Position numbers and translations under genes: made by a program
Part shown: positions 1-47,435 of the stretch, piece by piece
Layout of the letters: each line of letters starts with the position of its first letter
Position numbering within the stretch: the first letter of the stretch is position 1
The notes under the pieces: generated by a model
Databases searched by the model: none
The model's input: the letters and a program-made list of their open reading frames with translations, nothing else
Told to the model about the DNA's origin: nothing
Virus record (IMG/VR): IMGVR_UViG_3300010362_000003
Location: 1 to 47,435 of that record
DNA: 47,435 nucleotides
Reading direction: 5' to 3' (one strand)
Origin: a virus
Taxonomy: Duplodnaviria > Caudoviricetes

Positions 1-123
1 GCGTCTCGAAGTTCGGCAGCACCGCGGTGCCGTTGTCGTCGACGATCGGCGCGACACCCAAAGCCGGAAAGAAGCAGGGCCCGACACGAGCGAGCCGGTT
101 CGTGCCTTTGATCCCGGCCCAGA
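1..123 (+). repeat. Terminal direct repeat, left copy (circular assembly overlap)
   Basis: 1-123 is identical to 47313-47435, and a reading frame runs through the join. Confidence 0.95.
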
Positions 124-1150
124 CCCGTTCCATCCCGATCGTGCCGGCGGAGCCGAACATCGATAGCGCCGGCAGGTTCGTGAACTTGAACCACTGCCGC
201 TTGTTCAGGTCGCAGACGAGCGTCACGTTGACGTTGTCGGTGCGGACGATCGAGATCACGTAGTAGTCGAGGAAGACCGCGGCCGAGATCGTCAGCTTGT
301 TCTGGTAGAGCGGACGCCAGAAGTAGCTGATCGAGCCCTGCGAGGCGAGGTTGCGGATCGCGGAGCCGTCGGTCATGTGGACGCCGTGCTCGTCCGCGAA
401 CAGGACGTTCTCGTTCCAGTAGCAGATCGTCTTCGGCTCCGTCGTGCCGGCGCGACCAAAGAGCGACTCGAGGTTCAGGTCGGCCTGGGTGAAGCCGGTG
501 TGCGGCGGCACCGTGCCCCTGATCCGCTCGATCGAGCCGGGGTGGAAGACGAGGATCATCGAGCGCAGCACCGCCAGGCCGGTGATCTTGCCGGAGGTGC
601 GCACGAACGAGTTCACGTCCCAGGCTGCGGTCGCGTCATTCGGCGGCGAGAACCAGACGGTGTCCTCGGAGCCGGTCGCGCCGCCGGCGATCACGTAGGC
701 CTTCCAGACCGCGCCCACCCGCGCCTTCGGCGCGTTCGCGCCAGCGCCCACGTTCGCGGAGGGCGTGACGATCGAGGGCGGGACGTTGCCGTAGGTGTCA
801 AACCAGGCCGTCTGGTCGAAGAGCTGCACCGGGTTCTGGCCCGCCGCCGGCACCGTGCCTCTCGAGGTCAGCCCATAGGGCGAGTCGGGGGCAACCTGGT
901 AGAGGTTGCCGGCCGCGGTCGAGGCGAGGATCTGCTCGCCGGCCGTGAACGGAGCGAGGATGCCGGCGACGAAGTCTGACGAGGCGGCGGCCGAGCCCCA
1001 GAGCCAAGCGCCCCGCCCCGTCAGTTGGGTGTCGATCAGGGTTGGTACGAAGTCGTTGATGTCCCAGAGGTAGCCGCGGGACATGTTGTCGCGTGGCATG
1101 TCGCGCGCGAAGGCGCGGGCACCCTGGAGGACGGAAACCGGCGCAGCCAT
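1..1150 (-). CDS. Tail tubular/nozzle (stabilization)-like protein, 5' part; continues across the origin to 46921 (513 aa in total)
   Basis: ATG at 1150 overlaps the upstream TGA (MAAPVSVLQGARAFARD...). The frame is open to base 1 and continues in 47312..46921. Beta-rich sequence, located after the adaptor gene as in podoviruses. Absent from the ORF track because it is split. Confidence 0.7.
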   Translation of the reverse strand, partial: MAAPVSVLQGARAFARDMPRDNMSRGYLWDINDFVPTLIDTQLTGRGAWLWGSAAASSDFVAGILAPFTAGEQILASTAAGNLYQVAPDSPYGLTSRGTVPAAGQNPVQLFDQTAWFDTYGNVPPSIVTPSANVGAGANAPKARVGAVWKAYVIAGGATGSEDTVWFSPPNDATAAWDVNSFVRTSGKITGLAVLRSMILVFHPGSIERIRGTVPPHTGFTQADLNLESLFGRAGTTEPKTICYWNENVLFADEHGVHMTDGSAIRNLASQGSISYFWRPLYQNKLTISAAVFLDYYVISIVRTDNVNVTLVCDLNKRQWFKFTNLPALSMFGSAGTIGMERVWAGIKGTNRLARVGPCFFPALGVAPIVDDNGTAVLPNFET

Positions 1151-1794
1151 CAGGTGTAGGCCCCACTGCCCGACACCGAGGGGAGCTGGACGCGCCGGCC
1201 GGGTGCCCGCGCTGTGCCGCGCTTGTTGACGAGCGCGCGGATCTGGGCGAGCCGACCGCTACGGCCGTCCTGGCCCTCATAGAGGACCCGGTAGTACTCG
1301 CCGTTCTGGGCGAGGCTGTCGTCTGCGTAGTCCGCGAGCTTCCACAAGGCGTAGGTGACGATCGCGTCGTGGTACTCGTCGGGGACCGCGCCGCAGTCCT
1401 CGAAGCCTGGTGTCTGCGCGTCATCTGTCATCTGCTGCGGACGCAGCACGCCCCAGACCTGGATCTCGCCGTCTGCGTCCGGAGTCGGCTGGATCAGCAA
1501 CACGTCGGAGCGCACCAAGGTGAACGAGGGGGAGAGCACCTGACCCCTGCGGGCTCGAGGGCGCGCGCCGTTCTCCACGTCGACGAGCGCGAGGATCGAG
1601 TGGTCGAGCGTGTACTCGTCCTGGTTCGCGCGCGTGCGCAGATCGACGCAGCGGACCGTGCAGCGGGTGCGCGCCAGCAGATCGATCGTGCCGAAGTAGA
1701 GCTGGTCGTTGATCATCTGCGTCTCGTTGTACGAGGTCTGGTCCTGCAGCCCGAGCCAGCGAGAGACGTTGTCGACCATCTGTTTACGCGTCAC
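1150..1794 (-). CDS. Head-tail adaptor / tail tubular protein A-like
   Basis: 214 aa with a PDEYHDAIVTYALWK-type C-terminal motif, directly upstream of the nozzle-like gene. Confidence 0.6.
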   Translation of the reverse strand: MTRKQMVDNVSRWLGLQDQTSYNETQMINDQLYFGTIDLLARTRCTVRCVDLRTRANQDEYTLDHSILALVDVENGARPRARRGQVLSPSFTLVRSDVLLIQPTPDADGEIQVWGVLRPQQMTDDAQTPGFEDCGAVPDEYHDAIVTYALWKLADYADDSLAQNGEYYRVLYEGQDGRSGRLAQIRALVNKRGTARAPGRRVQLPSVSGSGAYT

Positions 1795-1994
1795 TTGTCC
1801 TCCTTCGGCCAGAGCACCTTCGTGTCATGGTCGAGCTCGATCTCCTCGAAGCGCTCGCGCTCGACAAAGAAGCCGTAGCGTGAGATGCCGACATCCCGGT
1901 TGCGGCGAAGCAGCGCAACCAAGAACAGCACGCCGACGACCACGAGCGCGAGCGCGGCGAGGCTATAGCCGTTGAAGCTCAGCCCTTCAAGCAC
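1791..1994 (-). CDS. Small membrane protein (lysis cassette)
   Basis: One hydrophobic segment; overlaps both neighbours. Confidence 0.6.
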   Translation of the reverse strand: MLEGLSFNGYSLAALALVVVGVLFLVALLRRNRDVGISRYGFFVERERFEEIELDHDTKVLWPKEDK

Positions 1995-2293
1995 GTGGCG
2001 ATCTGGGTCGGCCCCTGGCCCTGCACGATGATCACGAGCGCGCTGAACGTGTAGCCCGACGGACAGCTCTCGGCCCCCGGCGAGCCGGGATCGCCCTTCG
2101 GGCCCGCTGGCCCCGCCGGACCTGCCGGCCCCTGCGGCCCCGTGTTGGTCGGGATGCTGAGCGTGACCGTCTGGGTCGGCTGTTGCGAGCCGATCCCGAG
2201 CGCCTTCGTGGCAAGGAAGCCGGCGCTCCCGGCGAGCACGATCGCGACCCCGAGCAGCCAGAAGCTCTTAGCGAACCTGATGATCCTGCTCAC
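1979..2293 (-). CDS. Membrane-anchored collagen-like protein (lysis cassette)
   Basis: N-terminal TM segment and Gly-X-Y run GPQGPAGPAGPAGPKGDPGSPG. Confidence 0.7.
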   Translation of the reverse strand: MSRIIRFAKSFWLLGVAIVLAGSAGFLATKALGIGSQQPTQTVTLSIPTNTGPQGPAGPAGPAGPKGDPGSPGAESCPSGYTFSALVIIVQGQGPTQIATCLKG

Positions 2294-2459
2294 GGGCGAT
2301 CCTGACCCCCTCGTGCAACGCCTTGTCGATCTCGTCGATCCGCTTCTGGCAGTCGTCGTCGGCGCGGCGCTTCTGCCTGCGGACGTACCAGGCGGCGCTC
2401 AGCACCGAGCCGATCCCAGAGAAGAAGGCTCCGAGCGCGGCAAGCTGGTCCGTTGACAC
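2268..2459 (-). CDS. Putative holin / small membrane protein
   Basis: N-terminal TM segment with charged tail, immediately after the endolysin. Confidence 0.55.
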   Translation of the reverse strand: MSTDQLAALGAFFSGIGSVLSAAWYVRRQKRRADDDCQKRIDEIDKALHEGVRIAREQDHQVR

Positions 2460-2460
2460 A

Positions 2461-3366
2461 TCACTCTGCGACTCTTATGAATTTCGTCGCCTGACCGTTC
2501 ACGTCGCGCTGCCGGCGCATCACTTCACCCCCGTTGCTGTCGTTCCCCACCGCAGTGTTGCCTTCTATGGCATTGAACGTGTGACCGCCTGTCCACTCCT
2601 CGAAGAAACCGATGTGGTCGTACTCGCCGTTCCACTGCCAGTCGTAGCAGACGAGATCGCCGGCCTTCGGGCTCGAGGTGACGCTCAGCCCGAAGCGGCC
2701 GTTGTAGGCGTCGGAGACAACGTACGGGACGTAGCTGTAGCGCGACTGGTTGCGGTCGAACGTGCTCGAGCCGGGACCGCCGGAGGAGTCGTAAGACCAC
2801 GTGCAGAACATCGCGCACCACGGCCCGACCATCCCATACCACTGCGTGTACTTGCACTGGTTCGAGCCGGCCGGCGACTCCTTCGTGCCGAGCTCCCCGA
2901 TCGCGCGCTCGAGCGCCTGCTGCCGCTTCGTCTTCTGCGACGGCGGCGGCTCGTGCACATCGTCGTAGGCCGCGTTGATCAGGTTGACGGCGACCGAGTC
3001 CATCGCCATTTCGCCCGCGTGCGTTCTGCCCTGCGGCACCTTGACCGAGCGGAGGAAGTTGAACGTCTTCTCGCCGAGGTTGCCGGTGATGTCGAGCGTC
3101 CCCGACCACTTCTGTAGCCCCTCGATACCGGCGTGATCCTGGTCGTTCCAACCATCGCCGTGGGCGAAGCGGTTCGAGTAGGAGTCGTCCCAGCCGTCCG
3201 GGTCCCACGGCCACGCGCCGATCCGGGCAGCTGTGCGCTTCAGCGCCAGCACGAAGTCCGAGTCGGGGCTTGGTCCTTTCGGGCTGTCCGGCGGATACAA
3301 ACTTCCTGGGAACCCGCGCACGACCACCATCGGGCCCCCACGCGGCGGCGAACTATTCCAAGCCAT
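2461..3366 (-). CDS. Endolysin with C-terminal CHAP domain
   Basis: PWCAMFCTW, GDLVCYDW, DHIG and IEGNT CHAP motifs; N-terminus is probably peptidoglycan-binding. Confidence 0.85.
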   Translation of the reverse strand: MAWNSSPPRGGPMVVVRGFPGSLYPPDSPKGPSPDSDFVLALKRTAARIGAWPWDPDGWDDSYSNRFAHGDGWNDQDHAGIEGLQKWSGTLDITGNLGEKTFNFLRSVKVPQGRTHAGEMAMDSVAVNLINAAYDDVHEPPPSQKTKRQQALERAIGELGTKESPAGSNQCKYTQWYGMVGPWCAMFCTWSYDSSGGPGSSTFDRNQSRYSYVPYVVSDAYNGRFGLSVTSSPKAGDLVCYDWQWNGEYDHIGFFEEWTGGHTFNAIEGNTAVGNDSNGGEVMRRQRDVNGQATKFIRVAE

Positions 3367-3428
3367 CTATCACTCCTCGAGGTTGCAGCGCGGGACCCGA
3401 CCCCCTGTAGGCAGATCCCGCGCCACAG

Positions 3429-3728
3429 CTAGGACGACTTGGCGGAGCTCGAGCTCGCCGTCGTTGCCGCCGTCTGCTTCTCCGCGGCCTTCTCGGCGTC
3501 CGCGGCAGCCTTCGCCTCTTCAGTCGCGACCTTGTGCTCGTTCTCTGCGACGGCGGCGAGCTCCTCGTCGCGCGCGTCGTTACGCTCGTCATGGAGCTTC
3601 TGCTCCTCCTCAGGCAGCGTCTCGACGCCGTCGATGCCCGACAGGTCGGGCGAGACGTACCCGGCGGCCGGATGCCCGGTCGGGAGCGTCAGCTTGCGCT
3701 CCCCCTTCTCCTGTGTGCTGCGTGCCAT
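3429..3728 (-). CDS. Hypothetical protein (low-complexity A/E/K/S tail)
   Basis: AAGGAGG RBS; genome-typical codons. Confidence 0.7.
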   Translation of the reverse strand: MARSTQEKGERKLTLPTGHPAAGYVSPDLSGIDGVETLPEEEQKLHDERNDARDEELAAVAENEHKVATEEAKAAADAEKAAEKQTAATTASSSSAKSS

Positions 3729-3768
3729 CCATCCTCCTTTGGTTATGTCACCTTCAACAGTTTCAGCA

Positions 3769-4572
3769 TTAGGCGGCGCTGTAGATCGGGATCTTGTACC
3801 AGTTGCCGTCGATGTTGATCCGCAGGCTTTCGGCTGGAGCGCCCCAACTGGCGGAACCCCACAGTTTCACGTCGAGCAGAACGTTTCGCCCTTCAGTCGT
3901 TGACCTGAACCCGCCTGCCTGCATCTCTCCGTCTGTCGTCACGCGGCCTGCAGTACCGCGGTAGAGATGCGTGTCGTACGCGTTGCTGAAGTACAGATGG
4001 CCGTTCGAGTGCAGCATGATCTGGTTTGCCGTACCGTTGTTTGCGACCACAGCGGCCCCCACGACGACCTGGCCGTTGGTGAGGAGCGAGGCAGCGCCGT
4101 TGCGTTGGATGTAGGTATCGCCCGCCGAGCCGAAGTAAATGCCTGCGTTCCCACCTGGGGTCGAGATGGCTACTTGCCCAGCCGCGTTACCGGGCCGCAC
4201 GGTGATGTCGCCCCCGGTCTGGAGCGCACCATCTGTCTTCAGCGTGCCCGCCGCCGACCGGTACAGGTTCGTGTCCGCCGCCGAGCCGAACCTCAGACCA
4301 GCCTCGTTGGACGGCCCCTGGTTACCGACGGCCACCTGGCCCGCCGCACCAAGCCGCGCAAGAAGATCGGCGACAACATTTAGGGTGCCGTCCGTCTTCA
4401 GCTGGCCCGCCGCCGACCGGTACAGGTTCGTGTCGCCCGCCCACTTGATCTGCTGCGCAGCGACAAGCTGGTCGACGCCAGGGACGGTGGCGAGCGCGTT
4501 CTCGATCACGTCCATGTGCGCCTTGTCGACCGGCGTCGAATTGTTGACCCAGACCTGCTGCGTGTACGTCAT
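3769..4572 (-). CDS. Tail fibre-like protein with DTNLYRSAAGxLKTDG repeats
   Basis: About 4 repeats; paralogous to 15690..16847; ATG at 4572 overlaps the upstream TGA. Confidence 0.65.
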   Translation of the reverse strand: MTYTQQVWVNNSTPVDKAHMDVIENALATVPGVDQLVAAQQIKWAGDTNLYRSAAGQLKTDGTLNVVADLLARLGAAGQVAVGNQGPSNEAGLRFGSAADTNLYRSAAGTLKTDGALQTGGDITVRPGNAAGQVAISTPGGNAGIYFGSAGDTYIQRNGAASLLTNGQVVVGAAVVANNGTANQIMLHSNGHLYFSNAYDTHLYRGTAGRVTTDGEMQAGGFRSTTEGRNVLLDVKLWGSASWGAPAESLRINIDGNWYKIPIYSAA

Positions 4573-5756
4573 GAGCACCCCGCTGGTTCGAGATCGAAGT
4601 CGTAGACGGGCGGCTGCGGGTGGATGTAGCGGTTCTCGCCGCCGCAGATCACGCCTGGGTTGCCGCAGATCGTCAGCGGCACCTGGACGGTGGGACTCGG
4701 GTAGCCACAGATCGGCATGTCGTGCGTGCCGAGGCAGAGGATCTCGTCGAGGTAGAGCGGCTCCTCTGACGGCAGCGCATCGATGTAGGTGATCGCGCCC
4801 GCGAGCAGCGCCTGCCCGCAGAGGAACTCGTTCAGGATCGTCGGGTTAACGTCGGTGAGGCAGTCGAGTGGGCCGAGGTCTTCGTCGACACAAGGCAGGT
4901 CTTCGATGTAGACGATGTAGGCGTCGATCAGTCCGAACGCCTGCGCGCTCGGGACACCAGGGACGACGAAGCGCTGGGCCGCGCTGGGTGTGCTGAACTG
5001 CTGCGCGCTCGGAACACCGGGGATCGAAACGAGGTAGGCAGCCTTGATGACACCGAACGCCTGCGCCGAGGGAACGCCGGGGATCGCCTTCGTGAAGCCG
5101 GAGCGGGTGACGATCGCGCCGAATGCCTGCGCCGAGCCGACGCCTAGCAGGGGGACGCGGTAGGTCGCGAGAACCGTGACGGTGCCGAACTGCTGCGCCG
5201 ATGGGACGCCGCCGATTGCGACGGTGCGGACGGTCTTGACCGTAATCGTCCCGAACGCCTGCGCGCTCGGAACGCCGCCGGTCGGCTTCGCGACAGTCGT
5301 CTTCGGCGTGATCGTGCCGAAGGCTTGAGCCGACGGGACGCCACCGATACTCCTGACGAGGACGCTCTTCAGCGTGAAAAGGCCGAACGCTTGCGCGCTC
5401 GAGACGCCGCCGATCGAGCGGCTGACGGCCGTCCTGATCGTGATCGCGCCGAACGCCTGCGCCGAGGGGACGTAGCCTGGCCCGAACTGGAGCGCCGCCT
5501 TGATCGTCCCGAACGCCTGCGCCGACGGGACGCCGGAGATGCTCCTCGTCTGCGCCGTCGTGACGACCGGCGTGATCGTGCCGAACAGCGTCCCCGCGAG
5601 ACCGCCAGTGACGTGGCCGTCGCCGGAGGTGACCTGCCCGCAGAGCGAGGTGTGCGGCCGGTAGACGGCCGGGAGACGCGCGTAGTTCTCGGCCGTCTCC
5701 CCGGCGACCCTCCCGTTCAGGAGGAACTTGTTGAGGATCGCGACGACGGTCGCCAC
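4569..5756 (-). CDS. Virion-associated repeat protein (about 20-aa GVPSAQAFG repeats)
   Basis: About 11 tandem repeats followed by an acidic Cys/Pro-rich C-terminus. Confidence 0.7.
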   Translation of the reverse strand: MATVVAILNKFLLNGRVAGETAENYARLPAVYRPHTSLCGQVTSGDGHVTGGLAGTLFGTITPVVTTAQTRSISGVPSAQAFGTIKAALQFGPGYVPSAQAFGAITIRTAVSRSIGGVSSAQAFGLFTLKSVLVRSIGGVPSAQAFGTITPKTTVAKPTGGVPSAQAFGTITVKTVRTVAIGGVPSAQQFGTVTVLATYRVPLLGVGSAQAFGAIVTRSGFTKAIPGVPSAQAFGVIKAAYLVSIPGVPSAQQFSTPSAAQRFVVPGVPSAQAFGLIDAYIVYIEDLPCVDEDLGPLDCLTDVNPTILNEFLCGQALLAGAITYIDALPSEEPLYLDEILCLGTHDMPICGYPSPTVQVPLTICGNPGVICGGENRYIHPQPPVYDFDLEPAGCS

Positions 5757-5763
5757 GGTCTAC

Positions 5764-6180
5764 CTAGAGCTTGGCGATGAACGGGTTCGTGTTCTGAAAC
5801 TGCAGCGTGATGTCGCCGCCGTTCGGCGTCACTGTCCAGCCGTCGATGTACCAGAGCAAAGGCGACGTGCCGGCGACGCCCGTGTCCTTGAAGAACGCGA
5901 CACAGTCGATGGCAGCACCGGAAGGGACAGCGGTGAACGTCGCGTCCGCGGCGTCGAAGCAGCCGGGGTCAGCGCCGGCACCGTTCGCCGTCTTGGTGCC
6001 GAGCGTCACATCGGTGACAATCGCAGCGGGCAACGAGCTTGCGAACTGGTGCGCCTGCGAGATCGTGTAGGCCGACGTGCGCATCAGGCGACACTTGACC
6101 GTCGTACCGCCAGCAGTGAGGTCGCCGATGGTCGCCTTCAGCGCCTCCTGCAGGAAGAAGTTGTAGTGCTGGCTAGCCAC
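5764..6180 (-). CDS. Putative virion structural protein
   Basis: FDAADATF...TPNGGDIT motif typical of phage structural proteins. Confidence 0.6.
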   Translation of the reverse strand: MASQHYNFFLQEALKATIGDLTAGGTTVKCRLMRTSAYTISQAHQFASSLPAAIVTDVTLGTKTANGAGADPGCFDAADATFTAVPSGAAIDCVAFFKDTGVAGTSPLLWYIDGWTVTPNGGDITLQFQNTNPFIAKL

Positions 6181-6361
6181 CGAGGTTCACCACCTGATGC
6201 TCGCCCTCGATCTCCGCTCGTTCACTGGAGTCGTAGTCGCGCGACAGCTGCCCGTCGGCGTAGCCCTTGAGGATGAACAGGTCGGCCAGCTCGTCGGGGA
6301 GCTCGATCTCCGTGCCCGCGACATGCTCGTCAACCGAGTTGATCATTTGAACCACGGTCAT
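6173..6361 (-). CDS. Small hypothetical protein (capsid-associated?)
   Basis: MTVVQMINSVDEHVAGTEIELPDELADLFILKGYA; GAGG RBS; ATGA overlap. Confidence 0.6.
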   Translation of the reverse strand: MTVVQMINSVDEHVAGTEIELPDELADLFILKGYADGQLSRDYDSSERAEIEGEHQVVNLGG

Positions 6362-6708
6362 CGTTTTCCCTCCTCGGCCTTGGCGGCCTCCTCGTGGACA
6401 CGCTCGCGTTCCTCTGCCAGGTCGAAGCCCCGGTAGACGCGCTCGACGCCGCCGTACTCCTTGGCGAAGTAGGCGGCCTGCTCGCGGCGGACGTAGAAGC
6501 CGCAGACGTGGCAGCGCTCCGGCCAGGAACGCTCGAACGGCTCCATGCACTTCATGCAGACGAAGCCGGCCCGCAGCCGGTCAACGTCGTCGGCGTTCAG
6601 GATCAGCTTGGCTGCGCCGAGCACGCGGCCGTCCGGGAGCCAGATCCCCTCCTCGTGCCCAGGGTCGATCTCGATCGGCACGACGGGCCGCCGCCAGCGC
6701 TCAGTCAC
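6358..6708 (-). CDS. Zinc-ribbon protein
   Basis: CMKC...CHVC. Confidence 0.65.
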   Translation of the reverse strand: MTERWRRPVVPIEIDPGHEEGIWLPDGRVLGAAKLILNADDVDRLRAGFVCMKCMEPFERSWPERCHVCGFYVRREQAAYFAKEYGGVERVYRGFDLAEERERVHEEAAKAEEGKR

Positions 6709-6717
6709 GCCGCCCGC

Positions 6718-7290
6718 CTAACCGACGATCTCTTCGGCCAGTTCGGCGGGGCCCGGCGAGCGCTCGTCCTCGATCATCTGCTCGAGCGCCTCGATCACCT
6801 CGACCCGGTCCTGGCTCTGGCGCTCGTAGGCGAGTACCTCCTCGAGCTGGTAGCCGTCGTCGACGAGCTTCTGCATCAGGTCGACGAGCGAGCCCTCGAA
6901 CTCGTCGTAGCGCGGCCACGGCGGTGAGAGCTTCACTTCCGGTACCGCCATTAGGTCGTTCGGGTAGTCCGCCGCCAGCTCCTGGAGCTCCTCCTCGACC
7001 ATGCGGCGCTCCTCGTCCGACCACTGGTTGTCGATCTGCGCCTGGATCGTGTCGAAGGCACCGATCCGGTAGTCGGGGGCGACGGTCGTCACCTCGTCCC
7101 GCTCCTGGTAGGAGCCGTTGAAGCTCCAGTGCGCGACCGCGAGCTCGCGTTCGGCCGGCAGCAGGTGGCCTTCGTGGAACTGCGCGACCAGTGGCGTCTG
7201 GATCACCTTCGAGACACCGCTCGCGTAGTACTCGGTCAGGTCGCGGCGGACCATCGTGCCGTAGCGGCCGAACCTCGAGATGAACCTCAT
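6718..7290 (-). CDS. Hypothetical protein
   Basis: Start moved to ATG 7290 (MRFISRFG), which follows an AAGGAGAGG RBS. Confidence 0.7.
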   Translation of the reverse strand: MRFISRFGRYGTMVRRDLTEYYASGVSKVIQTPLVAQFHEGHLLPAERELAVAHWSFNGSYQERDEVTTVAPDYRIGAFDTIQAQIDNQWSDEERRMVEEELQELAADYPNDLMAVPEVKLSPPWPRYDEFEGSLVDLMQKLVDDGYQLEEVLAYERQSQDRVEVIEALEQMIEDERSPGPAELAEEIVG

Positions 7291-7309
7291 CCCTCTCCTT
7301 TGGTTAGTT

Positions 7310-7344
7310 GTGGGGGCTGGGGAGTCGTCGTACCCAGCCCCCAC
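7310..7344 (-). terminator. Hairpin after the major capsid gene (attenuator or mRNA stabiliser)
   Basis: 12-bp stem GTGGGGGCTGGG/CCCAGCCCCCAC; no U tract on the minus strand. Confidence 0.55.
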
Positions 7345-7353
7345 TTCTCTGGC

Positions 7354-8562
7354 TTACGGTGGTGCCGTAACTCCGTAGAGGATCCCGTGCGCGCGCTCGT
7401 GCACGACCTCGAACGAGGCCTCGCGCAGATACTCGGCGCTGTAGGAATCGCGGCCCTTCGGCTGCTGTTCGGTCAGGAGCTTCGTGTCGCGGTCACGCAG
7501 TGGCCGCTGCTGCACGTACTCCATGTCGACCAGGAAGCCGTAGGTGCCGTAGCCCTTGTTGGCGGTCGGGAACTCCGACCACTCCTTCTTGACGACCACG
7601 GGGACGCGGTAGCCGTAGGCACCGGAGATGAACGCGTCCACATGCACACCGTGGACGTTCTCCGGGGTCGGCTGCCACTGCGAGCCCATGCCGGAGCGGT
7701 TCCACTGCGCCATGTTGAGCGCGACCAACGGTGCGCAGAAGAACACCTTGTCGGTCGAACCGTTCGCCATCACGTCCATCAGGAACGTGTCGAAGAAGGT
7801 CGGCGTCAGCGGGCCGTTCGCATCCCGCTTGACCGTCTGGATGTACTCGATCATGCCGCCGCAGGTGCCCTGCGGTTCGGTGTTCGTGGCCGAGGAGGCG
7901 ATGAAGGAGCGAGCCCCGTAGAAAAGGATCGCCTCCCACTTCCGCTTGTGCTCGCGCGCCTTGCGCTTCGCTTCCTTGGCCGGCTCGCGTCCACCGGTCT
8001 TCTCGATCGCCGTGTCCGTGGCTGTGAACGTCCACGGGGTGCGGGTGATCTGGGTGAAGTTGTAGCCGAGCACGCGCTGCAAGTAGCGCGCGTTCGGCAG
8101 GTCGGAGCCCTGCGGCTCCGCGTCGGCAACGACGAGGTACTGGTCGCCGGCGTTCGTCGCGGCGGCTGCGATCGAGCCGATCCCGCGTGCGACGACGAGC
8201 GCGTCGGTCGTGACCGAGACGATCCGCAACGCCTCGCCTGAGCGCATGTTGCGGATCAGGTCGTTGGCGGCGACGATCTTGCCCTGGCCCGAGTTGAGGT
8301 TCAGCGCTGTCGAGCCGGAGGTCTGTGCGTCCCCGGTCACGAGCCGCGGGAAGTCCTCCTCCTCGAGCCAGTTGACTTTCTCTCGTGTTGCCACCTGCGA
8401 GGGCGTCTTGTCGGTCATCGTCGAGAACTGGGTCGCATCCGGCTTCAAAGCCCGGATGCGGTCGTCCATGTCGATGACCTTCTCGCCCTCGGCTGTCGTG
8501 GCGGCGGACGGCCCGAGCTGCTCCTCGGTGCCGACCATCCCCTGAATAACGGTGCCAGCCAT
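7354..8562 (-). CDS. Major capsid protein (DUF5309/SU10-like, HK97 fold)
   Basis: 402 aa after the scaffold; WLEEE, YNFTQI, EHKRKWE..FYG and GGMIEYI motifs. Confidence 0.8.
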   Translation of the reverse strand: MAGTVIQGMVGTEEQLGPSAATTAEGEKVIDMDDRIRALKPDATQFSTMTDKTPSQVATREKVNWLEEEDFPRLVTGDAQTSGSTALNLNSGQGKIVAANDLIRNMRSGEALRIVSVTTDALVVARGIGSIAAAATNAGDQYLVVADAEPQGSDLPNARYLQRVLGYNFTQITRTPWTFTATDTAIEKTGGREPAKEAKRKAREHKRKWEAILFYGARSFIASSATNTEPQGTCGGMIEYIQTVKRDANGPLTPTFFDTFLMDVMANGSTDKVFFCAPLVALNMAQWNRSGMGSQWQPTPENVHGVHVDAFISGAYGYRVPVVVKKEWSEFPTANKGYGTYGFLVDMEYVQQRPLRDRDTKLLTEQQPKGRDSYSAEYLREASFEVVHERAHGILYGVTAPP

Positions 8563-8637
8563 CTGGCTGTCCTCCCTGCATGACGAAGTGACGGTTGTCG
8601 CTTCGGCTGCGGGGTGTCTCTCGAGGGAGGCCCGTGC

Positions 8638-9666
8638 CTACGGCCGAGCGAACTCGGTGTCCAAGTCCTCCAGCGTGAGTCCCGGCATCAGCGTTCGGTT
8701 CGGCCGGGGTGTCTCCGTGGTCTTGGGCGAGCTCGTCGCGGATGATACTGCGGCGTTTCGGCGTGCGCCATCCGCGGAGGCGCGCGCCTGCTTCTTGATC
8801 TCCTGCCGCTGCCCTTCGATCGAGGCGCTCGCGTCGCGCGTCATCTGGAACAGCGTCACGATCCCGTGCATGGCGGTGTCGGCGTTCGACGACTTCGCCT
8901 CCAGCACGACCGGGTGGTTGGGGCCGAGCTGCTCCGCGACCCGCGCCATCTGCGGGTACCAGGCGGCGAGCTCCGGGCTCTGCTCGGCGAGCGCGTCGAG
9001 CACCTGGTCGGTCGAGGCCTCGACCGCCGGCGGCGGCTGGTAGAGCTGCGCCTCGCGCATGTCGATGTACTGGCCGGCCCGGCCCGCCTCGAACGGGTTC
9101 TCGCGCGCCCACTCGCGGCAGACGGCGCGCGCCAGCTCAAACTGATTCTCCCCGAGGGCCTGACGGACGTAGGCAGCGGGGTTGACGGAGCCAGCTGCCT
9201 GCTCCGCCCATTCGCGCTGCGCGTCGTTCAAGGGGGGGGCGCCGGAGAGCGACTGCGCCTCGAGCATCGCCTGCTCGAGCTCTGAGTTGCGCTGACGGAT
9301 CGCGGCGAGCTCCGAGCCCTGGCGACCGAAGGCGCGGGCCAGTTCGGCCGCGCCTTTCAGTCCCTTCTCCACGTCGCCCTGGTACTTGGCGAGGAAGGCC
9401 TGGATCTCCGGATCCTCGAAGGCGGTAACAGTGGTGCCTTCGTCGGGCTCCTCCTCTTCCTCCTCGGCCTCCTCCTCCTCGGCGGGCTCCTCGGCCGGCT
9501 CCTCTTCGGCCGGCTCGTCGGCGGGGAGCTCCTCTTCGGCGGGCTCTTCGACGGGCTCTTCCTCCGGCGGCGGCAGGATCTCCTCCTGCGTCTGTGCGAC
9601 CGGGGTCTCCTCGTCGTCGTCCCAGGCGCTCAGGATCGCCTCTGTCACCTGTTGGCTGTCAGCCAC
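8638..9666 (-). CDS. Capsid scaffolding protein
   Basis: Very acidic EEPAEE N-terminus, helical, located between portal and capsid. Confidence 0.7.
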   Translation of the reverse strand: MADSQQVTEAILSAWDDDEETPVAQTQEEILPPPEEEPVEEPAEEELPADEPAEEEPAEEPAEEEEAEEEEEEPDEGTTVTAFEDPEIQAFLAKYQGDVEKGLKGAAELARAFGRQGSELAAIRQRNSELEQAMLEAQSLSGAPPLNDAQREWAEQAAGSVNPAAYVRQALGENQFELARAVCREWARENPFEAGRAGQYIDMREAQLYQPPPAVEASTDQVLDALAEQSPELAAWYPQMARVAEQLGPNHPVVLEAKSSNADTAMHGIVTLFQMTRDASASIEGQRQEIKKQARASADGARRNAAVSSATSSPKTTETPRPNRTLMPGLTLEDLDTEFARP

Positions 9667-9976
9667 TCGCTGCTTCCTCCTCTTCGTCTGTCTGGCGCAG
9701 GTACTCCCTCAGTCGGCCTTCGGCTAGGACCGGTGTTTTCATCGCAGTACGCATGCCGCGGATGACGCCGCGGTAGTAGGCCTGCAGCTCGAGCGAGATC
9801 CCCTGATCGGTCATCGCCGCACCGAAAACGACTCTTCTCACCTCGTCGATCGACTCGCGCATCGCCGCCTCGTAGACGGGCCAGGACGGGTGCTGGGCGA
9901 GCGCAGTCAGCTCGCCGCGGCGCAAGAGCAGAGCTCTGCGCTCCTCGGCGCTGATGATCCGCTTCGGCCTAGCCAC
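9659..9976 (-). CDS. Hypothetical head-module protein
   Basis: HPSW motif; small gene after the portal, common in P22-like layouts. Confidence 0.65.
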   Translation of the reverse strand: MARPKRIISAEERRALLLRRGELTALAQHPSWPVYEAAMRESIDEVRRVVFGAAMTDQGISLELQAYYRGVIRGMRTAMKTPVLAEGRLREYLRQTDEEEEAASG

Positions 9977-11906
9977 CCGGCGTGCCTCCGCCGCCGGCGT
10001 TCGCCGGACCGCCGGCCATGCTCATCAACCTGCTCATCGAGGCCTGCGGCGAGAGGCTCACGTTGTTCGAGGGCGAGGTCGGGCCGGCGGCCAAGGCGGG
10101 GTTGGTGACGCCGTTCGCACCCTGCTGGGGCTGCTGTGGTCCCTGCTGTCCGGGTTGCTGCTGTCCGGGCTGGATCGCCGGCGCGGTCTGCGGCGGCAGG
10201 AAGTAGCGCTCCTTGTCGAGTACGTCGTAGGCGTCCAGGAGCTTCTCCATGTAGGCCTTCAGGTTCAGTGGCGCTCCGGACTGGGCGAAGATCGGCTGCA
10301 CCTGCGCCGCGATCTGCACCAGGGCCTGTGCTTCTGCTCTTCGCTCCTGGCGGTTCAGCGAGTCGGAGGTGACATCGATGATCACGTCGTAGTCGCCCTG
10401 CACCTGCTCCGGCGTGATCCGCCGGTAGGCGTTCGCGCCCTCACGGCCGACGATCTTGACGACGCGCTCCTCGCGCAGGAACTGCTGGTAGAGGAGCAGA
10501 AACTGTTTGCCGAGCTCCGCGTAGGCCCACAGGTAGTGCTGCTTTCTGGCCTGGATCAGGCGCTGCGCGATCGTCGTGATGATCGAGACGCCGGTCGCCG
10601 TCTGCTGATCGATCGTCTGCGAGTTCGCGCCGGAGGCCATCGGCAGCCCGCCCATGATGTTCTGCAGGTCGCCCTTCAGGAGCGCCTCGGTCTGGAGCGT
10701 GATATTCGCGACGGTCGGGTCGATCGGCAGCGTCGAGACCTGGCCGGGATCCTCGACGAACCACTGCTCGTTCGGTGCCCAGACGAACGCCTCCGGGTCG
10801 TCCACGTCGCTTCTGATCAGCGTGATCACGTTCGCGAGCATCCGGACCACGTCAAGTCTTTGGTTCTGAACCGTCCAGAGCATCTCCTGCAGCTGCGCCA
10901 GCGCCTCGACGACGGAGATGCCGGGGATCGAGAAGGCGTCCGGCATCGAGGAGCAGACGGTGAACGGGATCCGTCCGTTCCAGAGCGGGTTCTCCCTGTC
11001 CTTCAGGACGACCTTGCGCGCCCCGACCGTGATCACCCGCTCCGGCGTCCAGTACTCCAAGACCTCGATCAGGTTGCGGGTGCGGTCGATGCCCCTGAGG
11101 CGCATCTCGCGCTTCGTGATGTCGCTCGAGGTCGCCGTCGACTTGGTGCCGCCCTGCGCGTCCTTCAGCTCCGAGACGTTCTGGTAGTCGTAGAAGCCGT
11201 CCTTCGACTTCCGCTTCAAGGAGTCGAAGCTCTCCCAGGTGCGGTGGATCAGATACTCGGCGTTGTCGGGCTTCGTTGCCTCGGGCGGCCAGAAGAAGTC
11301 CCTGACATCGACGACTTCGCAGCAGGCGTCATCCCAGATCAGTTCCGGTTCCTCCGAGGTCTGCTCGTTGTAGACGGTGACCGAGTCGTAGGCCTGCCCG
11401 AACTGGTCCGCGATCACGAGCGAGTGCGAGGCGAGCTTCGTGACCGTGCGCTTCTCGGAGCGCCAGTAGCTCTTCAGCACCGAGAGGCCGGCGATCAGGT
11501 CCTGCTGCATGAAGTCGCGCTGCTTGGTCGCGAAGCGGTCGCGCTCGAGCGCGTAGCGGAGCGTGTCCGCGAGCGCGTCCATCGAGTGGACACGGTCGAG
11601 CACCTCCTGGATCGTCTCCTCCGGGCGCGGCCGTGGCTGCACGTTGAAGCGCGGTGATGGCTCGAGCATCGTCGCCAGCATCCCCTCGCAGGTCTGCAGC
11701 ACGTACGGCGTCGTCACCTCGGAGCGCCACTCGTCGTCGGCGGCCTTGACCGAGTCCTCGACGAGCCCGCGGTACGCGTTGTAGCGCTTCTCGATCTTCG
11801 TGACGAGGTCGTCGTGGTAGTCGGTCTCGCAGCGCTGAACCGCGTTGACAACCAGCTCGAGCGCCGAGGAGACCTTCTCGGTCGTGTACGGAACTGTCTC
11901 GGCCAC
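9969..11906 (-). CDS. Portal protein (P22-like podovirus type)
   Basis: 645 aa; VLEYW, GISVVE and TATGVS motifs; Q/P-rich tail; after TerL. Confidence 0.85.
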   Translation of the reverse strand: MAETVPYTTEKVSSALELVVNAVQRCETDYHDDLVTKIEKRYNAYRGLVEDSVKAADDEWRSEVTTPYVLQTCEGMLATMLEPSPRFNVQPRPRPEETIQEVLDRVHSMDALADTLRYALERDRFATKQRDFMQQDLIAGLSVLKSYWRSEKRTVTKLASHSLVIADQFGQAYDSVTVYNEQTSEEPELIWDDACCEVVDVRDFFWPPEATKPDNAEYLIHRTWESFDSLKRKSKDGFYDYQNVSELKDAQGGTKSTATSSDITKREMRLRGIDRTRNLIEVLEYWTPERVITVGARKVVLKDRENPLWNGRIPFTVCSSMPDAFSIPGISVVEALAQLQEMLWTVQNQRLDVVRMLANVITLIRSDVDDPEAFVWAPNEQWFVEDPGQVSTLPIDPTVANITLQTEALLKGDLQNIMGGLPMASGANSQTIDQQTATGVSIITTIAQRLIQARKQHYLWAYAELGKQFLLLYQQFLREERVVKIVGREGANAYRRITPEQVQGDYDVIIDVTSDSLNRQERRAEAQALVQIAAQVQPIFAQSGAPLNLKAYMEKLLDAYDVLDKERYFLPPQTAPAIQPGQQQPGQQGPQQPQQGANGVTNPALAAGPTSPSNNVSLSPQASMSRLMSMAGGPANAGGGGTPGG

Positions 11907-12275
11907 CTAGCCTCCGAGCCCCGGCAGCCCCGGGGCTCCCTGCAGCGCCCGCGACAGGCTCTTCGCGTCGCCGGCCTGGGCCGACTTCTGGTTTGCCGCC
12001 TTCAGCTTCAGCACCTGCTGCAGCGCCTGTCCGGCCCCGGCCCGGTCGATCTGATCGGGGTCCATTTGGATGAAGGCGTGCAGCGCCGCCTCGGCCACAT
12101 CCAGGGCCTCGATCGAGTTCTGGAACAGGCTGGTCACGTCACCGCCGCCCTCCGCGCCCTGGTCGGGAGGCGGGCCGGCGTCGAGGTTCTGCGGTGGCGG
12201 GCCGCCTGGGCCGCCGAGATCGGGCGGGCCTCCGCCGCCGCCGCCCTGTAGTGCCTGCGCGAGCATCGAGCTCAT
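11907..12275 (-). CDS. Hypothetical Gly/Pro-rich protein
   Basis: GGAGG RBS; coupled to the portal gene. Confidence 0.65.
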   Translation of the reverse strand: MSSMLAQALQGGGGGGPPDLGGPGGPPPQNLDAGPPPDQGAEGGGDVTSLFQNSIEALDVAEAALHAFIQMDPDQIDRAGAGQALQQVLKLKAANQKSAQAGDAKSLSRALQGAPGLPGLGG

Positions 12276-12646
12276 CCGAACCCTCCTTCGATGTGAAAAC
12301 CGGTCTCGTGTAGACGCCGCCAGTTGTCGTTCAGCAGCTTGTCCTGCCTCGAGGCGAGCACGCAGACGTGCGACTCGGCGTAGCGGAGCACCCTTCTCGC
12401 GTCATGCTCGATCCGCTCGATGTCCTCGCGGCGCTGACGCTCACGCAGCCAGCGAAGCTCGAGCTCCCAGTTCGTCTGCTCAACCTGGCGGCGAGTGCGC
12501 TGCTGCATCGTCCACAACTGCGCGTCCTCGGCAGTGTGGAGCGCCGCGGCGAGCTTCGCGTCCGTCCAGCGCTCCATCGCCGCGTCGATGACACGCTGGA
12601 CTCGCGCGCGCTCGAGCCGCTCTAGGCTACCCGCCGCTTCTCCCAC
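12272..12646 (-). CDS. Hypothetical protein
   Basis: GAGG RBS; ATGA overlap with the next gene. Confidence 0.55.
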   Translation of the reverse strand: MGEAAGSLERLERARVQRVIDAAMERWTDAKLAAALHTAEDAQLWTMQQRTRRQVEQTNWELELRWLRERQRREDIERIEHDARRVLRYAESHVCVLASRQDKLLNDNWRRLHETGFHIEGGFG

Positions 12647-13004
12647 GCGTACCTCGCCAGCGGCGCGTCGACTCGTTCATGCATGTCTGGCAGATGCGCT
12701 GGCGAGCGTTTCGTCCCGAATAAGGATGACCACGCGGGCACGTTTTCCTTTCGGCGGCATGGATCCGAACATGCTGAGCCGAAGAAACGACTAGAAGATG
12801 GTCGGACCGAACGCAGCGCTTGTTCTTGCAGAGATGGTGACGATGTTCGCCGGGAGACAAGTGACCGAGCAACCAAGGGATCGCTTGGACGGTCGCTCGC
12901 CCATCCCAGAACATCGGGTAGCCGTAGGTATTGCAACCAGCTACCCACTCCCAGCACCCCTCGCTCTTGCTGACCTTGCTCCAGAACCGCTCCTCGACGG
13001 TCAC
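12627..13004 (-). CDS. Free-standing HNH homing endonuclease
   Basis: ERFWSKV..CWEW..GY..HHLCKNKRCVRSDHL, plus CPRGHPY..CQTC. Confidence 0.85.
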   Translation of the reverse strand: MTVEERFWSKVSKSEGCWEWVAGCNTYGYPMFWDGRATVQAIPWLLGHLSPGEHRHHLCKNKRCVRSDHLLVVSSAQHVRIHAAERKTCPRGHPYSGRNARQRICQTCMNESTRRWRGTRGRSGG

Positions 13005-14650
13005 GCAACCCTCCGCTTTTCCCAGGCGTACTGGTGACGAGACTTGGCTGGCCGCGACTCATGCCGATGGCGGTTGGGATGGTGGCCCAGTTGGCGGTAC
13101 ATCTCCAATGCGAGCCCGAACGCCATCACGCGGTCGTCGTTCGAACCCTCCTGGGCTCTCGGACTGGGAAGAGTCTTCTGGCGCACAAAGGTTCTGCACT
13201 CCATGATCAAGGTCCGGGTCAGCTCCGGGATCGTGCGCTCGCGGATCGCTTGCTCGATCTGGTTGATCACCTGCGGCCTCGTCTTCTGGTTCATCGGGAA
13301 GCCGTAGTTCTTCAACTGGTGCATGTCGCTTCTGTCCGCGATCGCGTGCCGGTACAGCTTCGGGTAGTGCGGCCGGCCCTTGCGGCCGTCGCGCAAACTG
13401 ATGATCACCGGCTCGCCGTAGCCGCCGCCCATTTCGACCGCGATCCGAGCTCCGCCGTACCACTTGCCGAGGTAGTGCAGCTGCTCCGCGTACTCGTCGG
13501 CGTCGAGCTTGCCGTACAGCTCCGCGACGAGCGCCATCGAGGTCAGGTCGATCACGTAGGCGCAGGAGTAGTCGAAGCCGCGGCCGGTCGCTACGTCAGC
13601 GCCGATCGCGTAGTCGTGCGACGGGTCGGGGCGCGCGTAGAGGCGGATGCAGCCCTTCGACTCGTAGTGGATCTTCGCCTTCGAGCCCGACTCGTTGACG
13701 ACGAAGCGGAGCCGCTTGTCTTCTGCGAGCACCGCGTGCTCCGCGTACCAGCCGAGCGCTTCGAGGTCGAACCAGCACTCGCCGGTGTTGATGAACGCGT
13801 CGTCGGGTGTGCGCGGAAACTGCTCTGCGCGGTCGGCGGCCGGCAGCGCGCGCGCGTTCTTCGCGTACCAGTCTTCGTCTCGGTCCGGGTGCAGAGACCA
13901 GGGCAGGAACTGAGTCTCGATCCCGTAGCTCTCCGCGTTGACGTACAGGTGGTGAAAGAAGTTACCCTCACCGGTTTGTTCATTCGAGACTCCGTTGGCT
14001 GTCGAGATGACGATGATCTGCCCGCCGTTGTCAGCGGTTGGGAATGTCGCCTTCCACGACTCGCGTGCATACTCGTGTCGGGCGTATTCGTCGAGGAGGA
14101 CGATGGTGGCGGTCTCGCCGTGGCCGGCCCGCCGAGTGGAGGGCAGGCCGACCACGCTTGAGATCCTTCCGTCAGGGAAGGTCAGCTCGATCAGCGTCGT
14201 CGGACGCGCGTCGCGCGACGGCTTGGTGATCTTCGCCTCGTACTGCAGATGCTCCGGCAGCGAGACGAACATGTCGAAGATCCGGTTGACGACCTTGATC
14301 GCCTCGTCCTCGTTGATCGAGACGACGAGGGCCCGTGTCCCCGGCATCGTCAAGAGCTTCCAGAGCGCGTAGCCAGCAGCGAGCCAGGTGATGCCGATCT
14401 GCCTCGCCTTCAGCACCAAGGAGAGCGGGTACTTGATCCACTCGTCGAGCACGTCGCGCTGCCAGAACCAGCCAGCTGCCTCGTCGTTCAAGGTGAACGT
14501 GAAGCGCTCGCCTGTCTTCGGGTCGACGCACTGGACGTGGTCGAGCAGCCCACCGGGATGACGCAGCGCCTCGGCGCGCTCGTTCAAGCGGCGCGCGTAC
14601 TCCTTCCTGAGCGCGGCGACGACCTCCGGGTCGGCCTCGAGCGTTGTCAC
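13001..14650 (-). CDS. terL: Terminase large subunit
   Basis: KARQIGIT (Walker A), LLDE (Walker B), ISTANG, GADVATG, DDRVMA. Confidence 0.93.
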   Translation of the reverse strand: MTTLEADPEVVAALRKEYARRLNERAEALRHPGGLLDHVQCVDPKTGERFTFTLNDEAAGWFWQRDVLDEWIKYPLSLVLKARQIGITWLAAGYALWKLLTMPGTRALVVSINEDEAIKVVNRIFDMFVSLPEHLQYEAKITKPSRDARPTTLIELTFPDGRISSVVGLPSTRRAGHGETATIVLLDEYARHEYARESWKATFPTADNGGQIIVISTANGVSNEQTGEGNFFHHLYVNAESYGIETQFLPWSLHPDRDEDWYAKNARALPAADRAEQFPRTPDDAFINTGECWFDLEALGWYAEHAVLAEDKRLRFVVNESGSKAKIHYESKGCIRLYARPDPSHDYAIGADVATGRGFDYSCAYVIDLTSMALVAELYGKLDADEYAEQLHYLGKWYGGARIAVEMGGGYGEPVIISLRDGRKGRPHYPKLYRHAIADRSDMHQLKNYGFPMNQKTRPQVINQIEQAIRERTIPELTRTLIMECRTFVRQKTLPSPRAQEGSNDDRVMAFGLALEMYRQLGHHPNRHRHESRPAKSRHQYAWEKRRVA

Positions 14651-14670
14651 GGACCTCCTCTGAAGAAGAT

Positions 14671-14699
14671 GGGGCGGGCGCTGTGCGCACGCCCGCCCC
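14671..14699 (-). terminator. Terminator-like hairpin directly upstream of terL
   Basis: GGGGCGGGCG/CGCCCGCCCC stem followed by ATCTTCTT on the minus strand. Confidence 0.55.
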
Positions 14700-14798
14700 G
14701 TGCATCGAGTTGGGGTTGGCCCTCAACTCGCACCCCAGTTGTCGCGGCAGGCTAGCTCTCGACGCATCACCCCCGCTTGTCGTTGGACGCCGCAGTCC

Positions 14799-15092
14799 TC
14801 AGCAGTTCGGCCACGCGTCGTAGGTGACGGCGAGCGCGGCTCGGTCCTGAACCCATTCGGGAGCCCAGGCCGGGTCGCGGCCCTTCCACGCCCGCGGCGC
14901 GAAAGCGTTCCATGTCCACTGGTCGAACTGCCACTTGCCGCGGTAGATGCCGCGGTAGCCGATGGCGTGGATGTTGCCGCTCGACTCGCAGTAGGCGTCT
15001 GCGAAGCGGATGTGCGTGACACCCGCGTAATCGGCCTGCGCGACTGCGGCGCAAGCGAAGAAGACGACGATGGATGCGAGGACGAACCTCAC
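14799..15092 (-). CDS. Secreted Rpf-like lytic transglycosylase
   Basis: Signal peptide plus CESSGN..YRGKWQF..TW..Q..AWPNC. Confidence 0.8.
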   Translation of the reverse strand: MRFVLASIVVFFACAAVAQADYAGVTHIRFADAYCESSGNIHAIGYRGIYRGKWQFDQWTWNAFAPRAWKGRDPAWAPEWVQDRAALAVTYDAWPNC

Positions 15093-15171
15093 GGGCTACC
15101 TCCTGGGTCGCTTACGTGTCCCGCCGTAAGACGGGATGCACGTTGCTGCGACTACGGAGTGACCCGTCTCG

Positions 15172-15342
15172 CTATGGCGTGGTTACTTCTGGCTTGATCG
15201 CGAAGGCGTAGCCCCGCCCGATGTTGGAGCGCGCTTCGCAAGGATGCTTCGAGAACGGCTGCCCGCAGACGGAGCAGCGCCAGTGCTTCAATTGCTTCGG
15301 CTTGACCCCGGGCGCGTGGACGACGCGCAGGTCGCAGTTCAC
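15172..15342 (-). CDS. Small Cys-containing protein
   Basis: Manually read: MNCDLRVVHAPG..WRCSVCGQP..; GTGA overlap. Confidence 0.45.
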   Translation of the reverse strand: MNCDLRVVHAPGVKPKQLKHWRCSVCGQPFSKHPCEARSNIGRGYAFAIKPEVTTP

Positions 15343-15530
15343 TTCTTCTTGCGCCTCTTCGAGCGGGACTGCCCGCTCTGCGAGAGAGCTATCGCGACCG
15401 CCTGCTTACGACTCGTCACCTTCGGGCCGTGCTTCGACCCCGAGTGCAGCGTGCCGTGCTTGAACTCGCTCATGACGGTGTGAACCTTCGCCTGCTTCGC
15501 TTTCTTCGTTGTCGGGGTGCGCCTGGGCAT
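15339..15530 (-). CDS. DUF6496-like small basic protein
   Basis: KVHTVMSEFKHGTLHSGS..KVTSRKQAVAIALS. Confidence 0.75.
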   Translation of the reverse strand: MPRRTPTTKKAKQAKVHTVMSEFKHGTLHSGSKHGPKVTSRKQAVAIALSQSGQSRSKRRKKK

Positions 15531-15690
15531 TCGCTCCTCCTAGCTCTGCTCGCACGCTCGCGAGCCACTCGTCGTACTGCTCCGGTGTGTAGAGCGCCTG
15601 CGGCTCCGACAGCTGCTCGCCGACGATGTTGCCGTCGGGGTCGCGCTCGATCACGACGGCGCGGACGATCACCTTCAGTAGCTCCAGCAT
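15406..15690 (-). CDS. Hypothetical protein (tail overlaps the next gene)
   Basis: TGATG coupling to the fibre gene. Confidence 0.55.
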   Translation of the reverse strand: MLELLKVIVRAVVIERDPDGNIVGEQLSEPQALYTPEQYDEWLASVRAELGGANAQAHPDNEESEAGEGSHRHERVQARHAALGVEARPEGDES

Positions 15691-16847
15691 CAGGCCGTCT
15701 TCGCCTCGACGGTCTCAAGGCGGGTGGCGAGATGCTGCACCGTCGCCAAGAGCGCCGTCGTCAGCTTGTAGAGATCAACCATGTCGTGCGTCGTCTCGGC
15801 ATCGACGACGCCCCGGTTGACCACTTCGACCGGAAGCTCGTCGCTCATCAGGCCGAGATGCTTCTCGCCCGTGTCGTCGCGCTCATAGCGGTAGATCCCC
15901 GCCTTTAGCAAAGTCTCATGCCAGTAGGGATGGACTTCCTCGACCTCGGCCTTCGTGCTCCGGTCGGACTGGACGCTGAACGAGGCCGCGTTGATGTTGC
16001 CCCAGGCGCTGTTCCAGTAGACGTTGACGTTGTTGTTCTGACCGATTGGCTGGTAGATCGCCGACCCGACGCTGCCCCAGCCGAAGAAGATGCCCGCCTG
16101 GTTGTTGCCGAAGATGTCGCCGATGCCGACGTTCGACGCCTGCCCGTACCTGGCGTTCACGCCCTGGTTCGCCGTGATCGACCCGCTGGCAGTGAAGTTC
16201 GCGTTCGTGAACAGCGCGTAGCTGCCGGTTCTCTGCAGCTGGGCGTCGCTGCCGTTGATGTTGAGGACGCCGTTCACTTGTAGCGCGCCTGCAGCAGCAC
16301 GAGTGATCGATATGTCAATGCCCGTGCCGCCTCCCGGCCCCCAGTAGATCCCCCCGTCCCGATCGACGGCCAAGACCGGCTGCGCATCCCCCGTCGTCCG
16401 CATCCCCTGGATCAGATGGCCGGGGTTCGTCGTGCCGTCCACCTTCAAACCAGGGTTGTAGCTGGGGCCGCCGACCACGACCAGATTCCCGTCCGTCCTC
16501 AAGGTGCTCGCCGCCGACCGGTACAGAGTCGTGTCGAAAGCAGCCCCGGTGCCCCAGTTCAGCTTGCCGCTCGCGTCCATGTAGAAGCGCGGCTGTGTCT
16601 CGCTCCCGAACACACCGACGCCGAACGCGGTCGCCGTACCGGAAGCGCGTTTGACATAGAGGCTCGAATCGGTTTGCAGGATTCCCGCCCCGCCCCGATA
16701 CAGGTTCGTGTCGCCCCCCAGGACGATCTGCCCCGAGGCGTTCAGCCCGACGTAGCCACTCGCCACGTCCTTCTCGATCTTCTGCTGCAGCGCGTTCATG
16801 TGGATGGCGTCGAGCGGGGTGACGCCGTCCGTGTAGATGCTCGACAT
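15690..16847 (-). CDS. Tail fibre/spike with C-terminal intramolecular chaperone (peptidase S74-like)
   Basis: DT.LYR repeats; SDRSTK..YRY..HLGLMSDEL..VDLYKL..LLATVQHL. Confidence 0.75.
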   Translation of the reverse strand: MSSIYTDGVTPLDAIHMNALQQKIEKDVASGYVGLNASGQIVLGGDTNLYRGGAGILQTDSSLYVKRASGTATAFGVGVFGSETQPRFYMDASGKLNWGTGAAFDTTLYRSAASTLRTDGNLVVVGGPSYNPGLKVDGTTNPGHLIQGMRTTGDAQPVLAVDRDGGIYWGPGGGTGIDISITRAAAGALQVNGVLNINGSDAQLQRTGSYALFTNANFTASGSITANQGVNARYGQASNVGIGDIFGNNQAGIFFGWGSVGSAIYQPIGQNNNVNVYWNSAWGNINAASFSVQSDRSTKAEVEEVHPYWHETLLKAGIYRYERDDTGEKHLGLMSDELPVEVVNRGVVDAETTHDMVDLYKLTTALLATVQHLATRLETVEAKTA

Positions 16848-16943
16848 CTAGCTGATCCAGCTCTCGCCGAAGAGCACCAGGCCCCAGAGCGCAATCGCGA
16901 TCAAGGCCAGCATGATGTCCCCGAAGGTGAGCGTGATTCGCAT
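16848..16943 (-). CDS. 31-aa membrane peptide
   Basis: MRITLTFGDIMLALIAIALWGLVLFGESWIS; AAGGAGG RBS; TAGATG coupling. Confidence 0.6.
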   Translation of the reverse strand: MRITLTFGDIMLALIAIALWGLVLFGESWIS

Positions 16944-17160
16944 CGAACCCCTCCTTCAACGCCGAAGGCCCGCCTGAGCGGGCCTCCAACGGTCAGAACC
17001 CAGACCGCGGCGGGATGCTAGATGCCCGAAACACCAGCTGTACCGTCGCGAACAGGACTCGTGTCGACAAGGCTAGCAGGGACGTGGTTAACTTCGGGGT
17101 TGCGTCATCATTCGGTGCCCCGAACGATCCGCCTCAACCAGAGAAGAAAGGAACCCCCTG

Positions 17161-18564
17161 ATGCCCGAAGCAGTAGGACTGAAGCCGCACCGCGAGCTGC
17201 AGCGGCGCTTGAAGCGTGGCTACAGACTCGTCCAGGCCCCCGGTGGGCACTACCAGATCAAGGACTTTGGCGGCAAGGCGGTCAGGTCGAACGGCCGCGT
17301 CATCTCGCTGCCGGCGACACCGGCGAAAGGCCAGTTCAACAAGCGGACGATGCTCGAGCTCGAGCAGGCGGGCGTGCTGCGCTCGTTGGACGAGCATCGA
17401 GCGCGCAAGCAGAAGCCGCCAGCGGACACGACCTCGGCGCGAGAGCTGAACGCCGAGCGTGACCGCGCCCGTCAGGCGGAGGTCGACGAGCTGAACAAAC
17501 GCTTAACCGAGGCGTTGAAGCCGGTCGGCGGCATCGAGCAGCCGGGGATGAGCGCGGATGTGGCCGCGATCGGCGGCCTGCTGGCCGACGAGGAGAGCTC
17601 GCGGCTGACCGCGAACCTGTTGCAGGCGAACCTGTTCCGGGTCGAGCACCATCAGCCGATCACGTCCGAGTACGCGGACATCTGGACTGAGCTCTGCGAG
17701 CGCCTCGAGCAGGCCGAGTCGACCTCGGACGAGTTCTTCTCGCTGCTGCGGAAGGCGAAGGGTCTGCCCGATCTCACCCAGGTGATGCGGCTCCAGAACA
17801 TCGACGGGGACTGGCCGTTTCACAACGAGCTGATCCCCTTGGAGCAGTTGTTCGTCGACCACTCCTACCAGCGCCCGCAGCTCTGGCCGGAGATCCGCAA
17901 GATGGCGATGATGTTCGACCCGACCCTGGTCGGCAACCTGGACGTGTCGCACCGGTCGAACGGCACGAACGCGATCATGGACGGCCAGCAGCGCTTCGAG
18001 GCGATGAGGAGAGTCGGCAAGACCGCCTGCTGGTGCTCCGTCTACACGGGCCTCGACCTGCCGGCGGAAGCGAACTTCTTCATCGACAAGAACACGAAAC
18101 GCAAGAGCGTGCAGCCGTACTGGACGTTCCGAGCCAGAATCACGGCCGGCAACGAGCGTGCGATCGAGCTCGAGAAGACGGTTGCCAGACACGGCTACCG
18201 GGTCGTCTCGAACAGCGGCGAAGGACACGACGACCGCAACATCTCGGCCGTCGCGGCGCTCGAGGCGGCGCAGAAGCGCGGCATGCTGACCCCGACGCTG
18301 AAGGCGCTGCGCGGCGGCTTCGGGCTCGAGGGCGGCACCAACGGCGGCCTGATCCGCGGCCTGAGTGTTTTCTTCCACGATCTCCCCGACGCCGAGGTGG
18401 AGCGCGTCAGGGGGCTGATCGAGAAGCGGGGCCCGAACTGGTTCGTGCTGCGCGCACGCGAAACCTCGCGCGGCTACGGCGGCATCGACAAAGCGACCCT
18501 ACGAGTCCTATTCGACGAGTACAACCGCGGCCTGCCGCGGGCCGACAAGCTCCGGCTCCCGTAG
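17161..18564 (+). CDS. DUF6551/ParB-N-like protein with HicA-like N-terminal domain
   Basis: LFVDHSYQR..IMDGQQR..EANFF..N; N-terminal GYRLVQAPGGHY..SLPATP. Confidence 0.65.
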   Translation: MPEAVGLKPHRELQRRLKRGYRLVQAPGGHYQIKDFGGKAVRSNGRVISLPATPAKGQFNKRTMLELEQAGVLRSLDEHRARKQKPPADTTSARELNAERDRARQAEVDELNKRLTEALKPVGGIEQPGMSADVAAIGGLLADEESSRLTANLLQANLFRVEHHQPITSEYADIWTELCERLEQAESTSDEFFSLLRKAKGLPDLTQVMRLQNIDGDWPFHNELIPLEQLFVDHSYQRPQLWPEIRKMAMMFDPTLVGNLDVSHRSNGTNAIMDGQQRFEAMRRVGKTACWCSVYTGLDLPAEANFFIDKNTKRKSVQPYWTFRARITAGNERAIELEKTVARHGYRVVSNSGEGHDDRNISAVAALEAAQKRGMLTPTLKALRGGFGLEGGTNGGLIRGLSVFFHDLPDAEVERVRGLIEKRGPNWFVLRARETSRGYGGIDKATLRVLFDEYNRGLPRADKLRLP

Positions 18565-18569
18565 CTCCA

Positions 18570-18746
18570 ATGACAAGGCGGGAAGCAGAGGCCGTCAACG
18601 TCGTCCTGGACTTCGTCTTCACGACACCGAAGAACTGGGACCCGGCGGCGCTCGCGAGCGCGTTCACGCTGCTCGCTCGAGCTGCGCACACGAAACTGGG
18701 CAACGGCTGGTCGCCGCAGCGGATCGAGGAGGAGACGGCGACGTGA
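18570..18746 (+). CDS. Hypothetical protein
   Basis: MTRREAEAVNVVLDFVF.. Confidence 0.5.
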   Translation: MTRREAEAVNVVLDFVFTTPKNWDPAALASAFTLLARAAHTKLGNGWSPQRIEEETAT

Positions 18747-18748
18747 AC

Positions 18749-19246
18749 TTACGGGGCCGTGAACTCGAAGTAGAGCGTCTCCGAAACCTCGCCGTCCGCG
18801 TTCCGGACCTGCACCGCGCACTTCTCGCCGGGAACGCCGCTGTAGTCGACACGGGCGGAGACGCTCGTCGAGTCGTTGAAGGTCGTCACCTGGCGCACAT
18901 CGTCGAACAGAATCTCCGCGCCGTCCTCGAAACCGCTGCCGGTGCAGGTCAGCACCTGCAGCATGCCGAGCGATGCGTCCTGCGAGGCCGGGTTGATCGA
19001 GACGAGGCTCGGACCCGGCGAGGAGGGTGTCTGCGCCTGCGCCGTCCTGCCGATCTGGGCGGTGACCGTCCCGGTCGCCTGCTCCTTGACGTAGAGCGTC
19101 CCCTTGATCAGACCGACCGCGCCGGCGACAAGCACGCAGGCGTCCGACTCATTCGCGGCCCCGCCGATCGCCGTCCCGTCCTCCGTCTCGATCACGAACG
19201 GATGCTGGGTCGACTCGTGCTTGATCGGGTCGAGCGGCTCGCTCAT
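18749..19246 (-). CDS. IPT/TIG (Ig-like) domain protein
   Basis: PSLVSINP..LTCTGSGF..VQVRNADG..FEFT; AGGAGG RBS. Confidence 0.7.
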   Translation of the reverse strand: MSEPLDPIKHESTQHPFVIETEDGTAIGGAANESDACVLVAGAVGLIKGTLYVKEQATGTVTAQIGRTAQAQTPSSPGPSLVSINPASQDASLGMLQVLTCTGSGFEDGAEILFDDVRQVTTFNDSTSVSARVDYSGVPGEKCAVQVRNADGEVSETLYFEFTAP

Positions 19247-19275
19247 CTGGCCTCCTGTCCTATATGTACATATCT

Positions 19276-19416
19276 ATGGGCATCGTGATCGCCGTCGTCG
19301 TCGGTCTCGTCGTCGGAGCCGCCTTGGTCCGCCTCGGCTACATCCAGGGCCGCCGGCACGAGCGCCGCCGCTGGAAGCGGCGCGGCCACTCGATCTGGGA
19401 CCAGGAACGGCGATGA
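19276..19416 (+). CDS. Small membrane protein
   Basis: MGIVIAVVVGLVVGAALVRLGY..; ATGA coupling. Confidence 0.5.
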   Translation: MGIVIAVVVGLVVGAALVRLGYIQGRRHERRRWKRRGHSIWDQERR

Positions 19417-19607
19417 GCGGAAGTACTGATAAGGCCGGAAAGGATGCGTTGCTCGCGCAAGCCCGCGAGCAGTTCGACCGTGCTGTCCCGCCCTACGCCG
19501 GACTAGGGCGCGAGTGCTGCCCCTGGTGCGGAGCGACCGATCACGGCCCTGAGCATGAGTGCCCGCACCTGCCTGAGTACGACGAGCGAGACGCACATGG
19601 CTGGTGA
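19413..19607 (+). CDS. Cassette mini-protein 1 (CPWC..H..C)
   Basis: MSGSTDKAGK..; contains dif-like site 1. Confidence 0.55.
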   Translation: MSGSTDKAGKDALLAQAREQFDRAVPPYAGLGRECCPWCGATDHGPEHECPHLPEYDERDAHGW

Positions 19608-19734
19608 AACGAAACATAAGGCCGGTTATGTCTCACCGCCAAGGCCACCGCAGGGCATCCGCTGCCCACGCTGCGGCTATGTCGAAGTTCGCACGGACGG
19701 CGGCTGCACGAACTGTGGGAAGCCGAAGCGATGA
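19597..19734 (+). CDS. Cassette mini-protein 2 (zinc ribbon)
   Basis: MAGETKHKAGYV..CPRC..CTNC (45 aa, manually read). Confidence 0.55.
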   Translation: MAGETKHKAGYVSPPRPPQGIRCPRCGYVEVRTDGGCTNCGKPKR

Positions 19735-19898
19735 CGCACGATAAGGCCCCTTCTGGTGCGTCGGAGTCGAACCCCAGTAAACGGTCGGCTGACTTCCCGT
19801 GTCCGCGCTGCGGCTCCGAGGAGTGGGAGTACATCGACTACGGCGGCTGCTCCGAGTGCCGTCCTTACGAAGAGCGCGAGCAGGAGGACGACGAGTGA
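19731..19898 (+). CDS. Cassette mini-protein 3 (zinc ribbon)
   Basis: MTHDKAPSG..CPRC..CSEC (55 aa, manually read). Confidence 0.55.
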   Translation: MTHDKAPSGASESNPSKRSADFPCPRCGSEEWEYIDYGGCSECRPYEEREQEDDE

Positions 19899-20092
19899 AC
19901 CAGCCGGAGCCTAACCCCAGAAAGACTCCGCTAGGCGAGCGAGTCGTCAGCGTCGTCCGCTTGCCCGATGGGCGCTGGGCGGCTCGGAACGAGCGCAACA
20001 CGTCAGACCTGACACGCGACGACCTGGCGCAGATAGTCGAGGCGTTCAAGCTCTGGGGTGCGCTGCTCTGGGATCGAGCGAATGCCCGATAA
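19895..20092 (+). CDS. Cassette mini-protein 4
   Basis: MNQPEPNPRK..; its stop is the TAA of the next site. Confidence 0.5.
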   Translation: MNQPEPNPRKTPLGERVVSVVRLPDGRWAARNERNTSDLTRDDLAQIVEAFKLWGALLWDRANAR

Positions 20093-20306
20093 GGCCGGTT
20101 ATGAGTTGCGGGTGACCGCTGCCGAAAGGCTCGCCGGTCAGGGCAACTACTTCGGCGCGTTCAACCTCATATCGCTCGAACTGATGGACGCGAAGGATGA
20201 GATCAACCGCCTTCGCTCAGAGTTGATCGCGGCCAGAGATGAGTATCAGAGGGCGCTGTGGGATCGCGATGACGAAATCGAAAGGCTGAAAGGTGACGCA
20301 CGGTAA
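20082..20306 (+). CDS. Cassette mini-protein 5 (coiled coil)
   Basis: MPDKAGYELR..DEINRLR..; its stop is the TAA of the next site. Confidence 0.6.
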   Translation: MPDKAGYELRVTAAERLAGQGNYFGAFNLISLELMDAKDEINRLRSELIAARDEYQRALWDRDDEIERLKGDAR

Positions 20307-20472
20307 GGCCGATTACCGCGCCGCCGACTGGCCGCACGGCCTTCGTTGCGCCGACTGCAACCGGAAGTTCGTCGAGGGGCAGCCGATCAGCGAACGGCTC
20401 GACAGCTTCATCGGCGACACGCCGGTCGTGGTCCTTGTCTGCGTCGGCTGCGCGATCGGGAAGAGCTCGTGA
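20293..20472 (+). CDS. Cassette mini-protein 6 (CxxC..CxxC)
   Basis: MTHGKADYRAAD..CADC..CVGC (manually read). Confidence 0.55.
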   Translation: MTHGKADYRAADWPHGLRCADCNRKFVEGQPISERLDSFIGDTPVVVLVCVGCAIGKSS

Positions 20473-20672
20473 AACGCGTCATCCACGGCGTCATGACGAT
20501 CACGCACACCGAAACGTTCTGCGGGCGCAGATGGCGGCACGAACCGAACCTGTACGTCGAAACGAAGTGGGAGCGCGTCAGCTGCAAGCAATGCCTCCCC
20601 AAGATCACCGACGAAGAGAACCAACTGCTCGAGCTCGAGCGCGTGCTCGAGCGACTCGGCCTCGACGGATGA
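20469..20672 (+). CDS. Small zinc-binding protein
   Basis: MKRVIHG..FCG..VSCKQC. Confidence 0.55.
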   Translation: MKRVIHGVMTITHTETFCGRRWRHEPNLYVETKWERVSCKQCLPKITDEENQLLELERVLERLGLDG

Positions 20673-20939
20673 TCACTGGCCGCAGGTCTTGCAGAACTCA
20701 CCTTCACGGTGATGCATCCACCTGGGACACAGCTTCTCCACCGGTGTCACCGCGTGCGACATGTTGCCTTTGCCGTTGTCGGCGAGCTCCGTCATCACAC
20801 GCTCCGCGACCGTGACCGGCGCGCTCACGACGACGAGCGCAAGCTCCCGCTCGAGCAACGTGCGCACCCACGGCGAACCACCCTGCGCTTTCACCGCCGC
20901 GTGCAGCTCATCACTCAAACGCACCGTCAACACCGGCAT
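20673..20939 (-). CDS. Ribbon-helix-helix-like protein with C-terminal Cys/His cluster
   Basis: LTVRLSDELHAAVKA..CPRW.HH..CKTC. Confidence 0.55.
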   Translation of the reverse strand: MPVLTVRLSDELHAAVKAQGGSPWVRTLLERELALVVVSAPVTVAERVMTELADNGKGNMSHAVTPVEKLCPRWMHHREGEFCKTCGQ

Positions 20940-20947
20940 CTAGGCAG

Positions 20948-21514
20948 TTGACCTCCCCGAAACGAAACTACGCGCGCGAACACGACCGTGTCGTTGCTGC
21001 GCTCGACGAAGCGTGGCGGCGCATGCAACCAGACAAACAAAACCTTTTGCATTATCTCGACCAGGAGCAGCTGCGGATCAAGCTCGAGCATCTGCGCGCG
21101 CAGCCGAACCACCGCCAGCAGAACGAACAAGAGCTCCGCACCGAACAGCAACAGCACCTGCTCGCGGAACGCGAGCGGCGCTGGGCGCAACAAACATCGA
21201 CGCTCGTGCGCAACTACTATGTCCGCGACGACACGTGGATCAGCGAAGTCCGCGCCCTGTGCATCGAAGCCGGCGTGCACAACCCCACACCGGAACGCTA
21301 CGCAGAACCGCTACCAACAAGACTCGTCGACGCGTACGCCGAACACAGCGGACTTCTGCGCAGCGACGCGCAGCGCGCACTCGACGAAGCCCTCGACCAG
21401 GACCCCGAAGAATGGGAGTACCGCCACGCACCCCTACGCGGACAATGGTGGCTCGGCAAATGGTTCCCAGAACTCCGCCAACCACTCAGCGAAGAAGGCA
21501 TCAGCCGCTGGTGA
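20948..21514 (+). CDS. Hypothetical protein
   Basis: 188-aa ORF in the A/C-skewed region. Confidence 0.55.
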   Translation: MTSPKRNYAREHDRVVAALDEAWRRMQPDKQNLLHYLDQEQLRIKLEHLRAQPNHRQQNEQELRTEQQQHLLAERERRWAQQTSTLVRNYYVRDDTWISEVRALCIEAGVHNPTPERYAEPLPTRLVDAYAEHSGLLRSDAQRALDEALDQDPEEWEYRHAPLRGQWWLGKWFPELRQPLSEEGISRW

Positions 21515-21613
21515 ACCCGAGCCCGAGGCCCCAGCCGGCTGCGGCCAACCGGACCAGAACACCCGTCGCGAAACAGGCCCCGTGAGGAGTTTCACAGGCC
21601 CGGGCTCAGGGCC

Positions 21614-21946
21614 TTAAAACGAGCCGCCACAGCTCGAGCAGCGGCGACCGACATAGTGCAGATCCACGTCGATGCAGCCACGGTCAAACGGCCGCTCAGG
21701 CTCCGTTGCCGTCTGACCCAACCCCTCGAGCTTCGGCTCCAGCGCCACCACGACCTCCTCCGCGACCAGCCGCGCGATCTCCCGCGTCGACCTACCCCTG
21801 ATCTCAGCCTGGATCGCGCGCCGCGTGAACTCACTCACCGTGACGCCCGCGGCCCTCGCCGCGTCCCGCAGCTCCGCCAGCGTCCCCAGCGGCAACCGCA
21901 ACTGCAGCCTGCCTGTACTGCTCTCGTACTCCACCCTGTGCGGCAA
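21614..21946 (-). CDS. Ribbon-helix-helix (CopG/Arc-like) protein
   Basis: RLQLRLP..LRDAARAAGVTVSEFTRRAI. Confidence 0.65.
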   Translation of the reverse strand: MPHRVEYESSTGRLQLRLPLGTLAELRDAARAAGVTVSEFTRRAIQAEIRGRSTREIARLVAEEVVVALEPKLEGLGQTATEPERPFDRGCIDVDLHYVGRRCSSCGGSF

Positions 21947-22152
21947 GCGTACACCCAGAGAGTGTGCGAGTTCTCGCGCCCGGCGGAGCCGCCCCCGTAC
22001 AGGAGGCCCCGGCGTGCGTGCGCGCGTTCGCGGGGGTGGGGGGCGGGCCGGCCCGCCGAAGACTGTGCCCGCGCGCGCGCGCGCGAGAGCTCTCGGCTCG
22101 CTCGCTGCGCTAGTTCTGAGTTAGTCTCGTGCGGCGCTAGCCCGCATGGTTA

Positions 22153-22887
22153 CTAGGGTTCTATGGCTAGTGGTTCGGGCTGGTCCTCGCCTAGCACGCG
22201 GGCTGCTAGCCCTTGCAGGTCTGCCCAACTAAGCGAGCTCACCTCGTGCCCGTCTGCGGGGATCTGGACCTCTAGCGTGGCCGTCTGAATCGGGTATGTG
22301 GCGTCAAGCGCAGCGATGGCCGCATGCTGCCTTTGCAGGGATTTTAGGTCTGGATCGTCTAGCGGCGCGAGTAGCGCGCTAGCGAGCTCGTCTGAGCGCT
22401 CGAATGCGCGCATGCGGGCTATAGCGCGGGGATCATGCCGGCCGGCGTGGGTTACGCCTAGGATCGTGCGCGTATGACGGAGACGAGCTTTACTAGCGTG
22501 TCCCCGCGCGCTCATTGCGCTGTAGTCCGTCATCCCTCCGCCGGCGTGGGCTAAGCAGACTTGATACCTGCGTGTCGCTGTGGCACCGCACCGGTCGCCG
22601 CTTGCGCGTATCACCCTGCAGGCTTTCTCGTCGCCGTATGGCGCTAGCGTCGCGTCTGCGGGGATTCTGTGGCAGGCGGGGACTTCGAGCCCGTGCACGA
22701 GCGTATGAGGCTGTAGGGCTAACCAGGCAAGCGTTCCCGGTCTCGCTTCGAGCTCGTCTGCGGCAGCTGCCGGCGGGTTCGAAGTGTCGTCTGCGGTTTC
22801 GAGCTCGTGCGTGGGATTCTCCGCCGGCGGACTGTCGCGCTGTGCTACGCTTGTCTCGTCAGAACCTTCGAACAAAGGATCTCCCAT
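22153..22887 (-). CDS. Putative terminase small subunit-like protein (C..G.RC..C..H.GG zinc motif); start uncertain
   Basis: CRVIRASGDRCGATATRRYQVCLAHAGGG, a helical body, and adjacency to the skew switch. Confidence 0.45.
   Translation of the reverse strand: MGDPLFEGSDETSVAQRDSPPAENPTHELETADDTSNPPAAAADELEARPGTLAWLALQPHTLVHGLEVPACHRIPADATLAPYGDEKACRVIRASGDRCGATATRRYQVCLAHAGGGMTDYSAMSARGHASKARLRHTRTILGVTHAGRHDPRAIARMRAFERSDELASALLAPLDDPDLKSLQRQHAAIAALDATYPIQTATLEVQIPADGHEVSSLSWADLQGLAARVLGEDQPEPLAIEP
22841..22885 (+). promoter_or_regulatory. Early promoter/leader 1 (extended -10 TGTGCTACGCT, GTCAG, TCGAACAAAGGAT)
   Basis: Same layout recurs at 25150-25197. Confidence 0.6.
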
Positions 22888-23095
22888 GCTTAAGAGTGAT
22901 GTTGTGATTGGCGGAACCTACCGTGTCCGCTGGCACGACGGCTCATTTACGGATGTGCGTGTCACGGGCGAGCACGGCTATACGCCTTATGGCGGTTACC
23001 GTCGCAATGTCCGCTACTCCGCGGTTAACCTCGCAACCGGCCGGCGTGTCGTGATCAAGTCTGCGGCCAAGCTTCGCTGCAGGGTTGACGCGTAA
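22886..23095 (+). CDS. Small early protein (SH3-like beta fold?)
   Basis: MLKSDVVIGGTYRVRW..NLATGRRVVIKSAAKLR; AAAGGA RBS. Confidence 0.65.
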   Translation: MLKSDVVIGGTYRVRWHDGSFTDVRVTGEHGYTPYGGYRRNVRYSAVNLATGRRVVIKSAAKLRCRVDA

Positions 23096-23187
23096 TGAGC
23101 GCCCAAGTTGCCTACATGCTCGCTGTGGGTCCGCCCGTCGCGAGTTACGCGCTGTATCTGTATGTGCGGATGCGGGGGCGGTCCTAG

Positions 23188-23900
23188 TGACCGCTCTCGT
23201 TTCTGAGCTCGTGTCTGTGAGCTCGTGGTCTGTCGCGGAGCTCGAAAACTACATAGGCGGCCAGAACGGTCGCCGCGGGCTTTCTGCTCCTTCCAAGATG
23301 CCATCTTACGGTTACAGCATTCCGGCTAGCCGTTGTATTACGGGTTCGAAGCTTCGTGCTAGCAGTACACCGGCGCGTCCGAACGTGTGCGGTGGTTGTT
23401 ACGCGTTGAAGGGCCGGTACGTGTTCCCGGTCGTGGCGGCGGCTATGGAGAGGCGTTTCCAGGCTTTGGATAAGCCTCTGTGGTGTGAGGCGATCGCGGA
23501 GCTTTTGAACCGTCGCCGGCAGTCTTTCTTTCGCTGGCACGATTCGGGCGACCTGCAGTCTGTCGCGCATTTGGCGCGTATCGTGCGTGTCTGCGAGCTC
23601 ACGCCGCAGGTCCGGCATTGGCTGCCGACTCGCGAATACAAGATCGTCACGGACTACGTATCCGCCGGCGGAGAGATCCCCGCGAATCTAGAGATCCGTA
23701 TGTCCGTTCACATGATCGGCGGCCACGTGCCTACGTTCCCGCGGCTTAAGGGGCTCGTGAGCGTGTCTACGGTCTCTAGCGATGAGGCGACATACCCCGA
23801 GGCGCATCAATGCCCCGCGCCATCACAGGGCGGCATGTGCGGCGACTGTCGCGCCTGCTGGTCCCCTGATGTGCCGCATGTCAACTATCACCTGCACTAG
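23188..23900 (+). CDS. Gp88-like Cys-rich protein (start uncertain)
   Basis: KMP..C..GSKL..C..CYA.KG.Y, RWHDSGD, HWLPTRE, CPA..CGDCRACW, Y.LH. Confidence 0.75.
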
Positions 23901-23924
23901 TCAGAACCAGAGGAGGATTCGACC

Positions 23925-24098
23925 ATGAACGCATACGATCAACTGACAGACCGCGACGACCTGATCGTCGCCAGAGAAGAGCTCGAAGCGCTGGCGGATT
24001 ACGCGCAGAACGACAGCGACAGCGAGCGTTTACTCCACGGCCTGGATACGGCTATCGCGGTGCTTTCGATCCTGATCGATCGGTGCACGGCTGAGTGA
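23925..24098 (+). CDS. Hypothetical early protein
   Basis: MNAYDQLTDR..; GAGGAGG RBS. Confidence 0.65.
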   Translation: MNAYDQLTDRDDLIVAREELEALADYAQNDSDSERLLHGLDTAIAVLSILIDRCTAE

Positions 24099-24178
24099 CA
24101 TTGCGTAGGGCGCGCCTCGGGCGCGCCGCGCGGAATGCCAACCACGTCAGAACCGAACCAGAGAGAGGATTTACAACG

Positions 24179-24415
24179 ATGTCTGAACGTATTACTAACG
24201 CCACCCTCGAAGCGCGCGCGCACAATCTGAACGCGCGCATTGTGACTACTGGCCGGCATGTCCAGGTCGGCTATCGGAACGGCTACGCGGCGCTCGACGA
24301 GTACCGCGGCGCAGACTGCATTCGGACGATCACGGTCGGCACGCGGCGCGAGCTCGCAGACTTTCTGCACGCGATGATGACGGGTATCGATCTGTCGCGG
24401 GAGATGAGCTCATGA
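24179..24415 (+). CDS. Hypothetical early protein
   Basis: MSERITNATLE..; GAGAGGA RBS. Confidence 0.65.
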   Translation: MSERITNATLEARAHNLNARIVTTGRHVQVGYRNGYAALDEYRGADCIRTITVGTRRELADFLHAMMTGIDLSREMSS

Positions 24416-24642
24416 GCCGGCATACGGCGCTCACCTCGAAGCAGCGCGCCTCGTATGTCGCGCTGCTAACGCGGGAACTACAACTCGCCCATCTTGCCTG
24501 GATCTTGGATGATGCGGTCATGGGCGTCGATATGAGCGCCGCGTATGACGTGCTCGCAGACTACGGCCTGAACCCTGACTCGCGCGAGCACCGCGGCATG
24601 CTCGCAGAGGCGATCGCAGCGAACCTGCGGGAGGGTTTCTGA
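24412..24642 (+). CDS. Hypothetical early protein
   Basis: ATGA coupling. Confidence 0.6.
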   Translation: MSRHTALTSKQRASYVALLTRELQLAHLAWILDDAVMGVDMSAAYDVLADYGLNPDSREHRGMLAEAIAANLREGF

Positions 24643-24830
24643 TGTATACGGTCTTTCGCGGTCACGAGCCCAAGCGCAACCGTCTCGGGCTGGTGGTCTT
24701 TGTCCGGACGCTGGCGGATGCACGCGCCCAGACTGAGGTGGGCGAGCGGGTGGTTCGCTGGAATAAGTACGGCCACCCGGCCGGTGTCTGGTCGCGTCAT
24801 CCGGACGGGAGATTTCGCAAGGTTGGCTGA
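24642..24830 (+). CDS. Hypothetical early protein
   Basis: TGATG coupling; GGAGG RBS. Confidence 0.6.
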   Translation: MYTVFRGHEPKRNRLGLVVFVRTLADARAQTEVGERVVRWNKYGHPAGVWSRHPDGRFRKVG

Positions 24831-24850
24831 GCGCTTCGAGCTCTGCCTCT

Positions 24851-24880
24851 GAGAGCCCGCCTTGTGCGGGCTTTCTTCGT
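24851..24880 (+). terminator. Intrinsic terminator
   Basis: GAGAGCCCGC-CTTGT-GCGGGCTTTC then TTCGTT. Confidence 0.75.
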
Positions 24881-25149
24881 TCTACGCGGTCGAGCTCGCG
24901 CGCTCGTCGAGCTCGTGGCTGGCCCCAGGTTCGTGGGCTAGGCGGCCGATGGCCTGACTTGGGTGGAGTGCTCGCGTGCCCTCTGCGGGGCTCCTGTGGC
25001 CTCGAATTCGGGCTCGCCCAAGGTCCGCGGGCTCTGCGGCACCGCAGCTGCAGTCTTCGTCCAGGTCGCAGTCGAGCGCGTGCACGGGTTCGCCGCGGCG
25101 CTCTGCCAGGTTCGTGGGCTGAACCAGGTCCGCGGGCTCTCCGTCACGG

Positions 25150-25197
25150 TGTGCTACACTGGTCGTGTCAGTTCCCATCGAACAAAGGATTCCCCTC
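25150..25197 (+). promoter_or_regulatory. Early promoter/leader 2 (TGTGCTACACT, GTCAG, TCGAACAAAGGAT)
   Basis: Paralogous to 22841-22885. Confidence 0.6.
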
Positions 25198-25476
25198 ATG
25201 CAACAGACCATCATCACCGTCGAGCTCACGCCCGACGAGCTAGAGCTCTTGAAGAGCGCGCTCGACTCGTTCGAGTACTGGGAGCATCGCGACGAGCTCC
25301 CGCACGACAGCGGTTTCATCACGATCATCGACGACCAAGACTTCGAGACGCAGATCACTCTCAGCGGCCGGCTCGACGAGGACGAGATCGAGAGCGCTCA
25401 GGAGGCGTGGGACGAGGTGAAGGCGGCGCGGGCACTCGACGCGAAGCTTTCCGCACTGACGCGCGCGGAATCATGA
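25198..25476 (+). CDS. Hypothetical acidic protein
   Basis: MQQTIITVEL..; AAAGGA RBS. Confidence 0.65.
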   Translation: MQQTIITVELTPDELELLKSALDSFEYWEHRDELPHDSGFITIIDDQDFETQITLSGRLDEDEIESAQEAWDEVKAARALDAKLSALTRAES

Positions 25477-25649
25477 GCGGCCTGCACGAGGAGCTCGAAC
25501 TGGAGCGGCTCGCCCTCGTCGAGCTCGAAGCGGACGCGCTCCGCTACTTCCAGCAGGGAAACTACGCGCTCTGGAGCGACGCGCTGAAAGAGGTCAAGCG
25601 CGCTCGCGCGCACATCGTGGAGCTGGAGCTCGCGCAGGAGGCGTCATGA
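25473..25649 (+). CDS. Hypothetical protein
   Basis: MSGLHEELEL..; ATGA coupling. Confidence 0.6.
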   Translation: MSGLHEELELERLALVELEADALRYFQQGNYALWSDALKEVKRARAHIVELELAQEAS

Positions 25650-25843
25650 GCAAGCGCAGACTGGTCGCGCCGGAGGACCTGCTGGGCCAGCAGGAAATCG
25701 CGGTGCTCGCCGGCGTCAGCTTCTCGACGCTGCGCGCCTGGGTGTCGCGTGGCAAGCTGCCGCCGCCGTTTGTGCGGCTGGGTCTCGGCCCGATCTGGGT
25801 GCGTGCCGATATCGAGCGCTGGCTCGAGGAGCGTGCGTCATGA
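25646..25843 (+). CDS. AlpA/excisionase-like HTH protein
   Basis: LLGQQEIAVLAGVS..W..RGKLPPP..PIW.RADIERW. Confidence 0.8.
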   Translation: MSKRRLVAPEDLLGQQEIAVLAGVSFSTLRAWVSRGKLPPPFVRLGLGPIWVRADIERWLEERAS

Positions 25844-26028
25844 TCGAGATCGACAGCGTCGAGAAGGCGGTGACGTTGGCGCTCGCGCTCGCGGTCACCG
25901 CGCCCGACGAAGAGAAAGCGAAGATGGCGACCAAGATGGCCGAGGAGCTCGCCGTCGGGCTCGACGAGCTCACGGTCGAGCGCTGCAAGCGTGACGCGCT
26001 CCGCCTCGTCGAGGAGTGGGATTCATGA
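25840..26028 (+). CDS. Hypothetical protein
   Basis: ATGA coupling. Confidence 0.6.
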   Translation: MIEIDSVEKAVTLALALAVTAPDEEKAKMATKMAEELAVGLDELTVERCKRDALRLVEEWDS

Positions 26029-26175
26029 GCGTCAGGATCACGCTCACCGACGCCGAGATCAGGCACCTGCTCGCTGCGATCCACGGCGCGATTGATGAGG
26101 CCGAGGACGACGAGGAGACGTGCGCGACGCTTGCGCGCGTCGAACAGAAGATCCGCCGAGCGAGGCGGTCATGAG
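26025..26175 (+). CDS. Hypothetical protein (end approximate)
   Basis: MSVRITLTDAEIRHLL..; ATGA coupling. Confidence 0.5.
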
Positions 26176-26308
26176 CGTCACCGATGTGCTCTACGACCTG
26201 CCGGCGTGGCTGATGATCGCGGCGCTCGCCGGCGGTCTGCTCTCGGCGGTCGTCTACTGGATCTGGATGTTCGTCGCCTGGTTGACCGGGCGAGAATTCA
26301 ATCCGTAG
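26172..26308 (+). CDS. Small membrane protein (start approximate)
   Basis: MSVTDVLYDLPAWLMIAALAGG.. Confidence 0.55.
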
Positions 26309-26355
26309 GTCCGCGGGCTGAGCGGGTGGAGCGCAGGCTTCGCCCGCTTAGTGCC

Positions 26356-27093
26356 TCAGGTACCCGCTGGGCGGGACGCCGGCGTGGCCTCGATCTTACT
26401 ACGGATTCCTTTCCGAATCTGCCGCTGGACCGCTCGCTTGGACATGCCGAGCCGGCGGGCTATTTCCCCCGGCCTAAACCCTTTTGCATACAGAGTTTCA
26501 ATCGTCTCCAGAACCACCGGTTTCCCCCCGAGCCAGGGCGGCACCCTGACTGTGCCGACCCGGAGCGTGATCCAGACGAGCCCGAGCTCGCGCTCGAGGG
26601 CGGCCCGATCGGAGAGCTGACGCGGCTCGCCGTCGACGAGCGTCTGCCGAATGAGTCGGGCACGGGCTGAATTCGCGTCCTCCAGGGCGCTGAGAGCCCT
26701 CCTGACGGCCCGGTAGCTCCCGTGCCTGTCCTGCACCTGGATCGCCCGCTCCCAGCCGTACGGGGCTTCCTGTGGGCTCGCCTCCTCGGGCCGGCGCGCA
26801 GCGCTCGCGCGCGGGAGCTCCGCCGCCTCGACGAGGCGGAGCCCGAGGTAGCGGTCCCAGGGCTCGTCGCCGTGGCGGCGACGCCGCCAGCCGTCGCCGT
26901 CGCAAACCAAGCACAGCATCCAGCCGCGCTTGGTTCGGACCTCGCCGGTCTGCCGGCAGGGCTCGCAGGGGACGTATCGGGAGGCAGCTGGGCCGGAGAG
27001 GGGCTCGAGGCAGGTCCGCGGGCGCGGATACGGGTCGTTCATCGATGCGAGCAGGGTTCTGACCTGCTCGACACGCTCAGCGAGGTCGGACAT
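26356..27093 (-). CDS. Zinc-finger plus C-terminal HTH regulator (Q-like antiterminator or late activator?)
   Basis: CEPCRQTG..CLVCDGDG; GFRPGEIARRLGMSKRAVQR. Confidence 0.6.
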   Translation of the reverse strand: MSDLAERVEQVRTLLASMNDPYPRPRTCLEPLSGPAASRYVPCEPCRQTGEVRTKRGWMLCLVCDGDGWRRRRHGDEPWDRYLGLRLVEAAELPRASAARRPEEASPQEAPYGWERAIQVQDRHGSYRAVRRALSALEDANSARARLIRQTLVDGEPRQLSDRAALERELGLVWITLRVGTVRVPPWLGGKPVVLETIETLYAKGFRPGEIARRLGMSKRAVQRQIRKGIRSKIEATPASRPAGT

Positions 27094-27129
27094 GAGGCCT
27101 CCCCGAGCGGACTACTGGCCGCCGCGAGA

Positions 27130-27387
27130 TTACATGTCGCGCCGGCGCTTCGCGTTGTGCGTCCAGGCGTGGACGGTCGCGGAGCTGACGCCGAGCGCGT
27201 CGGCGATGCCGCGCGCCGAGCAGCCGTCGTCGCGGCAGTCGAGCACGAAGTCTTCGACCTCGTCGACGAACCAGCGCGCGTTCACCTCGGCCCGCTCGCG
27301 CCCGAGCAGAAGCGACCGTAGACGCCGTAGTTCGCGTTCGGTCAGAGGCCGGCCGGGTCTGACCACGCCGGGAACGCTAGCCTGCAC
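27130..27387 (-). CDS. HTH DNA-binding protein (start uncertain)
   Basis: GCSARGIADALGVSSATVHAW. Confidence 0.7.
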   Translation of the reverse strand: MQASVPGVVRPGRPLTERELRRLRSLLLGRERAEVNARWFVDEVEDFVLDCRDDGCSARGIADALGVSSATVHAWTHNAKRRRDM

Positions 27388-27504
27388 GCGGGCAGCCTAA
27401 CCGTTCGGATAGGCGAATGATCGGCCAAGCAAACCTCGCTCGCAGCGGGCTTTCGGTCCGACAGTTCTCACAACCTGGTGCCCCGACAGTGTTATCCTCG
27501 CCGC

Positions 27505-27760
27505 TCAACCAGGAAGTGACGATCAGCACGACGACTGTCGCCCTGAGGAAAACCAAGGCGACTGAGGCAGGGGGCCAGCCGGGGTCCCGGTAGACGCAGG
27601 AATCACCGGCTGCGGCCTTCGGCAGAGCCCCCTGCTGCTAGCCCGAGGAGGCGCTCGAGTTGCCGCGTCAAGCTGCCTGCATTCGTGCGGGCTTCAGCAC
27701 CAGTAAAGCACCAGATGTCTGGCTAGCAGGCACCGCTAAGCGAAAGCTTCTTTTCTCTCC
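27505..27760 (+). ncRNA. Candidate structured ncRNA (about 250 nt)
   Basis: Upstream TG-T-TATCCT; several 7-9 bp nested stems; UUCG and GAAA loops; pyrimidine tail. Confidence 0.45.
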
Positions 27761-27832
27761 TTATTTGTTAACGGATAGTGTGAAATTGGTGTCGACAAAT
27801 CCGGGTTTTTCTGCTTGGCTTTCTTCTCCCGA

Positions 27833-28123
27833 ATGACCCCCAAGTCGACGAGCAGCGCAGGCCAGAACGGCTTCCCAGGCAGGGTCCGGTGGCACCGCGA
27901 GCGACAAATGTGGACGCAGCGGACCTGCGCCGAGCAGACCGGTCTCAGCTACCGGACGCTCCAGAACTGGGAGGAAGGCATGAGCCGGCCACACCCCGGC
28001 AGTTGGCAGCTACGACGGCTGGCCGAGGCCTTCCGCGTCACGCCTGCGCGTCTGCTCTTTGGAGAGGAGAGCCCGCATGCCCACGGTGCAAGCGCACATC
28101 GAAAAGGTTCAGCAGTCCGGTGA
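27833..28123 (+). CDS. XRE-family HTH protein (Cro/repressor-like)
   Basis: WTQRTCAEQTGLSYRTLQNWEEG..P..LRRLAEAFRVT. Confidence 0.8.
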   Translation: MTPKSTSSAGQNGFPGRVRWHRERQMWTQRTCAEQTGLSYRTLQNWEEGMSRPHPGSWQLRRLAEAFRVTPARLLFGEESPHAHGASAHRKGSAVR

Positions 28124-28640
28124 GTGGTTCCGGATCCTGACCGACGACGAGACCGTCAAGCGCCTCGACACGAAGATCCGCGCCAAAGCCGACGAGGCGC
28201 TGGCGCTCAGAAAGAGCGGCGAGCTCGCCGTGATCCAGTTCACGTCGCGGCCGAAGACGCTCGACGACGGCCGCACGTTCCAGAACTACTACTACGAGCA
28301 GGCGACCTCCGCCGGCGGCTCGAGCTCGAACGGCGACGGGATCGAGGTCGTCGAGCAGACCTCACGCCGCACCGCCCCCGGCGACGCGTGGCGGATCTCG
28401 CTCGCAGCCGGCGCGAAGCTCGCCGTCGCGACGCTGCCCTTGCTGCCGACCGACCAGCGCGACCTCGACTCGCAGTTCCGGCTCGCCTACTGGTGGGGCA
28501 GGAAGCTCTTCTTCACGCCGGCCCCGGCGAACGAGGGCGGCTTCTCGAACCAGCCGGCCGGCGAGCCGAGCATCCCGCCGACCGACGGGCTCGACGACTT
28601 CGACCTGCCGAGCCCCGATTCCGACATCCCCTGGGACTAG
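28077..28640 (+). CDS. Putative ssDNA-binding protein
   Basis: OB-like N-terminus and acidic ..DSDIPWD tail; GAGGAG RBS. Confidence 0.5.
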   Translation: MPTVQAHIEKVQQSGEWFRILTDDETVKRLDTKIRAKADEALALRKSGELAVIQFTSRPKTLDDGRTFQNYYYEQATSAGGSSSNGDGIEVVEQTSRRTAPGDAWRISLAAGAKLAVATLPLLPTDQRDLDSQFRLAYWWGRKLFFTPAPANEGGFSNQPAGEPSIPPTDGLDDFDLPSPDSDIPWD

Positions 28641-28958
28641 ATGACTGCCGTCGAGCCGCACTACACGGCGCGGGCCCTGCTGCGCGAGATCCAGCGCCGT
28701 GGCGGACGCATCTACCGGCTGCCGCTCAACTCCGTCTTCGTGCTGACGACCGACCCGGAGCTGGCCGAGTGGCTGCGGGATCTGGGCGCGCGCTCGTTCA
28801 CGCCGGCCGGCATGGACGTGGGCGTCGACGGCGGCTACTGGCGCGCAGCCGGGATCAGAGAATGGGACTTCTACGTGCACACGATCCCGGTGCGCGGCGA
28901 GCAGACGATCCACGAGGCGGCGAAGCGGAACAAGAACGTCGAGTACGAGACGGTATGA
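28641..28958 (+). CDS. Hypothetical protein
   Basis: TAGATG coupling. Confidence 0.6.
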   Translation: MTAVEPHYTARALLREIQRRGGRIYRLPLNSVFVLTTDPELAEWLRDLGARSFTPAGMDVGVDGGYWRAAGIREWDFYVHTIPVRGEQTIHEAAKRNKNVEYETV

Positions 28959-29851
28959 GCCCCGTCCTCGACATCTCCGGCATCGACGCGATCGTCCACG
29001 AGGTCGCCCAGAGCTCGAGCCCGCTGCATTGGAACCTCGGTGACTACCTGAACCACTGGTCGCCCTCGAGCCTGACCCAGTTCCGGCGCTGCCCGTACCA
29101 GTGGCAGCAGGTGAAGATCAAGGGCCGCAAGGAGCGGCCGGCGGAAGCGCCGTTGACCGGCAGCGCCGTCCACGTCAGCCTAGAGCGCAACTTCGGCCAG
29201 AAGATCAGCTCGCACGAGGACATCGCGCTCGCGGAGCTCCTCGGCTGGTACGACGATGTCGGCTTCCCGCAGACGGTGCAGATCGAGCAGGAGCGGGCCG
29301 GCAAGGAGGTCGACTGGAAGACGAGCCCCGACAAGGCGCGAGCGCGTGGCCGCAGCATGCTGGGCTCCTACCACGAGAAGGTGTCGCCGCGGATCCAGCC
29401 GACCGGCGTCGAGCAGAAGTTCGAGACCTCCGAGTTCGGGCTCGCCGTGCCGGTGATCGGCTACCTCGACATCGCCCAGCAGAGCTCGACCGTCGACGTG
29501 AAGACCGGCAAGCGCAAGTACACCGCCGCGCGCGAGGACTGGCGCATGCAGGGCGGTGTCTACAACTTCGTCCAGGACCGGCCGGTTGAGTTTCATTCCG
29601 TCTCGATCACCGACGCCGGCACCGTCAGCGTCGTGACGCCGCTCGAGAGCGAGGCGCTGATCGTGCACCTGAGCCACGCCGAGCGCCAGCTGCTCGTGCA
29701 GCGCGTGCGCGCCATCTCGGCCGAGGCCTGTTTGTATATGGAGCTCTACGGCCCCGAGCTCGACTGGCCGATGCACGGCGTCGATCACAGTTGGAGCTGC
29801 CAGTACTGTGGCTTTCGTCCTAGTTGCCCGGCGTGGCAAGGGAGAGAGTGA
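28955..29851 (+). CDS. PD-(D/E)XK (RecB/Cas4-like) exonuclease
   Basis: SPSSL..CP, GSAVH, GYLD..DVKTG, Q..VY, C..C.....C. Confidence 0.85.
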   Translation: MSPVLDISGIDAIVHEVAQSSSPLHWNLGDYLNHWSPSSLTQFRRCPYQWQQVKIKGRKERPAEAPLTGSAVHVSLERNFGQKISSHEDIALAELLGWYDDVGFPQTVQIEQERAGKEVDWKTSPDKARARGRSMLGSYHEKVSPRIQPTGVEQKFETSEFGLAVPVIGYLDIAQQSSTVDVKTGKRKYTAAREDWRMQGGVYNFVQDRPVEFHSVSITDAGTVSVVTPLESEALIVHLSHAERQLLVQRVRAISAEACLYMELYGPELDWPMHGVDHSWSCQYCGFRPSCPAWQGRE

Positions 29852-30255
29852 TGCCCGCCACCGCCGAGCGCCGCCGCGAGCTCTCTCTTCTGAAGCGCCG
29901 CCGCACGACTGAGTACGGCTGCTGGGAGTGGACGGGCTCGATCATGCCGAGCACCGGCTACGGCCAGTACCGCACCGACGACACGAACTTGCTCATCCAC
30001 CGCGTCGCCTACGAGCTCTACGTCGGGCCGCTTCCTGAAGGCGCACACATTCATCACGTCTGTCTGAACCGGCGCTGCTTCAACCCAGAGCATCTAGAGC
30101 TGACGACGATTGAAGAGCACCCGCGCATTCACTCGTCGCCAACCTGCGTCGCCTGCGGTGCCGACGACTGGTACTACCGCCCGAACGGCTGGCGTCGCTG
30201 CCGGCCGTGCCACGCACGAGCCGAACGCCTGCGGCAGAGACGACGGCGTGACTAA
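29851..30255 (+). CDS. Free-standing HNH homing endonuclease
   Basis: CWEWTG..GYG..HRVAY..HHVCLNRRCFNPEHL. Confidence 0.85.
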   Translation: MPATAERRRELSLLKRRRTTEYGCWEWTGSIMPSTGYGQYRTDDTNLLIHRVAYELYVGPLPEGAHIHHVCLNRRCFNPEHLELTTIEEHPRIHSSPTCVACGADDWYYRPNGWRRCRPCHARAERLRQRRRRD

Positions 30256-30628
30256 CCAGGGCAACCTCTTCGACGACGGGCTCAGCGACCCCGGCGAGAA
30301 CAAGCCTGGGCTTCACCAGCGCCCCGGCGACGCCGCCGAGACGCAGCGCAAGTCCGCCTACGAGGTGATGCCGGCGACGGGCACCTGGCGGCGACGCGTG
30401 CTGCGCGCGGTCTGGCAGGCCGGTGAGGACGGCGCGACCGACGACGAGCTGCAGGTGCTGCTCGACCTGAACCCGTCGACCGAGCGCCCGCGCCGCGTCG
30501 AGCTCTGCGACGGCGGCTGGATCGAGGACTCGACCCGTCGCCGCAAGACGCGCTCCGGCTGCTCCGCCGTCGTCTGGACGTTGACCGAGGAGGCCCAGAG
30601 GAGGCTCCCATCACACTCCCGGCACTAG
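30248..30628 (+). CDS. Winged-helix-like protein
   Basis: GATDDEL..RPRRVEL..GWIEDS..RKTRSG..A.VW. Confidence 0.6.
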   Translation: MTNQGNLFDDGLSDPGENKPGLHQRPGDAAETQRKSAYEVMPATGTWRRRVLRAVWQAGEDGATDDELQVLLDLNPSTERPRRVELCDGGWIEDSTRRRKTRSGCSAVVWTLTEEAQRRLPSHSRH

Positions 30629-31293
30629 ACGAGTACGTCGCCAAAGGCGTCAAAGGCCAGCCCTATCGGGTCGGCCCGCGCTGCTCGAACCCGAACTGCG
30701 ACCGGATCGCGGAGCATGCGCATCACATCCTCAGGCGCTCCTACCTGGCCGGCGCGTACGACTGGATCGAGATCGACGGCTGGATCGTCGGCAACAAGAC
30801 CGGGCTCTGTGTCCGCTGTCACGCCGACGTGACCGGCGATGTCGGCGGCCATGTCGCCGCGATCCGGATCGATCGCGAGCACCAGGTCTTCCAGTGGTGC
30901 CTCGTCTCGAGCTCAGGCGGTGCCGTCGACTACATCTTCGCGGGCCTCTTGGACCCGCAACCCCCGACGCCGGAGTCGCTGCCGTCAGGTGAGTGGGCTA
31001 CTGGTCGACCGGAGTCGGAGGGCTGCCCGCTCTGCGGGCACAAAGAGCGGGCGCGACGGGGTTCCTCGAGCCTTCCGCGTCGCGCCCGCAAGTCCTGGCA
31101 GGTGCTCGTCCCCGACGACGAGCAGGAGAACGGAGCCGAGGTCTTGGACACGCTCGTCGAGAACCTCGCGCCGCTGATCCCGAACGCTGACAGCTCGAGG
31201 ACGGGCCGCTTCTACGTCTTGGTTCCGGTGCTCGCGTTCGCGACGATGGAGAGCGAGCGCTTCGTCGCGACGATGGAAGGCGTCGGCGGGTAG
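30610..31293 (+). CDS. HNH-like nuclease-domain protein with probable ATC start
   Basis: Frame extends upstream of 30829 through CSNPNC..HAHHILRRS..N..LCVRCH; GAGGAGG lies 5 nt before ATC 30610. Confidence 0.6.
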   Translation: MTLPALDEYVAKGVKGQPYRVGPRCSNPNCDRIAEHAHHILRRSYLAGAYDWIEIDGWIVGNKTGLCVRCHADVTGDVGGHVAAIRIDREHQVFQWCLVSSSGGAVDYIFAGLLDPQPPTPESLPSGEWATGRPESEGCPLCGHKERARRGSSSLPRRARKSWQVLVPDDEQENGAEVLDTLVENLAPLIPNADSSRTGRFYVLVPVLAFATMESERFVATMEGVGG

Positions 31294-31367
31294 GTGACGT
31301 GGTGGCAGTGGGCCGTCGTTATCGCGCTCTACAGCGTCTTCGTCGTCACGGGTGGAGCGCGCCGACC

Positions 31368-31616
31368 GTGAGCTACGACCCGAGCTCGCGCTACTACGTC
31401 GGCGGCGTCACCGGCTACCACATCGGCCACGCCGGCTTCGAGAGCTACGGCGGCATCGGCAGAGGCGCACCGACGATCTGGTACGTGCTCGACAGCGTGC
31501 CGCCACGCACGTCGTGGCGGATGGGTCCCGGCGAGAGCGGCCGCAGCGAGGCCGAGCTGGTCGCCGGGATCTGGAACCGCGACGAGGTCGCCTGGTGGAC
31601 GGCAGTGTCGAAGTGA
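31368..31616 (+). CDS. Hypothetical protein
   Basis: MSYDPSSRYY..; GTGA coupling. Confidence 0.55.
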   Translation: MSYDPSSRYYVGGVTGYHIGHAGFESYGGIGRGAPTIWYVLDSVPPRTSWRMGPGESGRSEAELVAGIWNRDEVAWWTAVSK

Positions 31617-31849
31617 GCGCGTGCCGCTCCTGCGGAGCCGAGATCATCTGGGCGCTGACCGAGAACGGCAAGCGGATCCCGCTCGACGCGGAGCCCTACG
31701 CCGGCGACAGCCCGAGCGGCCTGTTCGTGCTGCGCCAGTTTTCGGACGAGAAAACCGCGATCGCGACGACCCCGGACGCGTTCCCCGGCGAGTACCTGTG
31801 GCGCAGCCACTTCGCCAGCTGCCCGCAGGCGAAGGAGTGGCGCAAGTGA
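31613..31849 (+). CDS. Zinc-binding phage protein
   Basis: CRSCGAEIIW..GKRIPLD..SHFASCP. Confidence 0.7.
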   Translation: MSACRSCGAEIIWALTENGKRIPLDAEPYAGDSPSGLFVLRQFSDEKTAIATTPDAFPGEYLWRSHFASCPQAKEWRK

Positions 31850-32124
31850 TCGTTCGTGTCCGCGCGCTGCCGCGCGGCTTCGACGCCGACTACGCCCACC
31901 GGGTCGGGGAGAACGCCTTCTGCGCCCACTGGGACGCCGAGCACGAGGACTCGAACTGCGACAGCAACGCCGACATCGAGCTGCACGTCGCCGGCTACGG
32001 CGGCGGCAAGAACGTGCTCGTCGTGCTCTGCCGCAAGCACGCCACCCTGATCGCGGACCAGATCGTCGACGCCGTCCAGATGATCGACGGCCGCGACCTG
32101 CTCGAGATGGGGAAGGAGCGGTGA
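31846..32124 (+). CDS. Hypothetical protein
   Basis: GTGA coupling. Confidence 0.55.
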   Translation: MIVRVRALPRGFDADYAHRVGENAFCAHWDAEHEDSNCDSNADIELHVAGYGGGKNVLVVLCRKHATLIADQIVDAVQMIDGRDLLEMGKER

Positions 32125-32501
32125 ACATCGACCTGTTTGGCCCGCTCGAGGGCCAGGACTTCATCCGCGAGAAGGCGCGCAGCCGCGACTGGTGGCTGAT
32201 CGTCAACGGCGACGACCTGAACGTGATCGTCGAGGAGCGCTACTACTCGGACGAGCACTCGCACCTGCTCGAGCTGATCGTCGTGCCCTCGCGCCCGCTG
32301 CTCTCGATCGCGTTCGCGCACAAGAGCCGCATGAGCGCCGAGCAGCTCGCCGACTGCGCGATCGAGGCCGGCGCGACCTCGGACCGCGACGAGCTCGCGC
32401 ACGCGCTCGAGACGCAGGACGTGCTCTTTCCGTCTGACAACCCGTTGCTCTCGATCGTGGCAATGGAGGCCCTGCTCACGCTGCTGGGACCGGACGCATG
32501 A
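32121..32501 (+). CDS. Hypothetical protein
   Basis: AAGGAG RBS; coupled. Confidence 0.6.
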   Translation: MNIDLFGPLEGQDFIREKARSRDWWLIVNGDDLNVIVEERYYSDEHSHLLELIVVPSRPLLSIAFAHKSRMSAEQLADCAIEAGATSDRDELAHALETQDVLFPSDNPLLSIVAMEALLTLLGPDA

Positions 32502-32809
32502 GCAAGGTCGAGCGCGACAAGGGGATCAGGGGGGAAAGGGAGGTCAAGCACGTCTTCGCCTCGCGCGGCTGGACGATGCGCGGCCTCGAGGGCCAGGGCG
32601 ACCACATCGCCTTGAAGAAGACGCCCATCGGCTACGTCTCGTTGCACCTCGAAGCAAAGCGCCAGGAGCGGCTGGCGCTCCCTGCGTGGCTGCGTCAGGC
32701 GTCGGAGGAAGCGCCGGACGGGACCGTGCCCGTCGTCTGCTTCCGACAGTCGCGCGGCAAATGGTACGTCGCCCTAGCCCTAGACGACTTCCTCGAGTTG
32801 ATCGGGTGA
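32498..32809 (+). CDS. Holliday junction resolvase (Hjc-like PD-(D/E)XK)
   Basis: KGIRGERE..D..EAKRQE..W..QA..PVV.FR..W. Confidence 0.8.
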   Translation: MSKVERDKGIRGEREVKHVFASRGWTMRGLEGQGDHIALKKTPIGYVSLHLEAKRQERLALPAWLRQASEEAPDGTVPVVCFRQSRGKWYVALALDDFLELIG

Positions 32810-33009
32810 GCGACGACATCTACACGATCCCGCCGGCCTTGCCCGAGACGGCCTGCTGGTGGCCGGGATGCGCAAGCCTGAACGAGAGCGGCGACTGCAA
32901 ACGCGAATGCCCGCTCGCCGACGACTGGATCGTCGCCTGCTCGCGCTGCGGCGCGGCCGTCGGAGCCAGCACGCTCCGCTGCCCGATCTGCGACGAGGCC
33001 GAGACGTGA
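32806..33009 (+). CDS. Small Cys-rich protein
   Basis: MSDDIY..CSRC..CPIC. Confidence 0.55.
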   Translation: MSDDIYTIPPALPETACWWPGCASLNESGDCKRECPLADDWIVACSRCGAAVGASTLRCPICDEAET

Positions 33010-33299
33010 AGAGCAATGTCCCCAGTCCCGCCGGTGCCACCGCCGACGCCGCCGCCCCCTCCCCCAACGGGATGCAGAAGCTGCCGTGGGAGTCGGCGCT
33101 CTACGCCGCCGTCCGCGAGCGCGAAGCCGAGATCGAGAAGCTGCGCCGCGAGCGGGCCGAGCTCCTGCTCGCAAACCACCGCCAGCGCGAGGCGCTCCGG
33201 CAAGCGCGCGGCCGGCTCGAGAACTGGAAGCTCCGGCAGGCGGCGTGGCGCAGAGAGCGCGCGCACCTGCTCGCGGAGCTCCGGAAGAAGAAATTTTGA
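33006..33299 (+). CDS. Coiled-coil hypothetical protein (start uncertain)
   Basis: GTGA coupling. Confidence 0.55.
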   Translation: MKSNVPSPAGATADAAAPSPNGMQKLPWESALYAAVREREAEIEKLRRERAELLLANHRQREALRQARGRLENWKLRQAAWRRERAHLLAELRKKKF

Positions 33300-33562
33300 T
33301 TTCGATCAACGGCAAGATTCTCGTCGAGAAGGAGGCGCTGCTGGCGCTCGCCACCAGACGCCGGCAGTGGGAGACGGTCGCGAACGGGCTCCGGCAGCGG
33401 CTCGACGACGAGCACGTGCTGCTGGTGCGAGCACTGCACGAGCTCGCCGGCGCGCGCGGCGCGAAAGACCATGCGAACTTCGCGGACAAGTGGCTGAAGC
33501 AGGCGCGCGAGCCGTTCCGCGAATCCTGGCGTCACGACGGCGGACGGATGAAACCGAGATGA
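33296..33562 (+). CDS. Hypothetical protein
   Basis: TTGA coupling; MISINGKIL.. Confidence 0.55.
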   Translation: MISINGKILVEKEALLALATRRRQWETVANGLRQRLDDEHVLLVRALHELAGARGAKDHANFADKWLKQAREPFRESWRHDGGRMKPR

Positions 33563-33853
33563 GAAAGAGCCCCGCCCACCAGCCCGTCGAGGAAGGAGGT
33601 AGAGGCTCGAGCAAAGCGTAGCCGGACAAGGCGACTCGCGAGTACAGCGACTGACGTAAGGCCGCGAACGAGTACGTCCTGCCCAACGGGACCGTGCCAA
33701 GGCATGGAACGTGGCAGGCCTCCGCACCGACAGTGGACTCGATCTGTGAACACCACGCGTGCAGAGGAATCTCGCTCGCACCGGGGGCGTCGAGGAGCGA
33801 GGAAAGCACCGCTAGCAAGGCCGGAGCACTGCATCCCGAGGGGAGGCCTGACC

Positions 33854-34375
33854 GTGCGACAACTGACCGTGCGAGGAAGACGAGAGCGACGCAAACGGAA
33901 CAGAGGGGAGTGGAGGAAACGCTACGAAGAAGTCATGAACTCAGACGGCTGGCGAAGCCGGCGACTACTCGCGCTGCATCGCGCCAGCTCCAAGTGCGAA
34001 GAGTGCGGGAGCGAGGACCGGTTGCATGTCCATCACCTGACGTACAGGAATTTCGGCAACGAGCTGCCGGAGGACCTGCAGGTTCTCTGCGAGTCGTGCC
34101 ATGTGAAGAAGCACCAGAAACCGAAGAGGCCGAAGGCCCGGAAGCCGGCACGGCCAAAGCCTTCCAAAATGATCACGAGCAGACAGAAGGCGTTCGCGAA
34201 GCCGAGAGCTCTGCCGACTCAGGCTGAAGTGAAGGAGATGATGATCCAGCAGACGGCGAGATGGGTCGCAGCTCCGCCGAGAAGATCGCGGAAGAAGATG
34301 TCGCACTGCGTGACCAGCTCTGGTACGATGGCTCAGTTCAGTCAGAACAACCAGAGAAGAGGACAACCGAGATGA
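33854..34375 (+). CDS. HNH endonuclease with basic C-terminal tail
   Basis: CEECG..LHVHHLTY..GNE..DL..LCESCH; GGGGAGG RBS before GTG 33854. Confidence 0.8.
   Translation: MRQLTVRGRRERRKRNRGEWRKRYEEVMNSDGWRSRRLLALHRASSKCEECGSEDRLHVHHLTYRNFGNELPEDLQVLCESCHVKKHQKPKRPKARKPARPKPSKMITSRQKAFAKPRALPTQAEVKEMMIQQTARWVAAPPRRSRKKMSHCVTSSGTMAQFSQNNQRRGQPR
34301..34329 (+). promoter_or_regulatory. Putative integrase promoter inside the HNH gene
   Basis: TCGCAC-17-TACGAT with extended TG, followed by the GTCAGAAC/CAACCAGAGAAG leader. Confidence 0.45.
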
Positions 34376-35691
34376 AAGAATGGACGTACCCGTTCCGGAC
34401 GGGCTCAGGCCCGCAGGACGACGCCTACTGGTTCCTGGCCTTGCGGGCCAACGGCGTCTACTACTTCTACCGCTCCGCCAAGGACAAGTTCTCCTACCAG
34501 ACCCGTGACGCCGAGACGGCGAAGCAGCTCCACTTCGAGCGCTTCGGCTCCCCGAACGGCTTCCAGGTCGCGAACAAGCGCAGGCTCACGAACGACCAGG
34601 GTTTCGAGCTCTTCTGCGCCCGGCTCGCCAAGCGCGGCAAGAAGCAGAAGACGATCGACGGCTACAAGGGCACCTGGTACCACCACATCAGCCCGATCCG
34701 CGTCGCCGGCGGCGTCACGTTCGGCTCGCGGCCGATCCACAGGACCGACGCCGAGGACATGCTGGCCGTGCTCGACGCCGCCAAGGTCGCGAAGAAGCTG
34801 GTGCTCGTCAAAGGCGGCAAGGGCCGGCGCGAGCTCTCCGACCAGGAGCTCGGCGCGAGCGCCAAGAAGCACATCGACTCCGTGCTCTCGTCGGCCTACA
34901 CCTACTTCTGCCAGCCGTCGAACCGCTGGGCGCTCGTCGACTACACGAAGCAGCTGGGCGACGACAAGCCGCCGAAGCCGGGGGCCGAGGTCGCCGGCGA
35001 GGAGGCCTGCTTCAGCCCCGAGGAGATCGACCTGATCGCGGAGCACGTCGGCCGTTCCCGTTACGCGGTCGGGCGTTACGCGGTCTGCGCCTACAAGCGG
35101 AGGGTGATCGCGCTCTTGAGCCCCGAGATCGGCACCAGGATCTCGGAGACGCTCGCGATCGAGCTCGAGGACGTGATCGTCGGGCTCGTCGACATCGCGC
35201 GCGGCGTCGAGATCAGGAAACAGCTCCACATCAAGCAGCAGATCCGCGACGGTTACAAGCCGCTCGACCGCTCGACCTGGTTCGACACGCTGAAGGGGAA
35301 GGACGACGTGCTGGGCGACCGGCCGCGCCACGTGCCGCTCTCGGACTTCGCGCGCGAGCTCCTGACCGAATACATCAACCGCGGCCTCGCGGAGGGCTGG
35401 CTGCGCCGTGGCGGGCTCCTGTTCCCGACCTCGCGCCAGACGCCGATCCCGAACACCGACATCTCGGAGCCGCTGCGCAAGTCCGCGGAGGCGGTCGGCC
35501 GGCGGGTGCGCTCGCACTACTTCCGCCACACCTACGCCTCGAACCGGATCGCGCACATGCCGATCCAGCGGCTCGCCTACTACCTCGGCCACACGCCGGA
35601 GATGACCCGCAAGGTTTACGGCCACTGGACCGACGATCCCGAGACGCTCGAGCGCGATCGCAACCTCGGCCGCAAGGCGGTGGGGTCATGA
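34372..35691 (+). CDS. int: Tyrosine recombinase / integrase
   Basis: GTRISE, HYFRHTYAS, LGH and VYGH catalytic motifs; start moved to ATG 34372. Confidence 0.9.
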   Translation: MKEWTYPFRTGSGPQDDAYWFLALRANGVYYFYRSAKDKFSYQTRDAETAKQLHFERFGSPNGFQVANKRRLTNDQGFELFCARLAKRGKKQKTIDGYKGTWYHHISPIRVAGGVTFGSRPIHRTDAEDMLAVLDAAKVAKKLVLVKGGKGRRELSDQELGASAKKHIDSVLSSAYTYFCQPSNRWALVDYTKQLGDDKPPKPGAEVAGEEACFSPEEIDLIAEHVGRSRYAVGRYAVCAYKRRVIALLSPEIGTRISETLAIELEDVIVGLVDIARGVEIRKQLHIKQQIRDGYKPLDRSTWFDTLKGKDDVLGDRPRHVPLSDFARELLTEYINRGLAEGWLRRGGLLFPTSRQTPIPNTDISEPLRKSAEAVGRRVRSHYFRHTYASNRIAHMPIQRLAYYLGHTPEMTRKVYGHWTDDPETLERDRNLGRKAVGS

Positions 35692-35849
35692 CTGTCGGAG
35701 AGCTCCGCAAGGCCCTCGAGGGCCGGCCGGCTGGCGACAAGCTCTCGGTCTACTCCTACGGCACCGAGCGCGTCGTCACCAAGGTCGAGGTCTTCCCCAC
35801 CCCGAAGGGCACGACGCTCGTGCTGCTGACGCGCGAGGGACGATCATGA
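35688..35849 (+). CDS. Hypothetical protein
   Basis: MTVGELRKALEG..; ATGA coupling at both ends. Confidence 0.6.
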   Translation: MTVGELRKALEGRPAGDKLSVYSYGTERVVTKVEVFPTPKGTTLVLLTREGRS

Positions 35850-36076
35850 AGATGCCGATCGAGATCCCCTACGGCGCAGCTGCGCCCGACCTCTACCTCG
35901 AGACCGGCTGCGAGGACGCGCTCGTCGAGCACGAGCTCGAGCTGATCATCAAGAACCACAACGACGAGGAGGCAGAAAGGATCTGTCGCGCCGCCGTGGT
36001 CCTGAAGGCGAAGTTCCCGACCGCGAGCTTCGGCACCTGCCTCTGCACGGCGCTCCTCTACGAGCAGGCGCTCTGA
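35846..36076 (+). CDS. Hypothetical protein
   Basis: ATGA coupling. Confidence 0.6.
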   Translation: MKMPIEIPYGAAAPDLYLETGCEDALVEHELELIIKNHNDEEAERICRAAVVLKAKFPTASFGTCLCTALLYEQAL

Positions 36077-36100
36077 TGCACCAGACGAGCACCAACCCCC

Positions 36101-36129
36101 TTGACTTTCCGCGGCGGCGCTCTTATCCT
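36101..36129 (+). promoter_or_regulatory. Sigma70/SigA-type promoter
   Basis: TTGACT-17-TATCCT. Confidence 0.75.
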
Positions 36130-36224
36130 CCGTCGCTCCATCCCTTGATCGCCGGCGATGGCTCCTCTGACCGCAGTCAGAGCCAGCCTGCAGCCACCGA
36201 TCCTGATGTAGGAGGCACGAACCT

Positions 36225-36920
36225 ATGAGTGATACCGAAGCCGTCGGCTCGAGCGAGCCGACCCCCAGCTTCGACGAGCTCGTCGAGGCCGCCGTCGCGA
36301 GCGCCCACGGCCGCTACGGTTACATCGACGAAACCGGCGTCTACGACTCGACGCCGCTCGCGGACAAGCTGCTGCCGTTCGTCGCGGGGGCCGTGGCAAC
36401 GAAGACGAGCGAGCGGGCGACGGTCTGCATCCGCCGCCGCGGCCTCGTCGCGCACGCCTACCCCGACGTTCCCGGCCCGGAGGCCTGGGCCGAGCAGGAG
36501 GACCCGCTGCTGGCAGAAGCCGTTTACCTGCGGGTCGACGGCTGCTGCTGGCGACTAACCTCGATCAATCCGAACGGCAAGCTGCAGCAACGCCTGAACG
36601 GCGAGCACGCCGTCGTGCTCGTCCGCACCAAGGTCAACCCCGACCAGACGCCGGCCGTCTACGTCACGAGGGATCGCGGCTGTCTCGTCGAGGACATCAT
36701 CAAGCCCCAGAACGCCACTCAGATGAAGCGGGCGAACAACGAGGCCGCCCTCATGGAGATGCTGATTCAGCGGATCCCCGAGCATGGCCCGCGGTTCCAC
36801 CGCGATCTGAAGGGCGGGCTGACGAGGGCCACCAACAGCGCGCTGGCGATCACCGAAGCCGCTGTCGAGGCCCTCGACGGCGTCGACGACGACGACCAGA
36901 GCGTCGAGGACGCCGACTAG
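36225..36920 (+). CDS. Hypothetical protein (moron cassette gene 1)
   Basis: AGGAGG RBS; 231 aa. Confidence 0.75.
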   Translation: MSDTEAVGSSEPTPSFDELVEAAVASAHGRYGYIDETGVYDSTPLADKLLPFVAGAVATKTSERATVCIRRRGLVAHAYPDVPGPEAWAEQEDPLLAEAVYLRVDGCCWRLTSINPNGKLQQRLNGEHAVVLVRTKVNPDQTPAVYVTRDRGCLVEDIIKPQNATQMKRANNEAALMEMLIQRIPEHGPRFHRDLKGGLTRATNSALAITEAAVEALDGVDDDDQSVEDAD

Positions 36921-36931
36921 GGGCGGGAGCA

Positions 36932-36955
36932 GGGGGGCCGCTCCGGCGGCCCCCC
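36932..36955 (+). terminator. Intergenic GC-rich hairpin
   Basis: GGGGGGCCGC-TCCG-GCGGCCCCCC with a weak U tract. Confidence 0.5.
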
Positions 36956-36970
36956 GCTCTTGGCTACGCC

Positions 36971-37630
36971 ATGAAACGGAAACGTACCGTGAAAACGCAG
37001 ACGATCAGGCCGTCGGGGCGCAAGGTCGCAGACAACCCCGAGGTCCTGAACTGGATCCGGCAGTTGACCCGCAAGGGCACGCCGACGAAGCGGATCGTGC
37101 GGCTCTCGCACGGCGACGACTACCCGCTGCCGGGGCAGCCGCTCTCCGACGGCACGCTCTCCTCCTGCCGGTCGGTGATCCAGCACCTGGAGACGCTCGG
37201 GGCGCGCTTCCCGCTCGAGCCGAACGGGCTGCGCAAGTCGGGCAACAACAGCCGCAAGCTGCACGAGGTCGGGCGCAACCGCGCCGCCGCCCGCAAGGCC
37301 GGCGAGTCGCTCGTCTTCTGGGACACCGCCTACCAGGTGACCCAGCTCGCCGGCCTACTGCAGACGCTCGAGCTCGCCGACGTGGAGCTCGACGAGCAGA
37401 ACCTGGACACGATGACCGACCTGCTCGAGATGCTGCTCTACCTGGCCGAGTGGATGGAGCGGTCGCTCCACGCGATCACGGCGAGGATGGGCGAGCACGC
37501 GGTCCTGAGCACGATCGAGAAGCTGCGCCGGATGACGGTCGCGAACGGCTGCAGCGAGGAGGAGGCCGACAACGCGCGGCGCGCCGCGGCCCGGCTCGAG
37601 CGCCAGCTGCGGGCGCAGCTCGAGGCGTAG
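36971..37630 (+). CDS. Protein with C-terminal DUF2786-like helix pair (moron gene 2)
   Basis: TIEKLRRM..NGCSEEEADNARRAAARL. Confidence 0.6.
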   Translation: MKRKRTVKTQTIRPSGRKVADNPEVLNWIRQLTRKGTPTKRIVRLSHGDDYPLPGQPLSDGTLSSCRSVIQHLETLGARFPLEPNGLRKSGNNSRKLHEVGRNRAAARKAGESLVFWDTAYQVTQLAGLLQTLELADVELDEQNLDTMTDLLEMLLYLAEWMERSLHAITARMGEHAVLSTIEKLRRMTVANGCSEEEADNARRAAARLERQLRAQLEA

Positions 37631-37923
37631 TGGAACGGTACGAATGCACACGCTGCCGCAACGAATCAGGGTTCCGAGTGCATCACGATCCGAGCTCGAA
37701 GATCGGCCAGAAGCATCTGCGTTACGGACGACCGATCATCGGATACGCGGAAATGTCGGTTGCGGAGCACATCGAGGCGGCGACGGAGCTGATGCGGGAG
37801 ATCACCGCGAACGGGGCGTGGACGCAGGAATCGTTACGACGCGTCGAAGACGCATACCAGCCGCTGAGGGATCTGCTGTCTGAATATCGCGACTGGCTGG
37901 AGGAAGAAGAGAGAAACGAGTGA
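37630..37923 (+). CDS. Hypothetical protein (moron gene 3)
   Basis: TAGTG coupling; YECTRC..H. Confidence 0.55.
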   Translation: MERYECTRCRNESGFRVHHDPSSKIGQKHLRYGRPIIGYAEMSVAEHIEAATELMREITANGAWTQESLRRVEDAYQPLRDLLSEYRDWLEEEERNE

Positions 37924-37952
37924 GGAATCCGAGCTCGTGTTTTTCGGCGACC

Positions 37953-37980
37953 GAGGCCCGCTCCGGCGGGCCTCTTTCGT
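37953..37980 (+). terminator. Intrinsic terminator
   Basis: GAGGCCCGC-TCCG-GCGGGCCTC then TTTCGT. Confidence 0.8.
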
Positions 37981-38385
37981 ACTGCTTGCGAGCGATAAAG
38001 CACCAGAACGATACCAACGAGTCATTCGCAAGCTGGAAACCCCGAGGCGACATCAGTGTTCAAGCGGCATTTGGTGCGGTGACGAGACTGTTCCAGTGTC
38101 TTGGCAGCAAGGTCCGTGCCTAGGCACCAGTTGGCGCGCCAGCGAGCTCTATGGCTTGACTAAGCGGAAAGAGCCGAGAGCGGTGCTAGGCACCAGTTGC
38201 GCCGCAGCGCCTGTAGGGAACTCAAGAAGAAGGTCTGGTACCAGCGAGTACCAGGCATGCCAAGGCGGAACTGAGGCCCGAGAGCCCCAGTTCCGTACTT
38301 CAACCAGAGAAGTTCCCATCAGCTTCCCAACGCCTCAAAGACGTTGAGTGCCCTGAGGAAACGAAGCAGATTGTAACCACAAAGA

Positions 38386-38407
38386 GGTTCGAAACCCGCT
38401 GGGGTTA
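38386..38407 (+). other. Candidate attP core resembling a tRNA 3' end
   Basis: GG-TTCGAAA-CCCGC-TGGGGTT-A matches T-loop(7)/T-stem(5)/acceptor(7)/discriminator geometry. Confidence 0.35.
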
Positions 38408-38431
38408 GCACAAGATTAATGCGAAGTCTCG

Positions 38432-39562
38432 CTAAGAGCGGGAGTAAAACGACTGTGGGTTCCCGTGTTCAGAGGCGAAATGAAGGTGAGCAACCCCGTT
38501 CGCCTCGCCTGAGTAACCGAGCAGATCGCCAGCCTTAACACGAGAACCGGGCTGAATCCCAGGAGCAAACTTCGAAAGGTGGGCGTAGTAGTACTGATTG
38601 CCACCGCCGTTCAAGTGAAGGCGAAGACCAGCGAAGCGCCCACCAGAGCCGAGAGAGCCGAACTGGGGACCGATAACGCCGTTCGTAACTGCGTAGATCG
38701 GAGTGCCCACGGGAGTAGAAACGTCGACCGCGTTCTCGGACTCCCAGTTGTCGGAGCCGCCGCGGACGTTGAACTCCTTGCCGTGAGTCCCCGAGAACGG
38801 GGTGCCGATCACAGAACCAGAGACGGGCGTACCCGAGTAGTCGCCGGCTGGTCCAGAGAAGAGATTGCCGCCAGAAGTCCCAGCGGCAGGGGCCCCTGTG
38901 ACGGGCGCTCCGGGCTTGGGGGGCCCGAGCGTCGGCACGCTGGGCATCGGGATCGTCGGGAAGGCCGCCTCCCGTCCTGCCTGCCGGATCGCTGAACCGA
39001 GGATCGCGTTCGTGAACGCCTGGTCGCCCTTGCCGAGCGAGCTCAGCACGGCGCTCGAGTAGTCGGGCTCCGCCGCGAGGTGAAGCGCCGACAGCCCTCC
39101 GGTTGGCATCCGCAGCGTCGGTGCGCCCGCCGTCGGGACAGAGCTCGCCGCTGAGCTCAGCGAGCGCGAGCCGCTGTCGGCCGAGGGAACGTACTTCTCG
39201 CCCAGCAGCCTGAGAACGCCGGAGCCGGTTCCCCAAGGCGAGCTCGCCAAAGCCTGCGCAGCTGCGCTTGCGCTCGTCCCCTGGCGCAGCGCCCCGAGGA
39301 TGTCGCCGTAGTAGCCGTTCTTGAGCGTGTCGATCGTCGCCTGGATGCCGGCCTGCGGTGTCGCGTAGCCGCGCACCCCGGCCGAGTTGGCGGGGCCGAC
39401 CTGCTGCCCGCTCTGCAGCGTCGTGTTGAACGGGTTGTTCGAGTAGGTGCCGCCCTCGGCTCGCTGCCAGAGGTCGAAGAACTTGAGGTTCGCCGGCGTG
39501 ACTGGCGCTCCGACCCCCTGCAGGATCTGCTGCCGCCAGTTGCCGACTCCGGGCGTTGCCAT
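38432..39562 (-). CDS. Virion-associated peptidoglycan hydrolase: lysozyme-like N-domain plus M23 peptidase
   Basis: WQRAEGG..NNPFNTT..GVRGY; AVD..GTPIYA..YAHL..VKAGD..HLHF. Confidence 0.8.
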   Translation of the reverse strand: MATPGVGNWRQQILQGVGAPVTPANLKFFDLWQRAEGGTYSNNPFNTTLQSGQQVGPANSAGVRGYATPQAGIQATIDTLKNGYYGDILGALRQGTSASAAAQALASSPWGTGSGVLRLLGEKYVPSADSGSRSLSSAASSVPTAGAPTLRMPTGGLSALHLAAEPDYSSAVLSSLGKGDQAFTNAILGSAIRQAGREAAFPTIPMPSVPTLGPPKPGAPVTGAPAAGTSGGNLFSGPAGDYSGTPVSGSVIGTPFSGTHGKEFNVRGGSDNWESENAVDVSTPVGTPIYAVTNGVIGPQFGSLGSGGRFAGLRLHLNGGGNQYYYAHLSKFAPGIQPGSRVKAGDLLGYSGEANGVAHLHFASEHGNPQSFYSRS

Positions 39563-42500
39563 CTAGTCGCCTCGGCCTGCGTAGTAGTGGGCCTGCTGCA
39601 GGTTGATGTCCCTGACCGGGTAGCCGAGGAAGGCGAGCAGCATGTCGAGGCTCGAGCGGGTCGGGTAGAGCCTTGACTCCGGCGGCCGGCCGCCGAGCGC
39701 CGGCGGTACGCCTGGGATCAGGCGCATCTCTGGCAGGTTGCCGAGGAAGTTCTTGCCGAAGTACTGCAGGAGCCCCGGCTCCGGACCGCGCTGGCCTGGG
39801 GTCGCCTTGCCGCCCGCCCACGCCATCGGCGTCGCGAGAAACGGGTTCCACATATTCATGAAGGTGTCTCTGCCGGCCTTCGTGTGCGGGCCGATGCCGG
39901 CAGCGGCACCAGCGGCGATCCCCAGCTGGGCGACGGTCTGGAACGGGTTCGCGCTCTGCAGCGACAGCACCAACTGCTGGTCGCCCTTCGGCGCTCCGAG
40001 CGGCACGATCCCGCGCAGATAGGTGGGCAGGCTGCCGAGCTGATCCGACTGCGCGTTCTCCTGCAGCTGGGCGAGCTTCGCGTAGATCGCGATCCGCACC
40101 GGATGGTCGAACGGGAACTTGAGCGCGATCCTCGTGATCTCGCGGTACCAGGCCCAGAACGGGATCAGCGTCCTGAGCGTCGACTGCTCGACCTCACTCA
40201 GCGAGAGGAAGTTGCCGAGCGCGTCGTTCACCTCGCGGCCGGCCAGCTCCTTCTCGGCCGGGTTCTCGAGCCCCTTCCGCATCGCGTCACGCCAGTTGCG
40301 CGTCTCTCTCGGCATCGCCTTGTAGATCGCCTTCACCTCGTCGGAGCCGAGCAGGACGGCGTTCACGCCGAGTCTTCTCAGTCCCGTCTCGACCTTCTTG
40401 TCGAGCTTCGGCAGCCAGCGGAACGGGTTCAAGGGACCGGTGCCGGCCTTGTAGGCCGCCTCGCCGCCGGGGAGCTTCTCGAGCGCGCGGCCGGCCCAGG
40501 TCTCGCCGGGGAGCTGCGTCCCCCAGAAGGTGCCGGCCTCCGACTGCGTCGGCATCAGCTCGCGAATGTCCTGGCTCGAGAGCGACTTCTTCAGCTCCGG
40601 CATGCCGAGCGCCTTGCGAACACCCTGCACCCCCTTCGTGTCATGGATCACCGCCAGCACCGCCCTGAGGCCGTCGACGCCGGCGAAGCGGAGCGTCCAG
40701 AGGATCGCGTTGCCGACGAAGTTGTTCTCGAGCCAGGGGATACGGAGATGCAAGACGAGCTTGCGCCAGACCTCGAGCGGGTGCTCGACGATCCTTCTGA
40801 GCGCGCTGTTGACGAGGCGCGACTCGCCCTGCAGCACATTGGCGTAGCTGTTCGGAACGGCGAGCCGGCGGCCCTGCTCGTCGAGGGCGATCTGCTCCAC
40901 CTCCGCCAGGTCCTCACCGGGCTTCTGCTTCAGAGTCAAAGGCTCGTACTCGGAGATGTCGGGGAAGGCGCGCGCGAACGCCGCCTGATGCTCCCCTTCC
41001 CCGGTCAGGGTGGTCGGGATCCGCTCGCCGCGGCGCTCGCGGAGCCAGCGGTAGCCGGCCGGCAGCCCGCCCCCCGGCAGACCCTCGTTCGCCTTCGGGA
41101 CGGCGTAGGCGCGCTCGCGCGCGCGCGTGTGCAGGTCAGCCATGTAGTCATGGTTCATCGAGCGCAGAAAAGCGGGGGTCAGCTTGTCGGTGTGGAGCGC
41201 GAGCTCGCCGAGGTCGAACAGGGTCAGGTGCGACTGGTGCACGTCGGAGGCGTGCGGCGTCAGACCACCGCCCTTGCCTCGCTGCGGGATCCCCGGCGCG
41301 TGGTCCTTCGCCATCATGTCCGGCTTGTAGTAGGGCTGCGGCCGGCCAGCTGCCTCGAGCTCCGCCCTGAGCTCGTCGATCGTCGGACCACCGACGAGAC
41401 CGGTCGGCTCGACGCGCTTCGCCGCCGCCGCGTCCATCTTCTCGAGCTTGTCACGCGCAACCGAGAGCGCGCCGGCGAGCTGCTCCGCCCGATGCCAGCC
41501 GCGCGGGTGCAGCATCGTGCCGTTGCCAAGGATGACTCGGCCGTCCTCGAGCTGGCGCGAGCCGAGCTCGAGCTGCTTGCGCTCACGGCGCAGCTTCTGC
41601 AACTGGTTCGAGAGCTTGTTGATGTCTTTGCGCAGGTCGGCGCTCGAGGCGCGCGAGCCCTGGATCTTCGCCGTCAGCTCTTCGATCGTCCGCTGCATCT
41701 CCTCGATCGACGGGATCGCCACGTCACCCGTCAGGTTCAGCGCCCCGACCTCGCTCCTCGCCTTGTCAGCGATATTGCCCATGTCGCCGGCCAGGTTGGC
41801 GAGCCGTTGCCACGCGGTCCGGTGCTTGATCGCGTCGAGGATCTGCGGACTGTCCGCAGGAAGAGCCTTCTCGAGCTGGCGGATCTGCTTGTTCAAGGCG
41901 TCGATCGAAGCCTGCACCTCCGCCTCGCGGCTCGAGGGCGGGATGATCTGCCCGATCCGGCGGCGCTGCGCCGCCGTCCAGTAGCCACGCAGCGGCACGT
42001 CCCCGGTCAGGTGAGCGACCGAGGGCTGTGGTTCGTGGATCTTCTGGACGCGGCCGACCGCTCGCTCAGTCAGGCCCTCGAGCCTTGTCGTGTAGGCGCG
42101 GTGCGCCTCGTGGCGCTGCCCGATCTTGCCGAGCTTCGCCGGCGTCGGCTCGACGAACTCCGCCCCCCTGATCCGACGCAGATGCCGCCAGACCGAGGTC
42201 GCGGCCGTCTCCGGGCTCAGGTTGCCGAGCCGCGTCTCGATCTCCTCACGCAGATCAGCGACAGCTCGACCTGCCTCGTTCGCCGCCAGCAGCCGATCGG
42301 ACGGGTCGTCGAAGGCCTCGAGCACCTTCTCGTGCAGGATCAGCCGACGCGTGTCGCGGCCGACAGCGGTGTCCGGCAGCGCCCGCGCCCAGGCCTCGAC
42401 ATCCTTGCGCTGGAAGCCCATCGAGATCAGGTCCTCCGCCACCCGCTCGTACTTGTTGAGGCCGCGGAAGGCCTTCTGGTAGTCAGCGAAGACATCGTTC

Positions 42501-43276
42501 AGACGGTGCTTCAGGTAGGTGTCGCCGGCGAGCCGCTTGTCGGCTCTGGCAGCGCGCGCGAACTCCCCGACGATCGCCCGCTCCGGCCCGACGATGTTCT
42601 TCAGCAGTTTGTCGGTTGCGAGCATCCGCGCCGCCTGGGCTCCGCGACGAGGCAGCGTCCGCACGATCGTCGGTTCGCCGCCGTGGGAACCGTAGGCGGT
42701 GATCGTCTGCAGCGGCCCCTTGTAGCGGCCGGTCAGGACCGCCTCCGTCTTCAGCGCCCGCGCCTCGGCGGCGGTGATCTCGCCCGCCTTGATCCCCGCC
42801 TCGAGCGCCCGTGCCGTCAGAGGCACCGCCGCGAGCCTCGAGACGCCGCCGGTGGCGACGGCGAGCAGGTCGAAGATCGGCATCAGCGGGTGGGCGTGGA
42901 AGCGGCGGTAGAACTCGTGCACGTTGCCGTGGACGAGCGGGCTGTACTGGTAGGCCTCAGACTTCGCGAGCGGGACGACCGCCTGCTCCCAGAGCTTGCC
43001 GCCCTTGCGGCCGTGCAGATAGCGCCACTGGTCGCTGAAGAAGGCCTCGGGGAGCTTGATGGCCGCCTCGACGGTGGCCGGGATCGCGCCCCAGAGCGCG
43101 CCGCCGAGGTCACGCGCCAGGTTACCGCCGAGCGTGCCGTGGTGCGCAGCCGCTGCCACCACGGCCCCGGGGATGTAGCTCGACGAGGCCGGGTTGAGCG
43201 TGGAAGGTAGGCCGCTGCTGGGCGTCGACCTGCTTGGCGGGACGTAGTCGGAGGAGGCGGGGTTGTTACTGGCCAC
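39563..43276 (-). CDS. Large internal virion (ejection)-like protein
   Basis: 1237 aa, helical with coiled coil, ..IPFWAW.. motif; podovirus position. Confidence 0.6.
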   Translation of the reverse strand: MASNNPASSDYVPPSRSTPSSGLPSTLNPASSSYIPGAVVAAAAHHGTLGGNLARDLGGALWGAIPATVEAAIKLPEAFFSDQWRYLHGRKGGKLWEQAVVPLAKSEAYQYSPLVHGNVHEFYRRFHAHPLMPIFDLLAVATGGVSRLAAVPLTARALEAGIKAGEITAAEARALKTEAVLTGRYKGPLQTITAYGSHGGEPTIVRTLPRRGAQAARMLATDKLLKNIVGPERAIVGEFARAARADKRLAGDTYLKHRLNDVFADYQKAFRGLNKYERVAEDLISMGFQRKDVEAWARALPDTAVGRDTRRLILHEKVLEAFDDPSDRLLAANEAGRAVADLREEIETRLGNLSPETAATSVWRHLRRIRGAEFVEPTPAKLGKIGQRHEAHRAYTTRLEGLTERAVGRVQKIHEPQPSVAHLTGDVPLRGYWTAAQRRRIGQIIPPSSREAEVQASIDALNKQIRQLEKALPADSPQILDAIKHRTAWQRLANLAGDMGNIADKARSEVGALNLTGDVAIPSIEEMQRTIEELTAKIQGSRASSADLRKDINKLSNQLQKLRRERKQLELGSRQLEDGRVILGNGTMLHPRGWHRAEQLAGALSVARDKLEKMDAAAAKRVEPTGLVGGPTIDELRAELEAAGRPQPYYKPDMMAKDHAPGIPQRGKGGGLTPHASDVHQSHLTLFDLGELALHTDKLTPAFLRSMNHDYMADLHTRARERAYAVPKANEGLPGGGLPAGYRWLRERRGERIPTTLTGEGEHQAAFARAFPDISEYEPLTLKQKPGEDLAEVEQIALDEQGRRLAVPNSYANVLQGESRLVNSALRRIVEHPLEVWRKLVLHLRIPWLENNFVGNAILWTLRFAGVDGLRAVLAVIHDTKGVQGVRKALGMPELKKSLSSQDIRELMPTQSEAGTFWGTQLPGETWAGRALEKLPGGEAAYKAGTGPLNPFRWLPKLDKKVETGLRRLGVNAVLLGSDEVKAIYKAMPRETRNWRDAMRKGLENPAEKELAGREVNDALGNFLSLSEVEQSTLRTLIPFWAWYREITRIALKFPFDHPVRIAIYAKLAQLQENAQSDQLGSLPTYLRGIVPLGAPKGDQQLVLSLQSANPFQTVAQLGIAAGAAAGIGPHTKAGRDTFMNMWNPFLATPMAWAGGKATPGQRGPEPGLLQYFGKNFLGNLPEMRLIPGVPPALGGRPPESRLYPTRSSLDMLLAFLGYPVRDINLQQAHYYAGRGD

Positions 43277-45134
43277 CAGGCTGTCCCGTGCTCATCAGGT
43301 AGGCCATCTGCTGGATCTGCGCCCGCACCGCCTCGCGCTTCGCTCCAAAGACGCGGGCGAGCGAGGCGACGTACTGGTCCATCGGCAGATCAGCGGAGCC
43401 GTCCATCTGCGACTGCAGGATCCCCCTGATCGCATCGTTCAGGCCGCTGCCGGGCACCTTGAACCTCTGCGCCACCTTGGTCGCGATCGCGGTCGGCGTC
43501 CCGTACTTGGCGTCCGTGATCTGCTTCACCTTCGCCGCCCAGGCCGGTGTCGCTGGGCCGAGCGCGTAGGCCTGACTGAGCGCCTGCATGTACGGCACCC
43601 TCGCCTTCTCGGTGCCCGCGATGTCCTTGCCGTAGGAGTCCTTCTTGGCCGGGATGTTCTTCCAGGCGTTCCCGACCAGGCTCGAGGCGCGGTTCACCCA
43701 GGTGCCCCAGGTGGCGGCGGAAGCGCCGCCGCGTGCGTCGAGACCGGCCTGCTTCAGCTTCGCCACGTCCATCCGGGCGGCGTTGTTCGTGATCACCGAC
43801 CAGCGCCTCGTCGCGTCCTGCTGGTTCGCGATCTTGATCCTGAGATCGGCCGACTGGTTCGCCCGGGCGTTCTGGCCCTTGATGATCCACTGGGCGATGT
43901 TCTCGCGGCTCGCGATCGAGGCCGCCGACTCGGCCGCGTGCTCCTTCAGCGTCGCGCCGGCGATCGACTCCTTGCTCTTCAGGCCGGTCAGCGCCGTCTG
44001 GTTGGCGAGCCAGTTGGCGGTCGTGATCAGGCCGCCTGTCGTCGGGTCGCGCATCCAACCGCCGACCGGCTGCTTCGTCACCGGGTCGATGTGGGTGAGC
44101 GCGATCGTCTTCAAGCGCGCGTCGGCCCTCGCCGTCTGGGCCGCCGTCTTCGCCTTCGCCTGCGCGATCCCCCAGTTCGCCTTCGCCGTCTGCAAGGTCG
44201 CCAAGGTCGAGAGCGTGTTGATCCGGTCCTTGCGGTTCGCGTCGAGCGCCTCCTGGTAGAGCTCCGGCCGCTTCGCGGCGATCGCCGCTCGGTCAGCCTC
44301 ACGCTGACGGAGCGCGTCGACGGCCTTCGTCTCGTAATCCTTCTCGATCCCGGCGACGCTGCCAGCTGCCGCCAGCGCATCCGCGTTCGCCTGCTGGACG
44401 GCGAGCCCCGCCTGCTCCCCAAGACTTCTAGCCGGCAGCGTCACGCCCGTGTACTGACTCGTCGACTGCAGACCGGGGATGTCGTAGCCGCCGACCTGGC
44501 CGAGCCCTCCCAGCGCCTGGGAAACCTGCGCGCGAGCTTGATCTGCGTACTGCTGCTCGTCTGCTGCCACAGCACCGGTCAGGCCGGTGCCGAGCGCGCC
44601 AAGCATCCCGGCCGCCTGGTTGTAGGCCTCCCCGACCGCAGGGGCCCCCTGCTGGCCGAGGTTGCCGAGCGCGAGCGCGAAGCCGGCAGCGCGGTTCTGC
44701 AGATCCTTGTACTGCTGCTGCTCGCGCGCGCTCGAGATGTTGAGCGCCCCCAAAGCCGCCTTGATCTGCGCGTCGGTCTGGGCCCGTGCCCGACCCGCCG
44801 CCCCTCCCGGCGTCAGCAATGAGGCCCTGGCCGAGGTGATCAACTGGTCGAACGGCGACGAGGCCTTCGTCGTCACCTTGCCGGTGCCGCCACCCGTCGC
44901 CTGACCGCTCGAGCCCGCGGCGGTGCCGCCGACGCCGGTCGAGCCGGTCGTCCCGAACGTGCCGCCGTAGGCCCACGAGGGCGGGTTGCCGAACGTGCCG
45001 CCGTAGGCCCAGGAGGGGCCGCTCGTGTCCGGGGTCGGGTCGTAGGTCGTCGCCGGCGCGTACGGGGTCTGGCCGGAGAGCAGCGACTTCGGGTACCAGT
45101 CGCTCAGGTTGAGCTTCGGGATCAGGGGAGGCAT
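43266..45134 (-). CDS. Internal virion (ejection)-like protein
   Basis: 622 aa, Ala/Gln-rich and helical. Confidence 0.55.
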   Translation of the reverse strand: MPPLIPKLNLSDWYPKSLLSGQTPYAPATTYDPTPDTSGPSWAYGGTFGNPPSWAYGGTFGTTGSTGVGGTAAGSSGQATGGGTGKVTTKASSPFDQLITSARASLLTPGGAAGRARAQTDAQIKAALGALNISSAREQQQYKDLQNRAAGFALALGNLGQQGAPAVGEAYNQAAGMLGALGTGLTGAVAADEQQYADQARAQVSQALGGLGQVGGYDIPGLQSTSQYTGVTLPARSLGEQAGLAVQQANADALAAAGSVAGIEKDYETKAVDALRQREADRAAIAAKRPELYQEALDANRKDRINTLSTLATLQTAKANWGIAQAKAKTAAQTARADARLKTIALTHIDPVTKQPVGGWMRDPTTGGLITTANWLANQTALTGLKSKESIAGATLKEHAAESAASIASRENIAQWIIKGQNARANQSADLRIKIANQQDATRRWSVITNNAARMDVAKLKQAGLDARGGASAATWGTWVNRASSLVGNAWKNIPAKKDSYGKDIAGTEKARVPYMQALSQAYALGPATPAWAAKVKQITDAKYGTPTAIATKVAQRFKVPGSGLNDAIRGILQSQMDGSADLPMDQYVASLARVFGAKREAVRAQIQQMAYLMSTGQPGGQ

Positions 45135-46166
45135 CTACTTCTTCTTCCTGACATGGTTGATCGCCTTGACAACAGCAGGCGCGGTAATCGAGCCGGTGAA
45201 GCCGCCCGCGCCGGTGCCCTTGTAAGCGGGAGGCGCGACTGTCGGGGGCGGGATGTAGCCGCCGCCGAGCCCGAAATCGCTCCAGCCCTCCTGCGGCTGC
45301 GTCGGCTCGACGCCCGCATCGCCGGTGTCGGTCGTGCCGCCGCCGCCACCGCCGCCTCGTCTCGTCACCGTCTCCGAGAAGCCGGCCTGCTGGGCGAGCC
45401 GCTGCGCCACGGCGGCACGGCTGGCGTTCAGAGCCTGCATCGCCCGGTCGACGCCCTGCGCGTAGGTGGAGCCATAGCCGAGCAGCGACCTGTTCAGCGC
45501 GTCGAGGCCCTGCTGCGCGTTCTGCTGGTACTGTTCCTGCAACGCCGTCGTGCCGGTCGCGAACGAGCCGGAGCGGCCCATCCCGGAGGCAGCGAGGATG
45601 TAAGGGAGGTCGTAGTTCGCCTGGTTGAGCGCCTTGTTCAACTGCGCCCTGGCGGATAACTGGTTGGCAGCCGCGGCATCCAGCGTTCCCTGGTCAACAT
45701 CGCCGGCGTACTCGGAGAGACTGCCTGTCAGAGACGGCGTGTAGCCGGCGGCGATGATCGCCTGCCGGATCTGGTCGCGGCGCTGGTTGGCAAGTCCCTG
45801 CACTCCCACGTCGTAGGTCTGCTGGGCGGCGCGCGACATCGGGTCGCCGAGGATGTCCGACTCGTAGACCTGCATCGGCGTCCGCACCGTCGTGATCGTC
45901 TCGTCGCCACCGTCGCCCTGAGTAACGCCGCCGCCTTGGCCCTGGCCTTGGGCGGTGCCGCTGGGCAACGGACTCGTCCTGACGCTGGGCATCGTGTACG
46001 CGCCGGGGACCTTGTACGTCTCGCCGCCGTAGTTCCAACCCGCGCCGGTGTAGCCGACGGCGGGGGCGACAGTGATCGGTGCCGGCTTCGGCGGGATGTA
46101 GGGCTTGTAGGTCTGGCCGCCGTAGTTCCAGCCGGCTCCGGTGTAGCCGACAGGCTTGATCGCCAT
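45135..46166 (-). CDS. Internal virion (ejection/pilot)-like protein
   Basis: 343 aa; LAASGMGRSG motif; AGGAGG RBS. Confidence 0.55.
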   Translation of the reverse strand: MAIKPVGYTGAGWNYGGQTYKPYIPPKPAPITVAPAVGYTGAGWNYGGETYKVPGAYTMPSVRTSPLPSGTAQGQGQGGGVTQGDGGDETITTVRTPMQVYESDILGDPMSRAAQQTYDVGVQGLANQRRDQIRQAIIAAGYTPSLTGSLSEYAGDVDQGTLDAAAANQLSARAQLNKALNQANYDLPYILAASGMGRSGSFATGTTALQEQYQQNAQQGLDALNRSLLGYGSTYAQGVDRAMQALNASRAAVAQRLAQQAGFSETVTRRGGGGGGGTTDTGDAGVEPTQPQEGWSDFGLGGGYIPPPTVAPPAYKGTGAGGFTGSITAPAVVKAINHVRKKK

Positions 46167-46181
46167 AGTTGTCCTCCTGGG

Positions 46182-46928
46182 CTACGCGACGATGATGAAA
46201 TTGATCGTGATGAAGGCCGGCGTGTCGTTCGGAGCGCTTCCGCCGGGGCCGACGCCGATGCCGGTCCCACGACTATCGGTGGTACCAGTCGCGGTGTCAC
46301 CGAATGTCCCGGCTGACGAGCCAGGGGTCGGGTAGGGGATGGTTCCGCCCTGCACGACATCGTTGGCCTGGGTGTGCTGGTGGCCTAGGTCGCGGACGGT
46401 GTGGTTGTGGCTCGTGCCGCGCTGGCCGAGCGGCAAGCCCTCGGTGTCACCGAGCGAGTCGTGCGCCGCGAGGTTGCCCCTGCCGACCGGGACACGCTCG
46501 CGCAGATCCGGGACGTTGAACTGCCCTGATGCCTCGGAGCCGCCGTACTGGTAGCCGATCGCGTTCCAGAGTCGCGTCTGCAGCGTCTTCGCGTAGCTCG
46601 CGCCGTCGCAGAGCAGTGAGCCGGTCGGGGCGGTCGAGCCGCCGTAGGGGAAGATCAGCCCAGCTGGCAGCGTTCCCAGCGTCCCCTGGCCCGCGCCGGT
46701 GATCCCGAGCGTCGACTGCAGACCCAGCACCGACGACATCGGCAAGCTCATGTCGGAGCTCTCCAGGTAGCCGACCAGCCACGCCTTGAAGGCGAGCGGG
46801 AAACTGAACGGGTCCGAGAACAGCCGCTGCACGAGGCCGTACTCCTGGTCCGATAGCGGCCGGTCGTCCTGCGCCCCGATCCTCGAGCTCGCGCCGCCGG
46901 CGCGGATCCCGATCTCCGTGCTAGACAC
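46182..46928 (-). CDS. Tail-collar domain fibre protein
   Basis: PAGLIFPYGG..APTG.LLCDG..L.NAIG..YGG..FNVPDLRERVPVG..NFII. Confidence 0.85.
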   Translation of the reverse strand: MSSTEIGIRAGGASSRIGAQDDRPLSDQEYGLVQRLFSDPFSFPLAFKAWLVGYLESSDMSLPMSSVLGLQSTLGITGAGQGTLGTLPAGLIFPYGGSTAPTGSLLCDGASYAKTLQTRLWNAIGYQYGGSEASGQFNVPDLRERVPVGRGNLAAHDSLGDTEGLPLGQRGTSHNHTVRDLGHQHTQANDVVQGGTIPYPTPGSSAGTFGDTATGTTDSRGTGIGVGPGGSAPNDTPAFITINFIIVA

Positions 46929-47312
46929 GTGAGCGTTCCGAGCTGTGCGCCTCGAGCGCGATGTCGAAAACACGTGTGACGTTCGAGGGGTGGTTCTGCG
47001 TCACCTTGAAGGCGATCCCGTACGGGTACTTGCCGACCGGGACGCGGAACCGCTCGTACTTCGTCGTCGCCGGGTAGACGCCCGCCTGTGTGAACGCCAC
47101 GTCTTGCGGCGAGAGGATGTAGCTGACCGTCAACAGATCCGGGGTCGCCGCGCGCGGCGTGCCGTTTGCGGGCGGTGCCTCACGTCCCTCGAGCGGCTCG
47201 CGCCAGCCGGCCGGCTCCGCGTCACGGGTCAAGGCTGACCCGTCACGCACGTCATAGGAGAGGTAGGCGAAACGGATCCGCTTACGACCCTCCGGGCCGA
47301 GCCGGTACCAGG
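46921..47312 (-). CDS. Tail tubular/nozzle-like protein, 3' part (joins 1150..1)
   Basis: In-frame continuation ...FETPWYRLGPEGRKRIR...; 1150+392=1542 nt. Confidence 0.7.
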
Positions 47313-47435
47313 GCGTCTCGAAGTTCGGCAGCACCGCGGTGCCGTTGTCGTCGACGATCGGCGCGACACCCAAAGCCGGAAAGAAGCAGGGCCCGACACG
47401 AGCGAGCCGGTTCGTGCCTTTGATCCCGGCCCAGA
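47313..47435 (+). repeat. Terminal direct repeat, right copy
   Basis: Identical to 1-123. Confidence 0.95.

Follow-up and report, generated by a model that had tools for sequence, protein, structure and literature searches.

Integrase-less islands of the ICESt1/CIME type accrete in tandem at one att site. The phage cassettes described here are like them in being enzyme-less units that are bounded by att copies and, in our reading, moved in trans. Integrons (PMC5371416, available in part) are direct arrays of promoterless one-gene cassettes that a tyrosine recombinase reorders, and the phage arrays are like them in each of these respects; in some of the phages a recombinase gene with a first site also heads the array. 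The pdif modules of Acinetobacter and the IMEX phages (PMC6449649 and PMC4246890, both available in part) share the 11-6-11 site organization, and one of our two site families, A, copies the left arm of host dif as they do. The PeSL repeats of T4-type phages, as far as the available text of PMC2839356 covers them, likewise bound orphan genes in hypervariable regions, with insertion, deletion, replacement and mini-circles, and have been likened to integrons. Finally, the simple, arm-less tyrosine integrases of phages such as Brujita Int (PMC8138268, available in part) resemble the enzymes discussed below in being Xer-like and in using short att sites. As with att cores of the Brujita type, the core matches the host target, and the site adjoins the integrase gene and co-varies with the integrase clade, which applies to other phages and not to the genome that is our starting point.

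That genome belongs to a soil phage and was analyzed as its whole virus record (47.4 kb, about 66% G+C), hereafter the window. It contains seven sites that are copies of two phage-integrase att cores, one dif-like (A) and one tRNA-Cys-like (B), placed in frame in gene starts. In our opinion they probably serve as crossover points at which integrases of other phages would act in trans to excise and insert cassettes of 100-700 bp.

Sites and mini-genes of the array

The window encodes an SU10-type portal protein, a terminase and a tyrosine integrase. The array is a run of short overlapping plus-strand ORFs upstream of the packaging genes. Its flanks hold a DUF6551 gene (17161-18564), which we read as ParB-like, an Ig-like gene (18749-19246), which lies on the opposite side of the array in a related phage (L139), and a possible small terminase gene (22153-22887). 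A first-pass annotation had described an integron-like array with six directly oriented, dif-like 11-6-11 sites. The six 28-mers are present, beginning at 19422, 19609, 19734, 19904, 20082 and 20296, spaced 125-214 bp apart, each a few codons into a new gene and always in the xxT-AAx register, with the N-terminal peptides DKAGK, HKAGY, DKAPS, PNPRK, DKAGY and GKADY. Their geometry is indeed that of tyrosine-recombinase sites, but they do not form one set. Five belong to family A, marked by TAAGGCC, whereas the site at 19904 belongs to an unrelated family, B, with the spacer CCCCAG, whose partner at 19761-19788 had been missed. All seven sites, and all genes of the array, lie on the plus strand.

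A 50-aa membrane-like ORF (19264-19416), also found in L139, gives the coupled start of g1 (19413-19607, 64 aa, with a Cys/His motif). Site A1 (19422-19449, AGTACTGATAA-GGCCGG-AAAGGATGCGT) occupies codons 4-13 of g1. L139 has the upstream gene and A1 in common with the window, the homology falls off past the A1 spacer, and A, B and B sites with other contents follow. Site A2 (19609-19636, ACGAAACATAA-GGCCGG-TTATGTCTCAC) belongs to g2 (19597-19734, 45 aa), which has CxxC motifs and no family match, and A3 (19734-19761, ACGCACGATAA-GGCCCC-TTCTGGTGCGT) to the zinc-ribbon-like g3 (19731-19898, 55 aa). B1 (19761-19788, TCGGAGTCGAA-CCCCAG-TAAACGGTCGG) abuts A3; together with B2 (19904-19931, CCGGAGCCTAA-CCCCAG-AAAGACTCCGC), near the start of g4 (19895-20092, 65 aa, without family match), it delimits a B cassette of 143 bp, which lies within the A array between A3 and A4. 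A4 (20082-20109, ATGCCCGATAA-GGCCGG-TTATGAGTTGC) begins at the ATG of g5 (20082-20306, 74 aa, coiled-coil-like, no family match above cut-off), and its TAA is the stop of g4. In the same way the TAA of A5 (20296-20323, ACGCACGGTAA-GGCCGA-TTACCGCGCCG) is the stop of g5; both of these double uses had been seen at first pass. The last two genes are g6 (20293-20472, 59 aa) and g7 (20469-20672, 67 aa), the latter coupled to g6; no site is seen in g7, with which the run ends. None of the mini-genes has a Pfam match above cut-off or a PHROG match.

A unit from spacer to spacer consists of a gene body, its stop and the next start, as proposed at first pass, and 11 of 11 simulated same-family deletions keep an open frame (44-78 codons). 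The spacer GGCCGG occurs in only three of the five A sites, so that matching spacers are found in the pairs A1-A2, A1-A4, A2-A4 and B1-B2. The spacers of A3 and A5 match no neighbor, and these two sites may be locked by the mismatch. Arm symmetry within single sites of the window ranges from 3 to 9 of 11, and A1, A2 and B2 have degenerate arms. TAAGGCC itself occurs seven times in the genome against 1.79 expected, a number reached in none of 100 shuffles. Five of the seven copies lie on the plus strand within 881 bp (19430-20310), with a rough binomial probability of 8e-7 for a motif picked post hoc. The other two copies (33657 and 21616) lie away from the starts of array genes and were rejected as sites. 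A weak A-like sequence at 33649-33677, upstream of the HNH and integrase genes, scored 11.8 and ranked fifth in the scan of the window; it was not counted. The window contains no tRNA gene and no Rfam match, and an explanation of the array sites as tandem repeats was likewise rejected. Between 16800 and 21200 there is one weak sigma-70-like promoter match against 0.3 expected, and it does not lie at any site.

Host counterparts and neighboring recombinases

A dif-like site, GCNCGATAA-N6-TTATGT, was found in 93 of 201 genomes of one actinobacterial order, in single copy in 92, and not in the control (0). Motifs of the form GGGNAGGG, which we take to be KOPS-like, point at this site from both sides (18:5 and 4:17, eight genomes pooled). 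Because it is single-copy and such motifs converge on it, the site is very likely dif, the site of chromosome resolution, of the host order; GC skew around it is flat. These genome counts include two unpublished genomes (G709, G602), and no claim is made on those alone. The order belongs to the same phylum as a genome titled Acidimicrobiales; Gaiellales is our guess for it, based on the label of a single homolog. One genome (G190) has two dif-like sites with different spacers, on C18 and C23.

The left arm of A is the left arm of this dif-like site. Individual left arms in the window match the dif left-arm consensus at 6-11 of 11 positions, A3 being identical to it, whereas the right arms match the XerD-side arm at only 4-7 of 11 (five sites; the best is A2, with 7/11), that is, the XerD arm is not conserved. 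A4 as a whole matches one host dif-like site at 21 of 28 positions. The A spacer GGCCGG is one base off a common dif spacer, TGCCGG, which by our count makes up 16 of 94 dif-like matches, among which GGCCGG itself occurs 0 times.

The B sites have another source. Their arms are the reverse complement of the 3' half of a tRNA-Cys gene, which was predicted from the arms, then found exactly in two genomes (G726, G624) and confirmed by ARAGORN. The same tRNA-Cys spacer region is present in 32 of the 201 genomes of the host order. A first host search for B had given no match in 401 genomes, and a first guess that B copies tRNA-Glu was dropped in favor of tRNA-Cys. The B consensus agrees with the host tRNA-Cys site at 16 of 17 positions on the left and 8 of 8 on the right, and 2 of 6 spacer bases differ; for B1 the agreement is 9/11 in the left arm and 7/8 in the right arm. 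With the spacers of the cassette B sites, only 2-3 of 5 T-stem bases would pair, and these sites are therefore not copies of a working tRNA gene with this arm. Thus, the likeness to dif that had been claimed for the whole array is confirmed for the A sites by their left arm, and does not extend to the tRNA-Cys-derived B sites.

Tyrosine recombinase genes stand next to sites of both kinds, all of them in other phages, which are siphovirus-like; the carriers that were examined are tailed and possess tape-measure genes. The three enzymes of clade B (370-380 aa; L162, L235, L201) are all followed by a B-arm site with the spacer CCGCTG, which begins 52-79 bp after the gene, and further B sites come after it. 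Similarly, eight of eight clade A genes are followed by an A-arm site, in seven cases within 20-58 bp, and seven different spacers occur among these master sites. By inspection, the master spacer equals a host dif spacer in two of the eight and is one base away in six. Six members of clade A were found without the A pattern and two by a site-first scan, which placed a clade A gene upstream in 4 of 7 GC-rich matches and in 0 of 19 others. In a third clade, T, the sequence after the gene is presumably a tmRNA 3' end in three of five cases. Clades A, B and T form one group (96/93) separate from the XerC- and XerD-like proteins of hosts, and their scores fall well short of the cut-offs for XerC, XerD and integron integrases; the catalytic residues R, K, H, R, H and Y are invariant in all four enzymes aligned. 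Searches for close cultured relatives of clades A, B and T gave 28% identity at best, and no cultured phage close to the window terminase or to a clade A enzyme was found.

A matrix was built from six clade A sites with the spacer ignored; the pattern by which these were cut out took account of the window's own sites. The matrix ranks A3, A5, A1, A4 and A2 as 1, 3, 7, 12 and 61 of 94,808 window positions. The arms of A3 are nearly those of the site after the recombinase of L155, a clade A phage that itself carries a B array and not an A array. An exact scan of viral contigs for the A core gave 74 single matches, none in arrays, which were taken as chance. Perfect ACGCACGATAA-N6-TTATCGTGCGT palindromes are present in three low-GC viral contigs (L262, L270, L271), with no clade A gene nearby.

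Two further observations concern the integrase genes as modules. Their first ~65 bases are ~95% identical in DNA across the three clades, whose proteins are ~30% identical (L155, 7957-7890, minus strand; L162, 2446-2515, plus strand; L157, ~9740-9670, minus strand); judged by sequence, this stretch is a candidate for a shared leader or a module-swap point. Past the integrase stop in L157/L236 and L242 there is a site that resembles a tmRNA 3' end, then a degenerate B master site, which suggests that one integrase module can take the place of another at the same position.

The nature of the A sites allows another reading, namely that host XerC/XerD alone work them in the manner of TLC attP, in which the XerC arm is good and the XerD arm degenerate, a phage integrase being involved for B only. 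We regard this as unlikely. The host always contains XerCD, the left arms match host dif as described, the right arms of A2 and A4 are slightly nearer the XerD-side arm than the inverted left arm, and the attP of TLC phage, with its degenerate XerD arm, depends on XerD (PMC4246890, available in part). Seven of nine scored A sites, however, have a right arm that is nearer the inverted left arm, like the sites adjoining clade A genes; every one of the eight clade A genes adjoins an A-type site, and clade A groups with B and T and not with host Xer. Host XerCD, one of two drivers suggested at first pass, is thus discarded for the B sites by their tRNA-Cys origin, and for the A sites it stays as a rival to the clade A enzyme.

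The other suggested driver was the window's own integrase (34372-35691, plus strand, PF00589). It is the sole tyrosine recombinase in the genome, and G008 has B-arm sites a short way upstream of an integrase gene. Nevertheless, this protein is a long-branch outlier in the tree with no BLAST match to clades A, B and T, and a single enzyme would have to read two unrelated arm families. Moreover, a PF00589 protein is found in all seven relatives that are at least 90% complete, and no B sites are present in the examined stretches of five of nine near-complete relatives, so that relatives carry such an integrase with or without them. We therefore judge that it is not the cognate enzyme, and that it reads the sites in cis seems very improbable. 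Genes of clade A or B are found neither in the window nor in the examined stretches of its terminase relatives. One of these relatives (L184) has a tRNA-Cys gene (10444-10516) downstream of its integrase gene.

Exchange at B sites in related phages

A terminase search yielded 74 related loci, and with the B pattern we obtained 11 stretches from viruses, 42 from metagenomes and 2 from genomes. Scanned with a matrix, the collected loci contain 159 non-redundant B sites, compared with 2 matches in 1.5 Mb of shuffled sequence; the sites are spread over 50 loci, of which 37 have at least two. Chance matches of the first scan (L001-L076, L079), matches judged chance by context (L161, L185) and the window (L220) were dropped before these counts. 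It should be noted that the loci are related phages, and neither sites nor loci are independent draws. The strong statistics given below apply to B sites and not to A; cassette sites of the A type come from few loci (the window, L139, L078, L156, L148, L194 and L265).

The B arrays are same-strand, and the only locus with matches on both strands has a palindromic site that is read twice. A start codon lies 4-14 codons upstream of the site in one frame in 104 of 151 cases, against 7 and 4 in the other frames, and 78 of these 104 starts overlap a stop. The distance from site to site is 2 modulo 3 in 69 of 106 cases, as coupling of the ATGA type predicts. This fixed frame a few codons past the start is what one would expect if the motifs were conserved N-terminal peptides or translation signals and not DNA sites. 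We give this reading next to no weight, because rare codons are fixed while amino acids vary: CTA in 77 of 130 (background 0.03), AAA in 87 of 97 (0.05), AGT in 100 of 106 (0.05) and TCG in 135 of 136 (0.45). The same arms are also present outside genes, past the stop codons of integrases, as well as in the dif and tRNA of the host. Conservation is therefore at the level of DNA and not of peptides, as the first-pass reading implied.

Gene content switches at the sites. Among 11,476 pairs of B sites, a 50-base flank is shared on at least one side in 31, and on one side only in 30 of these; variants of the left arm go with the upstream gene and variants of the right arm with the downstream gene. 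In 13 disjoint close pairs, the likelihood of a crossover is highest from -5 to +6 relative to the start of the spacer; it is lower by 13 log units at +7 and by 30 at -11. Empty and filled forms are seen in L169 (empty) versus L192 and in L156 versus the window; in L156, a site resembling A3 precedes an empty B site. In L189 one cassette is present twice. The g3 cassette recurs between B sites, with different neighbors, in L214, L225 and L204, and two shared cassettes stand in opposite order in L204 and L225; the switching of content and the changes of order thus both bear out the first-pass proposal. The g3 cargo is also present on two other contigs of the run that holds the region. Excised circles or junctions, also envisaged at first pass, were not found at any site among the contigs of that run; contigs drop rare forms, and for this reason the lack is no evidence of absence.

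Spacers behave differently from arms. Of 105 pairs of neighboring sites, 69 agree in the whole spacer (background 0.31). At its variable first base (C/T), 64 of 73 agree (kappa 0.75), whereas kappa is -0.11 to 0.21 for the variable arm positions. Tyrosine recombinases need spacer identity. The match between neighbors is therefore expected of these enzymes and not of annealing (on spacer identity, see also the available text of PMC4246890). This bears on the alternative that the att-derived sites now serve as short homologies for RecT/Rad52-like annealases, as thought for the PeSL repeats of T4-type phages. The ~30 conserved bases are near the minimum of 23-27 bp quoted for Red-beta (PMC3945230, available in part), one phage with a B array encodes a RecT-like protein, the window is without a cognate enzyme, and the type of site can switch around one cargo. 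Annealing would not, however, distinguish a single spacer base, at which arrays are uniform, from arm bases, at which they are mixed; crossovers center on the spacer, and the A sites have just 7-15 exact bases in common. Annealase action is, in our opinion, improbable.

The switch of site type is seen for two genes of the window. The body of g1 is 87% identical in L186, with B sites on both sides there, and a homolog of g6 (45%) sits after a B-type site in L155. The type of site is thus replaceable around a cargo, which site-specific exchange alone does not explain. With 14 synonymous and 5 non-synonymous codon changes between the two copies, g1 behaves as a real gene would. L186 is a 2.5-kb contig in the genome titled Acidimicrobiales, and this contig with a B array and the g1 cargo is possibly a misbinned phage fragment. 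It was all that the genome scan for B yielded in the way of arrays, and no junction of an integrated prophage was found.

Several loci show further site variants. Other spacer classes between B arms (CTGGTG, CCAGCG, CCCCGA and others) are present in L086, L179, L209, L162, L235, L186 and L198, with a CCAGCG site directly after the master site in L162 and L235. A-like arms with the spacer CGGGTC overlap the right arm of a B site in L148 (region of 4913-4940 and 4707-4734) and in L194. Past a B site near 5687 (minus strand), L157 carries an HTH/excisionase-like gene as a cassette, with long inverted repeats before the gene.

Proposed exchange and known systems

In the exchange that we propose, a cassette would run from a right arm through the gene body, its stop and the start codon of the next gene to a left arm. 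Directly oriented sites that agree in the spacer would recombine in pairs and release a circle, which would insert at a matching site; every product would be in frame and translationally coupled, and coupling would hand ribosomes along any order of genes. Integration of phages would be at dif for clade A, possibly with host XerC as a partner, and at tRNA-Cys for clade B. The same enzymes, from a prophage or a co-infecting phage, could recombine cassette sites with matching spacers. Changed spacers (CCCCAG/TCCCAG versus CCGCTG, and GGCCGG versus dif spacers such as TGCCGG) would probably keep cassette exchange separate from host integration.

On a broader scale, we lean toward the view that actinobacterial soil phages draw, across family lines, on one pool of mini-gene cassettes that lack a start codon and which prophage integrases shuffle via spacer-shifted att cores in parallel, exclusive channels (dif-type, tRNA-Cys-type and spacer classes), all in frame. 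Such a system would be an independently evolved, phage-side counterpart of the integron and a direct mechanism of gene-boundary mosaicism. The usual explanation of this mosaicism is recombination, either illegitimate or of the relaxed homologous kind, with subsequent selection; a site with candidate enzymes and a spacer rule provides a programmed alternative that is testable. If the view is correct, integrases have a second job that extends across phage families, and there is an explanation for why very small orphan genes come and go in a common soil lineage. Short orthogonal recombination sites can also be drawn from the natural variants of arms and spacers.

No description of such a cassette system was found in the literature, in which coverage of subscription papers was poor; within the texts available, there was likewise no report of simple-integrase cores multiplied with altered spacers as gene boundaries. 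Islands of the ICESt1/CIME type stack at a chromosomal site with its own core, whereas the phage units are 0.1-0.7 kb long, lie in phage genomes and are in frame, with a non-chromosomal spacer.

The remaining comparisons are limited to the available portions of the sources, which include bioRxiv 10.1101/633727 and 10.64898/2026.01.13.699239. Integron attC sites are 57-141 bp long and folded, with extrahelical bases (PMC5371416), whereas the phage sites are sequence-specific att cores of 28 bp. Unlike integron sites, they lie inside coding sequence, the cassettes lack their own start codon and are phage-borne, and two site families are nested. The enzymes also differ: four site-adjacent recombinases score 28-49 bits with the integron-integrase model TIGR02249, against a cut-off of 265, and the window integrase gives no match. 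The attP-like site adjoining clade A genes resembles TLC attP (PMC4246890). In pdif modules, however, sites are inversely oriented (PMC6449649), and the phage arrays are direct, with all seven sites of the window on one strand; unlike pdif modules and IMEX phages, they mostly have no XerD arm, a phage recombinase stands at the master site, the spacer differs from every sampled dif, and B is derived from a tRNA. PeSLs, the nearest parallel from phages, are ~100-bp intergenic promoter-terminators, consisting of a promoter and a stem-loop, for which homologous recombination is thought to act (PMC2839356), whereas the sites described here are att cores of 28 bp inside genes, show no promoter signal and have a spacer-match signature. 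Thus, the individual parts are known, and their arrangement is, by the features that define each of these systems, that of neither integrons, pdif modules nor PeSLs.
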